A stretch of DNA of 63,921 bases, counting the filler, from Diploschistes diacapsis (taxonomy: Eukaryota), in NCBI GenBank assembly GCA_023645945.1. It is 17 parts of 17 records of this genome, joined end to end, with 100 filler letters (N's around TTAATTAATTAA, not from the genome) between each part and the next. Parts side by side here need not be neighbours in the genome. Positions count along the whole stretch, not along the records: positions 53,762 to 55,129 come from JALAIB010003231.1; 16 more parts are not named here. One strand, 5' to 3'. The stretch's first letter is position 1, and every line of letters begins with the position of its first letter. A program made the position numbers and the translations under genes. Below the pieces are notes generated by a model, which made no database searches, was not told the DNA's origin, and saw only the letters and a list, made by a program, of their open reading frames with translations. This document shows positions 1 to 63,921 of the stretch, in pieces.

Positions 1-3000
1 GCGCCAGAGGGAGAGGGTCCTTGTGAGGAGGGAGGATTGGTGGGGAGTGTATGGTGGTGGTGGTGGTGGTGGTTGTGGCGAGGAAGTCGAGGGTGTTGAG
101 GTGGGAGAGGAGAGGTGGTGGCCGTTGGTGGTTGGTTCGGCGGGCGGTGAGATGGGCGAGTTATTTGGCTCGGCGTCGGGGGTGGCGGAGAGGGTAGGGC
201 TCGCGGGCGCAAGACGCGCAAGGGAGGCCCGCGTGCCCTCGACTTCCTTGATGCGCTGGCGGCGACGGTTGGCGGAGATGTAGTCATGAATGAGAGAGAT
301 GCCGCGCGGGGACCAGTGCGAGAGGTCTTCCTCGCCTTTGATGTACTGGTGTCGGGAATCTAGGCGCCAGAGGTCTCCGGCGCGCTTGGAAGTGGAAGGA
401 GTGAGGGTTATGGAGAAGATGGACGACGTGGAATGCACGATCCGCGTGCCGCGCCAGAGCTGCTTGAACATTGTCTGCGGCCGGATCCAGGCCCGCGGCT
501 TGATCTGCATGGTTTGAGGAAGTTGGAAGTTGAGGAGGGTGTTGGTGCGTTTGGAGGAGGCGTCGCAGGTTAGGGTCATCTTCACGCTGTATCTGTCTGC
601 TGTGGGTCGATCGAGGAGAATGGACTCGTGCAGGCTTGAGTCCCATTGCGCAGTGGCAATCATTTGTGTCGTGCCGCCCGGCTCCTCTCGGATGATGGGT
701 GCTTGGAGAAATTTGAGGGGGATGTCGGGTGTTCCCGAGGCTATGTCTGGCGATTTGCCGAGAGGATCGATGAGCTTGACGTTGCCGATCCGCAGGGCGG
801 CAACGTCTTCCCATTCTAGTGACTCGCTTGAGGTGTGCGTCATATGGATCTTGATGCGTCTTTGCAAGCCTTGGTGAAGCTGATGCACCCCTTCGTGGAG
901 ATCGCTGCTCTGTTCGACCTCGACTGGCTCGTAGTCTCCATTCTCAGACATCTCCATAATCTGCACTCTTGCGAATACGTCGTGCTGCTCGTCCGAGTAG
1001 AATTCACTTTCCGGCAGGCGAGATCTCTGAGGCCTCTTCTTTCGCGTCCGCGGGGGTTGCTCAGATAGTTCGCGCACCTCATCCCAGCTGAGCAACTTGT
1101 CCAAATGCATTGTAGAGACTCGAGCGTACACGGCTATCTGGATAGACGAGTTGATAGGGCTGTCTTGCGGCACGCTCATGCTATGGACGCTTTCGAATCG
1201 TATGGGGCCTTCGTCGAAGCCCCTGATCATTTGCGTCGTCGTGACGCCCCCTTCTTCACTAATGCCGGGCACAAACAACTGAGCATGTACGTCCGTACCC
1301 TCACGCTCTGCAAAGCCGACCATATCGTGCATAACGATGTTAAACTTCAACGTCGAGGGGGGGGCTTCCGCCATGGAAGGCTCGAGAGACAGCTTCACGA
1401 GCCCAACCATCTGTCGCGTATAAGGTGAGACAACATCTACTGCATAATCCTGCACACGCGCTTCGAATACTGCGGTCAAAGGGATGTGGGCGTCTCCAAT
1501 CAAAGAGAAATGCGGGATTACTTGCTCGATAAACGGGTTTTCGAGCCTGAAATGCTCCATGTAGCCCGGCCTGTCATGGTACTGATCCATCTGTCTCATC
1601 GCGTGCACCCGTGTTTCCAACTTTTTGATTGACCAAAGATGAATGATATGGTGGTTGAAGTCTGCTACTCTCACAGCAACACAGGGTTTAATGGCCGCAT
1701 AGAGAGCTTCATCATTCATCTCTTCTCCTGCGATGCCGCTTAATACCATATCATACGAAGAACTCGTTACTTGTCCCTGCTCAACGACAGCGAACTGGAA
1801 ATTGACCCCTTTGTCCATTTGCTGGCTCATGACTTGGGCTTCTTTCAGCAGGGCCGCGTTCTTCAGCATTATCTCCGCCATTGCTAAATTCTTGAGCTGC
1901 CTCCATCGTTCCACAGCATATGCGGCACGTTGCTTCTCCACTGAGGTCAACAGCCTGTAGCCATTCCGGAAAAATCTTTTCTGCTCTGCTTCAAACATCT
2001 TCTGGAGTTGAACTTCAAACTCTTCTTTCTGTTTCTTTAGCTGCGACTGGAAGCTGTCTTTGACTGCCTGGAGATCTTCCTCCATACGCTGTTTTTCTGC
2101 CCTCAAGTCCTCGAAATCATGGTTCGACGCCTCAGCACTCCTCAACTGCTCCTGATAATCTTCTTTCTGCTTGTCAAGCTGGGCTTGCATCTCGTCTCGC
2201 ACTTGCTTCAGCTGCTCGTCTCTGCTTTGCGTATGATCGTCGCTCTCGACCTGTGGCGTGCTCGGAATAGTCAAGGCGGTATCGAGCGAGAAATTATCGA
2301 TTGTGCCATTGGACATGTACTTCTCCCGTGCGGCGTACGAGCTCACTGATTCCGACTCATCGTCATCAGGCCCTAAGAGCCTCGACTCTGCCCGGCCCCT
2401 TCTCAGATCACGGGCTCGCTGCACATCATCGAACAGGGAGTCTAGCTCCTCGTCTGTGAGATGATTGATTTTTTGATCAAATCCCAAGATAGCTACTGCA
2501 GCTTCACGTCGAGCGAGTGACCAATCGGATTCTCTACCTGTAGCGGATGGAAGGGGTGATTCGGACCTGCTAACGTCACCTTCAATGTCGGAGCCTGCCT
2601 TGCTGGCGGACCTCTCATGTGATGGTCTTTCTGATGGTGACCCCAGTTGGCTCACCGTTACGGAATGCCTCAAAAGGCTTTGACCTTGCTCGGCTCGCTC
2701 GGCTTTGGCCTCTTGAGGATGGTTGAAGCGAAATATTTGGAAGTCTCCGAGAATAAGGCGGTTTCCACTTTTCAGGCGCTGCGGCTTATCGATGCGCAAA
2801 CCATTGACCATCACAGCAGCACCTTCTGACGGAGTAACGGTGACCGTCCCATCCACATTTTCAAAAGTGCAGTGCTCGCGCATTATCTTGGAGCCATTGA
2901 GCTTAATCTCGCAACTTGGATTGTCATTCTCCGTGTTGCCAACGATCGTAATTCCCGGTTTCAGATTGTAGATTAGGCATTCGGCCAGAAGAGGGTCGTC

Positions 3001-4473
3001 GCTCAGGTTGACAAGATGAGGCATCTTTTTGGGCGTGGAAAGGCCAACAAACCCTTTGGCGATACTTATGCCAAGCTCTTCCAATGCAGCTTCTCTCTCT
3101 TTCTGAATCTGTTCCGTCTTCTGCAGCTTCTCTTCCCAAGTCTGGTTGAGATCCGTGTAGAGCTTCTCCGATTGGCTCAGCTGCTCAGCGATCTCGGCTT
3201 TAGATACCCGCTTTGTTGATCCATCGGCTTGTACGATAGAGACGAATTGTTGCTCGAGCGGCGTTCCTTCGGCGTACTGGTCCTCCGCTGACGCTCCAAT
3301 ACCTCCACCACCAGATCCCAACTTGGCCCTCAGCTGCGCAAGCTCTTCCTTCAACTCTCTAATCATACGAGCGTTCGGGTCTTCATTGACAACAGCATGA
3401 TTCTTGATGCGCTTAGCCGAATCAGCGTAACGCAAGGTACTCAACGTCTCCTCAAAATTGATATCTGCAGGAGAAATCGCAGCAATCATCGCAGTCATGC
3501 TGTTGCCCCCTAACGAGTCCTTCAACAACCAGGTGAGAACGGAGTCACGATAGGGGACCATAGATGCTGCCTTCTTCTTGCCCGACGAGAGATCTGCCAG
3601 TGCCGCTATGACACGACCAAGCGTTGAAAGTGATCGATTGATTTCAGCGCCCTCCTTCAGCCGGGCTCCAGTAGCTCCAGTAGAATTCGCTCTTTCGGAA
3701 CCGGCCAGGTCCACCAAACTGATTTTCGCAACCTTTTCGGTATCCATAGACGTCTCCACATCGTGCCTCTTCTGGGTCAGAGTCAAGGTAAAGACCGCGT
3801 GTGATCGACTGGAGGTTTCATTCATGTTCGTCGCGGCCACCGTCCTTGCCTTGTTGCCTTCGTCCATAAGGTTCTCGATCTCCTTGAATGATCTAACGAC
3901 AAGCTTCGCCAGGTCTTCGACGTAGGGTCCAGTAGAAGGATGTTCCCGGACCTTGAGATTCCCCTTCGTGGCAGGGTTCAGGAGGTCTCGCACCCGCTCA
4001 TTGTAGATTTCCAAATACGACACCTCCACCGTGCATTTCAGATTCTTGTCCTGCTGGATGTCGCCTATGCGCTCGAACATGTTCTGACAAATTCTGGGAA
4101 TCACCCCGTATTCCCCGCCATACCCCATCATACTGTACGACTTCCCCGACCCTGTCTGACCGTAGGCAAAGATACAGTTGTTGTAGCCCTTGAAAGCATT
4201 GTCAAGCAACGGGGTGCCGAGATCGGTGAACAGATTGTCCTGCCCAGCAAAATGCGAGTCCGCACGATTGAAAGACCAGTAGCTCTTGTCGAATGCAAAG
4301 ATCTTTTGGCCATGATCGGCTGCACCGCTCTTTCCTTTAGCCGATGCTTCATTTGGGGGGGTGAGAATGGTCTGGCTGTCTTTCATCGATACAATGCATT
4401 GCGCGTTTCGATCCTTCTCGCGGTTGTTGAAAGGGCGCACCCTAACAACAACCTTGATGTTTCCGGCTGACAT
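1..4473 (-). CDS. uncA: Kinesin-3 family motor (Unc104/KIF1A/UncA-like), 3'-partial
   Basis: ATG at 4473 reads MSAGNIKVVVRVRPFN. Motor motifs: P-loop IFAYGQTGSGKSYSMMG (~4130-4180), switch I NETSSRSHAVF (~3800) and switch II LVDLAGSER (~3700). An FHA-like segment (IRLNGSKI...VMVNGLRI...RLILGDFQIFRFNHP) lies at ~2720-2960, followed by coiled coils. The frame appears open to base 1, which explains its absence from the ORF track. Confidence 0.95.
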   Translation of the reverse strand, partial: MSAGNIKVVVRVRPFNNREKDRNAQCIVSMKDSQTILTPPNEASAKGKSGAADHGQKIFAFDKSYWSFNRADSHFAGQDNLFTDLGTPLLDNAFKGYNNCIFAYGQTGSGKSYSMMGYGGEYGVIPRICQNMFERIGDIQQDKNLKCTVEVSYLEIYNERVRDLLNPATKGNLKVREHPSTGPYVEDLAKLVVRSFKEIENLMDEGNKARTVAATNMNETSSRSHAVFTLTLTQKRHDVETSMDTEKVAKISLVDLAGSERANSTGATGARLKEGAEINRSLSTLGRVIAALADLSSGKKKAASMVPYRDSVLTWLLKDSLGGNSMTAMIAAISPADINFEETLSTLRYADSAKRIKNHAVVNEDPNARMIRELKEELAQLRAKLGSGGGGIGASAEDQYAEGTPLEQQFVSIVQADGSTKRVSKAEIAEQLSQSEKLYTDLNQTWEEKLQKTEQIQKEREAALEELGISIAKGFVGLSTPKKMPHLVNLSDDPLLAECLIYNLKPGITIVGNTENDNPSCEIKLNGSKIMREHCTFENVDGTVTVTPSEGAAVMVNGLRIDKPQRLKSGNRLILGDFQIFRFNHPQEAKAERAEQGQSLLRHSVTVSQLGSPSERPSHERSASKAGSDIEGDVSRSESPLPSATGRESDWSLARREAAVAILGFDQKINHLTDEELDSLFDDVQRARDLRRGRAESRLLGPDDDESESVSSYAAREKYMSNGTIDNFSLDTALTIPSTPQVESDDHTQSRDEQLKQVRDEMQAQLDKQKEDYQEQLRSAEASNHDFEDLRAEKQRMEEDLQAVKDSFQSQLKKQKEEFEVQLQKMFEAEQKRFFRNGYRLLTSVEKQRAAYAVERWRQLKNLAMAEIMLKNAALLKEAQVMSQQMDKGVNFQFAVVEQGQVTSSSYDMVLSGIAGEEMNDEALYAAIKPCVAVRVADFNHHIIHLWSIKKLETRVHAMRQMDQYHDRPGYMEHFRLENPFIEQVIPHFSLIGDAHIPLTAVFEARVQDYAVDVVSPYTRQMVGLVKLSLEPSMAEAPPSTLKFNIVMHDMVGFAEREGTDVHAQLFVPGISEEGGVTTTQMIRGFDEGPIRFESVHSMSVPQDSPINSSIQIAVYARVSTMHLDKLLSWDEVRELSEQPPRTRKKRPQRSRLPESEFYSDEQHDVFARVQIMEMSENGDYEPVEVEQSSDLHEGVHQLHQGLQRRIKIHMTHTSSESLEWEDVAALRIGNVKLIDPLGKSPDIASGTPDIPLKFLQAPIIREEPGGTTQMIATAQWDSSLHESILLDRPTADRYSVKMTLTCDASSKRTNTLLNFQLPQTMQIKPRAWIRPQTMFKQLWRGTRIVHSTSSIFSITLTPSTSKRAGDLWRLDSRHQYIKGEEDLSHWSPRGISLIHDYISANRRRQRIKEVEGTRASLARLAPASPTLSATPDAEPNNSPISPPAEPTTNGHHLSSPTSTPSTSSPQPPPPPPPYTPHQSSLLTRTLSLWR

Positions 4474-7400
4474 CTTCGCTGGGAAAAATAATGTGTGCCG
4501 AGGAAATGCGATTATCGTCGAATTAACATGGTTGCAATCTTCGCGTCTGAACGCCAAAGAAAAGCTTGTCTTCGCAAAGAAAGCAAAGCTTGCAAAGCGA
4601 CGAGCGATGGCAGGGTGAAGCGTGGAGTTTTAGACGTTAACAGCTGTTGCGTCGTTTGGGGATTTAATTCAGGATTCAGGAACGGCCGCCGCTGAAACCC
4701 CTGTCGGTTTTGGTCATTCCCGGCCATGCTAAAGCTGAGTCAAGCTAGACCAAACCGGTTCCCCCAAACAAGGCAAGTAGGTAGCGCTTAGACAGGGGGA
4801 AATCATGTTCACTAATAATGGTTTTCTTCACAATTACCATGGCTCCCAGTGATCAACTTCTATTATTGCATGAACCTTTTAGTTTGATATGGATACTACT
4901 GATGGCACAGGGTAATCTAGTTTTACGCTAACCCTGCTGTTCAAATCTCTTGCTTGATCTTATTTAGTCCACCCCTTATCAGCATTCCATGCTCAAAGAA
5001 TCTTCCGCTGTAGATCTATTACCGGTAGATACTTCTCCTTCGATTCGACGTGGTTATCTCCGCGGAAAGCCTCCTCTGTTTCTATCACATATAGCGGTGT
5101 TTACTTTGCAAAAACTCTGGGAGAACTTTGAGACTGTGTCCATCCTCATCTTTCCTATAGCCAACGACTTTGGTGCTTCCATTTAGCCCTGCTAGTCTCA
5201 ACGCGTCTGCATGGAAACCTTAATTGCGAGTCCACGAAAGCATTCCTCGGCACATCCACCATTAGAGCGCCTGTGGAGCTAAACCTGAAGCCGAAACTTG
5301 GACTTGAATAAACTTTCCCACTCTTCATGAGGCCGAGGAGCTTGATATAAGGCGAGTACGATGACATTGATAGGAGCCCTCTAGGGCCTTCAGATCTCTG
5401 CCCAAGACACAAACAGCCTGCAAGGTTCGTTCTTTCCCATCTTACGGAACAGGATAGTTGGAAATCTGCTCAGATACACAGATGAATTAAACTGTGTCGT
5501 TCTTAGTTCAGTGCTTGGGTGCTGAATCAAATAGATTTTGTGCTCGAGAGGAGCCAGGAACACGTGGACTGGTATAGTCGTGTGATCTAAAGTCTAGAGT
5601 GCCTCCAAAAAGAATGCATCTCTAGGTAAAAGGTTTGCACAAGCCATCTTGGAGTAGCAGTCGGAGTAGCGTGTCTCCAAGGTGGAAATCCCGCACAAGA
5701 TCGTCTCGGAAACAGTACTTATTGCGTTTCCACGAGAATGTTGGCTCGAGGGCAGTGATAGCATTTCTACCGTTCCAAATGGTCGCAGTACGATAGGCCA
5801 AGCGGCATTTCGACCCAAGGATAAGCCAGTTACTAACGTCCTCGGGGATCTGCGCGCTAGAGCTCACCAAGTCAATGTAGCAAATTTTTCTACGCAAAGG
5901 TAAGCCAGCTCGAATAGACATAACGTTAAGATGAAGTGTTAGTTTCAGATACATAGAACATGCCATGGCTGCAAAGCAGAGGCCAGTCAACTCCTGAGCG
6001 CGAACAGCATCCCAGTACTAGCGCTTCTAAGTAATATGAGAACACACATATGTAGCCATCTATGACGGGCTGAAGTTAAGAGAACCGATAATAACAGAAG
6101 ATGCCCGTAGTTAGCAGCTTGATTCCATTGGGAATCGATGGTACACATCTCCAGTATTTGGCAAAACAGGCTAACGGTTTGCGACAGGATCCTTGAACGA
6201 TGCTGCAGAATCGTACATTGGTGCATAAAGAGTAAATTGCCAGTTACTTAAGGTTTCGATCGTGATTGACTTTTCTTTCAAATGTAGGATAGAGTTAGTA
6301 CTCCCTAGGGCCCGAAGGGTCGGGTCAGCCATTTCATACAACGATTGGGAGACTGCGGAAGCGGATCAGACAACCTAACGCGTGTAACTCCCTGATATCC
6401 GAACCAACGCATGGTTTACAGAATGCTCGGGGGAAACATGAGTGTATGTCGTATGTGCTGCAAACTGTAACTGGTGTGGGAAGTCGATTGATCCTTGGGG
6501 TTTCCGGAAGGATGGCTGGATGTATGAAGAACCGTTCGCATTGCACATCAGATCTCAAATGCACTATGTACTAATCGAGATCTCCATGGGTTACCTATCC
6601 GCCCAACTATGGAGGGCCTATCGGTAGTTGTAGCCGTACTCCATACCTGGGTCCATAGACATGCATTGAAAAACAATAGCCAAAGTAATTTTTTTCTCTC
6701 GTATACTTGAGTATCAACGTAGCAGCAGGCAAAAGAAACCACAGGGCTGACAAGATAAGGGTGTGCCGCTCTTAGGATGCCTTTCACCACCGCGGATTTG
6801 GAGGGGAAGACGGTGATATTCTGCCCAAAGCGGGTACTATTAGCAGCGGCTTCACCCTCTAGTTTCGTCGCTATGAATCCCCAAAGAGCGGACACGCTAC
6901 GAGTAGTGGAATGCTTAATTCAACGACGTTGTGACACAAGCCTCGCTCCGGGGCGACTATCACACGCTATACTAGAGCAATTGACCTGTGATCTGGGGGG
7001 AGGTGCCTGACTAGGACCCAAAGGCACCAAGAACCACATGCGGAGAATTAGGGACAAGGTAATTCATTCGATGCACACTTGCCACGATTTTACTTTCGCA
7101 ATGGCCGAGGAGAACCTCTAGCGTCGATGGCCAAGCAGGAAAGAGGTCGATTTCCGATTTCCGTGTCTCTGCACTGAGCAGAAGGGACCCTTCGCACAAA
7201 GTAGACAATGCAAAATGCATCCCAGAAATCCACGGAGGACTCGGCGAGAATGAGGTGACGAGCACGGAGAAAGGGGGTACGATCGTAGAACTTGTTTGCG
7301 GTGTGCAGTCTGGGTCCCCACATGACCACCCATTTAATACATCCATGAAATGCACGGCGACATCATGAACGATTTGCTCCAGCCGAAGCGTCGACCGCTC

Positions 7401-7584
7401 TTTTGCATGTAGCAATACCCTTCCCCAGTTCTCTGTGGCCACAGACTCTGCAGCATCATACGGGTAGAGAGGAAACTTTTATGGGAAAACTCAAGCTCAC
7501 GGTGAAATACTTGCGCGCACATAAATGCTGGACTGAACTAGACCTATCCAATTGGAAGTTACTAAGCTTGGTGCGGTATTGAAG

Positions 7585-7768
7585 TTGGAATTGGAATTGG
7601 AATTGGAATTGGAATTGGAATTGGAATTGGAATTGGAATTGGAATTGGAATTGGAATTGGTATTGGTATTGGTATTGGTATTGGAATTGGTATTGGTATT
7701 GGTATTGGTACTGGTACTGGTACTGGTACTGGTTGGTACTGGTATTGGTATTGGTATTGGTATTGGTA
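7585..7768. repeat. Compound hexanucleotide microsatellite (TTGGAA)n/(TTGGTA)n/(CTGGTA)n
   Basis: Read directly: 12x TTGGAA, 4x TTGGTA, TTGGAA, 4x TTGGTA, 3x CTGGTA, CTGG, TTGGTA, CTGGTA, 4x TTGGTA. Confidence 0.97.
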
Positions 7769-10029
7769 ATTTATTCATGATTTACAGCCGGAGGTAAATT
7801 AACCACAAACAGGGATGAATTCGCCCCCTCTTGGCGCCCCGCTGGACCCCGGTATAATGTCAGCATGGAGTATTGCATCTTGTCGAGCTTCGAAAGCCCT
7901 TCCTTATTCGCCAATGCACAACTAAATTAAGAATTGCGAATAATAATATGGTAATGTTGATGATAACAGTTTCCGCGGTAATTTTGTGAACCGAGACAAC
8001 TGATCTTCTGTCTTCCACACATATAGGCAATCATAAAAGCACGCTGCAGGTCTCGAGCGTCGTCCCAATGATATCTTAAGCAAAGTGTTCTTGCCTGAGG
8101 CAGAGACAGTACGCAAAAAAGTCACGTAGATCACCATTGACCAGCGCTTCCCCCGACCAGTGGACACTGATGCATGGTCGACCCCAGTATAATCCTTCAG
8201 CATCGACGTGGTTGGTCTGGTCCGGTCTGGTCTGGGCGGAAAATAACACGGGCGTGTCTCTGCAACTTCCCCATTCGTAAGTCAACGTGACCTCCGCGCC
8301 AGCCACTCAGCAATTCGAGAGGCGCTGGGCACGCTCCACAATATTCATCTTGTACCCGAGCCCCGGCCCCTTGCTATCAAATCAGGCCTACGGAAATTCC
8401 AGGACTGGCATAAGGAAAGGGAGAAGGGCGTTCGATATTATTGTCGAAATGAAATGATAGCAACGGAGCTGCGCAGTTCGCCGAGGTATCGCGAGCAATA
8501 ATAATGGCGTGGGTGGAGAGAGGAAACCCGCCCACCCATCAAAAACCCTCTCGCCCACCGCCTTTTTGACCTTCAACCCGAACTAGCAGGTCGATTGGGA
8601 AGTGTAAAAGCGGTGACCGTATTTATGTTGATGAATATTGCCACTCTGTCCTCAACGACAATCCTGCTGCTGCCAGTGGTTCGATGGTATAGATCTATCC
8701 TCTCCCATAAGCAGCCTTTGCACAATAAGTATCCCGCTTCTGCCAGGGTCGCTCGCTTTATGCATTGTGACATTCGACATGCCACCTTATACCTGCACGT
8801 CTATAGAATAATGCTTTGTTGCGATTTTTGGCTTCATTTCCTGGTACAGTGTCATTTTCAGTGTCCTTGGCAGCGATTCGGCGCAGCCTGACAGGGTTGT
8901 TGTAGGTTCGATTGCAATATTTGTGACAGAAAGTGCAGATCAATCACCTCGGCCAGGTTACGTACGTACATCGTAGCCCTTTGACAGCCCCATTCTCGAG
9001 CCTCATCCGTGCTGTTGATTGTCAGTGCATTACCTCGTACATTAGAGCGTCTAAGATCCACGAAGCGGCTCAGGCATGGTGGGGGACTGGCAGACTGGCA
9101 GATTCGTCGCACTAGCCAAGGCTTCTAGCGAAGACAGCTCGCATGCTGCTCGCTTCTTTACTAGTATCTACTAGTAGTAGTAGACCAAGCATCCATCCCA
9201 CTACTGCGCTTCTTGAAGTTCAATTTCCCAACGGCACTCCCCAACGCCCAGGGGAAGGCCTTTCCTCCCTAAGGGCAAGATGGGCTAGTTTGTCGTTCAT
9301 CCTGGGATTTCTAGCCCCTTTTCTGAACTTCAACCTGTCTTCATATTATTGCCGGCATTGTCGTCGATCCCAGTTCTTTCTTTTGCGCGCGTCTTGGTAG
9401 CAGTAGCCCAGATCTCAAACGCACAAGCGTATGTAGTACAAGATCTTCCGGATGCCCTTAGTCTTGCCCCCAACTTCACTCTACTCAATTTGGATGCTAT
9501 GCTGAGTCGAATAGGCTTAGCCTCGGGCCTCGAATTGCACAATGATCTGTCGTGACGTAGGCTAGAGATCCCTTGGTTTCCGTCCTGCACGAACCGAGCA
9601 TGAAGCCAGTGGGTTTATAGCTCGTGATATCGAACTCACTCTTCAATTAGTGAACAGAACTTTCTTTGAAGGCTAAAGGCCTTGCTGTGCTCAGCTCTTA
9701 ATCCACCTTGGCTCGCACAAGCTCTGCACCGTAGGAAATGTCAAAAACGCTGAGTCCAAATAGCGCATAAGAAAGAAAGTACAACTGGTAGCTCGCCCCC
9801 ACTTACTTCTTGTGGGAACAGAAACAAGAAGCTGGGATTAACAGTTGGATGTAGTTAGTAATGTAGCGTTGGTGCGCAAGGCGGCAAGGCTTACGGGATC
9901 TAAAGGAGCGGAGGCCTTAGATGGTCAGCGGTTGGAGCGGAATAGTCGGACTATCCTAGTGAGCGGGGACAGGACGCTCCGCTTCGACCCGGACAGTAAC
10001 GGCCTACCTTATTCCCTGCCCCTGTTTGG

Positions 10030-10265
10030 ACGATTAATAATCATGATCGGTTAACTAACGACTGATGGGGTGTTAATCATTAATCGATTAATATACAATT
10101 AACCGGCGATTAATCGGAACGACTATTTATACAATTTTTATACAGTTTTATTGCCAAAGTTTAAAAAAACTCTTGAAAACCCCCTTCCCCCACTTTTTCT
10201 CCTTTCTATTTACTAGGTTTTCGATAAATTAGTCATTGGGCCCGATTAATCGATTAACGAGCATG
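10030..10265. mobile_element. Possible degenerate MITE/hAT-like remnant with CGATTAATCG motifs
   Basis: Clustered CGATTAAT/ATTAATCG motifs flank an AT-rich core. Imperfect inverted ends: CATGATCGGTTAA (10042) and TTAACGAGCATG (ends 10265). No TSD found. Confidence 0.3.
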
Positions 10266-11896
10266 CAGCTGCTATATCGACTTGTCGTTGTTCTGTGCTC
10301 CTGGAAGGATATGATGGTAAACTCAACCCAGCGGTCTCTCTTGCATATCAAGTCTTTAGTAGGCCCATCATGCCACGCTGTATCGATTGATAAGGTGCGT
10401 ATAATAGTGCATGAAGCTTGGGATACCTGAGATTGCACTGTGTTTGGGAGAAAGCAATCTTGTCCAGCTTCATGTACATGTAGACCGCAGGCTCATGGCG
10501 GAGAATGCCGAGGAGAAAAGCAAATTGTAGCGTGTGAGTTAGGTAGTAGGAAGTCGGGTCCACATTACAAGGAGACTTGCGAACGTTGAGCTACTAGGAG
10601 TACCTCCTGGAACTCAGGAGACCTCAGAACTCGCTAAAGGATGCAGCGGTGGAACGGTTCAAGCTCACATTTCTGGATAAAAAACCGATGATCCTGGTCT
10701 TGCATAGTATTTCGGCGTGCTTGGCCCACTTGAGCCCTGGAGCCGTGCGCGCCGGCCGTGCCACTTTCTGACCTCCCATGCAGCTTCTCTGCCGATATCG
10801 CCAAGCACAACAATTACAATACATCGACGTAGTTGTAGTGTAGTGTATGCGTAGATCAATAAAGGGCCTTTTTGTTGTAGTAGTGTTATAGTGCAAAGTG
10901 TTCGATGTGCTGAGTGAGTGATGAACTTTGCCCCGGAAGCCACTGCCCACTACAGCTACAACTACAAAAAGAGTCGGTAACAAACCACTCGGTAAACTTC
11001 CGTAAGTTACACTAGGTCCGAGTATACTGGTTGGTAATTAACTCCCAGACAAAAACAATTTCGCCTGCTTTTCCTAGCCATTTGCCCACTTCGTCTGTCT
11101 TAAAAAACCACACACCTTTTTCTTCAACTAAACTGCTCCGAGCAAAGCTCTTCAAACTTCTTCACCCATCCCCATCTCAGGCTATCCCACTAGATCGTGC
11201 ACTAAAAAAGTGGCATTACAGCGTACAACAGCGCTGCGGGCCCTAACAGCTAACAGCGTCAAACCCAACCCCATCAATAACGCTAAACGTTTGCTCCGGC
11301 TAAATATTGGATCTTTGGACGCTGGACCCAGGACACAACAACACGGATATCCCAAATAATTCTCCTAGCAATACTCTCCAAAGGGAAGATATCACTGGAC
11401 ATTGGTAGCGTGGCATTTGGTTAAGTGAACGCTACATCACTAGAGGCCGCAATTTTGGACGCTCAAAGTGGCGCTACAAGCCTACTACAACGCACCGTCT
11501 CTGCGCTGCGTTGGCAAGAGAGCTCGAACCATAAAACAGTCGCTCCCTCGCCTCCCTTAGTGCAAAAGTCTGCTAGTGATACCACTCCTCATTTGGTTTT
11601 CGGTTTCAAACCGGTATGCTTCTAATCCGTGCCTTATCATCGCCCGCTAACGTCTAAGCTAGTCCCTCCTGCTTCAAAACATATTCATTTGGTCCTTATC
11701 CACACCCATAGCAAACATCATCTTCGCTGGAATTGTTTCTGCCCATATTGACGCGTTTGCGATTGCGAAACTGCCTTTACCAAGGTCACTGAGTGAGTAC
11801 AGAAGACAAGCTGCCTTGGAGCTCCTTTGATCGAACGATTTACTGACGCGCCGCGCCCTTAGTCTCCCGTCGTCCCAAAGCCGTCGCGGCCGATTG

Positions 11897-13428
11897 ATGG
11901 ACAGAGTTCCAGCCGACAACTACTCGCAGTCAGGTTCGAAGACTCGTCCATAAAAGAAGCATTGGTCTTTCGAGCCGCGATCCTAAACCTCCAACGCAGA
12001 TCCAGCATCTGCTGCGCAGTACACTCCACACCAAGAGCTTCGCGCTGCCACCACCGCAGGAAACAACTATCCGCCGACGGGAACGCCTTCGACGGAGTAC
12101 AGCGCGGCACCATCTTCGGCGCGTTCATCGCACTTCCCACCAGAATACCATCTGGCGCGTCAGCAGCACTACACTCCTGTCAGTGGAGCAAGTATGGCAC
12201 AAGCTACAAGTCCGTCACTGCCTTTATCTGATGGCCAAAACCAAAGCCATTCGTCCAACAAGTCTAACAACGACCTACCTATAGATCCCTCGATTGCCGC
12301 TAACAGCCCGACCTACCCTGGTCCGTACTCGCCATACCCACCCCAGGGCCATGAGATGGCCCAGTACCAGGGGCACCCTCCGCCCGGGTACCCTCATTGG
12401 CCTGGATACGCTGGTCATCCACACGGCATGCCTTACAGCTCGCCCGGTGCACCACCTCCAGGAGGCTCTCCCGCTACCACTGGACCTCCACGACCTGGGC
12501 AGGTGAGGTCCCAGTTTGGTCGTTTCCCTGCATCTACTCCCCAACTGACGCGTCGCGAACAGGTCTACTCTTTTGTTCCGATTCCTGGTGCTCAGCAACA
12601 TAAGCGCCCTCGCCGCCGATTCGAGGAAATTGAGCGTATGTACAAGTGTGGACACAACGGCTGTGAAAAGGCTTACGGTACACTCAATCACCTAAATGCC
12701 CATGTGACAATGCAGGGACACGGACAGAAGCGCACGCCAGAAGGTAAGTTGCGCTTAAGCTTTGAATGTTGATTTGTTTTGCGCCTCTTTTTTTTTGGTT
12801 GCGAGCCCGCCAAGTTGGTTCTGCAAGCTTAGCTTGAATGTGGTTCTTAGCCCCGTTACACAACGTTGGCGTGCCCTTGTGGGCGGATGCCACTAAAAGT
12901 TAGGGCGCACTCACTTCGATCTACGCGCGAGCCTATCTCAACTGCACCTTTTTTTTTTCTTTTGCTGTCGCCTGATGCCACTCTAATCCCGATATTGTTT
13001 CAATTAAACTCTATGAATGCGAGCTTGTCGGACACGCTGACCGCTGACCGTGTGGTGCAGAATTCAAGGAGATCCGCAAGGAATGGAAAGCGCGCAAGAA
13101 GGAGGAAGATGCGGCTAGAAAGGCCGAGGAAGACCGCCAGCGCCAGTCCATGGGGGGACCAGCCGTTGACGGAAGTTCCAACGACAGCGCTCAGACACCA
13201 ACAAGCCAGGTTTATCCACCTGGCCCTCGCCCTCAGCTTCCTCCTCTCGCCTACTCCGGTGCAAACCAAGTGGGTGGTGGTCAATATCCTGGTGGCGCCG
13301 AGCAGATGTATCAGCAACCAAGCAATGGTCAGGTTTACTCCACGTACCCTCACTCGCCGTACAACCAGAGTGGTCAAGTTTATCAGCAACACCAATGGTC
13401 TGGGGCACATCCCAAATCTGAAGCTTGA
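11897..13428 (+). CDS. con7: Con7/Vta2-type C2H2 zinc-finger transcription factor (4 exons)
   Basis: Exons 11897-11933, 12000-12502, 12563-12743 and 13061-13428, with GT..AG introns and consistent phases. Spliced product: MDRVPADNYSQSDPASAAQY...QQHKRPRRRFEEIERMYKCGHNGCEKAYGTLNHLNAHVTMQGHGQKRTPEEFKEIRKEWKARKKEE, the Con7 family signature. Confidence 0.88.
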
Positions 13429-14849
13429 GCTTACAAGACCGGCAGACCTTATACGCGATCTTACGAGCGTGCTTAGTAATGCTTGCGCATGTTGACGACC
13501 GTCTTTTCCTTATCTTTATTTCTCTGCGTGCGAAACCTGCATGAGATATCCCTGGCTTGACATAATTTGATGTTTCTGTATGGTGGGAGTGGTGGATCTT
13601 AGGTTGATGGCGAAGAAGGGGAACTCCATGCTGGACCAAGGCTTACGGAACGAGGGATCAGATCTGAAAGCGGCATATGCTCTGGCGTTTTAGCATGTTT
13701 GAATGTCGACCTGTCAACTGCATGAAGCGATGGTGGATGCCTTACTGCTCTCTTTCCGCATCTTCCCCTACCTTGTCAGTTGCATCCTTGTTTGTCGTGG
13801 TAGGCTGGCGAAATGATGGGCTGATGTTGGTTGTGAATGTGGGGGATTTGAGAATTGGCGCTTCTGTCTTGATGGAACTTGAGATACTCCTCTATTGTTC
13901 TTTTTCCTTGGCTTCTCATCACTCAGCACACCGCAGCCAAGTTTCATCCTCAATACCCTTGCACCGCCGTGTGCGCTCTTCACAATCGTTTTGTATCTAC
14001 CGAACATTACGAACTTGATAGTAACTGAAAATGAATGGAATCGGACCCCGAGTAGCGCCCCGAAGTGCGAGTGATTTTCTGTCAAACCTCGTGTCTGCCG
14101 TCCGCTAACTAGTAGTTTCTCGATTTCGGTTACACCACAACCTAACACAATACATGGGGATGTATGGTGCAAAACCTAAGAGAACTAGCTCCAAGTCCAA
14201 GAGATGGCTTCCGTTAAGCCAGGCTTGCAGGGTCTTTCGTAGCCCATCAACTAAGTTGAACCGATCCTCGGGCGCGCGGCCGATGTAAAGTTTTCAATCG
14301 TGGAAAGATAGCTACTGGATAAAGAAGGCTCGACTTTTAGTATCTATACTATAGCACCTGACGCTATCTACGTACGTACAAGGCAAGAACCGGACCTCGC
14401 TTAGCGGTCACCACGTTTGATACTTTCACGCTGGCATGGGCAAGCCTCTTTACATAGTCAATCCCGTTGAGCTGGTCCTTAAGCAGCCTGCCTAGTCTTT
14501 AGTGCTTTTTAGTCTTGCGAACAATCAATTTTGAGAGCGAAAATCAAAGTCTAACGTGATATTTCTCCGCAATGAATTCGTCTTGCCCCTCAAGAGCATT
14601 CAGCTACCCCATTTGACTGCGTTTTTCTTGACGCGACGATTGTAGCCATCCTATCTAGCTCTCTTAAAGGTATAGTGTCATATAATGCAGCTTCTTCCTA
14701 TACGCCTTACGGTGCTTTGACTATTGACGTCCTTCCGTGCTCGGCAATCCGTCCGTGCAGGTATTAATAGTTCAGAAAAAGCAAATCGATGCTGTTTTAT
14801 CAAAAAGGTAACCCAACTTGCGTTCAATCCAACCTCATGGTATGTTCCA

Positions 14850-16007
14850 ATGGCCAAAATGGCCTCTCCTGTTCCTGTCCTGGTAATCGGGGGCTGTGGA
14901 TTTATCGGATATCACATTACTCGTCTTTGTGTTGATGACGACTTCTTCCAGCCAGTTCAGGTTGCCAGTCGCAAACCAAATACCAATCTTGTAGAGGGGG
15001 CAAAGTACCATCCCGTCGATATCTGCTCCGTCTCGGAGCTGGATAAGCTCATTGAGGCACTTCGACCAACGATCATTATCCATTGCGCGAGTCCCGTACC
15101 TACAGTCGCCACAACGAGCGCATTCCAAAGAGTCACAATAGATGGCACGAAGAACATACTCCAAGCCGCTACAGAAGCGAGCTCTGTGGAAGCACTCATC
15201 TTTACGTCTTCTTCCACCATGGGCTATGGTCATGAGCATCTAAATCTACGCGAGGACGCCCCACTGGCGGACGAAGATCCTCATGCCCATCCGTACGCAA
15301 GGACAAAGGCCACAGCCGATAAGATGGTTCTGGCGGCTAATAAGCCGGATGTGGCCGAGAGCACGTCTTCCGGACACATCGGAAGTCTGCGAACAGCCTG
15401 CATCCGCCTCCCACTCGTCTACGGAGAGCGCGATCTCCAGGCCATCCCAAGCGGACTGGCGGCACTGGAGAGTGGTCAGACCATGTTCCAGATTGGCGAC
15501 GGGCGCAATTTGTGGGAGGTCTGTAGCGTCGAGAATGGAGCGACAGCCCACATTCTACTTGCGAAAGCAATGTTGGGCCAATTACCGGCTGCAAAGGGAC
15601 ACAAGATCGATGGACAGGCATTCAACATCTCCGACGAGGATCGACATCCCTTCTGGGGGTTTGCGCGGATGGTTTGGAAGTGTGCGGGCTGGGATCCTGG
15701 CTCTGATGGGAAAGGAGATCAGATGGTGTGGGTTCTCCCAGCGTGGTTGGCGCTATCGATGGCAGCGTGTCTGGAATGGGCATATTGGATCTTCACCCTG
15801 GGGACGAGACGGCCAGGAAATCTGGGCACGCAGCAAATACAATATTTCTGCTACGAGCACACATACGACATCAGCAAGGCAAAAGAGAGGCTTGGATATA
15901 GGCCCGTGAAGGGGTTCGAGGAGGGGATTAGGAGGGGTGTCGAATGGAATCTTAGAGAAGCTGGTTGGGAGAAAAGACTAGCTGGGCGAGTGAAGAAGAA
16001 TCAGTGA
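14850..16007 (+). CDS. 3-beta-hydroxysteroid dehydrogenase / C-3 sterol dehydrogenase (Erg26-like) extended SDR
   Basis: Rossmann VLVIGGCGFIG, catalytic YARTK (YxxxK), IRLPLVYGERD, SVENGATAHILLA and C-terminal YDISKAKERLGYRP. Start is ATG 14850 or 14859; no intron apparent. Confidence 0.88.
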   Translation: MAKMASPVPVLVIGGCGFIGYHITRLCVDDDFFQPVQVASRKPNTNLVEGAKYHPVDICSVSELDKLIEALRPTIIIHCASPVPTVATTSAFQRVTIDGTKNILQAATEASSVEALIFTSSSTMGYGHEHLNLREDAPLADEDPHAHPYARTKATADKMVLAANKPDVAESTSSGHIGSLRTACIRLPLVYGERDLQAIPSGLAALESGQTMFQIGDGRNLWEVCSVENGATAHILLAKAMLGQLPAAKGHKIDGQAFNISDEDRHPFWGFARMVWKCAGWDPGSDGKGDQMVWVLPAWLALSMAACLEWAYWIFTLGTRRPGNLGTQQIQYFCYEHTYDISKAKERLGYRPVKGFEEGIRRGVEWNLREAGWEKRLAGRVKKNQ

Positions 16008-16821
16008 AAGCATCATGTATATGTGACAAGGAAGGGAGTGACGGCTTCCGTATTCACCGTCAGGCCGTCTCCATTGTCCAAGATAGGATCTTGCATCCCA
16101 CGGTAATCTCAGGGTGGGGACAACCCCGGAGCACATCAGAACATCACCTTAGTGCTCTTTCCCAGGTGCATGTCACTAACTCAGGGATCTAGCAAGGCAA
16201 ATATCTCAAGGCTGGGATATCTTTTTACTGCAGTGTGCATAATGCTCTTACGGTATACCATCAATAGTGAGCTTTGGCTTTTGGTATGTGAGTACGTCCA
16301 CTATCACTTAATTGCAAATGCCCTGTGCTTGTGCTGCTAACTTCTCCGAAGTAGACTAATGAGCGCGTTACCCCCAAACGACACTCTCCGAAACTGTGGC
16401 TCCGACTTCAGATTTTCTGTATCAGAGAATTCAACAAATGAGCACGATAACCCCTAAAGCGGAGTGGCTAGCAGGCAGGAAGAAGATAGTACCGCGGTAA
16501 GAAGTCATCGAATAGCTAAACGACAAATCATTACTTACTCATTCAGAGCCAGTGCATCTACAATGCAAGTGACGAAGCTCAACCACACTCGCAAGTTAAC
16601 TTTTACGTCAAAGCAGGGAGCTCTATTCTTGAGCCGCTCAATGGTCCGCCCAGTCTTCTCCAGTTTTTCCCCAGATGCCTATCCGTAGTCCTCTATCAAG
16701 CTCGCATCGCAACCAAAACATTAAAGCCCGGCTATCTTCTCTTCCCCATCTTTTCCTTTAGTCTTATCTCTCTTTCTCCGCAACTGCCCGGCTATGGGAA
16801 GCTTCCCCAGATTCCACGAAA

Positions 16822-19395
16822 ATGAATCATCAACAGAGGACTATATCGGAGACCAGCTCCAACACCCGAGTCGATCGCGGGAGCCCTCATAACCAGGACG
16901 AGATAGCTCTGGAGCCGCGCCCTCATGCTCGCTTTAACAGCAGCAACGCTAACTCTAGAGCTGGCAATACTGAAGATGCAGAAGCCGAAAGCGCGGTCCC
17001 AAAGCGGGAGATCCTCCAGATGGAGGACTGCTACGAGGAGCTCGGCTTCGGCTTCTCATCGAGAAAGAAATGGACCATCCTCACCGTCATCTTCATTGTG
17101 CAGGTCTCTATGAACTTCAACACTTCCCTCTATTCCAACGCGCTCGGAGGCATTGCCTCGACTTACGGGGTGAGCGAGCAAGCCGCCAGGTGCGGTGCAA
17201 TGATCTTTCTCGTTCTTTACGCCTTCGGCTGCGAGATCTGGGCCCCGTGGAGTGAGGAAATGGGACGGAAACCTGTTCTCCAGCTCAGTCTGTTCTTGGT
17301 CAACATCTTCCAGCTGCCTGTTGCGCTTGCTCCCAACTTTACGACCATCATGATTGGCCGTGCCCTCGGCGGTCTCGCTTCCGCCGGTGGCTCCGTTACG
17401 CTGGGCATGGTCGCCGACATGTGGAACGCCGATGAGCAGCAGTACGCCGTGGCGTACGTCGTCCTCTCCTCCGTCGGAGGATCCGTCATCGGCCCTGTTG
17501 TCGGCGGTTTCGTCCAGGGATCCCTTGCGTGGCAGTGGAATATCTGGATCCAGCTCATCTTCGGCGCTTTCGCTCAACTGGCTCACATGGCTCTCGTGCC
17601 CGAGACTCGATCAACCCTGATGATGAATAAGATCGCCAAGGGCCGTCGCAAGTCTGGCAAGAACCCTAACATATACGGCCCTACAGAAGGCAAGTCGATC
17701 AAAGATCTCTTCACCGTCGACGAAATCGTCGAGACCTGGTTCCGCCCCTTCCGTATGTTTCTCACCGAGCCTATCGTTCTCAGCCTTTCCCTGCTCTCCG
17801 GCTTCAGCGATGCCCTCATCTTCATGTTTATCCAGTCCTTCGCCCTCGTGTATAGACAGTGGAATTTCAACGACTGGCAGATCGGCCTCGCCTTCATACC
17901 TCTGCTTCTTGGATACATCTTGGCCTATATATCGTATCTGCCAGCGATATCACGTAATGTCAAGCAGCGCCACCGGAAGCCTGATGATGAAAAAGCCCAG
18001 TTCGAAAGCAGGCTCTGGTGGCTATTATATACAGCCCCATGTTTGCCGATTGGTCTCCTTGGTTTTGCCTGGACGATCCAGGGGCCCCCGGTCCATTGGA
18101 TAGGTAGCATGTTCTTTGCGGCAATTGTTGGTGTAAGTATATCTTGGCACTCTTCTCAGTAAAGGCTGCTGGGCAAGCGTCATTAAGAAAGCTATCTGTT
18201 TGAGTTGTACTATACCGCAGAGAGACTGGGCTCATGACTTCTTATTTATCTTGTACCCGAATTCCACTCGCTAAGACGCTATCGGGAAAGGAGAGGCTCA
18301 AACTATAATCAGTGTGTCTTGAAGATTCGCTTTAAGATGGATCCTGTCGTCTGGTCTCTATCTTTGCTCGATTGGCGATTCTTTACCCAACTCTGAACCC
18401 CCCTATTTCATCATGTAAGATCATGAGCTGATTAATTGTCTCTTGCAGATCGCCAACTATAGTATTTAGTAGGTGAACCCTTTCGCTATGGCGTGAATCC
18501 AGGACAAGACAGTCGCTAATTTATATGTAGCATGGGCACAGTGGATTACATGATTTGTGCCTGTAAGTACAAAGTCTAGTTTCTTTTCTTACAGCTAGCC
18601 AGGCTCTTTAAGCGCACCGTACAACAGCGACAGCCTTCGATAGTTCTGGGGATTGAAAGCCTTCAGTTGCTGCTAGCGGCTTCATGAAGCTCTCTGTGGG
18701 CTGAAGGCATGTGGCTTGGTAATACCGGCAGAAGCATGTCTGAAGCCTGAACGAGCCTGCTGCGAAGCTACTCAGTCTACGTTGGCGCTCTTTCCTCGTT
18801 GTCACTGGTTCAAGTTGATAAGATTTTCATCCCTAGCTACGTTAATTCTTACTATCTTAGTATTGAAGCTGATCCCTGTGCTAGACGGTCCTTACTCTGC
18901 GAGCGCAACTGGAGGCAACGGCTGGGCCCGAGACTTTCTAGCTGGGGTCCTTACCGTGCCGGCCACCCCGTTCTTCGTATGGATGAGCGCGATCGTCCAA
19001 ATCACAAGTGTCTCGCGCTGACGAGTCTGCAGAGTAACATCGGGTCGAGGCCGCTCGCTTATGGGTCCACAATTCTCTGTATGTTCACTACTTTCTCCCT
19101 CTATCTGTTTTTCCGGCTTCACGGGGCCCTATATCATCACTTGCGACGTCCCCCCTTCAGTTGTGGGCCGCTTAACGTCTCTCTAGTCTGCATTTCCTTC
19201 GTCCTCGTCATTGCCGTCTACGTAATCTATCGGAATGGCGCAGCACTCCGACGGAAGTCTTCATTCGCCCTGCGAATCTCCAACGAGATGAAGATTGTCG
19301 AGGCACGTCGCGCATCGCGCGCTGCTGGCATGAGTAGGAATAATTCCACCGCAGCCAGCGCGGCTCTAGCAGGTAATGCAGAGAACGTGCTCTGA
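16822..19395 (+). CDS. MFS drug:H+ antiporter (DHA1 family), 6 exons
   Basis: Exons 16822-18132, 18449-18468, 18531-18562, 18885-18976, 19033-19078 and 19187-19395 splice in phase (…AIVG-IANYSIY-MGTVDYMICA-YGPYSASATGGNGWARDFLAG…). Motifs WAPWSEEMGRKPV, IGRALGG and PETR, with many hydrophobic segments. Confidence 0.9.
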
Positions 19396-20066
19396 GTTCT
19401 CGAAGCCGCTAAGAATCGAAAAAACTGGAGGAAAAAAAGACTGAAGTAGTATGTCAATAAGAAGATTTCTTGAACATAAAGTACATGGAGTACGAAAGGC
19501 TAGGCGGCTACAGACAGGAACCAAAAGTCAGGAGAATTGGGGATTTGGACGGTTCCTCAGTTCCTAAACGAATGTGTCTACTTAGCAAACAATTTTCACC
19601 AAAGTTTCTTGACGCTATGCTTCTGAAAAACTCTGCTTATCTGTGCTAGACAAGAAGCCTTACAAGGTACCAATATTGCTGAATTCAAGTACCATGGAAA
19701 TTATCTGGTCCACGCGGATATATCAGAACCATCTCGTACCAATCCGGTAATCCGAACCAGAGAGGCCACACTCTGTTTGATTTTCCTGGATGTCATTCAA
19801 CAAGAGCGAATCCCAGAAACCTGCTCGATATGTCCTCAAACCTTTTTGGCATGTTTCATTTCTTCCTATTAAGTACCAAAAGTCTGGAAGAAAGAAACTT
19901 TTGGAGTATTTATCTCCCGCAGCGTGTTAGTCTGGTTTTCTATCTTTCTCCATCTTTTCCATACAGCCTCCGCATAAAAGCCCTTCATTGCTCTTCCATC
20001 CTCCACTTTCTCCACTTTCTCCTTCTGATTTATTAAGTATCACACAGCTCAATCTCCCATCCTCGC

Positions 20067-20599
20067 ATGGCCAGAGCCACCACCATGCCTTCCACAATGA
20101 CCCTCCTCCCCTGCCTCTTCCTCTCTCTCTCCCTACTCGCCTCTATCGGCAGCTCCCTCCCGGCCGAAATGCCGGTAAAAGCCGTCTACAGCATCCCACC
20201 CAGCGGACCCCAGATATCCTCTCCAGCCAAGGACGTCTCACCCGTGACCGCCACCGCCACCGCCACCGCCTCCCCCTCGAAGTGCCCCTTCATTCCGTGC
20301 CATGTCGTACAGGACACGGAAGCGGAACCGGTTGCCTCGAAGCGTCCCATCCCCAACCTCGCCCGGTACAAGCGTCCCCACCACCACCACGGCGGCCAAA
20401 AGTCCACCACCACCACCACCACCACCACCCAAACCTCCACCTCCCTCTCAATCTCCGCGCCAACCCCGAAGGCCTGCGACGAACCCGCCGCCAAGGTCAG
20501 CCCCCAACCCAAGGCTCGCGAAAGCGGTCTGGATCGGGCCGCAAACACGTGGTTCAAACCCGGCGCGGACGAGAGAGACAGCGTGCAGGTCCGAGGAGA

Positions 20600-20632
<33 letters not shown>

Positions 20633-20873
20633 CAAAGGCCACAAGAAGGCGGAAGAGGAGGCCGCGGGACCGACGCCAGCGGGCCCGGAGATGGTCGAGC
20701 GAGAGTCGCGGAACAAGCAGTGGCAGCACTGCCTGCTGACGGCGAAGGACAAGGACAAGCTGGGCATGAACTGGATAGAGCGCGCGCAGTACGACGACTG
20801 GTGGTGGAAGCACTGCCGGCCCGACTACATGCATATCGACGGCAAGATCAGGCCGTGGGATGGGAAGGGCTAG
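20067..20873 (+). CDS. Hypothetical secreted protein with low-complexity T/A/P tracts and a Trp/Cys-rich C-terminus
   Basis: 268-aa GC3-rich ORF. Signal-peptide-like LLPCLFLSLSLLASIGSSLP (the true start may be ATG 20085 or 20097), poly-T, poly-A and poly-H runs, and C-terminal WQHCLL...WWWKHCRPDY...IRPWDGKG. Confidence 0.6.
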
Positions 20874-20931
20874 CTGGCTGGCTGGCTGGCTGGCTGTCTG
20901 GACAGCAGGTCGGTTGGTTGGGGGGGGGGGT

Positions 20932-21031
20932 NNNNNNNNNNNNNNNNNNNNNNNNNNNNNNNNNNNNNNNNNNNNTTAATTAATTAANNNNNNNNNNNNN
21001 NNNNNNNNNNNNNNNNNNNNNNNNNNNNNNN
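20932..21031. other. Artificial contig-joining spacer (44N-TTAATTAATTAA-44N); first of 16 copies
   Basis: Identical 100-nt spacers start at 20932, 22404, 23876, 25347, 26818, 28288, 29758, 31227, 52194, 53662, 55130, 56597, 58063, 59529, 60995 and 62459. The core places stop codons in all six frames. Confidence 0.98.
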
Positions 21032-22242
21032 GTGTTAGGGGTTGGGGTATAAAGTTGGGGAAGTGAAGAGGGGGTGAATGGGACGCGGTCGACTGACATA
21101 CTGTTATCCGAAGCAGTAGCGACTCGAGGAAGGCGTCGTCCTTGGCTAGGCTTTCGAGGACTTCCTGGTCTCCTGAGATGTTTATGAGGATGGTGAGGGC
21201 GTTTTTGGCGATAGGCTAGCCGGATGTTAATTAGATGCTTTGCGGTAAAACCTACGGCTCGGCTCTGTACCGCATAGTCTTTGACGAGCAGCTTCAGGTC
21301 AGTTACTGGTGTAAGCTGATTGGTCTTGAAGATCGATGGCGCCGTTTTTGAGTACGGCACCAGATTTTCGGCGGCTGGTCGTAATGAGCAATATGGTCCC
21401 AACCTGCTCCAGGACTACTCTCACCAATCTGTCGAATTTGGGTGTTGCCATGATGTAGGAATTCCACGAGCTGCTGCAAGCTTTACCAATCAATCTTAGA
21501 AGACAAGGTCTAGGGGGACTTACCTCTTCCAATTGTGTAGGCATCACAGCGCCTACGCTACTACGTCGAATTTCTCAGGCTTGCGAGTATGCTATGCGAT
21601 TCCTCCGCTAAACTGCCCTTCAGGCTTTACATATGTTCTTCGTTTCCTCATCGGGACTTTCCGCCCCACACCCTTTTTCAGCCCTATATCTGTTGTTCGT
21701 AATACCTAACATTGCTTCTTATCTGAATAGATCGAAGACTGGTGAGGAATCACCATGGCTAGCAAGAATCTCAGTCCATTCTATTGTGACTAGAGACTTC
21801 CTATTCTACTGGCACTACACGGTTAGTAAGCCTACTATTCCTGGAAGCCCCTTTTTATGCGTTTTCGTGCCTTCTCCCAAGATTATGTGGTTGGTTTGCT
21901 ACCGTCGTGAGGTCTGCGTGGTTTCTACCGTGGCTCAGACGTTATCATCCGACTGAATCCCAGGACATATAGCTCAGGAACCATTCGTCTATGTTCTTGT
22001 TTCACGTTGTTTTCCTCCCACTCTTTGCCTCTTTGAATTTCTTGTGCAGATTTTCGGACAATTGTATTCTCAGAGCGGCACTGATAGATGCCTATACTGC
22101 GTTTCTGTGCCATACTACTCATTCTTTTTGAATTTCGCATTTTTTGTGTCAAAATTCTTTTTCTAAAAAAGAATGGCCTTGCGAGATAACTGAAAGGGAT
22201 ATAAATAACGAGGAGAGAAAAGTTCTTTGCTCAGTTTCGGTA

Positions 22243-22290
22243 GAGTGTTGCCCCTAGTAACCGAACGGACCCTAGTAACCGATCATCCAT
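22243..22290 (+). mobile_element. Probable Tc1/mariner (pogo/Fot1-like) terminal inverted repeat
   Basis: TA followed by GAGTGTTG and a doubled 13-mer CCCTAGTAACCGA, the doubled-motif architecture of Fot1-type TIRs. AT-rich sequence follows. Confidence 0.4.
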
Positions 22291-22503
22291 AAGCGCTTTT
22301 TACACCCAAAATGCCCTCCCCTTTTTCATTTATTATAAGCTCCATATATTTTTTTATTTTTTGTTAATTTAAACCTAGATATTCTCGATAATAGAGAATG
22401 TTCNNNNNNNNNNNNNNNNNNNNNNNNNNNNNNNNNNNNNNNNNNNNTTAATTAATTAANNNNNNNNNNNNNNNNNNNNNNNNNNNNNNNNNNNNNNNNN
22501 NNN

Positions 22504-23635
22504 GACAGGCAGAAGGCATGGCTGGGAGTACAACTGAGTTCTAGAAGGAGGTTCAGTTCAGCTGAACTTCAAGGTTCAGTTCAGCTGAACTTTCTAGAAT
22601 TTCAACTAGACCGAATAAGGAATAGTATAAATAATAAAATTTAGCGTATCCTACGAGAATAAAAGTCTATAAAGTAAAATAACTTTTTAAATAAGACCTT
22701 TAAACTTTAATATATCTATTACGTTATTAAATAGATTATAAGCTCGAATTAACCTACTCGAATCATTTCGTGTGATCATATATCGGAAATAAGTTTTTTC
22801 GATAATTAGAACGATTACGAACGCGAGCACCGATTACGTTAACTTTTTTAAAAACCTAAATCGAAAAAATCTAAAAACCCAAAATCTAAATTATAGAACC
22901 CCAGAATAAGCAGATTTAAAAATAAAAGTTATACTACTTAAAAAGAACGCGGGACCTTATTACGCTGGCCTAAAATAGGCCTAAATAAGAAATACTTGGA
23001 TCCAAACCACCGTCTACACAGGCCAAAGAAAAGCGACCCCCTTTCCTCCTTCCCGACAAAAGATCGAAATTCAACTAAATCCTACGCTGAACCCTATCGA
23101 TCACCTTGACATCCTTCAATACCTAACAGCATCGCTACCTACGCCGCTGGACCTAATCGATCTCCTTCTTCATTTTCGATAATTAACAATATCGCTACCT
23201 ACGCTATCGGACCTAATCGAAACCCCTTAACAACCATCGAGAATTCAGCTAAACCTTACTAAACCTTCTCGATATCCTTATTAATCATCGAAATTCGATT
23301 AAACCGTTATTAAACTATTCGATTCCTTTCGTTTCTATTATAGAAAATTATTTTCTATATTATTATCAAAATATTAATTATAAATCATTCATTTATCTTT
23401 AAAAACAGCAACGATATAAATAATATCTTATTTAAAAAACGGGTTACTCCTATTCTAAAAAAGAAAAACCAACAACAATAATTCGAACTTATACGCGTGT
23501 ATCTTGAAAATAAAGAGATGGATTACGTTCTCGATAAAGATCCATCTATAATTATTCCAAATAACTTCACATCTTCATCTATTTCTACCCAATAAAAGAA
23601 AGATCAATCACAAATAAATTACCAAATCATAATCT
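22504..23635 (+). mobile_element. RIP-mutated Ty1/Copia 5' end: LTR, PBS, leader, gag start
   Basis: LTR with GTTCAGTTCAGCTGAAC repeats ends ~22733 and is followed by a PBS relic GATTATAAGCTCG. The leader has internal direct repeats. The gag relic KRVTPILKKKNQQQ*FELIRVYLENKEMDYVLD matches the copies at 24921 and ~29660. Confidence 0.8.
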
Positions 23636-23875
23636 TAGGCTGGCCGTTTCGTGCCACGGTCACTGACACGGACACTGCAGCAAAAATTTTTAAAACACGG
23701 ACACTGACACGGACACGATAGCTAAAATTTTAAAACACGGATACTAATACGGATACTGTACTGCAGTGAAAGCACGGACACGGATATTATAATTAAAAAT
23801 TTTAAAATACTGATATTGATACGGATACTGTATTTCCGTAAATTCATCGAAATACTGCGGTGAATCCACCGAAAC
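23636..23875 (+). mobile_element. hAT-like element left end with ACACGG subterminal repeats
   Basis: Starts TAGGCTGGCCGTTTCGTGCCACGG with many ACACGGA motifs. The same end occurs at 54216(+), 27247(-) and 28779(-), and a complementary right end ACGGCCCGCCTA ends at 57769. Confidence 0.65.
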
Positions 23876-23975
23876 NNNNNNNNNNNNNNNNNNNNNNNNN
23901 NNNNNNNNNNNNNNNNNNNTTAATTAATTAANNNNNNNNNNNNNNNNNNNNNNNNNNNNNNNNNNNNNNNNNNNN

Positions 23976-24290
23976 GTTTTTATATTCTTTTGATTTCTTT
24001 TCAGAATCATAATACTATACTTTTTCTTATTTTTTCTGTTATAAAGCTCTTGGTTTCAACAATGCACCAAACTTTCTTTCTTTATTCTTTATATTCGTCT
24101 CATTCTTTTGTTGTTCTTTCCTTCTTTTTTCTTTTTTTTGTTTTCTAATTCTTTCGTTCCGATAATATTGGTTCTTTTATTCATTTATTTTTTGCTGTTT
24201 TTTCTTAAAACTCGTATTCGATCCCTATTTTTTACCGTTCGTATTCGTATAATCCTAATTAATCTATTTAATTTCCGTTCGATATCGAGT
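23976..24290 (-). repeat. Unclassified RIP-mutated dispersed repeat (inverted copy at ~27290-27640)
   Basis: The sequence is the reverse complement of ~27290-27640 (e.g. AATGCACCAAACTTTCTTTC vs GAAAGAAAGTTTGGTGCATT), differing mainly by transitions. Confidence 0.75.
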
Positions 24291-24590
24291 AACTCGAGTT
24301 AATAATACTTATCGTTTCTAATATCGATAATTTTCAACTTCTAATTCTTTTTCAACATCCCATCTGTTCGCAGTCCAACCTTTTAAATACATCTTAACTA
24401 AATTCTGTTCTTTTATCCTTCTAATGCTGGCAGGCCATTCAAGGACAATCAGATACCCTTTTATTTCTCTCTCCATATTTTTACAAACAATATCTTTCTA
24501 TTATGCTTAGAACTTTCAGATCGTAATCTTCTTCTTACCTTTTACAAGATGTAAAAGGGTCCTTAGACAAATCCTTAGGTTGGCCCCCAT

Positions 24591-24825
24591 TATAAACACA
24601 AGGCGCGTTGTCTAGGGAGACTTCTTTTACTGTAATAGGTAGGTAGTCGTAGGTAATGTAATAAAAGAATGTAATGTGATTTCGTAATTAACAGCATAAC
24701 TAGGTGGGACATTTGTAAGGTGTAGGATGCCTTGATTGTCTAGAGCTACCTAGCAGGCCTCCTTAAATGGAGCTGCCCTGTAGGGACTACCCCCACCAAG
24801 TCTGCCGCCTACTTTTATGTTTACA
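24591..24825 (-). mobile_element. ~235-bp LTR (third LTR family)
   Basis: Termini TATAAACA (RIP form of TGTAAACA) and TGTTTACA. A reverse-complement copy lies at 60383-60616, where it is preceded by a purine tract. Confidence 0.7.
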
Positions 24826-25346
24826 ATAGAAAATTACTTTTTATATCATTCATCGATTATTTATTAATTACGAATTATTTATTCAACAAATCTTCTTTAT
24901 TTTACGAAAATAATAATAAAATGAACGACATCTTAATTAAAAAACGGGTTACCTTTATCCTAAAGAAAAAAAATCAATAACAATAATTCGAGCTTATACG
25001 TATATACCTTAAAAGTAAAGAGATAGATTACGTTTTTAATAATTAATTATTAATATCGCCTATTGCAGACACCTTAGATAACTTAATATCATTTATTTTT
25101 ACCGATTTAAGTTTAGTTTTAAATAAAACATCTAAATAATAAAAAAAAGATCAATCTAAAGTAAATTACTAAATTATGATCTGTACAAGGGAAATTAACC
25201 AAGAACGTCTTCGTGATTTACCTATTACGAAAGCCAGATGGGATTCTCTGAAGGTAAAATACTAAACGATAATTAAATCTGAACGTCGATAACTAAACCT
25301 TAAATTCGCCAGTTATAAACTTAAGAAAGACACGATTATTTAAGAA
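24826..25346 (+). pseudogene. Copia leader and gag N-terminus, RIP-inactivated
   Basis: ATG 24921: MNDILIKKRVTFILKKKNQ*Q*FELIRIYL...KKDQSKVNY*IMICTREINQERLRDLPITKARWDSLKVKY. This fits the Copia gag pattern (N..W...M...L; A...W..L...Y), with stops at RIP-type positions. Confidence 0.75.
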
Positions 25347-25446
25347 NNNNNNNNNNNNNNNNNNNNNNNNNNNNNNNNNNNNNNNNNNNNTTAATTAATT
25401 AANNNNNNNNNNNNNNNNNNNNNNNNNNNNNNNNNNNNNNNNNNNN

Positions 25447-25551
25447 TATAACTGCTCTACCTTCTTCTCCTGCTTGCACTCCTCTTCTAAACGAGACCAA
25501 ACCCACCTTGACTCTACTCGTGTATACCTTGTATAGATAGAGATCATAACA
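25447..25551 (+). mobile_element. Gypsy LTR 3' end inserted into gag of the same family
   Basis: Ends AGATAGAGATCATAACA, as do the copies ending at 29984 and 55350. Confidence 0.8.
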
Positions 25552-26426
25552 CGTAGCTATCTTTTTGGCTTCTCAAGTATACGTCGAGATGAAGTTTTAT
25601 CCATGTTAATACGCGGTCACGCATAAATCTTACGGCGAAGACGGTTCGTTTCTTTTAATCGTCTATAATATACGGGTTCCAATAGAAATATATTGAAAAT
25701 TAAAATATTTAATATTTTAGTTTCTTCCGATCTTTATAAAACGTTATTAATTTTATAGCTTTCATAATGGGTTCTTTATACGGTTTATTTTCGTTAAATT
25801 TATCGTTATTTCCGAGATTATCGCTTCTAGCTTCCGCTATGTCCGCCATCGGGATATCGATTTCATTTAATGGCGTTGTTATTCTAAATGCTCGAAATGG
25901 TACGGATCTAACCATCGATAACGATCGCCCGGTTATGCTATCTGAGACATTTATTCTTAAGGATGTTTAAGTATTATAATCTTTATCTTTATAAGATAGA
26001 CACGAGGTATTAATAAAGATAGATTTGATCTCGTATAAAAAAATAATATAAATAAAAAAAAAGATAGAATAATTATAAATCTTAAACTATTTTTAAAAAA
26101 AAAAGCTTTCTAATAATAGAAATAACGAATATAAATTGATCCCGAGCAATAACTAAAGATATTTATAAAAGTAAACATACCAGAACTTATAGAAATTATA
26201 GCGACGATTTTATATAATTAACTGTTCTTTAGTGAAGTAGATTAATAGATGAATAGAACTAACGTTCTCCCGTTTTATTTATAGAGAGTAAAATAGCTTC
26301 TAAGGCTTTTTACTCATTACGTGACCGGCGTTACCATGATTGGACTATATACAAGGAGTGGTTGGGTTAGGCCCGATCAGCTGTGAAGTGCCAAGTGGCT
26401 ACCACCTAGTTACTTGGATCGTAACA
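25552..26426 (-). mobile_element. Ty3/Gypsy 5' LTR (25972-26426, 455 bp) plus gag relic
   Basis: On the minus strand the LTR runs TGTTACGATCC…GATTATAATA (RIP form of GATCATAACA). It is followed by CTTAAAC and gag MADIAEARSDNLGNNDKFNENKPYKEPIMKAIKLITFYKDRKKLKY...FAVRFMRDRVLTWIK, a retrotransposon gag pattern. Confidence 0.82.
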
Positions 26427-26664
26427 CCGGATCGTTATGGGGGTTCGTTTAAAAAAAAAATTTAGAAACGATAGGCCAGCTTTTTCCTTATATTTAATAT
26501 TTAATTTTTTTCGGGGATCCTTGTCTCGGTTATAAATGCCGTAAATTAGGCGAGAAATCAGTTGAATTCGTTATTACTTTAATATAATTTTTAATAATTT
26601 TTTTTAGCGGTTAATCGAGTATTCTTATTTATTTATCGATTATTTAATCGTTTGAATAGATTTT

Positions 26665-26817
26665 TGTTACGATCCAAGTGACTAGGTGGTAGTCCACTTG
26701 GCACTTCACAGCTGATCGGGCCTAACCCAACCATTCCTTGTATATAGTCCAATCATGGTAACACTGATCACGTGATGAATAAAAAGCCTTAAAGGCTATT
26801 CTACCCTCTATAAATAG
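26665..26817 (+). mobile_element. Gypsy LTR 5' part (variant A), inverted relative to 26270-26426
   Basis: TGTTACGATCCAAGTGACTAGGTGGTAG...; near-identical reverse complement of 26270-26426. Confidence 0.85.
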
Positions 26818-26929
26818 NNNNNNNNNNNNNNNNNNNNNNNNNNNNNNNNNNNNNNNNNNNNTTAATTAATTAANNNNNNNNNNNNNNNNNNNNNNNNNNN
26901 NNNNNNNNNNNNNNNNNAATTCTAGAATT

Positions 26930-27247
26930 ATTACGTTTATTTTTACGTTTTTATTTTTTTACCGCGGTGTTTTAATAGATTTACGGTAGTATTTCGGTAA
27001 ATTTATTATAATATAATATCCGTGATAATATCGTGTTTTAAAAATTTTGGCGGTAATATCCGTGGAAGTATCCGTGTTTTAAAATTTTTAATTATAATGT
27101 CCGTGTCCGTGCTTTTATTATAATGTAGTATCCGTGGAAGTATCCGTGTTTTAAAATTTTAGCGGTAGTGTCCGTGATAGTATCGTGTTTTAAAAATTTT
27201 CTCGGTAGTGTCCGTGGAAGTGTCCGTGGCACGAAACGGCCAGCCTA
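26930..27247 (-). mobile_element. hAT-like element left end (minus)
   Basis: CCGTG repeats ending CCGTGGCACGAAACGGCCAGCCTA. Confidence 0.65.
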
Positions 27248-28387
27248 ATTCAATACCGGATAAAAATTAAGCAAATTAATTAGGATTACGCGAATACGAA
27301 CACGAGAAAAAGAAAATCGAATAAGAATAAATAAACTAAATAAGATTATACGAATAAGAACGTTAGAAAAAAAGGATCGAATACGAGATTAAATACGAGT
27401 TTTAAGAAAGAACAGCAAAAAATAAATGAATAAAAGAACCAATATTATCGGAACGAAAGAACCAGGGAATAAGAAAGAGAAAAAAGAAGGGAAGAACAAC
27501 AAAAAAATAAGATGAATATTAAGAATAAAGAAAGAAAGTTTGGTGCATTATCGAAACCCTAGGCTTTACAGCAAAAAAAACAAAAGAAAATATAATATTA
27601 TGATTCTGAAAAAGAATTAAAAGAATATAAAAAAGAAACGGTGGAATAACGTAAAAAGACAAATAAGAAGTATCATTCTTCTTCTTTTTAACATCGTTTA
27701 TAAACCAACACGGAAAATTATTCACGAATTATCGCGTCTTTCTTTCTCTCGTAATGAACTTACAACTCCCTTCACGCACTAGTATTATCAAGGACCCCCA
27801 GGGGCCATTATTCGAACAATATAAAAGCGACATATCGTAATCCTCGACCTAAAATCCCATCAAAAACAAACAATTAACCGGATATTATGCCCTCGGAAAG
27901 AAACGAGCAATCAAAAACGTCTATTTAAAAAGAACCGCTACCACCCAATAGACCGCCTACGGATATAAAACCAGAATTGCCTCTAATATATACGACCCAG
28001 AATGTTTTAACACCGGCGACGAACATAAGTATTCCTTTTTATTAATATCCCGTTCCTAAGCCAGACATAACGGGAGCTCTTTTCTTCATTAATAAAAATA
28101 TATTCAAGTTCGTTACTTAATAGAAAAGATTCTATCGGAAATATCTTATAACGACAAAAAAGTTCTTTATCCGCCTACCTGATTACAGTAAAGAGTTTAT
28201 TAATGTATTAATTAAAACTTCTTTTGAATTTACTAAACGCGACTGGGCTGTTTTGAAAAAGACCTTATTTCGGAATTACGCTTACCTNNNNNNNNNNNNN
28301 NNNNNNNNNNNNNNNNNNNNNNNNNNNNNNNTTAATTAATTAANNNNNNNNNNNNNNNNNNNNNNNNNNNNNNNNNNNNNNNNNNNN

Positions 28388-28606
28388 GTTCCAGAGGGAG
28401 GTCCAGTTCAGCTGAACTCCGAGGTTCAGTTCACCTGAACCTCCTAGAATTCTAATTAGACCGATTAGGGAATAGTATAAATAATAAGGCTTAACGTATC
28501 ACACGAGGATGAAAGTCTATAAAATAGGATAACCTTTAAAAAAAGATCTTTAAACTTCAATATATCCATTACGTTATTAAATAGGTTATAAATCCGAATT
28601 AACATC
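28388..28606 (+). mobile_element. Copia LTR fragment plus PBS
   Basis: Homologous to 22504-22750; PBS relic GGTTATAAATCCG at 28584. Confidence 0.75.
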
Positions 28607-28779
28607 TGTTTTATTACGTTTATTTTTTATATTTTTATTTTTTTATCGCGATATTTCGATAGATTCACGATAATATTTCGATAAATTTATTATAATATAA
28701 TGTTCGTAATAATATCGTGTTTTAAAAATTTTCTCGGTAGCGTCCGTAGAAGTGTCCGTGGCACGAAACGGCCAGCCTA
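28607..28779 (-). mobile_element. hAT-like element left end (minus, internally deleted)
   Basis: Ends GTGTCCGTGGCACGAAACGGCCAGCCTA and matches 26930-27247 with an internal deletion. Confidence 0.65.
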
Positions 28780-29757
28780 AGTAAGGACGTATTAAGGTGT
28801 CTTATATTTTTATCGATAAAATGATTATTGACGGGTTTATAAAATTATTGAATTACTCGATGCACGACGTTTTTATTAAGGGACTCGGTTTAGTCCAAAA
28901 GATATTCAGTTAAATTATATAGACATACCGGATGATTCCCCTTATGGGAAAGTGTTGAGTAGACAAGTAGAAGATATAGCTAAGAATTCGATTAAATTCT
29001 AAAAGGAGGTTTAGTTTAGCTGAACTTCGAAATTCAATTGAATTAAACTTCTTAGAATTCTGATTAGAATGAATCGGGAAATAATTTAGTCAGTAAGGCT
29101 TAGCGTATCCCATAAGGATAAAAGTCTGCAAAGTAGGATAACCTCCTAGATAGACCTTTAAACTTCAATACATCCATTACGTTACTAAATAGGTTATGAA
29201 CCCGAATTAACATCTGCTTTACTACGCTTAATCGTTTATTAAAATTACGTTTCTCGGCAATTATTACGATTACGAACGCGGGTACCGATTATATTACCTA
29301 ACGTAAGTTAAATCGAAAAGATCTAAAAGCCTAAGATCTAAATCATAAAACCCTAAGATAAACTGATTCAAAGATAGAAATTATATTATTTTAAAAGAAC
29401 GCGGGACCTTAATACGCTGACCTAAGGTAAACCTAAATAAGAAATAGTTGGATCCAGATATCATCTGTACAAACTAACGAAAAACAACCTTTTTTTCTTC
29501 CTCGCCAATATCGAAGTTCAGTTAAACCACGCTGAACCCCTCGATTACTTTTATTTCTATTATAGAAGATTACTTTCTATATTATTCATCAATTACTTAC
29601 TAACTACGAGTTATTCATTTAATAAATCTTCTTTATTTACGAAAAATAATAATAAGATAAACGACATTTTATCTAAAAAACGAATTACTTCCATCCTAAA
29701 AAAAGAAAATCAACAATAATAATTCGAACTCATACGTATATATCTTAAAAATAAAGA
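28780..29757 (+). mobile_element. Copia RNase H end + PPT + LTR (28953-29191) + PBS + leader + gag start
   Basis: GRIKVSYIFIDKMIIDGFIKLLNYSMHDVFIKGLGLVQK corresponds to the Copia RNase H motif MIADG.TK.L. It is followed by purine tract GGGAAAG, LTR TGTTGAG...CTAAATA, PBS GGTTATGAACCC at 29192, and gag from ~29657. Confidence 0.82.
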
Positions 29758-29857
29758 NNNNNNNNNNNNNNNNNNNNNNNNNNNNNNNNNNNNNNNNNNN
29801 NTTAATTAATTAANNNNNNNNNNNNNNNNNNNNNNNNNNNNNNNNNNNNNNNNNNNN

Positions 29858-29984
29858 TTTTTAGAGATTAGAATAAACCTATTACCGATCTATTTTTTCT
29901 CCTTTTATACTTTTCTTCTACCAGAAACCAAACCCACCTTGATTAATACCTCGTGTCTACGTTGTAGAGATAGAGATCATAACA
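29858..29984 (+). mobile_element. Gypsy LTR 3' end
   Basis: Ends AGATAGAGATCATAACA. Confidence 0.8.
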
Positions 29985-30296
29985 GACCGCCGCCTGGACA
30001 AAAAAGGCGGGACCGGTGTTAACGGGTTCAACAATATTAGATCTAAAGAAGTAAGATAAACACGTACGATCATTTCGAGAGAAAGTCAAAACGTTCGCGG
30101 AGAAATTTTACTTAAAATCTATAACCGATATATCAGATATTAAAAACCCGGAAAGACTGCGTTCCCGTCCCGTCAAGATGCCGGAAGAAATCCTAATAAT
30201 ATTAAAAAAAATAAAAAATATTTTATTCGAAATTAAATAATATACGGTATCGAGGTTCGATAAATTTTCGATTTTCTTTCTAAAAACGATAAAAAA
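29985..30296 (+). pseudogene. LINE (Tad1-like) pol fragment upstream of RT, RIP-mutated
   Basis: EKVKTFAEKFY..., then TAT ACG GTA TCG AGG TTC GAT AAA TTT TCG ATT TTC TTT CTA AAA, which reverts by transitions to ..APGPDG.P..FLK, the conserved LINE pre-RT motif. Confidence 0.5.
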
Positions 30297-31226
30297 TGTG
30301 GTAGTTACTGGGCTTGCTTGTGGGTTGCTGCTGGGGCAGGTGTTGCCGACCTCGCTGTCTAGGCATCATCTATGACGATGGCGCTTGGCATCTACTGTAT
30401 ATAAGTAGATTTTGCTTTAGATTAGCTACGAATCTACATACTTCTTATACTTGATTTTATAGATGATTTGCATAGCAAATTAGTAGTAACGAGAATGGTT
30501 CGATCCCTCTCGTCTCAGTGCTAAATAACATTAGTAGAACTTCGCCTTCTATTCAGTCTAAGATATTTGGACCAGAGTTTTTTCCTGAGTTCGGACTTTG
30601 AAGAACTTGTTCTTCCCTCTTTACTTCAGCCCTTTATTGTTCTTTATTTTGAAATTTTTTTTATTTTCCCTCTGTACGATCAGATGTCGACTGTTAGATA
30701 GCAATTATTGGGTTAAAGTATCTCGCCCGTTTTTTTAATAAGCTGTCTTGTTTTGCTATCTTATATCTTTTATTTGCCCGAGTAGCTTATTTTCTTGAAG
30801 ATATTTCTCGAGCTTAATTAATTGTAGACCTCTTACGGCGGACCTACGATTAAATTTGAGGACGGAGTTAGAAACCATTTAAAAAGCGATTCTCTATCTA
30901 TCTTGAAAGATACGGAATTGCTTATACCGGGTTTAGAAAGAAAAGATAATCACGATATTATAGTCTAAAAAGTAGTGAAACTTCGGTTTTATTTAGAAAG
31001 TAAAAACAGAGTTTTAAAATTGGAACTCTACGACGAAGTAGTACGTTAAATTTTAAAAAACTACGAACTATCGACGAACATCGAACAGTTAAAATAAGAA
31101 TTTAAAAAGAAATACGTTCTAAAACAGCGACGATAGACAAAATCTAACACGTAAATTAAATCTTCTTTAATCAACCCGTTATTTTAATCGTTCCTTTTGG
31201 ACTAAATTATAGATCCAGTCCTTATA
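30297..31226 (+). mobile_element. Probable LTR (30297-30530) + tRNA-type PBS relic + gag-like relic
   Basis: A GC-richer 234-bp TG...AACA block with a TATATAAG box is followed by TTAGTAGAAC (possible RIP form of TTGGTGGAGC) and a decayed ORF with KVVKLRFYLES…EQLK*EFKKKY. Confidence 0.45.
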
Positions 31227-31326
31227 NNNNNNNNNNNNNNNNNNNNNNNNNNNNNNNNNNNNNNNNNNNNTTAATTAATTAANNNNNNNNNNNNNNNNNN
31301 NNNNNNNNNNNNNNNNNNNNNNNNNN

Positions 31327-32340
31327 CCCCCATGTCGTCCCCGCCCCCATATCCGCCAATGTCGCCCTGGTCGTACCCCTGGTCGTACGCCTGCTGGTTC
31401 TCGTACTGCTCGTGGTCCTCGAAGGCGTCCATCAGAAGCGCACCGCCCAGCAGGCCGCCTCCCGCGCCCAGCAACGCGCCGCCCATGCCTCCCAGGCCAT
31501 GCTTCTTCTGCGCTGGCGCCGCCTGCTGCACCACGGGCTGCTGGACATACTGCTGCGGCGGCGGCGGGCCCTGGCCGTAGCCATACCCCGGCTGCTGCTG
31601 CTGCTGCTGGTAGTATCCCTGCTGTTGGGGCGGAGACCACGGGCCCTGTTGGCCGTATCCTGCCTGCGGGCCGTAGCCCTGCTGAGCGTACCCGCCTTGG
31701 CCTTGCTGCTGCGCCGGGAAGCTCCCTTGGTAATGGTGGCTGCGGCCGGTGAGTTTGTCCAGGAGGCCCCTCTTCTGCGGCTGCTCCGGCTGCGGCTGCA
31801 GGTTGGGCTGTCCGCCGCCGTAGCCGCTGCCCGGCCTGTTGGCGCCGCCCTCGGTGTAGTACGAATCCGCTGCGCCGCCTGGTCCCCGGCTTGCGGGCTG
31901 CCGGCCGGTGCCGGATGCTGCTGCTGCTCGCGCCTCCTCTTCGGCTTGCAGCTGTGCGGCGAGGCGCGCGTCCGCGTCGATGTCGTTGGGCGTCTGGGCC
32001 CGTAGGGGCTGGCCGTAGGGGTTGTTGGGATTCCCCTTTGTGGGGTGTGGGCCGGGAGAGAGCGCGCCGGAACTGGCGGCGGTGGAGGGGGTGTATGCTG
32101 GTGGTGGGGAGAACAGCGGGTCCGTGTTGTTTGGGTCAGAAACTGGGGCGGTGGGTTTGTCCCATTGGGAGGCGCGGGTGTGGACATTGACATAGAACCT
32201 GTGCCATGATCAGTTGCTGCAGAATATCAGGCGATGATAGTTAGGGTAAGCTACCATTCTGAATATTGCGAGTTCCACACGGCTTTCCATCCCTCTGGAA
32301 CCTTAGGTGGAGGTGGGCCAGGTGGTGGGGCGTCGGTCAT
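31327..32340 (-). CDS. WW-domain, Gly/Gln/Tyr-rich protein (Wwm1-like), 3'-partial
   Basis: Exon 1 (32340-32255) MTDAPPPGPPPPKVPEGWKAVWNSQYSE, intron 32199-32254, then WFYVNVHTRASQWDKP completing the WW domain. QQGYG repeats and GGALLGAGGGLLGGALLMDAFEDHEQ...AYDQGYDQG follow; the gene is cut by the contig end. Confidence 0.88.
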
Positions 32341-33018
32341 TGTGTTGGTTGTACTGGTAAAGCTTCTTTTGTTTGATTATGTTAAAAGATTGTTCACAAA
32401 GACTGGGTGACAATAGTAGTACTGGAGTAGGTAAAACTGCGTCATGTCTCTCGCTCAGGCAAAGCGAGGGGGTCCGAGAGTTGAGTGTACGTACATGCAG
32501 CCACATTACTGCGCCACACTTCTACGGTGGCGCAGGCATCAATTTGACAGGCGGGCTCTACAGCATATTCCGTTGAGTTCTAGATTGCATCTGAAGGGCA
32601 GCTCACGGCCACATACCTCACAAAAGAATCACAAGGTCTCAGGGTCAAGCTTCACCGCCGGCATGATTATGCAACGTGGGAAGAAGTCGCTCGCACCGTG
32701 ATGAAGCCTGGTCCAGTCCTTTGGTGTGTGAATCTGATATATTGATCTGATTTTAACTATATTATGTACATATTATGAGTATCAACAACCAAGAAAAGAG
32801 ACTGGCGTCCAAATGAAGGTCCAGTTTTGAGACCTGCCGCAACTTTCATATCCAATCACTCGCCACCTTATGTAAATGCACATACATATCTTCGTTATTA
32901 GCCCCATATCTTACAAGCTACCAGCGCCTCCTTAATGCTTTTTGACCCCGTGTAGTTGAGGTAGAATCAGCCATAGGAACAATCATGAGCTGTTCAGCTA
33001 GCTGCCCATTCTCCGATA

Positions 33019-35201
33019 TTAGAACCGATTCCACGTCGAATCATACTCAGGACCTCTGCCACGGCTTTTGCTCGGCTCTCGAGTCACAGGCTGACTCTGT
33101 GGTGTCAGAGGACTTCTTGGTGCTGTTCTTCGGCCGTTGGAAGAAATCTGGTTTTGTCGTAACGGACTCGGCCTTCCGTCCGGCTTTGCACTCCTAGAAA
33201 GCGGAGAGATCGGACTGTTGTTTCTCCCTGATGAATTATCGGCTGGACTTCCTGGAGAGAGTCCAGATGGCCTACTGGGCGATCCATCACGTATCGATGA
33301 TCCCGATGTCGCTTTAGAGGTTCCGTAGTACTGCGGTCCGACCGGCGAACCTGCCAGTTCCATAGCGATGCCCGAGCCTTCGACTTCCGTTGCCGTGTCT
33401 GAACCATAGAGCTCGCCTTGGCCCCCCCCGCGATGCGCTGCCGCGCCTGGCAACTCGTTCTTGCCGACAGGATGGCCTCCTGAGCCTGCGAGTTCGGGCT
33501 TGTTCACATCGCCATTTGAACCCTGGAGCTCGGGCCTGTAGTGTTCGTGTAGATCATCCTTGGAGTCCGCTTCCACTACACCAATGACCGGAGCCTTGGG
33601 GTCCGAAGGATGAACAGCCATAGGCCCGCCTGGTTTTCCATCCGCATCAAGCTCGGAAAATGCGGGATGCGGTCGGTTATGGAAGGGCCATTTCCGGAAA
33701 TGTCGTAGCACCGCAAGAGCCGAAATGCAAGCAATGAAGACGACTGCCGCTACGACAATGCCAACGATTGCAGCAATCGTTAGAGACGAATTCGATGATG
33801 AACTTGCCGAGGTGGTGGCACCTCCGTTTGCGTTAGGCGGGGCGGTCCAGTTGGTGGAATGAATGACTTGAATGTCTTCCGCGGCATTTTGATTCCAGAC
33901 ACACTGAGAGATGGAGAAATTACCTCTCTCGTAGTCGGCTGTCAGGTATGCTTCCTGGAGGAAGGTTCTGCCCAATGTGTATGTACTATCGTTACCCCTC
34001 TTCAAGGGAAAATAATTGCTAGTGCTGTTTACTATTGGCGCGGATAATGAGAGGTCGAAAGCCTTGTATGGCAAGGTAATTGATACAGTCGCGCCGCCGC
34101 TGATATCGTTGCCGAGGACAAAAGTAAAATTTGGGTTGCGGGAACTCAGCGTGGTATGCTGCGATTCGGATAGCAGATACAAGCCTGTTGCGTTGTCCAT
34201 GGTCAGGCCGAAAGCTTGTTCGATTTCGTTGCAGGCCTCGTCCGGCATGACTATCCACGGGACGGTAGAATCAACGTATGCAAAAACCCCTCCGGAGAGC
34301 AATGTCGTTTGTCTTCCGTTGCTTTCGGTCGAGTACCATGACTGGACACCGACGAGCAGGTCTCTCGATATATCTTCACCGAAATTGAAGGTCAGGCTGT
34401 TCGATTCAAAACGAGATGCATCCATGCCACCAAAGATTAAGCTCCCAAATACTCCTTTGAGTTCTAGTAATCATAAGCGAGCCCCCAGTCCAGCGGAGTT
34501 TGTGATCTTACGATAGGGCGCTCCAGCCGAATAGCTGTAGCTTAGGCTCGGTATCAGACCCTGTGTGTGCATATTCTTGAAGAAACTTGGGACCGGATTG
34601 GCCAAAGTCGTGAAATTGGTGGGTTGAGGATTGATCCCAATGTATCCCAGCCAAAAGTCATTTTGGACAATCCCAGCAACTGTCTGATTCTTCAGAACAA
34701 CGGTCTCGTTGTCCGCGAACCCCAGACCGACTGTATCGAAGCCATACAGCCCGTTTCCAGTGTAGTTCAGGTCTTGCTCGAAGAGGAGATTGAAGATTCT
34801 ATCTTGTACCCACGTTGAAGAGGCGTTGGGGTTGAACAGATTGTTGCCTCTGTTTGTTGCGCATGAACCGTCGCTGCATGCTTCGGCAAGTACTACCCAC
34901 TGATTCGGAATCGCAGTCGACACTAGGACTCGAGTTTCGTTTGTGTTGGGTGTACCGACTTGCATGGGAAAGGTTGACCAAGGCCCGTCGTTACCCTCCC
35001 TATTCATTGGTCAGTAACCACGTTTTGGTAAAATAAACTCTGCTTTTGAGCGGCGTACCAATACTGACTAGGAGGTATTACCAATGGTGCCGGTTCGATT
35101 GTCGAAGAGTATGAGGTATTGGCGAAAGCGATTAACAATATTGCGAGAAGCGCCGAGGAGCAAGTTTGAGAGCACATCGGGAGAGCAGATGGCCGTGCCA
35201 T
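33019..35201 (-). CDS. Type I membrane aspartic-protease-fold protein with degenerate catalytic motifs (3 exons)
   Basis: Exons 35201-35059, 34999-34512 and 34463-33019. Signal peptide; WEGNDGPWSTF; GLIPSLSYSY; SLIFGGMDASRF; YTLGRTFLQEAYLTADYERGNFSISQ (pepsin-fold motifs); TM helix IAAIVGIVVAAVVFIACISALAVL; S/P/G-rich tail. Confidence 0.88.
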
Positions 35202-35832
35202 CTTATGCTTCGCTCTATAAAGTAGCAGAACATGTATCAAAAAACATTTTGAAGAAAATGGAAATTAGACTGTCGCTAATGCCAGCATCCTATAACGACA
35301 ACAGGCAGGGCTCTCAGAGGTAATTCAGCAACACTAAACATCGAATCGTTGAGTTTTCAGACAGACCACAGACGAATATTATTCGAGAGCCAGCGAGTGC
35401 CACAAAGAGGAAAAGGAAAAGTATAGGATAAGCAAGGTGGGATAGTCACATTTTAGTGGGTGGCAGATTCAGGCTGTAACCTAAGCGTCAGCGTAGCAGC
35501 ACGGAAGATGGCGTGCATACATACGCTGGGATCCTAGGGTCCGACCGTCAGCCGTAGCAAAGGGGCTTCTTCACAAGCTGATTGCGAATTTGAACAGTAT
35601 GGGCACCCCCATAGATAGATACGGGCCGAAAGAACTGGAAAGGAGATGTGCTTCTTCTTGACTGCAGCCCGTGTTCAAAGTTCGGGCTTTCAAAGCCATG
35701 TTCGAAACGCTCACAAGAAAACTTTGCTAAGGATCGTTACCCAGTTCTTACATATGCGCACATCTTCACGGCATTGGGCTCTATTTTTGTACAGGGTCAA
35801 GAGTCGTTACAATGGGTGCAGAACGCCAAAAC

Positions 35833-37518
35833 TCAGAGATTAACGATGAATCTTTCTCTCAACATGGGTCCATAGTAGTAGAACAACGGCGGACCTGGTG
35901 ATAGTAGAACCCCCAGACCGGCGAGCAAGGTAAAGCCCCATCCGTAACCCAGGCCTGCGAAGAGGCTCGGGGAGATGACGGGGACCACGCCTCCAACTAC
36001 CGCTCGGAAGACTGCGCCCGCTGCTATCGCGGAGGCAGCATATTTCTCGAATGCGTCGATGTAGTAATTCTGCACGGAAGAAAACACTATCTGCTGGCCG
36101 ATGGAGAAAAACGGCATGCTGGCCACGGCTGCTGCCCAATGAACCTGTTTCTGTATACACCACCCAAACCAGAGTAGGGAAAGGGGGACCAGGACGCTGC
36201 CAACATTTGCCAGCGGCAACCTGTACTCGGGCTTCGGAATCCCGTTATGCTTCCTTGTCAGCGCGTTGAAGATGGTGTCTATCCTAGGAACGATAAGCAC
36301 AACGGTCAAGAAACTTCCACCTCCAGGTGCAAGATAGAGAAGCCCTGTTTGCAAGGACGAGAAGTTGTAAGGCTCTGATCCAAAGATTCTCGGATAGTTG
36401 GTATATAGAGCGTACATGGTTCCGAAAAGGATTGCCTGGTACATTGCCATGGTGAGCACAATGGGCTGAAGGAACAAGATTTTCAATGGTCTTTGCATCG
36501 AATAAAACATCTTGGTACGGGTAGGTCGTGTATCTTCTCCGGGGTAGTAGCAGTAAGTATTTGGCGAGTTCCGTTCGTACTCTGCCTTACGTGCTGCAAG
36601 AATAGCAGGGGCATAGGTTTCCTGTAGCAAGAAGAAACCTGCTAATGTGTTTACAGAGCATACGATGGTCAAGGCCCCAAAGATCCAACGCCAGCTCAGA
36701 AACTCATTGATTAGTCCGCCAAAAAGAGGTCCTATTGCTGGCCCAAGCAAGGGTCCCATCAAATAGTAACCGTAAACACCCGCCCTCTCGGATGGCACAA
36801 ACATGTCACTAAGCGTACCTCCACCATCTATATGTTATGTTAGCCAAGTACCTTCACCAGGATGGACCACTTTACTGGCTATGCCGACGCTGCCAAAAAA
36901 GCCGGCTAGGGTTCGAAAGACTATAAGAGTTTCCACATTCGGACAAAAAGCGGTGGGTATCTGGAGTAAGGCAAACCTGTCCAGAAGTCAGTTTCATTGG
37001 CCAAAAGTCTCATAGCAACTACGAACACTGAGAAGCAGATCAGGTAGAGCTTCCGCCTCCCAAAGGTTTCGGAAAGAGGAGCAAGAACGAGGGGTCCGAT
37101 GCCTAAAAAGACCAGAAACCCTGTCGTCGATGCCATGACTGCGCTTTCGGTCGTCTTGAGATCCTTCGTGATAATTGGAATCCCGGGATTGAACATGGCG
37201 CTCGCCAGGGGGCTGAGGACAGCCATGAGCGCGATGACTGCGATGTTGGCATATTTGCGTCGCTTTGAGAAATTCCTCGGATCGCCCGGATCATTCTCGC
37301 TGAATTCGATCAGCTGCTTCAATCAGTGGTTAACTTTTCATGATCCTCCAAAAATTATATATCAAACGTCTTGTGGAGCAATCAAAAATGGGTGGGGGAT
37401 TTGGGCGAGGTGAGCAATGAATATGAATGGTCGATCTACATACCTTTCTTGGCTCACCACCGTCCTCAGATTCGCGAGAGATCAATGGTGAGCGTTCGTT
37501 CGCAGACCCGTTCGACAT
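35833..37518 (-). CDS. MFS drug:H+ antiporter (DHA1 family), multi-exon
   Basis: MSNGSANERSPLISR..., DPRNFSKRRK, LAPLSETFGRRKLY, FRTLAGFFGS, GPLLGPAIGPLFGG, QETYAPAIL, PEYRL and YAASAIAA. Short GT-AG introns near 37314-37443, 36978-37026 and ~36830-36875. Confidence 0.9.
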
Positions 37519-38278
37519 TCTAGACAAATTTCTTAGATGAGAGCAAAGTCTCTGCAACCATTCCAAAGGTTTCAAGGAACATTAGGACTGGAGAATAATA
37601 CCCACATATCAGCAACGCTCAGCATTATTTTTACAAGTCGCCGTTAGATAGTTCTCAAGCTGTTGATGATGACGCACGGGATTGTCTATACGAGGTCCAG
37701 TACAGCATCTGCAGTAGCCGTTCCCACTTTGAGCTTCTCTATCTATGCATCGGATGTCTTAGAATACATTATAGTTATAGCAGCCGTGATCGGTGCAGTA
37801 AACCCCCATAGCATGATATGCATTTTAGCGCACAGTATCTTTATAATGCGCAATCACAAATCACAAAGGCAAGTCGATGGTAATGGACTATGGGGGGTGG
37901 GTAACGCCGGCGTGGGAACCCAAGATAAGTCTCAGTAATTATTATTAAAGGTCTTATCAATGCTCAAGTATCTGCTAGAAGGTATAAAACCTATTTAGAT
38001 CCATGAAAGCCATATGTTCATGAAGCTTTTGGCAGCTTCCCTCCTCAGTAGTCTCGAATGCGTGTCAAGTTCCTGGTTAGCCGGAGCTCGAAGAGCGTGG
38101 TCAAGTCGCTACGAGGTTAACTTTCAATACACTCCTTCTCTCCATTCTCTCACTTGGAGATGAACCGATATTAATAGTCCCTATTGTTCATTCCTTCCTA
38201 GCCAAATCATCCATCAACCTTGTAACACCCAGGCAAGGTGGACATGGCTCATAAGTCATTAAAAAGTCGTAGCAAGCA

Positions 38279-39325
38279 TTACCTCGACTCGGGCGAATAA
38301 TGCGTCATTCCGTCGCCGTTTCCGGTCGCAAAGTTGCTGCTGTTGTTGTTGTTGTTGAGTCTCGAACCTTCACCCCGCATGGTCTCTCTGCTGCGCAAAA
38401 AATAGTTGCGAACGCCCATCTCTTTCTGCAAAAAGACGGCCGTCTTCTCCAGTCGCCGGATGTCCCTCGTCACCTCCCACGCATCTTCGCCCTCGGCGAC
38501 GGCAACCACTCTCTTGCCCACGACACCGACCATGGCATCGTCGAGATCTGTATAGAAATCCGCGATCGTTGAACGGTCAACTTCGGTCTCCTCGCCCGAG
38601 TTGTGTGAGTTGAGATTGCCAGCCAGTTTGATCAGGGACTCGAAGGCAAAGGCTGGTCCAGTGGGAAGAGTGCTCAGATACGTGATCTTTGGAAGTAGTG
38701 TTGCCAATGTGGCCGTGACCGTGGATGCGGGTATCGGTGTAGGAAGTGAATCGGCAAGGTGGTGCAGCGAGAAGTTGATCATAGTCATTTTGCGATCCAG
38801 CTGAGTAGCCAAAGTGCTGGCAGCGACTGGGGAGTTTGACGCAATCAAGGAAGAGAGCTCCGACGGCAAGTCCGGACGTAGCCCTCTCTTGTCTATCCAA
38901 TTGTGAAGAGCAGCTTTCTCGGACTCGAGCCGGTTGATTTCCGCATTGGCCGAGTCGATGTCTGCCTGCATAAGGTTGATGCGCTCGGTGTAGGGCTTCA
39001 ATGCTTCGTTGAAAGCACGAGTAAGCATGTCAGGAGCCGGTGCGAAATCCATCGGGCTGTCCATTGCAGCGTCACCGTTGACACCTCGATCCACCTGAGG
39101 CTGTGATGACGAGTAGTGATTTTGGTCATAGTGGTTGGGCTCAGGCTGGGATCTTCGCATCATGTCGAGCGTAGGATTATACTGAGAGTCTTTCTGCGCT
39201 ACAAAGGACTTGTTTTCCTTGTTTGACTGAGGGCGGATGTGTTGCTGGGGTTCCGGGTAGTCACGGGAATAGTCGTCCTCGAACTTGGAGGTTCGGTCTC
39301 GAGATAGTCTTCGGAACCAGGACAT
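38279..39325 (-). CDS. Hypothetical protein with central coiled coil
   Basis: Single ORF from ATG 39325 (MSWFRRLSRDR, 348 aa). It has a disordered N-terminus, a heptad segment FNEALKPYTERINLMQADIDSANAEINRLESEK and a helical C-terminal part. No family recognised. Confidence 0.75.
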   Translation of the reverse strand: MSWFRRLSRDRTSKFEDDYSRDYPEPQQHIRPQSNKENKSFVAQKDSQYNPTLDMMRRSQPEPNHYDQNHYSSSQPQVDRGVNGDAAMDSPMDFAPAPDMLTRAFNEALKPYTERINLMQADIDSANAEINRLESEKAALHNWIDKRGLRPDLPSELSSLIASNSPVAASTLATQLDRKMTMINFSLHHLADSLPTPIPASTVTATLATLLPKITYLSTLPTGPAFAFESLIKLAGNLNSHNSGEETEVDRSTIADFYTDLDDAMVGVVGKRVVAVAEGEDAWEVTRDIRRLEKTAVFLQKEMGVRNYFLRSRETMRGEGSRLNNNNNSSNFATGNGDGMTHYSPESR

Positions 39326-40083
39326 GATGAAGAAGGACAACGGTAACTTGTGCGCGACAAGAGGCAATATTAACAGAAAGGAAGTGAGCAAAGCACCAGT
39401 TCAAGATTTGTGGGAGGCTGGTGATAAAGTGTCTGGGGATGGGAAGGGAAGAGTTGTGCTGGTAGGTGGTTGGGAATAGCCTGCTCCACTCGACTCGCAT
39501 CAGCCCCTGCGAAATGCGTCCAGAACCGCTACGATGCATGCACAGTACCGCCAGGAAGTGATTGGCACGCAGTTGATTCAAAATATTAGAGCGTGTTCAA
39601 CGCTCAATGGGCGACGTGAAGTTGTCAGTGGATGTTCTCGAAGAAAGTGCGCATAATCCCTCCTCCCTTCCTTTGCGCCCGACCCGAACTAAAAGTTTAT
39701 CCGACATCACCATGATCCGTGCGGAATCCCGAGATGGGATATGGGGATATGGGGATATGGGATTCGCACACAGCACACAGCGTCGTGGTCGGTTTTAACC
39801 CATGGTATTAACTATGGGACAAACACGAGAGAGAGAGAGCCCCGTGAGATCGGGAGCCGAGTCCGTGCATGGCTATCGGGTACTACTAGGTAGCTACTAG
39901 CTAGTGAAGAGTGTCTGGTCAAAGCTTCTCAAGCTCGTTCCTCCAAAAAGGAAATACTCAAAACATTTCTCCGAAACTCACAATGTCTACATTCATTACA
40001 TCCTGACTATCCCATCCGTACATCCCTCACACCGAACCACCTCCATCCAGACCTAATTGCCTAGTTCCTCCTGCCTGCTCATA

Positions 40084-41277
40084 ATGGCGCCCGTATCAAT
40101 ACCGCTTAATTCAAAGTCGGCTGCTAAAGATATCAAGAGGGAATCCGGCACAGCACGTTTGCTTGGATCAGGTAAAGAGACGCCCAGGAGCCCTTTGGTT
40201 TCTAAGCAGCTGACACTGGTTAGGGTCCGCTGGTGTTGCCGAGCTGTTAATCTTTCATCCAGTCGACACAATAGCGAAGCGCTTGATGAGCAATCAGGCA
40301 AAGGTATGGCATTAGAAAGAGAACGGACGGAGAATAGCTAAGAGGAGCTTAGATCACGTCCGCTGCGAACCTAAACACAGTCATCTTTAAGAGTCACGCA
40401 AACGAAGGACTGGTCCGGAAATTCAGATCGCTTTTTCCCGGTTTGGGATATGCTGCTGGATATAAAGTGCGCATAATGTTCTTCGCATTGGAGACCCCTT
40501 CCTCTAATGGATTACTAGATCCTACAACGGATATACAAATATGGCGGCCAACCGTTCGCCCGAGACTACCTCGCAGAGCATCATGGAGATTTCTTCGACA
40601 AGCAATTTGGGAAAGGAACTGGGAAAGCTATGATGCATGCGACTGCGGGAAGGTAGGCCATAAAGCCAAACCGCAGAGGAACAAAAAGCGTTGACAAGCA
40701 CGCAGTTTAATTGGCATCGGCGAGATCGTCCTACTACCCCTCGACGTCCTGAAAATAAAGATGCAAACAAATCCAGAGGCCTTCCGCGGTCGAGGAGTTT
40801 TCAAAATTGTCGCGGATGAAGGCTTCGGCCTATACAGAGGCGCGGGCTGGACAGCAGCGCGCAATGCGCCCGGTTCATTCGCTGTGAGTGCTTCCCCAAA
40901 CCTCCACATACGCAACGCGGGCCTAAATCTCTGAAAAACAGCTCTTCGGCGGATCTGCCTTTGCGAAGGAGTATATCTACGGCCTTACAGACTACAACAA
41001 AGCCTCGTGGTCACAAAACTTTGTCGCCTCCGTGGCCGGCGCCTCGGCGTCTCTAGTGGTCTCCGCACCCCTAGACGTCATCAAGACGCGGATACAGAAC
41101 CGCAACTTTGAGAACCCGGAGAGCGGTTTCCGAATCCTGTCGAATATGGCCAGGCAAGAGGGTTTCACGAGTTTCTTCAAGGGTCTCACGCCGAAACTGC
41201 TCATGACGGGGCCGAAGCTGGTATTCAGCTTCTGGCTGGCGCAGACACTCATACCGGCTTTTGGAAAGGTTGTATGA
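40084..41277 (+). CDS. GGC1: Mitochondrial GTP/GDP carrier (6 exons)
   Basis: Spliced product ESGTARLLGSG-SAGVAELLIFHPVDTIAKRLMSNQ...SLFPGLGYAAGYK-ILQRIYKYGGQPF...IGEIVLLPLDVLKIKMQTNPEAFRGRG...ARNAPGSFA-LFGG...SAPLDVIKTRIQNRNF...GLTPKLLMTGPKLVFSF. Three Px[D/E]xxK carrier motifs and Ggc1/Yhm1-specific sequence. Confidence 0.95.
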
Positions 41278-42121
41278 GAGACCATGGTAGGACCTGGGAT
41301 GTATTCGTTGTCTCCATAGTAGCATGGGCGGCTTAGCGTTTGGGATCTAGGAAATCATGATGGAAACTCCACTTTCCGCGTATCTAATGTTTAGTGAAGT
41401 TGAGGTGGCAAGATAGCGTGAGATTACGCTCAAGGGTCGCCAAAGCCTGAGCAGGAAGCTTTGCGACCAGGCCTGGGTACCGCTGGTACATCAATGGAAT
41501 GTTCCCCCATTTCTTAAAAGTAGACTTTAGCCAACTAGAGGTGCTGAAAGTCTTCCGAAGAGTGCAACGCCGATCCCCCATACTCCGAAGATGCGTCCGA
41601 CTAAAGGGCGGTATGTAATTGCGTTTAATGCCGCGCCTACTGCACAATTCCATCACCAGACCCTCTACAAGCCCGTTTATACAAAACCGGTTTATTTACG
41701 GAGGTGCTGCGTGGCTTATGTCTTGCAGATTGAACAAGTGTTGTGCCTGATGAGCTATTAACATCGCCCGCACAGGGCTTGCAGACAGATATCTATGGGG
41801 ATCAATTTCTTCGCAAAGCAAAGCATCAGACGGCCCAAGAATCTGCAAAAATTTTTTGGCTCTGCTATGCCACGATACTACTTGACATCTCGAATCCTAG
41901 TGAACTTACTGGTGGTTTTCTGCGCCAAAAAAAGAGGCTGTACGAGCCTTTTCTGATTTAGCATAATTGGTCGCTCGGCGCTCAGTGGAAATGAGTTAGC
42001 ACCAAAATTTGCAGGTAAATCTAATCGCTTTGCTCCAGATGTTTACGTTTTCTATACGCACAAGCAGCTGCTTTCTTTGCACAAATGACTGAATCTATCA
42101 TGATCCCCGCGCTGTTATCTC

Positions 42122-45100
42122 CTAGTGAAACTGCTTGAGGTGGTTGGGCCCTTGAGATGATTCTCTGGGTACTGTGTGCGATTTCTTCGTGATCATTTCT
42201 CTCGAGTCAATTCCCACATGGTTTTTATCATTGCCATCTTCCGCAACCATTTTTGAGCCTAGGGAAAACCTCAAGAGAATCTCTATCATATTAAGATCTC
42301 CTGCCGAGCTCGCTGGATGTGTTAAAAGATTGCCTTCGGCGTCTCCAAGGATGGAGCAAACTTCGTGCTTTAGAAGGGATTTTGACGGTTTGAACCTCGT
42401 ACGTGAGCAACATAGTCTTGGAGATGCTGCAATCAGAGTGCATGTGGAAAGGATGATCAATGGATTCCAGGAGTCGAAAAGAATTTCTTCGTGCACTTCC
42501 CGTGAGGCTCTTATATATTAATATAAAAGGGGCCTTTTTGATAATGGCGTTTATAAAGGTTCTTCCTCTTTCAAAAGTCATTTAGGGCAATTTCGCGATC
42601 GGTCACGAGCGGGTCTGGGGAGGAAGCGAACAATAAGATGCTCTACGACGTCTAATTAACTGAATAATTGCAGCTTGTAGGCCTGTTATCTCTGAGCTAC
42701 CGGTGTTCTGGTTAACAGCAGCGCCGTACTGTAGTAGCTGGTATGCAACTTCTTTTTGGTTATCAGACATAGTTGGACTCCAGAAATTCACTGCCAAAGC
42801 AAGCGGCGTGATCCCAGCTCCATTGGGTTCATCCACCAACGCTCCCTTTTCAAGAAGCATTCCGACCGCCCACGGATCTTGTCGCCGAACAGCCAGGTGA
42901 ATTGGCTTATTCAGAGTCCCTAGGGGTGTAGTATTCAGGTCGGCGCTGTAATACAGGAGAAGAGCTAGGGCATCTTACCGATATTTTTTGAAAGGCTCGA
43001 AACCGCCTAGCAGAATCTTAAGCAAGGGAGATTCGACGCTTTCGTCTTTGAAATTAGGTTCGCGCCATTTGACAACAAAAAGAAAGTTAATTTGCTATGT
43101 CCTTTGTGGTAGGGGTGCTCAACAGCGAAATGCAGAGGGCACTTTTTGAACGGTGCATTGGGGTCGACTCCATAATCAAGCAGGGTCCTGGCTACTTTGA
43201 TATGCTTTTCGGTGCCACCCGCGCGCCACATGGTTGATAGGACCGGGGCGGGGGTTTCCTGCATGCTGTCAGCTATGGTTGTCCGCTTGGTTGGCTGATT
43301 TATTTTCACCTTGGTGCCAGGGTTGCAACCCATTTCCAGGAGCTGTCGAACTGCGGCGGGACTGTCTTGACGAGCGAAGGATTCAACCCATCGCTACGAA
43401 CGACCTTGCCTCCTCTGCAAGCTGAACAGGCCTCGTAGCTTCGTCTCAGTTGCTTCAGAGAGCATAGAGGTAGCTGCGGACGACTCAGCTTTCCATACCT
43501 GCCGCACGTACTGCTCTGCTGTAAAAAGCGGCTTTGGCTTCCACTTTTTCTGGGGTTTCTTCGCCCTGTGTTAGGCGGCTTTGCAGCCTCTTCTTTGATA
43601 TCAGCATTCGTATGACCCTCATCATTCGATATGAGCGAAGCAGCATGCGTGCCGAGGTTCTATAAGCTAGCTTCTTCGACGGCTTCGGCAAAGCATCCTT
43701 GGCCACGGCTAGTGAAACCTAGGCGCCTCATTGAATCTTTGTGCAAGTTTGATTGTCTTATGGTGTTCGCTTAGTGGATCTAGGGGGCTATTTGAAGTCT
43801 CGATAGCCTTCGAAGGCGACTTTTTAGAAGTCTTTGCTTGGCTTGCCGTTCGGTTTTCCATTTTCTTTCCGTCAGTTCAGATCTAGGCTTCCTGCACTTC
43901 ATCGGCATTCGGTACCAGGTGTACAGCCAAAGATTGCACCTTCGAAGTGCTTAGTTCTGTTGCTGCTGAGTCTCTTTCTTTTTCGTCGTTGATCTATGTG
44001 TCTTGTCTTTTATTTTCGAGATCTTACTAGATATTGACTCTCGAATCGATAATTCATCAACCACAATTTTCGATGGCTCCTCGGCTCGTTCTTCAACCGC
44101 TGTAGCCTGAGCATCACTAGCAGCTCTGAGGGCTGCGAGACTCTCTGTGAAAGATGAGTAATCAAATCCGACTGATCCCAGGTTCTAGCTGTGCCTTCAA
44201 CAGGCTTCTGATTTCCGGCTTGAAATTCTGCGATAATAGACTAGGGAAAATTGCCATCATCCTCGAAATCCAATGACAGTTTACCATCCTCAGACTCTGC
44301 GATAATAGAGTAAGCAAAATCGCCTTGTCGTACTGTGAGTTTTGAAGCGTCTGACTCCGAGTCGCTTTCCATGATATCGTAAGGGGGCTCTTCGGCATCC
44401 TCTGCGATATAATCGTTCCAACGTCCACTGATGTCTGGCACTGCAATGTCTGGTTTCAGAAAGTCTAGATTCCAAGGGTTATTGTTCATGGAAGCGTAGG
44501 TCCTAGGTAGTACCTTGAACAATGATATTGCTGGTACTGGCACAGTTTTCTTCAATCTTCTTCGGTTTGCTCGTTTTCTTGGATTGCGTATGGATGCTCT
44601 TCCATCGGGAATGCTCCAAGAACAGAGACTGGATCTATGTGCTCATGTGCTGTTTCAAGTAGACCATTATCACTGCTCTGGCCATGCTTGGATGAGTGAG
44701 ACTTTCCCTTGTGAGCATTAGAATCTTGAGGTAACGAAGGCGCTAGCGGCGCTGCCCCAGTCATATTCAGCGTCGTCGATGACCTGCGCACTAGCTGTTT
44801 CGGAAGCTTCGTGAATAGATGGATGGATCATCGACAGTTTGATCAGGGTCATCGCAGCGGATACGGCGCAAATGCTCTGCAAAGCTTGACTCAAGTATCT
44901 GATGCAGCAAAGAAATCGCTGATAATCGTTCAGCTTACTGTGGACGCAGCATACCTTGGAGCCAAATAAGGGGTTCAAATTCAGATTCTGGTCCAGTTTC
45001 TCTTCTAGTTCTCTCAGCCCACTTAGTAGTGCCGCTGGGGCTCCCCAAAACAACTTTATGTCGAGTACCAGTCTTAGACAGAAATGTTTGAAAGTCGTGG

Positions 45101-46193
45101 ACTCTATAACCTTTGGGGACGGACGTCATCTTGAGGAAGACCACACCCAGAGACCAAATATCAGTTGCGGGATTCCTCGGAGCATGATCTCGAGCTACTT
45201 CCGGGGGCACATATCTTTCAGTCCGGGACCGTGAGTCCAGGCAGTGCTTCGCTCCTCTCCAGCCCAGTCGTGAGACGACCCAAAGTCTGCTGCCAGTAGG
45301 TCACTACCTTTAATCAAAATATTTTCCAGCTTAATATCCTAATGCATATAGGCGATTGAGCTTGTAAGGCACCCGAAGAACGAGCGTAACGTTGGGAAAT
45401 TAGAGGCTGTAAATGCACCAAGATAAGTAGAAGGTTGCAGACGGCAACAGGTTCCATCAGTACTGCGAGATGGGACCTGTCCGTATAGCTAGCTGCCCAT
45501 GACTTTCAAAAGGTAGCGGTGCTTCAGTCTCTTTAGAGTTCTCAATTCTTGGTTAAAGCGTCCCATCCGCTCTAGCTTCTCTTTATGCAGTCCTTGCCCT
45601 TTGGATCTTTTTAATACATAGGATCGATGACTGAGCGAGACCAGACTTCATGTACTTCTCCAGACCCACCAGATCCCAGATACTTCTGCCTGACAAAGTA
45701 TGCCTGCCGTCTATACCAAGTTCAATCTCCTTCGCGCTCGTCAAAACGAGTTCCTAAAGCTTTTCAAATTGGCGTCTAGCATCCCTCAGTTCTAGTGGAA
45801 GCAGTGAGTAGCTCAAAGCAGCGACCAATCCGTTAAATCTTTAGCAATGAACGATTCTATTAAATCCTCTTCATGAGTCCATCTGAATACTGTGAAGAGC
45901 CTCGGGCGGCTGGCCCGACTTGACTGGTAGATTCTCAAAACATTTTGTGATGTCGACGACTGGGTTGATGGTATGTGCGCAGCTGCTCCCGATTTCCGAT
46001 CCAACGGAGGAAGCGCGCATAAAGCACCGAGCCTCTTTGCGGCATCCTAGACTCTGATGCTCTTAGTATTTCGGTACTTGAAGAGATTGGAAACATGTTG
46101 ATCATAGCAGCTGTGATATCCAGCACAATTCACTAGCAGTTTAACGTACGAGAACTGGGCCTCTTGGGATAAGACGACACCCTCACCAGGCAT
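42122..46193 (-). pseudogene. Protein kinase + C-terminal ankyrin-repeat pseudogene
   Basis: Fragments across frames with stops and frameshifts: YLGSGGSGEV (~45670), H*DIKLENILIK (~45330), ADFG (~45285), PPEVARD...TDIWSLGVVFL (~45200-45140), an acidic linker, then ankyrin repeats LLDYGVDPN..CPLHFAV, LLEKGALVDEPNGAGITPLALAV and LLQYGAAVN (42650-43200). Confidence 0.85.
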
Positions 46194-46939
46194 CACGATG
46201 CGCTGTCAACTTACCATCAAGATTGTATCCCAAGTATGTTACCAATATCAAGATTCTCTTGGCCGACAAGATTCCACCTGCAGTTTTCGAAAATAAAATA
46301 TTGCGGGTAGTGGTCAACTTTCGAGTTCCAGGCCTGTTTGCAATGCAGTCGCGGAAATGTCGGAGGCGAAAGCCAAAACGTGTTCAAGTTTATAAAGACG
46401 TCCAGAGACCCATCATGGCTGCCAGGCTCTAACTGTGCCGCTGGAATTGCTGTTCTGATAAGCATGAGTGTTTTGGCGTTCAAGGCCTGTGTCAAGGGCC
46501 TTCGGTTGATTGCAACTGCAAAATTGATGAGACAGCCTTGATCCGCACGAAAGTCGAGATGCAAGCTCCAATTGGGAGCATTGCGGCCGACATCTTCAAA
46601 CAGCTCGAGGGACTGCTGACAGACACCCGCTGCCCTGTTCTTGCTCTTTCATGGCCTTTATCGACAAAAGAGAGTGCAAGCCTCTCGTGGACGTAGCCTT
46701 TGCTTCCCACGTCTCACTCATAGACTGAGTTCAACTCACCATTCTGAACGATACTGTTAAGAATGGCACTGGAGGCCTTGTATAGGAATGATGCAGGCAA
46801 ATGCAAGCGTCGGGATTTGATCCAGTCTATCTATCTTAGGAGGGGTATTTGGTTTTGTGGTAAATTGAAACTGGTAAATCTCAAAAGAAAAGTTAGACTG
46901 ACTACTGCCAGACGCGTGAAGTCAAGCCTATTGCATATT

Positions 46940-47820
46940 AAGACGATTTTCCTTTTCCTCGCAGCAACTTCGTCTACGCTGTGAAGGTCGACTTGAAGCT
47001 TCTGGTTCGCAGAAGCATGCCCAACGGCAACCAGGCACTCATGCAATTCCAGCTGGACTCGGAAACTTCATAATCCGCCCCCCTAAGCCAATCTGGGGTT
47101 ACAACGACACAACTGGAGTGGAGAATGAGGTGGTAGCATTAGTAGCTATCATTCGTGATGCAATACATGCCAAATTTCCGGGCTTTGTGCCTCGCATTTT
47201 TGGTTGGGGAAGCGCAAGAGATAATGGCGAAGGTTGGATGCTTCATGAAAAGACTTCATGAGGCTATGCAAAGTTTGGGAAGCTTCCCAAAAGCTCTGGT
47301 GCATGGTGTCTTTAGTATGTCTTGAAGCTCTTGATATAGTCTTTTGTGAGAACGCTAACTTTAATCAAGCTCCTGAAAACATCTTATACGAAAAGAGCAT
47401 TATGCGTCTGACTGCTCTCCTGGATTTGGATTTTGCTCGTATTGGAACCTTCGCAGACGAGTTTTTATCCCCAAATGCAGGTTTTGGCCAGTTTACTTCA
47501 GCACGAGAGCCTGGAGAAATTTGGGGTTACGCAACGCCATGCTTGCAGTTTCCATCTGAGGTCGAGGTAGATTGGGGCATTGCTAAAGCATGGGACGACG
47601 CGCTCTGCAAGAACGGTGGCAAGAGACCTAGTACGATTGAGAGTATTGCAGCTTTATCCCGACTTGTTCTGGCTTTCTGGTCAGATGCTGCCTTTCAAGC
47701 TCTGCAATAAGGTAGCAGTGGGCGAATGCTAGTCCGGAAGAGCAAGCCGAACGGAAAGGAAAAGGTGAAAGAATGCTGATCAATTTCCTAGCTGACCATG
47801 GCTATTGGAATGTTTAACAT
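46940..47820 (+). pseudogene. APH/choline-kinase-like phosphotransferase pseudogene
   Basis: NFVYAV..., GVENEVVALVAIIRDA...VPRIFGWGS...GWMLHEK, then ENILY...LTALLDLDFARIGTFADEF and AKAWDDAL...KRPSTI. Frames are broken and the central part appears deleted. Confidence 0.65.
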
Positions 47821-50800
47821 ACCTAACGATGCTGGTATCAGCCTCATGTAATAGATGAAAGCCGAGCGTTCGCTCACTAGAGAAATGCATGCATCTAAAG
47901 CCTCTTATAATCTGCTCCCTACAAGTAGCTTTTAAGAATAAATACACGATTCTGTGATTCGGATTCTATAGGAAGCACTGGTAGATCTTATTATTTCCTT
48001 GACAACGTGTTCCGGCCTTCATCTTTGGTTCAGAGGAAGCCCAGTCGCTTTCTCTCTCAGATTTTCTCTCTGCTGAACGTTTTCTGCATTCCCCAAGAAG
48101 AATGGATCTGGTTGAAGTTGTTTTCTGTGAGATGGACATTTGTTTGGTAGAGCTTTCCCCAAGGGAGACCGAACTATCAGATTTCTGTCACCTTGTGGGA
48201 TGAATATGGTTGTGCTTTCCTCAGAAATATCGATTGGGGCAGTTCTCTGCAGAGGTAATTACAGAATGGCATATGCCACCTAATAGCTACCATATCATTG
48301 AATGGTTGGAGTTTCCAGAGTTTTTGCGCAATTGATTGTGCCAGCAACAAAAGTTCGATTGCTTTCTTTATATGCTTGCTCCATACCTTTAGCAATACTT
48401 CGGCTTCTCCAGCACAATCATCTTTCTGCCTACCGGCTGGACTTTGGGAAGAACACGATTACTTGTCAGGCTTCAGCTTCAGGATAGTTGTTGAGTATCA
48501 TTTGGAATCCATATCTGATCTCGGATCTATTCGCTCAAGAATATGAGGAGAATCTTCAGCTTTAGGACGAGACAAGCTTGAGACTGTTGGATCTGGATCT
48601 TGATCTTCTCAAATGCATTCCTACTTATCTCTGCAATCTTGACCACTGTATAGGTATCCTCCGTCGGACGCTTATGTGCCACGGTGATACTGGTCTATTC
48701 TTCTGCACCGATGTTGGGGGTTGACAATCTGTGGCACGTATATTAATAAATCACATGTGTCGAAACTTCTCCCAGGTCACAAAATAGGTGAACAAACATG
48801 GTATTGTATTAGGACTGTGTGCCGAGTTCGCATCTCAAATAAGATGATTCAGTTCTTGAATAGGGTATAATGGTGAGAAAACTATTCCTACGACCCATAT
48901 TCAAGACGGAGCCGTTTTGTCCTTTGGATATTTATTTATGTATGTAGAGTAAGCTGAAGCTATCGGGTGTCTAATATGGCTCTGTTGCTACTCGGCCATG
49001 TACCTGGCTGGGGGGTGAATATGTATATCTTCCCCACCCCAATGGATCGTTGGTGACAACTTTGTTCTTATCGATCTCATGCCGAATCCGTCTATTCCAT
49101 GCCCCCTGCTGAATTTTTTGAGGAATGCCGACATGTATGTGCAACCTCAGCAACGGCTTTCATGGTAACACCGAGCGACGTTCGAGCGAAGGTGGTGGGA
49201 GTGGGCGTCACTGCCGCACTGCAGGAGCCACCAGAATGTACCGCAGCTTATAAGTGCAAGGGCATGCTGAAGCTTACCATGATCGTTTATCGATACAATG
49301 ATCGGAATGCTCTATACCCATCAGATCGTCCGCATCAACACCACCATATATGCCCTTTCTGATAACCATCTTCTGGACAGGTCAGAGTTGCAGGCCCGCT
49401 AAGATGATCATACTAACCAAGCAACGAAGCGGATGGAAAACGGCTAGCTGAATTACGTATCCGCCTTCAGCATCCGGCATAGGAAGTGTTTTGTTTGTTC
49501 ATGGACCTAGCTTTGTCTGCACTGATTCTCGTGCTTCCATCTTTAACTGTGGATTATAACGGACAATGGTAATGGTGCTCGCACATCAAACATCTCTTCT
49601 GCCACGTTATGCCCACACAAAGGCTCGAGAGATGCTTCAGATCCATTATAAGACAAACTTGAAGGTTCCGAGGAGAGCTCCACATATCTTAAGTCGAATT
49701 TTTTTGAATCATCTAAAGCGTCTTTCGAGCTCTTGGGTGAGTATAAGGTGGTGGGAGAGACTTTTCAATGTGCCACCATCATTGATATCACCTGAAAGCT
49801 TAGGACCATCGGCATACAGTGCCGCCCAAACTTCATCTTTCTCCTCAGATCAGTCCCCTTGAAATGGCGATTTTCCAATATTAAAGACACTCGAAAAAAC
49901 CACGCGTTAAGTTTCTATGGCGGTCAAATCAGGTGCTATAGAAACAAGTATTGAGGTCAGTGGCTGTGAAAAAGTGTCTGGCCATATCCCGGAACTTACA
50001 ATATGTCAAAATTTGATATCGCAATGTCTTTGAAAACAACAGTCTCCAAGCAGCGATCACGTTCGCAGCCAAAGAAAGAAGAAGCATGACTTTCTTCCAG
50101 CAAATTCTCCTAAGAAGGCCATGCGGTGTTTGACCTCTTCTCGTTACTGAATCGATCATATCTGGGGCTTCATTTATCCATCAAGGTACTGGACTTCGCC
50201 CCCAAATTCCTCAGATGCAAATACTGGCATGTGTTTATTGCTATCCATAGTGCTTCGTGGGGGGGAAAAATTGGTTTGATATCTTTTGTTCTATGGAACT
50301 GTCAAGACATGCAATCCTATCATCAAGTTAAAGCGAGGAGCATAGATAATAATGGGGGCTTCGTAGCGACGGTACCATATAGTGACCAATACTATATGTA
50401 TATATTGCAGATTTCAACACCTTAGAACAACCAATCTTCCTACACCTACCATTGTTCGGTTTCAGCTCCCATATAATCCAAGAAACAAAAGTAAGACTGC
50501 CCATACTTCAAGCAATAGTTTTGATTAAGAATCATCCTTCAAGATGAAGCTAGTGATGACTCTTACGGCTTTGATCGTTGGCACAATGTCCTCGCCATCG
50601 TTCCCTCTCTCGATACAGCGGTATAGTTACAGTTGCCAGATTCTGAGAACATATTGACAGCGGTCGGCGGGACCGGCACCGAAGGCACAGGGGCGACATC
50701 TGACTCCGAGTGCGAGGAAGAACCGGACAATGGTGCCACCGTCTATCACTACAGCACCCCACACCAGTGAGTATCCAAGTACGGACTCTACCCCCCTAAG

Positions 50801-51949
50801 AAAGGGCAACGACCATGATGCCGCACTCGATCAGCACAGCACCACCGAACTGCGGATATCCAGCTCCCAGCCTGTCAAAGAGGGGAGCGGTATTGCCGAT
50901 CACTGGGTATGTAATTTACTGGCGCTAATCGACTTGGGGGTTCAGTATTGACATGCCTTAAGTTGCCTACTGGTCCAAATTATCTCGATGCGACTGCCCT
51001 GGAGGAAGGTTACCATGCACATTTCGTCGCTGTGCAAGATTCAAAACCTTCTGGCCGAAGCCAGAAGTCCCTTTCGTGAAGCGCTTTTTCACTTTGCGAG
51101 AGTCGTCCGTCACAGCTGCTTCAGATTCAAGCAGGACTTGTTGACAAGTAGTGGAGTGGGTAACGGCTTAATCGAGTTGGCATGCAAGCCAGAATGTTTA
51201 GCAATAAATATTCTTGTGAAAGTTGCCGACTTGATTAACGTCTCTAACAGAAAAAAGTCCTATGCAAAAAACCTGGCATTTACTATCCTTGTAGAATTAA
51301 TAGAAGCATGCTCTGCCTACGTTTTTCCCCGAATTCATTCTTTTTGCTAGGGTAGCGACTAGCAGCTGTGAAAGAAAAGATTACTCTATTTCGCGAAGAT
51401 GTTTGATCCTAGCCTTGCGAACCATTTCCTTAAGCCGTGTCTAAGTGTGGTCTCGCGCGTATATATATCTGTTTAGAACAATACTGGCACAATCCAGTAT
51501 TGTTGGTCTTTTTGGGCTATGTGGCCTAGCGGTACTAAACTGGTGCTTTGGTAACATCACATAAGGCTTTTGACAAGTAGAAGAACCCTCCTCCTGCCTA
51601 AAGCTTGCCGGATTTTTTACGCTCCTTTTTGCAAGGAAGGATCGATCCAGGGGGCATCCAATAAGTTAAAATGTGGTTTTAAGCTAAATTCGTGTTTTGG
51701 CGCGCGCTGGGCTGCACCCACGTTAGTTGAACTTCCCGCAAGCGAGCGAAAAAGAAATACCATCTCCCTACTTCCCCATCATTCCGCTCTCGCCAACCGA
51801 AAAAAGATTTACCTCCTTCCCCCACACCTACGTCCAAATCCTCCTCCCCTATATCCCTTGCCCAAAAAAAAAACTCCTCTTCTACCCCACCTCCTATTCC
51901 CATCTGCCCCCTAGTTTCCTCAAACACCCAAAACACCAAAACAAGAGCA

Positions 51950-52107
51950 ATGGCCTCCGCAGCCCCCAGGGTAACCCACCTCATCTCCCCCCTCCTCGAC
52001 CCCGTCTTCGCCGTCTTCGTCGGCGTCTCGGCCGCCGCCATGCGCATCCGGCGCGAGGAGAAGGAGCAGGGGAGAAGCGCGGAGGAGACGTGGGAGATTT
52101 TGCGGCG
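51950..52107 (+). CDS. NCE101: Non-classical export protein 1 (NCE101 family), exon 1; 3'-partial
   Basis: MASAAPRVTHLISPLLDPVFAVFVGVSAAAMRIRREEKEQGR matches the LIS..LDP.FA..IG..A...R..REE family pattern. Donor GTGTGT at 52108; the contig ends inside the intron. Confidence 0.8.
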
Positions 52108-52499
52108 GTGTGTTGCGCTTCCTTTCCCACCGTTTCCTTGTTGCTGTTTTTTTTTTTTTTTTTTGGATTCCGGGTGATTGGGGAGGGGGGGGGNNNNNNN
52201 NNNNNNNNNNNNNNNNNNNNNNNNNNNNNNNNNNNNNTTAATTAATTAANNNNNNNNNNNNNNNNNNNNNNNNNNNNNNNNNNNNNNNNNNNNGAGGGGG
52301 GGGTGGCCCAGATGACCGTGAAATACGTTATTAACGAAGATCGAAAGGTCTTAACGGCGGAACTAACGTTGCGGTTAGATTTCGAAGGTGGTCGAAGAAT
52401 CGATTAGGGTTAGTAGTAATAAGTAACGGTTCTATTAGATTTCGAAAATTGACGAAAAATTAAAAAGTGTTAGCGTGATTTAGCTGAATGTCGATTATT

Positions 52500-52953
52500 A
52501 TCGGAGTAAAATGTTATGCAAACTAAAATTTACGAAATAGTCGTTAACGAGATTACGACGTTTAAAACAGCGTTACTATATTACGAAATATAACGTCTTT
52601 ATTAAAGATAATCGGTCTTAATCAAAAAGATATTTAAATAAATTAATATACTAAATAATTTCGTTTATAAGGAAGTATTAAGCAGATAAACGGAAGATAT
52701 AATTATAAACTCGGCTTGTTTAAAAAATTTACTGGAAGAACCCGGGAAGTTTAGTTCAGATGAACTTATCGAGATTCAGTTCAGTTCAGTTTAGCTAAAC
52801 CTTATAAAATCCGGTAAAATCCTAACTAGACCGATCAAGTATAATGTAAGCAGTAGGGCTTAGCGAATCCCGTGAGGTATAAAAGTCTGCACAGTAAAAT
52901 ACTTCCTGGGACCAGACCACTAGACTTCAATATATCCATTACGTTGCCAAACA
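52500..52953 (+). mobile_element. Copia 3' end: RNase H relic, PPT and 3' LTR (52676-52953)
   Basis: Homologous to 28800-29191. The LTR ends with an unmutated GTTGCCAAACA and abuts a pogo transposase. Confidence 0.7.
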
Positions 52954-53661
52954 ATTATAATGACACTTTAAACTATTAAATAAGACTTAAATCTTAATAT
53001 AAAACGCGCATTATAGATCTATAAAATTCCTTATACGACGCTTATTACTCGACGCGATAATCGTATTTCAAGATACGATATCTTAATTAACTTAATAAAT
53101 TTAATTTTATTAATTAAAAAGATGATTCTTAAACGTACGACTAATTTAATCGAATATGATTTTCCGTCGCGATAGAATGACATACGTAATATAGCTAATT
53201 TAATACACGTAACTCGAAATACGCGGTCGGTCGAACCACGATAGATATAAAATTTCATAAGACAAAAAATGCTTAAAATGCGATTCTAACGTAAAATCGA
53301 TTATCAGAAAGTATTAACTAAAGATTCACGAATTATACGAAATTAATTCGACCTCGTACGTGACGTGATTGATAAATATAATATTCTCGATTCGAATATC
53401 TATAATTTCGACGAAATCGACTTTCTTATGGGAATATTAGGCCATATAAAGGTCGTAATTACTACAACAATAGATTTCGTACGAAGCAACCCGATAATCG
53501 AGAATGGGTTTTAATTATTTAGGTTATCTACGCGGACGATTATACGCTACCTTCGTAGGCGATTATAAAGGACAAATGTCACCTGCTTTCTTAGTATTAA
53601 AACGGCAATTTACCCGATATATAACGCGTACGACCGAATAAAAACGGATAGACTATTAATA
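52954..53661 (+). pseudogene. pogo/Fot1 DDE transposase, RIP-inactivated
   Basis: HTH region ..IK*DLNLNIKRAL*IYKIP.TTL.TRR, then IYNFDEIDFLMG and QPDNREWVLII*VIYAD (NFDETGF and PGNREW motifs). Paralog at 61906-62458. Confidence 0.88.
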
Positions 53662-54215
53662 NNNNNNNNNNNNNNNNNNNNNNNNNNNNNNNNNNNNNNN
53701 NNNNNTTAATTAATTAANNNNNNNNNNNNNNNNNNNNNNNNNNNNNNNNNNNNNNNNNNNNCTTATATATTAATTATCACGCTCATTTCTTACGCTCGTA
53801 TATAATTATAGAATTAAATTAAACCTAAAATTAAAAAATAATATAACGCCGCATTTATAATTATAAAAGCCAATAATAAACTAATTAAAATAAGAAAAAA
53901 AAAGATAAAAAACTAAAAAAATAAATATAACAAATAATCGTAATTTACGAAAAACAATCCCGTAATAATAAATTAATTATTTAAAAGCAATAAATACGAA
54001 GAAATAATAAAAAATACGGAATTAAATGAAGAAATATTATTAATATGGTATCCTAATCCGGCTCCTTTTCTAAATCTTAAAAAATAAATACGTTATCTCG
54101 AAAAAATTAAATTTATTATATTAAACCGTATCTTTTCTTTTTTAAATTTATCGAAAAAGGCCCGTCATATTAAACCCGATAGTAGATCGTAAGAATTAAA
54201 TATGATAATTATAAG

Positions 54216-54363
54216 TAGGCTGGCCGTTTCGTGCCACGGTCACTGACACGGACACTACAGCAAAAATTTTTAAAACACGGACACTGACACGGACACGACA
54301 GCTAAAATTTTAAAACACGGATATTAACACGGACACTATATTGCAGTAAAAGCACGGACACGG
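54216..54363 (+). mobile_element. hAT-like element left end, interrupted by a Gypsy LTR
   Basis: Near-identical to 23636-23782. Confidence 0.65.
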
Positions 54364-54833
54364 TGTTATGATCTCTATCTATATAAGGTATACACGAGTA
54401 GGATCAAGGTAGGTTTGGTCTCTGTTAGAAAAGGAATGTGGCAGAAGAAGAAGATAGAGCAGTTACAGGTCTTAGACTATCTCTAAAAAAAAAATTCTAA
54501 AATAATAAAAGTAACGAATATAAATTAATCCCGAATAATAACTCAAAATATCTATAAAAGTAAACACGCCCTCTTTCACGAAAATAAAATCGTACTTATA
54601 TATAATTAACTCGCTCGCCGTTTATTATAAATCTAATAAACGGTGCCTCTAAAGCTTACCGCTCACAAGAATAAGCGCGACCGTCGAGCGGTAACGATAG
54701 CCTATTCGCCGCTCACGAGAATGAACATAAATAATGAGCGCACTACGTGACCTTTAGTCCCGTAATTAACCTATATATAAAACTGGAACGTGCTAAGTCT
54801 GATATTTAGATCGTAATACTATCCCTTTCTTTC
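54364..54833 (-). mobile_element. Gypsy 3' LTR (54364-54818, 455 bp, variant B) with polypurine tract (54819-54833)
   Basis: On the minus strand GAAAGAAAGGGATAG immediately precedes TATTACGATC (RIP form of TGTTACGATC); the LTR ends GATCATAACA. Confidence 0.82.
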
Positions 54834-54912
54834 AACATTATCGGCCCGATGATTCGCCGAAGGGTCTAACATAAATATTAAATAAAAAAAATTTTTAAAT
54901 CGTGGAATAACG

Positions 54913-55129
54913 ATGTTTCTTCTAACTTCTTACAACCGATCCGTCGAACGAATCTAACTTTTTCGTTCTATCGCTCGTTATAAAATCCTTACTACTTCTT
55001 TCTATAAATATTGTTTTTTTAACGATAAATTCTATTTCATTATACTATTTAATTCTAAAGTTTTAAAATGTTCGAAATATATACGCCGTGATCATCCTTA
55101 TATGGAAATATTATGAGCTCGCTTAGAAC
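54913..55129 (+). pseudogene. RIP-mutated ORF with Zn(II)2Cys6-like spacing, antisense within the Gypsy 3' region
   Basis: From ATG 54913, codons 31/34/41/53/56/63 are TAT, TGT, TAT, TGT, TAT, TAT. Reverting TAT to TGT gives C-x2-C-x6-C-x11-C-x2-C-x6-C. The stops TAA and TGA revert to CAA and TGG. Confidence 0.6.
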
Positions 55130-55229
55130 NNNNNNNNNNNNNNNNNNNNNNNNNNNNNNNNNNNNNNNNNNNNTTAATTAATTAANNNNNNNNNNNNNNN
55201 NNNNNNNNNNNNNNNNNNNNNNNNNNNNN

Positions 55230-55350
55230 GAGACAGGTTTAAGACCTATAACTGCTCTATCTTCTTTTCCTGCCACACTCCTCTTCTAACAGAGACCAAA
55301 TCCACCTTGATCTTACTCGTGTATACCTTGTATAGATAGAGATCATAACA
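55230..55350 (+). mobile_element. Gypsy LTR 3' end
   Basis: Ends TAGATAGAGATCATAACA; matches 25447-25551. Confidence 0.8.
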
Positions 55351-55613
55351 ATCTTGCTTGACGGATATTAGGATATGGTTTGATGGTTGAAATTTATTAA
55401 TAAGAAGCATCTTCAGCTATTAAATTTGGTTTGATTGCTAAATTGTTTGAATTAGACCATACGAACCACCCTTAATAGCAAATATAGATCGGTTATTAAA
55501 AAACTTGACTTTAAATTGCATAATCTGCTAATCTGTTTTCTTAGTTATCTTTAGAAAGATCTAGTATGATTAATAGTATACCTCTTTTACCGATTCCTCA
55601 ACCCTTTACGTTA

Positions 55614-56596
55614 ACGTGTTTCACGGGGATTCCGGCCACCCCCAGATTCCGGCCACCTCAAATCACTACCGCCAACATTCTACGGTTTTTAAATACAACC
55701 TGTTCGTCGCAATCAGAATCTAATCGATCTAAATCGAATCTATTTTCCTCCTTTTCATCCTTCTCGATTTTAGAAACGCGACGACGTTTTTTACGCGTTA
55801 TAAATCGTTTCGAAATTATCCGATTCGATTTAACCCGAATTATTATTTTAAGAACTTCGTCTATATTAAACATAAAACGACCTTTTAATTCGATTCGTTT
55901 ATTTAATTTACGTTTTTTACGATTATTAAGAAGCGTTTTTTGTTCTCGGTTTTCTTTACGAAGCGTTATAAATTTAATATACATCGATTTAAGCATACGG
56001 GTTATTCGACTCGAATAACGTCGAATCGGGTTGGCTAATTCTGAAACGGCTCGTAACGCCTGATTAAACTCTTTATTGGCCTTACGTAGTTCGGTCGCAT
56101 TTAGTGAAGAGCTATATAACAAGAATAAATCCAAATCGAATTGATTCGTGGTTAAAAGAGGGCTGTAAGATAGAAGTGAAAAGGTCCGATAGATCGAATA
56201 AAACTTATTAAACACGGTTATAGAATTAATAAACTATAATTTAATATTTATAAAGTCTGCCTAAGCGTTTCGACTCGTAACAGCTCGATTCCGAGTTATT
56301 AAAAATAATTCAATTTATTCCGAACGTGCCATACGCGATCCATTTAATCGAGTAATATAATCCGTTTCTTACGCCAACGCGTTTTTTAACGGCGAAAACA
56401 CTGCGACATCGAATGATTAAAAAAGATAAGAATTATACGATAATAATATTATTAAATCGATTCGATTAGACATATAAAAACGAATAATATTAGCGATAAT
56501 ATAATTATTATAACCGTTTATAATTAAATAAACGACGCGTTTCGGGTATATTCGATCTAATTAAAAGTTTAAAAATATGTATAAATTATTAATAAC
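55614..56596 (-). mobile_element. pogo/Fot1-like element 3' half: TIR plus RIP-mutated transposase C-terminus
   Basis: TA|ACGTGTTTCACGGG followed by a doubled GATTCCGGCCACC TIR motif. The minus strand reads *SFDVAVFSPLKNAL (QPLDV..F.PLK) and has a basic coiled-coil C-terminus. Confidence 0.82.
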
Positions 56597-56696
56597 NNNN
56601 NNNNNNNNNNNNNNNNNNNNNNNNNNNNNNNNNNNNNNNNTTAATTAATTAANNNNNNNNNNNNNNNNNNNNNNNNNNNNNNNNNNNNNNNNNNNN

Positions 56697-57700
56697 TTCT
56701 AAAGTCGAGCTTCTTTAATTAACTATCTTGATAACTCGAATCGCATAATTTCTATCGTTAGTTATCTCGAAGGCTAATCGAAGCTATTTTTTAAATTTTA
56801 TGAAGTTTTTAAATATTTCGTAACTATTTTTTTGGCTTTTTAAATATACGTCGAGATAAGGTTTTATTTATGTCAGTACGCGGTCACGTATAAATCCTAC
56901 GGCGAAGATTATTCGTTTCTTTTATTCGTCTGTGATGTGCGCGTTCTAGTAGAAGTATATTAAAAATTGGAATATCTAGTATTCTAATTTCTTTCGGTTT
57001 TTATAAAACGTTATTAATTTTATAACTTTTATAATAAATTCTTTATACGATTTATCTTCGTTAAATTTATCGTTATTTCCAGGATCGTCGCCTTTAGCTT
57101 CCGCAGTATCCGTTATCAGGACGTCGGTTTCTCTTAATAACGTTACCGCCCTAAATGTTCGAAATAATACGGATTTAATTATCGATAGCGATCGCCCGGT
57201 TATACTATTAATAATACTCATTCTTGAGTATATTTAAGTGTTATGATTTCTATCTATATAAGATATACACGAGTAGGATTAAGGTAGGTTTAGTCTTTAT
57301 TAAAAGAGGAATATAGCAGGAAAAAAAGATAGAGCAGTTATAGATCTTAGACTGTCTTTAGAAAGAAAGCTTTTTAATAATAGAGATAACGAATATAGAT
57401 TGGTCCCGAGCAATAGCTAAGGATATTTATAAAAATAAATATACCGAACAAAGGCATGTTTAAGAAAAAAACTATATACCTAAATTTCTTATAAAGCACC
57501 AATGCCAGCTCCCTGTGCTTTACCAAAGCGAAAGAAGCGCCGGTGATAGTTCTTATAAAACAGAAGGAGCGTCGCTTATTGCTCCCACCGAGCGCATAGA
57601 ACGGCGCCGCTCGTTCCAACAACTCACGTGACCCGAACGTCAGTGAGTGTTTCTTAGTGAGTGGCTGGGACGTGACAGGCCAGCAGCCTGGATCGTAACA
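56697..57700 (-). mobile_element. Gypsy 5' LTR (57239-57700, variant C) plus gag relic
   Basis: 56822-57238 is homologous to 25552-25971 (TDTAEAKGDDPGNNDKFNEDKSYKE...FYKNRKKLEY). The LTR has TGTTACGATCC / AATCATAACA termini. Confidence 0.82.
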
Positions 57701-57769
57701 ACGGACACCGCAGCTAAAAAATCTAAAACACGGATACAGACACTGTCAGTGTCAGTGACGGCCCGCCTA
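57701..57769 (+). mobile_element. hAT-like element right end
   Basis: ACACGG motifs ending ACGGCCCGCCTA, the inverted complement (11/12) of the left end TAGGCTGGCCGT. Confidence 0.6.
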
Positions 57770-57774
57770 GTTTT

Positions 57775-57887
57775 TTTAAAGCATATAAAACGGCGTCGCT
57801 TGTTTTAACAACTCACGTGACCACTGTCCACGCGAGGTTCCTAGTGAGTGGCTGGGACGTGACAGGTGGAGTACCTGGATCGTAACA
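57775..57887 (-). mobile_element. Partial Gypsy LTR variant C
   Basis: Repeats 57590-57700 (AACAACTCACGTGACC...GTGAGTGGCTGGGACGTGACAGG...GGATCGTAACA). Confidence 0.75.
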
Positions 57888-58238
57888 CGAATCTAGTTAC
57901 TTTTATATTATAAGATGTTTTAACCGTAAATATATAATATTATTTTAATTATAAAGAAGCATAATGTTTTTTTTATAAAAAACACGCGTTTTATCACGAT
58001 ATAATTTATATAATTCGTACAAATATACTACCCGTATATATTCGTAACCCTATAATATTAAGNNNNNNNNNNNNNNNNNNNNNNNNNNNNNNNNNNNNNN
58101 NNNNNNTTAATTAATTAANNNNNNNNNNNNNNNNNNNNNNNNNNNNNNNNNNNNNNNNNNNNTTATTAATATCGCTATTAATCATAAGTTCTAAAGTAAC
58201 GGTATTTCTAAACAAACGATTAACAAATAAGAAACATA

Positions 58239-59072
58239 CCAGTCACGTGCCAAAAGTAATGGTCCCTACCTAAATTATAGTAGACATCACCAACTTTAGA
58301 GATGCGATGCGCACCCAAATAATGTCCTACAAATGCGCTTTTTAGATCATTTTGATGCCCTTTATTTGTAGTATCTATTAATACTTTGTTTATTACCCCT
58401 ACGCGTCGTATACAGCCTGAATTCGCGTAAACATCGAGTAGATTAATCGAGCAGGCAAATCCTACTCCCTATCTGCCGTAATTTAACCAAATGCCTCGAT
58501 AATAGCAGCTTTTAAAGCCTGTTTCTTATTATCCTTATTTTTACGCATTGTTTTAAGCTCTGGATAAAGCCGAAATACCTTCTCTTTTAATTTAGGTTAA
58601 AAATGCTCTATAGCGTTCAAATCTAGACTATATGGTGAATAATCGAGAACCCAGACGCCGAGACTTTCTAAAAGCGTTTTAGCAACGTTTGCAGTGTGTA
58701 TAGAAGCATTATCCTGCAAAAAATCTTGCCTAGGTTCGTAGATTTAGGGCAAAATATGTTTTAGTAAAGTATAATAAACTTCGGCGGTAGCACTTCGTCT
58801 ATTTATGTAATAATCTTCGAAGAAATATTACACGACGCGTCCATCGGTTTTCATACCAGCCCAAAACATGATACTTTCTTTATTTTTAGCCGTTTTTGCT
58901 AGGTGATCGGGAAGCCATTATTCTCCTATATATCTCTATACCCATTTTCGTACTTTATTATTTCCTATTATTATAAAGCACTCGTCGGTGAACCAAATAT
59001 TAGTAAAATCCTTAGCGCGCCAAGTTCGGTGTATTCGGGAGTGCTTCAAACGTTTTTCCGTATCTTCAGGCT
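58239..59072 (-). mobile_element. Tc1-like DD34E transposon 3' half (pseudogenised transposase + TIR)
   Basis: Minus strand: IWFTDEC, IMFWAG, FLQDNASIHTA, SPYSLDLNAIEHF* and terminal TKY* (58378). D at 58711-13 to E at 58606-08 gives 34 intervening residues. TA|CCAGTCACGTGCCAAAAGTAAT is TIR-like. Confidence 0.9.
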
Positions 59073-59528
59073 TGTTACGATCCAAGTACCAGACTTGGCA
59101 CGTCCCAGCTTTGTTATATATAGGCCAGTCACGGGACGGGAGGTCACGTGATGTGCTTATTACTCGCGCTTATTCTCGTAAGCGGCGAGCAGGTTTTCGC
59201 CATCGCTCGATAATCGCGTTTATTCTCGTAAGCGGCGAGCTTCGAAGGTACCGCTCGCTGAATTTATAATAAACGGCGAGCGAGTGTTATGATCTCTATC
59301 TATACAAGATATACACGAGTAGGATCAAGATGGGTTTAATCTCTATTAAAAAAAAAGTGTGATAGAAAAAGAAGATAAAACAATCACAGGTCTTAGACTA
59401 TCTCTAATAAAAAGGCTCTAAAATGATAAAAATAACGAATATAAATTGATCCCGAACAATAATTTAAGATATCTATAAAAATAAACACGCCCTAGATTCA
59501 TAAAGGCTATAACGACGTTCTTATATAA
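59073..59528. mobile_element. Gypsy LTR variant B (+, 59073-59284) interrupted by a second Gypsy LTR (-, 59285-59528)
   Basis: TGTTACGATCCAAGTACCAG... matches the reverse complement of 54600-54818. TGTTATGATCTCTATC at 59285 matches 54364. Confidence 0.8.
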
Positions 59529-60382
59529 NNNNNNNNNNNNNNNNNNNNNNNNNNNNNNNNNNNNNNNNNNNNTTAATTAATTAANNNNNNNNNNNNNNNN
59601 NNNNNNNNNNNNNNNNNNNNNNNNNNNNGAACGAGGACGACGAGAAGGAACTCGATCCGACGGATAATCTAAATCTAAGTATAAAAAAAATAAAAGCATT
59701 GCGAGTAAAGAAAAAAAAATAAAAGGAAAGATTTACGGATATTAACGATACTACCTTCCTAAAAAAGGAAATTAATAGTTTAAAGAAAGACGAAGTCGTT
59801 CCGGTCGAGGGTTATATAATTAGAAATCGGGCACAGACGTTAGCATTATAGGATCTTAAGGGTTTATAATAGGATAAAAGTATTATCTACTTATTTAGTA
59901 CTTTCTTGCTAACAGATTTTTTATATGATTGATTTTCCCGCTTGGTGCTTTCTTGCTTACTTATTGTTTGTGTATTGACCTGCTTACCTGCTATCCTGCT
60001 TGCTTGCTTACTGCTGCCTGCTCGAGAGGGGTGACGAAGGAAGAGATGGAAGAAAGGAAAGAGAAGGACGTGCTGCTAGTTATACTTATTGGACGGAGCA
60101 TTTACGGATGATATAAATACGATCGGAGATGGAAGTATCTTTAAATAAGTACCGCTTTTCTGTCTAGATATGTTTAAGAAAGTAAAATACAGAAAGATAG
60201 GTCCAAAGGCACGGCTACGTCGAGAAAGGAGTATTAAAAATGATAAACTTCTGGGTATTTCAGTTACCGGAGAAATATAGGACTATATTGGGGTATAAAG
60301 ATAACGGGATAAAGATTTTCTATTAAAAAGTCTTGTGTAGAATTCGTTATGGGACAGCGAATTATTAAAAAAAGGATCGTAT

Positions 60383-60616
60383 ATAAACATAAAAATAGGC
60401 GGTAGACTTAATAAAGGTAATCCCTACAAGATAACTTTATTTAAAAAGGCCTGCTAGGTAGTTCTAGATAATCAATACATCCTATACCTCACAAATGTTT
60501 TACCTAGGTATGCTGTTGACTACGAAATCACACTACATTCCCCTACTACCCCACCTACGACTATCTACCTACTACAGCAAGGGAAGTCTCCCTAGACAGC
60601 GCGCCTTGTGTTTATA
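60383..60616 (+). mobile_element. ~234-bp 3' LTR of the third LTR family
   Basis: Reverse complement of 24591-24825; preceded by the A-rich purine tract AAAAAAAAGGATCG. Confidence 0.7.
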
Positions 60617-60994
60617 AGTATTTATTTTATAAAGATAAAAATTATAACACTTAAACACCCCTAAGAATAAATATAATAAAAAACACGACCGAGCGATCGT
60701 CATTAATAACTAAATCCGTTATCGTATCTCGAATAATATCGGAATCCGATACGATCATAACGAACACTACGAAAGCTAAAAAAGACGATCCCGGAAATAA
60801 CGTAAAAGCTAACGAGAAAATCTTAAAAAGCTTAATTATTAAAGAACTTACGTTAAATAAATTTTATAGAAATCGTAAGAAATTTAAATATTAGTGTTAC
60901 GATCCAAGTAACTAGTCGGTAGTTCACTTGGCACGCAACAGCTAGTCGGGCACTTCCCAACCACTCTTTATATATAATCCAATCATGGTAATAC
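60617..60994 (+). mobile_element. Gypsy LTR end + PBS region + gag start, interrupted at 60895 by LTR variant A
   Basis: ATTATAACA|CTTAAACACCCC, then a gag relic (KAKKDDPGNN...FYRNRKKFKY), then TGTTACGATCCAAGTAACTAG. Confidence 0.75.
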
Positions 60995-61271
60995 NNNNNN
61001 NNNNNNNNNNNNNNNNNNNNNNNNNNNNNNNNNNNNNNTTAATTAATTAANNNNNNNNNNNNNNNNNNNNNNNNNNNNNNNNNNNNNNNNNNNNAAGAAT
61101 TCGATTCAGTTCGAATCTAGAAGTTATAATCGCGAATCTTTAATTTATCGGCAAAAATTAGATATCGCGATTTCGTAAACGATTTCCTAAAATCATTAAT
61201 ATTTAGAAGAGATAGATCGAATCGAATAAATTTAATACGATAAGTTACGAGGTTATATAACGGTGATTCGA

Positions 61272-61503
61272 TATAATAATAATGGAACATCCTGATCGTT
61301 TGTGGGTTCAAGGGTTGAACCCCGTAGGGCAGTAGGGCTGGCATCCAGACTATTTATTTGTGCCCTACTCCCATCTAGATAGTTCCTTCTTTACCTTTTC
61401 GAATCCGAACCATTCAACCTGCAGATGCCCAGCTACACTTAATCCTTCCGGATCAGGCCCAGCCCCCGCTAGTGTTGTACCCCATTCCTGCACTGGCGTT
61501 TCA
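61272..61503 (+). mobile_element. ~230-bp LTR-like repeat (fourth family; second copy ~63136-63375)
   Basis: GC-richer island sharing CAGATGCCCAGCTACAC...CCGGATCAGGCCCAGCCCCC...CCATTCCTGC.CTGGCGTTTCA with 63295-63375. Confidence 0.6.
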
Positions 61504-61806
61504 AATAACTTAATATAATAAAAAACAATACGCGCCCGAATATATCTATAATATAAACGAATTAAATTCTAATATTAATAATAATTCTTTCTTTAAAGCC
61601 TTCGTTTCGAGTTAAACAGACTCGAATTAAAAAGTTATTAAAAGAAAACAAAAATGAGTAATTACGATCGAATATATTTTAGTTATTAACGGGGTATTAC
61701 CGTTTATAATTACTTTTAAAATATTATGTATTAAAATATTAATTAGATTTTTGTCGAAACGTTTCGAAACTAATTATATAATATTAATAATAAAAAATAA
61801 ATAATA

Positions 61807-62458
61807 ACGTATATGCATAGCGAGCGGACACTCATAGCGAGCGGATATCTCCCATCTAATTTTACGAACTTTCAACTTTTGTATCAATTTTTTACGCCTA
61901 CGATTATGGAATCATCTTTAATTGAAAATATAATTATAGTGGTGTTTTAGGCTATTAAACAAGATCTGAATCTTAATATAAAACGCGTATTTTAGATATA
62001 TAAGGTTTTTCGTATAACGTTTATTACTCGACGCGATGGTCGTATTTTAAAATACGATATTTTAGTTAACTTAATGAATTTAAATTTATTAAAAGAGGAG
62101 ACGATTCTTGAACGTACGATTAATTTAATCGAATGTAATTCTCCGCCGCGACAGGACGATTTACGCGATATGATTAATTTAATGCGCGTAGTTCGAAACA
62201 CGCCGCCAATCGGATTACGATAGGTATAAAACTTCGTATAATAGCAAGAAATGTTTAAAATACGTTATTAAAAAGTATTAGTTAAAGATTTACGAATCGT
62301 ACGAAACTAATTCGATCTCGTACATAATATGATTAATAAATATGGTATTTTTAATTCGAATATTTATAATTTCGACGAAATCGGCTTTTTTATAAGAATA
62401 TTAGGTTATATAAAGGTCGTAATTATTTTAGATCGTAAAAATAGATTTTATACGAAGT
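61807..62458 (+). mobile_element. pogo/Fot1 element 5' end: TIR plus RIP-mutated transposase
   Basis: TA|ACGTATATG followed by a doubled CATAGCGAGCGGA; ATG at 61906; KYGIFNSNIYNFDEIGF. It appears inserted into an older DDE relic (~61560-61804). Confidence 0.88.
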
Positions 62459-63135
62459 NNNNNNNNNNNNNNNNNNNNNNNNNNNNNNNNNNNNNNNNNN
62501 NNTTAATTAATTAANNNNNNNNNNNNNNNNNNNNNNNNNNNNNNNNNNNNNNNNNNNNCTATCTTCATCTTCATTCACTACCTCCTACAATAGTAATACA
62601 TTACTATTGTACTTAGCATTATTTCCCTAGTCATTACTTGCCTATTTAGTCACCACACTTCCACTTTTCAACAATTATTAATTTCGAAAACATCCTTAAT
62701 ATCTTACGGAAGTTTTATTAATTAAATCCCGAAAAGATAAAACCTTTATAATTAATAACGTTTAAGAATAAACAGTTTACGTCAATAAAAACTATAAACG
62801 GAAACGAATCATTAAAATAAAACAATATCGATCATCACGACAACCACGCTCTCTCATAGAATCTAAAAGCATATTTAATTAAAAGCGCCGCTGAAAAAGA
62901 TTCGAAGATAAAAAAATAATAATTTAAAAAAGATAATAAATATCTTTTTAAAGAAACGTAATAAAAGAATAAAGATCGAGATACAATATAACTAAAAAAA
63001 AGTATCGCGTTTATAAGAAATATAAACATCTAAAGAAAAAGATAATAAAACAGATTAATTTAGACGCCTATTAAACCACCGGAATTATATAACGACAGAA
63101 TCATATAACGGCAGAATCATATAACGATAAGGTTA

Positions 63136-63375
63136 TATAATAATGTTAACCGTGCTAAGGATGTTAGAAAGTGATTATGTAGGCGGGTAGGACCCGAATC
63201 CCGTAGGGCTGGTACCCACACACTATTTATTCCTGCCATCCTTTTATTTAGATAATTTCTTCTCTAGCTTTTCGAATCGAGACCTTTTACCTACAGATGC
63301 CCAGCTACACGTAATCTCACCGGATCAGGCCCAGCCCCCGGTAGTGTAGTATTCCATTCCTGCGCTGGCGTTTCA
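63136..63375 (+). mobile_element. LTR-like repeat, fourth family
   Basis: Homologous to 61272-61503; ends GCGTTTCA. Confidence 0.6.
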
Positions 63376-63464
63376 AAACGACGCGTTTCGAGTCGATTCG
63401 ATTTAATTAAAAGTTTAAAAATACGTATAAACTATTAATAACCGTATTTATTTATTATTCATCC

Positions 63465-63921
63465 TGTTGAGCAGGCAGGCAGAATGCATGGCTGGGAAGT
63501 TCAGCTGAACCTCAGGTTCAGGTTCAGTTCAGCTGAACCTATTGGGGTTCCTGTTAATCCTAATCGGGAGTAGTGTAAGTCTATAGGGCTTAATAGATCC
63601 TATTAATATAAGAGTTTATATACAGATTATTTCTTATAATTAGATTTAAAGATATCTAGATTTTAATATATACGTTATTTAAAAGATTATGAGCCCGGGT
63701 TAGTTTATTATCCCGTCGCGTTTATATATTGAAAGTAATATTTCCGAATAGGTGTTATCGTTACGACTATAAGATCTAATTACGTTATTTATTATAAATT
63801 AAATTAAAGAGATTTTAAGAGCCTAAGATCTAAATTATAGCATTTTAAAGTAATTAGATTTAAAATAAAAGTTAAATTACTTATCAATAAAACGCGGGTA
63901 CCGATTACGCTGTTCTAAAAG
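63465..63921 (+). mobile_element. Copia 5' LTR (63465-63684), PBS and leader
   Basis: The TGTTGAGCAGGCAGGCAGAA start is the least mutated copy; PBS GATTATGAGCCCGGG at 63685; the leader matches 22860-22965 and 29320-29420. Confidence 0.8.

What the first reader, a model, noticed from the sequence alone, without database searches (positions are those of the whole stretch)
54819..55129. Gypsy retrotransposon carrying an antisense Zn(II)2Cys6-like gene next to its PPT/3' LTR
Seen: a minus-strand LTR (54364-54818) with its PPT (54819-54833). About 95 bp from the LTR, a plus-strand ATG (54913) opens a frame whose six key codons are TAT-x2-TGT-x6-TAT-x11-TGT-x2-TAT-x6-TAT (55003-55101). Established: RIP turns TGT into TAT, and C-x2-C-x6-C-x5-12-C-x2-C-x6-8-C is the Gal4-type binuclear zinc cluster; canonical Gypsy elements encode only gag/pol(/env). 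Inference: the ancestral element carried an accessory antisense DNA-binding protein, possibly transcribed from the 3' LTR, that could regulate or target the element. This is the best candidate here for an undescribed system.
Basis: partly seen in the sequence, partly recalled or inferred. Interest (0 to 1): 0.72.

Follow-up and report, generated by a model that had tools for sequence, protein, structure and literature searches.

The report
Dead antisense zinc-cluster gene in retrotransposon
This stretch is a mutation-killed copy of a real extra gene that many fungal jumping genes carry backwards near their end; intact relatives encode a small zinc-binding, self-pairing protein that may regulate the element, although it lacks the usual DNA-reading residues of fungal zinc-cluster regulators.

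Summary
The motif, LTR and PPT are at the stated coordinates, but the frame has two stops and the contig ends at 55129. All 29 other genomic copies fetched keep the LTR-PPT-ORF order. They show TGY at five of the six positions, never at Cys1 (0 of 29). Intact relatives have all six Cys in register, and 50 of 51 metagenome loci place the gene antisense, tail to tail with a chromovirus pol end. It is under purifying selection (median dN/dS 0.23) and travels with pol. The 160-180-aa protein has a basic helix, a Cys6 module, a long coiled coil and an acidic tail. Fold searches rank Gal4-type clusters first, but weakly. It is not a canonical Gal4-type reader: Pfam Zn_clus stays below cut-off, the basic recognition loop is absent (K/R at loop position 4: 0 of 83, host clusters 12 of 12), and the predicted dimer is antiparallel. 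An antisense gene at this position is already published (brtn of Botrytis Boty); homology could not be tested. Best reading: an element-encoded, dimeric, trans-acting regulator, function unproven. A conserved hairpin beside the PPT also turned up; it is not specific to elements with this gene.

The parts
54364..54818 (-). 3' LTR (455 bp) of a minus-strand Ty3/Gypsy chromovirus
   Evidence: Repeat with fixed ends in the genome; outer end TGTTA in 28 of 28 copies that reach it; continuous with the ORF in sister copies
54819..54833 (-). Polypurine tract
   Evidence: 14 of 15 purines on the minus strand; same place in sister copies and intact relatives
54837..54853 (.). Short inverted repeat (7-bp arms, 3-nt centre), centre 25 nt from the LTR edge; conserved cis element next to the PPT
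   Evidence: Core intact in 27 of 30 genomic copies; same position in relatives, 23 of 29 beyond shuffles at p<=0.05; arms covary
54870..54876 (+). TATA-like box 43 nt before the ATG; probable core promoter of the antisense gene (inferred)
   Evidence: Position matches TATA-like boxes at -39 to -57 in 18 of 20 relatives (permissive pattern, no control)
54913..55129 (+). First 72 codons of the antisense accessory gene; broken by stops at 54955 and 55114 and cut by the contig end
   Evidence: 32% identity over 74 residues to intact relative P0018, start codon in register
55003..55101 (+). RIP-damaged Cys6 module (x2-x6-x11-x2-x6 spacing)
   Evidence: all six Cys present in 83 of 110 relatives

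Best explanation
The stretch is a dead, RIP-mutated copy of a real third gene carried by a lineage of ascomycete chromoviruses (Ty3/Gypsy with a chromodomain integrase). The gene lies antisense between the pol end and the PPT (shown). It is probably transcribed from its own core promoter just inside the PPT as a separate RNA of about 0.7-0.8 kb that runs into the chromodomain region (inferred; weak RNA hint). The 160-180-aa product has a basic N-terminal helix, a six-Cys module that most likely binds two zinc ions in a Gal4-like fold (model only), a roughly 55-residue helix that forms a homodimer (model only), and an acidic, hydrophobic tail. The most likely job is a trans-acting nuclear regulator of its own element. 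The dimer would be held on element DNA or chromatin through a non-canonical surface (the N-terminal helix and the second half of the cluster), and the acidic tail would recruit host transcription machinery to drive or de-silence LTR transcription (inferred, untested). The gene identity is about 0.95 certain, the zinc-cluster-like fold about 0.8, the regulator mechanism about 0.5.
For: Linkage: 29 of 29 other copies keep LTR end, PPT and ORF start together. Six long copies show a convergent pol C-terminus. 21 of 24 chromovirus pol ends in this genome with at least 450 nt downstream carry a homologue. RIP: 1013 of 1024 differences between copies are transitions. Intact relatives: 25 hits, best E 1.5e-18; 189 hits with a wider profile; 50 of 51 loci antisense to a pol end; SH3_Tf2-1 in 20 of 20 and Chromo in 17 of 20 adjoining ORFs scanned. 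Selection: median dN/dS 0.23 over 24 unsaturated pairs of 253, and 0.04-0.06 in 7 of the 8 closest pairs; the three minus-strand frames are interrupted in 20, 22 and 23 of 23 loci. Co-inheritance with pol: Mantel rho 0.40, p 0.005, same deep split in both trees, 17 loci. Fold: Zn2Cys6 proteins fill Foldseek ranks 1-13 and 1-7, and ranks 1-2 of 48,161 chains (Ppr1 Z 3.8, rmsd 3.4, 57 aligned; Hap1 Z 3.6, rmsd 3.6, 56 aligned). Homodimer model: score 0.63 against best control 0.03, runs agree in 100% of contacts, pLDDT at least 85; the mark was reached by 21 of 30 solved pairs and 0 of 23 single chains (microbes), 17 of 29 and 0 of 30 (eukaryotes). Tail: 17% D/E, 1% K/R. RNA-library contigs cover the gene of one intact relative in 4 of 4 runs laid.
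Against: The canonical DNA-reading features are missing: mean K/R in the C2-C3 loop 0.58 against 4.25 in host clusters; K/R at loop position 4 in 0 of 83 against 12 of 12; Pro before C4 in 1 of 83 against 12 of 12. Pfam Zn_clus is below cut-off (best 14.6 bits against 21; 5 of 29 members, best E 0.2). No fold match is significant on its own (best Foldseek E 0.24; Z under 4, a level the tool calls uninformative). The dimer model is antiparallel (pairs 76-97, 65-104, 86-86), unlike the parallel Gal4-type coil (recalled), and a coiled-coil pass may come from likeness to solved coils. The palindrome beside the promoter also occurs in one element that lacks the gene, so it is no evidence of a self-binding site. 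The RNA contigs are unstranded and may include DNA. Cys1 is never seen as TGY in this genome. Zinc binding, DNA binding, nuclear location and any effect on transcription are untested.
Confidence: 0.5

Rival explanations
1. The gene is real, but the protein is a structural or adaptor factor of the replication cycle. An antiparallel rod with a zinc module at each end would bridge RNA, Gag, integrase or chromatin (packaging, nuclear import or integration targeting) rather than regulate transcription.
For: Canonical recognition residues are absent; antiparallel dimer model; the gene is inherited with pol. Retroviral accessory proteins with such roles are the analogy drawn in PMC7264820.
Against: The acidic, hydrophobic tail and basic N-terminal helix fit a transcription factor. 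At least one chromovirus in this genome lacks the gene, so it is not a core replication part.
Confidence: 0.22
2. The protein is a counter-defence factor. It binds a host silencing or chromatin protein (RNAi, methylation, heterochromatin) and so protects the element, without sequence-specific DNA binding.
For: The element lives under heavy RIP; the protein is small, dimeric and as divergent as the pol C-terminus (mean identity 0.58 for both); no canonical DNA-reading loop.
Against: No partner was identified. Close pairs show strong purifying selection with no sign of rapid change.
Confidence: 0.14
3. The protein is a canonical Gal4-type factor that reads CGG half-sites with its first cluster helix.
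For: Six-Cys spacing; fold rankings; UniRef and Atlas automatic names 'Zn(2)-C6 fungal-type domain-containing protein'.
Against: Basic loop and Pro absent; C3-C4 spacer 8-15 against 5-6 in host clusters; Pfam below cut-off.
Confidence: 0.08
4. The antisense RNA, not the protein, is what matters (double-stranded RNA control of copy number), and the ORF is incidental.
For: RNA contigs extend 220-330 nt past the stop into pol. PMC7264820 discusses this role for antisense transcripts.
Against: dN/dS of 0.04-0.06 in close pairs and invariant Cys, Trp and Met residues show selection on the protein. An RNA role could still coexist.
Confidence: 0.05
5. Chance pattern in AT-rich DNA, or an unrelated neighbour of the LTR.
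For: The frame has stops, and Cys1 is not seen as TGY in this genome.
Against: Shuffles 0 of 1000; linkage 29 of 29; intact homologues at the same place in 50 of 51 loci.
Confidence: 0.01

Closest known systems
brtn, the antisense gene of Boty-like Gypsy elements of Botrytis cinerea (Zhao et al. 2011, Virology 417:248; paper not held; known here from its title and from passages of PMC7264820, PMC4227169, PMC8365987, PMC5987419)
   Same: Fungal Gypsy element with a chromodomain (PMC4227169); extra antisense gene between pol and the 3' LTR (PMC7264820). An 802-nt Monilinia transcript matches both truncated Pol and BRTN (PMC5987419), the same layout as the 660-820-nt RNA contigs here.
   Different: No BRTN sequence or name came up in any search, so homology is untested; I put it at about 0.6. 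None of the passages read gives brtn a zinc cluster, a coiled coil or a function. Named homologues found here are from Dothideomycetes and one lichen fungus.
Plant antisense aORF-3R genes (maize Grande gene23, rice RIRE2, Silene Retand, PvRetro13; PMC7264820, passages)
   Same: Antisense gene between pol and the 3' LTR, kept in most copies; Grande gene23 has its own upstream promoter and a nuclear product.
   Different: Plant hosts and, for Retand, a non-chromovirus lineage (search listing of PMC11963269); the review reports no clear protein similarities. No sequence link was tested.
Gal4/Ppr1/Hap1/Leu3/Put3 Zn(II)2Cys6 transcription factors (Pfam PF00172)
   Same: Six-Cys spacing, predicted fold, cluster followed by a dimerising coil, acidic tail.
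   Different: No basic C2-C3 loop, no Pro before C4, longer C3-C4 spacer, extra N-terminal helix, much longer coil predicted antiparallel, total length 160-180 aa; below the Pfam cut-off.
HTLV antisense gene (HBZ; name and function recalled; the antisense promoter in the 3' LTR is stated in PMC7264820)
   Same: Retroelement-encoded antisense gene at the 3' end with a dimerising helix and a regulatory role (analogy).
   Different: bZIP protein of an animal retrovirus; no homology implied; promoter inside the LTR, whereas here the TATA-like box lies inside the PPT.
DUF3716 (PF12511)
   Same: Weak hits over the Cys module in 2 of 25 relatives (E 0.0024 and 0.068).
   Different: Both below the curated cut-off (18.2 and 13.5 bits against 22); a lead only.

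Membership tests
Ty3/Gypsy chromovirus | LTR with TG...CA ends and an adjacent PPT | tested here: met
   one end intact in 28 of 28 copies; the other end intact in 1 of 30 and changed by a RIP-type transition in 29; PPT adjacent
Ty3/Gypsy chromovirus | pol order PR-RT-RH-IN with a C-terminal chromodomain | tested here: met
   Full order in intact relatives; integrase-SH3-chromodomain end in six sister copies of this family. Not visible in the window itself, where the contig ends
Antisense aORF-3R of LTR retrotransposons | ORF between pol and the 3' LTR, antisense, present in most copies | tested here: met
Antisense aORF-3R of LTR retrotransposons | Separate antisense transcript | tested here: inconclusive
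   Unstranded RNA-library contigs cover the gene in 4 of 4 runs; two begin at 5401/5402 and two end at 6103 of L052
brtn family (Boty) | Sequence homology to BRTN | not testable with these tools
   Paper not held; no record named BRTN returned
Zn(II)2Cys6 binuclear cluster (Gal4 type) | C-x2-C-x6-C-x5-16-C-x2-C-x6-8-C | tested here: met
   83 of 110 relatives; 41 of 51 loci; window copy in register, with four positions reading Tyr
Zn(II)2Cys6 binuclear cluster (Gal4 type) | Pfam PF00172 above cut-off | tested here: not met
   Best 14.6 bits against 21; 5 of 29 weak; 0 of 7 broken copies
Zn(II)2Cys6 binuclear cluster (Gal4 type) | Basic C2-C3 recognition loop and Pro before C4 | tested here: not met
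   0 of 83 and 1 of 83, against 12 of 12 and 12 of 12 in host clusters
Zn(II)2Cys6 binuclear cluster (Gal4 type) | Binuclear cluster fold | tested here: inconclusive
   Top ranks in three searches, none significant; models are of intact relatives
Zn(II)2Cys6 binuclear cluster (Gal4 type) | Two zinc ions bound; sequence-specific DNA binding | not testable with these tools
   Needs bench work

The most novel reading that the evidence does not exclude
A widespread lineage of ascomycete chromoviruses encodes its own trans-regulator, analogous to retroviral accessory proteins. It is built from a captured fungal zinc-cluster fold that has lost the canonical CGG-reading loop, uses a different surface, and dimerises antiparallel so that the two clusters can bridge distant sites on the element. 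That would be a transposon-borne transcription factor of a new architecture, now filed in databases as host Zn(2)-C6 or hypothetical genes.
Probability: 0.3. Interest if true: 0.75.

Novelty: new variant of a known kind. Interest (0 to 1): 0.5.

Why it matters
Antisense extra genes of LTR retrotransposons have been described for decades without a function (PMC7264820). Here one large family gets a concrete anatomy (Cys6 module, dimerising coil, acidic tail), evidence of selection, and many intact natural copies, so the question can be tested directly. If it regulates or de-silences its element, fungal Gypsy elements are closer to complex retroviruses than assumed. In practice, these genes are annotated as host 'Zn(2)-C6' or hypothetical proteins and could inflate transcription-factor counts in repeat-rich fungal genomes. 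The score is held down because brtn is a published precedent, the function is untested, and the copy here is dead.

Tried and rejected
Pfam on 7 broken copies: no family. Word-indexed homologue search with 6 broken copies: none of 769 candidates. Viral contigs: no relative of the gene or of a pol end. PDB sequence search with two profiles: nothing meaningful, no zinc cluster listed. VIA second look on the full-length model: top rows are generic coils (Z 5-6), zinc clusters only Z about 2. No intact copy among 22 genomic matches to P0018; all have stops. The idea that the palindrome by the PPT is the protein's own binding site was set aside: the arms vary while staying complementary, and an element without the gene has it too. 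The strand on which it folds is undecided (4 G:T against 6 C:A mismatches). In the RNA runs the LTR and gag parts were little covered in three of four runs, but missing cover and contig depth cannot rank regions. A minus-strand 'shadow' frame also shows low pN/pS (0.45) but is interrupted in 22 of 23 loci. Literature searches listed no paper that describes a zinc-cluster antisense gene in fungal Gypsy elements or the PPT-side hairpin. Only titles and abstract starts were seen for most listings, and subscription papers, including Zhao 2011, are outside the library. PMC3248453 has no 'zinc', 'antisense' or 'GAL4'; PMC10799480 gave nothing relevant. Look-ups of earlier findings by sequence and by place returned nothing.

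Full report
Setting. The window is a chain of separate contigs joined by N44-TTAATTAATTAA-N44 spacers. The finding lies at the end of a 1368-bp, 30% GC contig (53762-55129) with a RIP-type dinucleotide signature, which is G000:C2482. Sequence beyond 55129 is unrelated, and no gag or pol match was found in the window.

Observation. The LTR (54364-54818), the purine tract (54819-54833, minus strand), the ATG at 54913 and the six codons are as described. The frame has stops at codons 15 and 68, shared by 23 of 29 and 16 of 20 other copies. A Cys-or-Tyr version of the pattern occurred in 0 of 1000 shuffles of the contig and 3 of 200 shuffles of all 15 short contigs.

Copies in this genome. The DNA search scored 40 of 114 candidates and 30 loci were fetched, one of them the window's own. 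All 29 others carry LTR end, PPT and ORF start together: 27 in one alignment from the outer LTR edge, one starting at a contig end inside the LTR, one with an insertion in the LTR. Of 1024 differences from the window copy, 1013 are transitions; 3 of 29 copies have an indel. TGY was seen at Cys2 in 8 of 28, Cys3 15 of 26, Cys4 9 of 26, Cys5 2 of 25, Cys6 4 of 23, and Cys1 0 of 29. Two more copies and two copies of other subfamilies also read Tyr at Cys1. Cys1 rests on relatives; it is either saturated by RIP or was already lost in the founders. Longer copies extend the frame to about 160 codons and meet a minus-strand integrase-SH3-chromodomain end. Of the 30 best pol-end loci (130 matches), 24 have at least 450 nt downstream and 21 of these carry a homologue at E<1e-3; one was marginal, one ran into unrelated sequence, and one (L114) lacks the gene. 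All 22 genomic matches to an intact relative contain stops.

Intact relatives. A profile of 17 broken copies read with X found 25 proteins, best P0018 (E 1.5e-18), which has all six Cys in register with the window motif and the same start. A wider profile found 189 proteins. Named ones are hypothetical proteins of Sporormia, Elsinoe, Macroventuria, Boeremia, Flavoplaca, Pyrenophora, Stagonosporopsis and Exserohilum, the last named 'Zn(2)-C6 fungal-type domain-containing protein' by UniRef. Of 51 metagenome loci, 50 have a pol C-terminus convergent on the opposite strand and one ends at the gene. Pfam confirms Gag, protease, RT, RNase H, integrase, SH3 and chromodomain (28 of 30 ORFs scanned had retroelement domains). 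41 of 51 loci keep the full motif. I saw no copy outside an element, but these loci came from one peptide pattern and at most 80 stretches.

Selection and inheritance. Over the first 125 codons of 23 intact loci, 24 of 253 pairs were unsaturated; median dN/dS was 0.23, and 0.04-0.06 in 7 of the 8 closest pairs. Other frames gave pN/pS of 0.99-1.46, except the minus-strand frame that shares the wobble position (0.45), which has stops in 22 of 23 loci. For the 17 loci with enough pol sequence, distances correlate (Mantel rho 0.40, p 0.005) and both trees recover the same deep split (support 0.94 and 0.95), with disagreements inside the groups. The pairs are not independent.

Protein. The model of P0018 (pLDDT 74.9) shows a helix at 6-23, the Cys module and a helix at 70-125. 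Foldseek ranks 1-13 are all Zn2Cys6 proteins, at E 0.48 or worse. A domain-only model of another relative (pLDDT 77.6) gave ranks 1-7 Zn2Cys6, best E 0.24. Against 48,161 chains it gave Ppr1 (Z 3.8, rmsd 3.4, 57 aligned) and Hap1 (Z 3.6, rmsd 3.6, 56 aligned) ahead of unrelated rows at 2.7. The consistency is suggestive, but no score is significant. Against membership: Pfam Zn_clus is under cut-off, and comparison with the 12 best of 66 host clusters shows mean K/R in the C2-C3 loop of 0.58 against 4.25, K/R at loop position 4 in 0 of 83 against 12 of 12, Pro before C4 in 1 of 83 against 12 of 12, and a spacer of 8-15 against 5-6. That this loop reads CGG in Gal4 is recalled. Basic residues lie instead in the C5-C6 loop (Arg at position 2 in 78 of 83) and in the N-terminal helix (mean 4.3 K/R in 25 residues); the tail is 17% D/E and 1% K/R. 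A homodimer model of residues 1-125 of one relative with zinc scored 0.63 against a best control of 0.03, with 100% contact agreement and pLDDT at least 85. The mark was reached by 21 of 30 solved pairs and 0 of 23 single chains in microbes, 17 of 29 and 0 of 30 in eukaryotes, but by only 1 of 7 eukaryotic pairs with no older relative, so a pass may reflect likeness to solved coils. The contacts are antiparallel.

Promoter and RNA. A TATA-like box lies 39-57 nt before the ATG in 18 of the 20 loci printed, of 29 given (permissive pattern written after viewing the sequences, no control). The window has one at -43. This places the core promoter inside the internal segment, though LTR enhancers may contribute. 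For intact relative L052 (gene at 5386-5886), 24 runs were listed, 15 on record as RNA, and 4 were laid. Contigs cover the gene in all four: 5164-5905, 5442-6103, 5402-6220 and 5401-6103; in one run this was the only contig laid on the element. They are unstranded, may include DNA and were found with this region, so this is a weak hint. It matches an 802-nt Monilinia transcript similar to both truncated Pol and BRTN (PMC5987419, passages).

Hairpin. Beside the PPT, relatives have an inverted repeat whose centre lies 24-26 nt from the LTR edge in most loci; 23 of 29 exceed shuffles at p<=0.05. In the 16 loci with a 4-nt centre, 90% of cells pair, 6 of 7 pairs change on both sides, and 0 of 500 shuffles reach the covariation score, while slid controls pair 24-49%. 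The 6 loci with a 3-nt centre were left out of that count, and the rows were anchored on the centre. The window has it at 54837-54853. L114, which lacks the gene, has a 6-bp version 24 nt from its LTR. It is therefore more likely a general signal for plus-strand priming or RNA handling (inference, one control) than the protein's site.

What is known. Boty elements of Botrytis are chromodomain Gypsy elements with an antisense gene, brtn (PMC4227169, passages; PMC8365987, passages and a supplement search). PMC7264820 (passages) places it with plant antisense genes between pol and the 3' LTR, function unknown. Zhao 2011 was not held and Additional file 1 of PMC8365987 could not be read; either may state brtn's domains. 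Nine searches listed nothing on a zinc-cluster reading. This scan has 19 earlier findings in at least 8 genomes holding the same search words; the 8 shown describe this gene. They are unchecked and not independent support.

Verdict. A real, conserved, selected antisense accessory gene of ascomycete chromoviruses, dead in this copy. It works plausibly like a small dimeric zinc-cluster regulator but is not a canonical Gal4-family member. It is a new variant of a known kind, possibly the brtn family itself. Interest 0.5.

Noticed in passing
window 54837-54853; L034-L077; L114:2279-2295: Covarying inverted repeat at a fixed 24-26 nt from the LTR edge, beside the PPT, in chromoviruses with and (one case) without the antisense gene; not found in one literature search.
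   Followed up: partly
whole window: The window is 17 separate contigs joined by N44-TTAATTAATTAA-N44 spacers; two of about 20.9 kb with host-like GC, fifteen of about 1.37 kb, most with a RIP signature. Features across spacers are not neighbours.
   Followed up: yes
window 54216-54363, 23636-23783, 27014-27248, 28698-28780: Repeat with short sub-terminal units directly outside the LTR, 95% identical to 23636-23783 and present inverted near 27057-27200; looks like the end of a DNA transposon into which the LTR element inserted.
   Followed up: no
window 55237-55350, 57239-57439, 59075-59493, 25449-25551, 25974-26177, 29858-29984: Further pieces of the same LTR family; at 59075-59493 two pieces lie back to back in opposite orientation.
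   Followed up: no
L088, L090: Other subfamilies share the outer 200 bp of the LTR (88% identity) and the PPT-hairpin segment but not the middle of the LTR, and carry diverged versions of the antisense gene; suggests exchange of LTR modules.
   Followed up: partly
L114 (G000:C466): Little-mutated chromovirus end (55% GC, one stop in the matched pol part) with only about 270 nt between pol and PPT and no antisense gene.
   Followed up: partly
L034:2065-2646, L045:2721-3260, L050:1505-2047 and others: Open minus-strand (sense) frames of 150-270 codons overlap the antisense gene in several intact elements. Such shadow frames could be mistaken for an env-like third ORF, as recalled for CfT-1 and skippy; untested (one search found nothing useful).
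   Followed up: no
P0271, P0272, P0275: Multi-copy Exserohilum proteins of this family are annotated as ordinary genes named Zn(2)-C6 domain proteins.
   Followed up: no
window 7557-7782: Long hexamer microsatellite (GGAATT, GGTATT, GGTACT units) in the first large contig.
   Followed up: no
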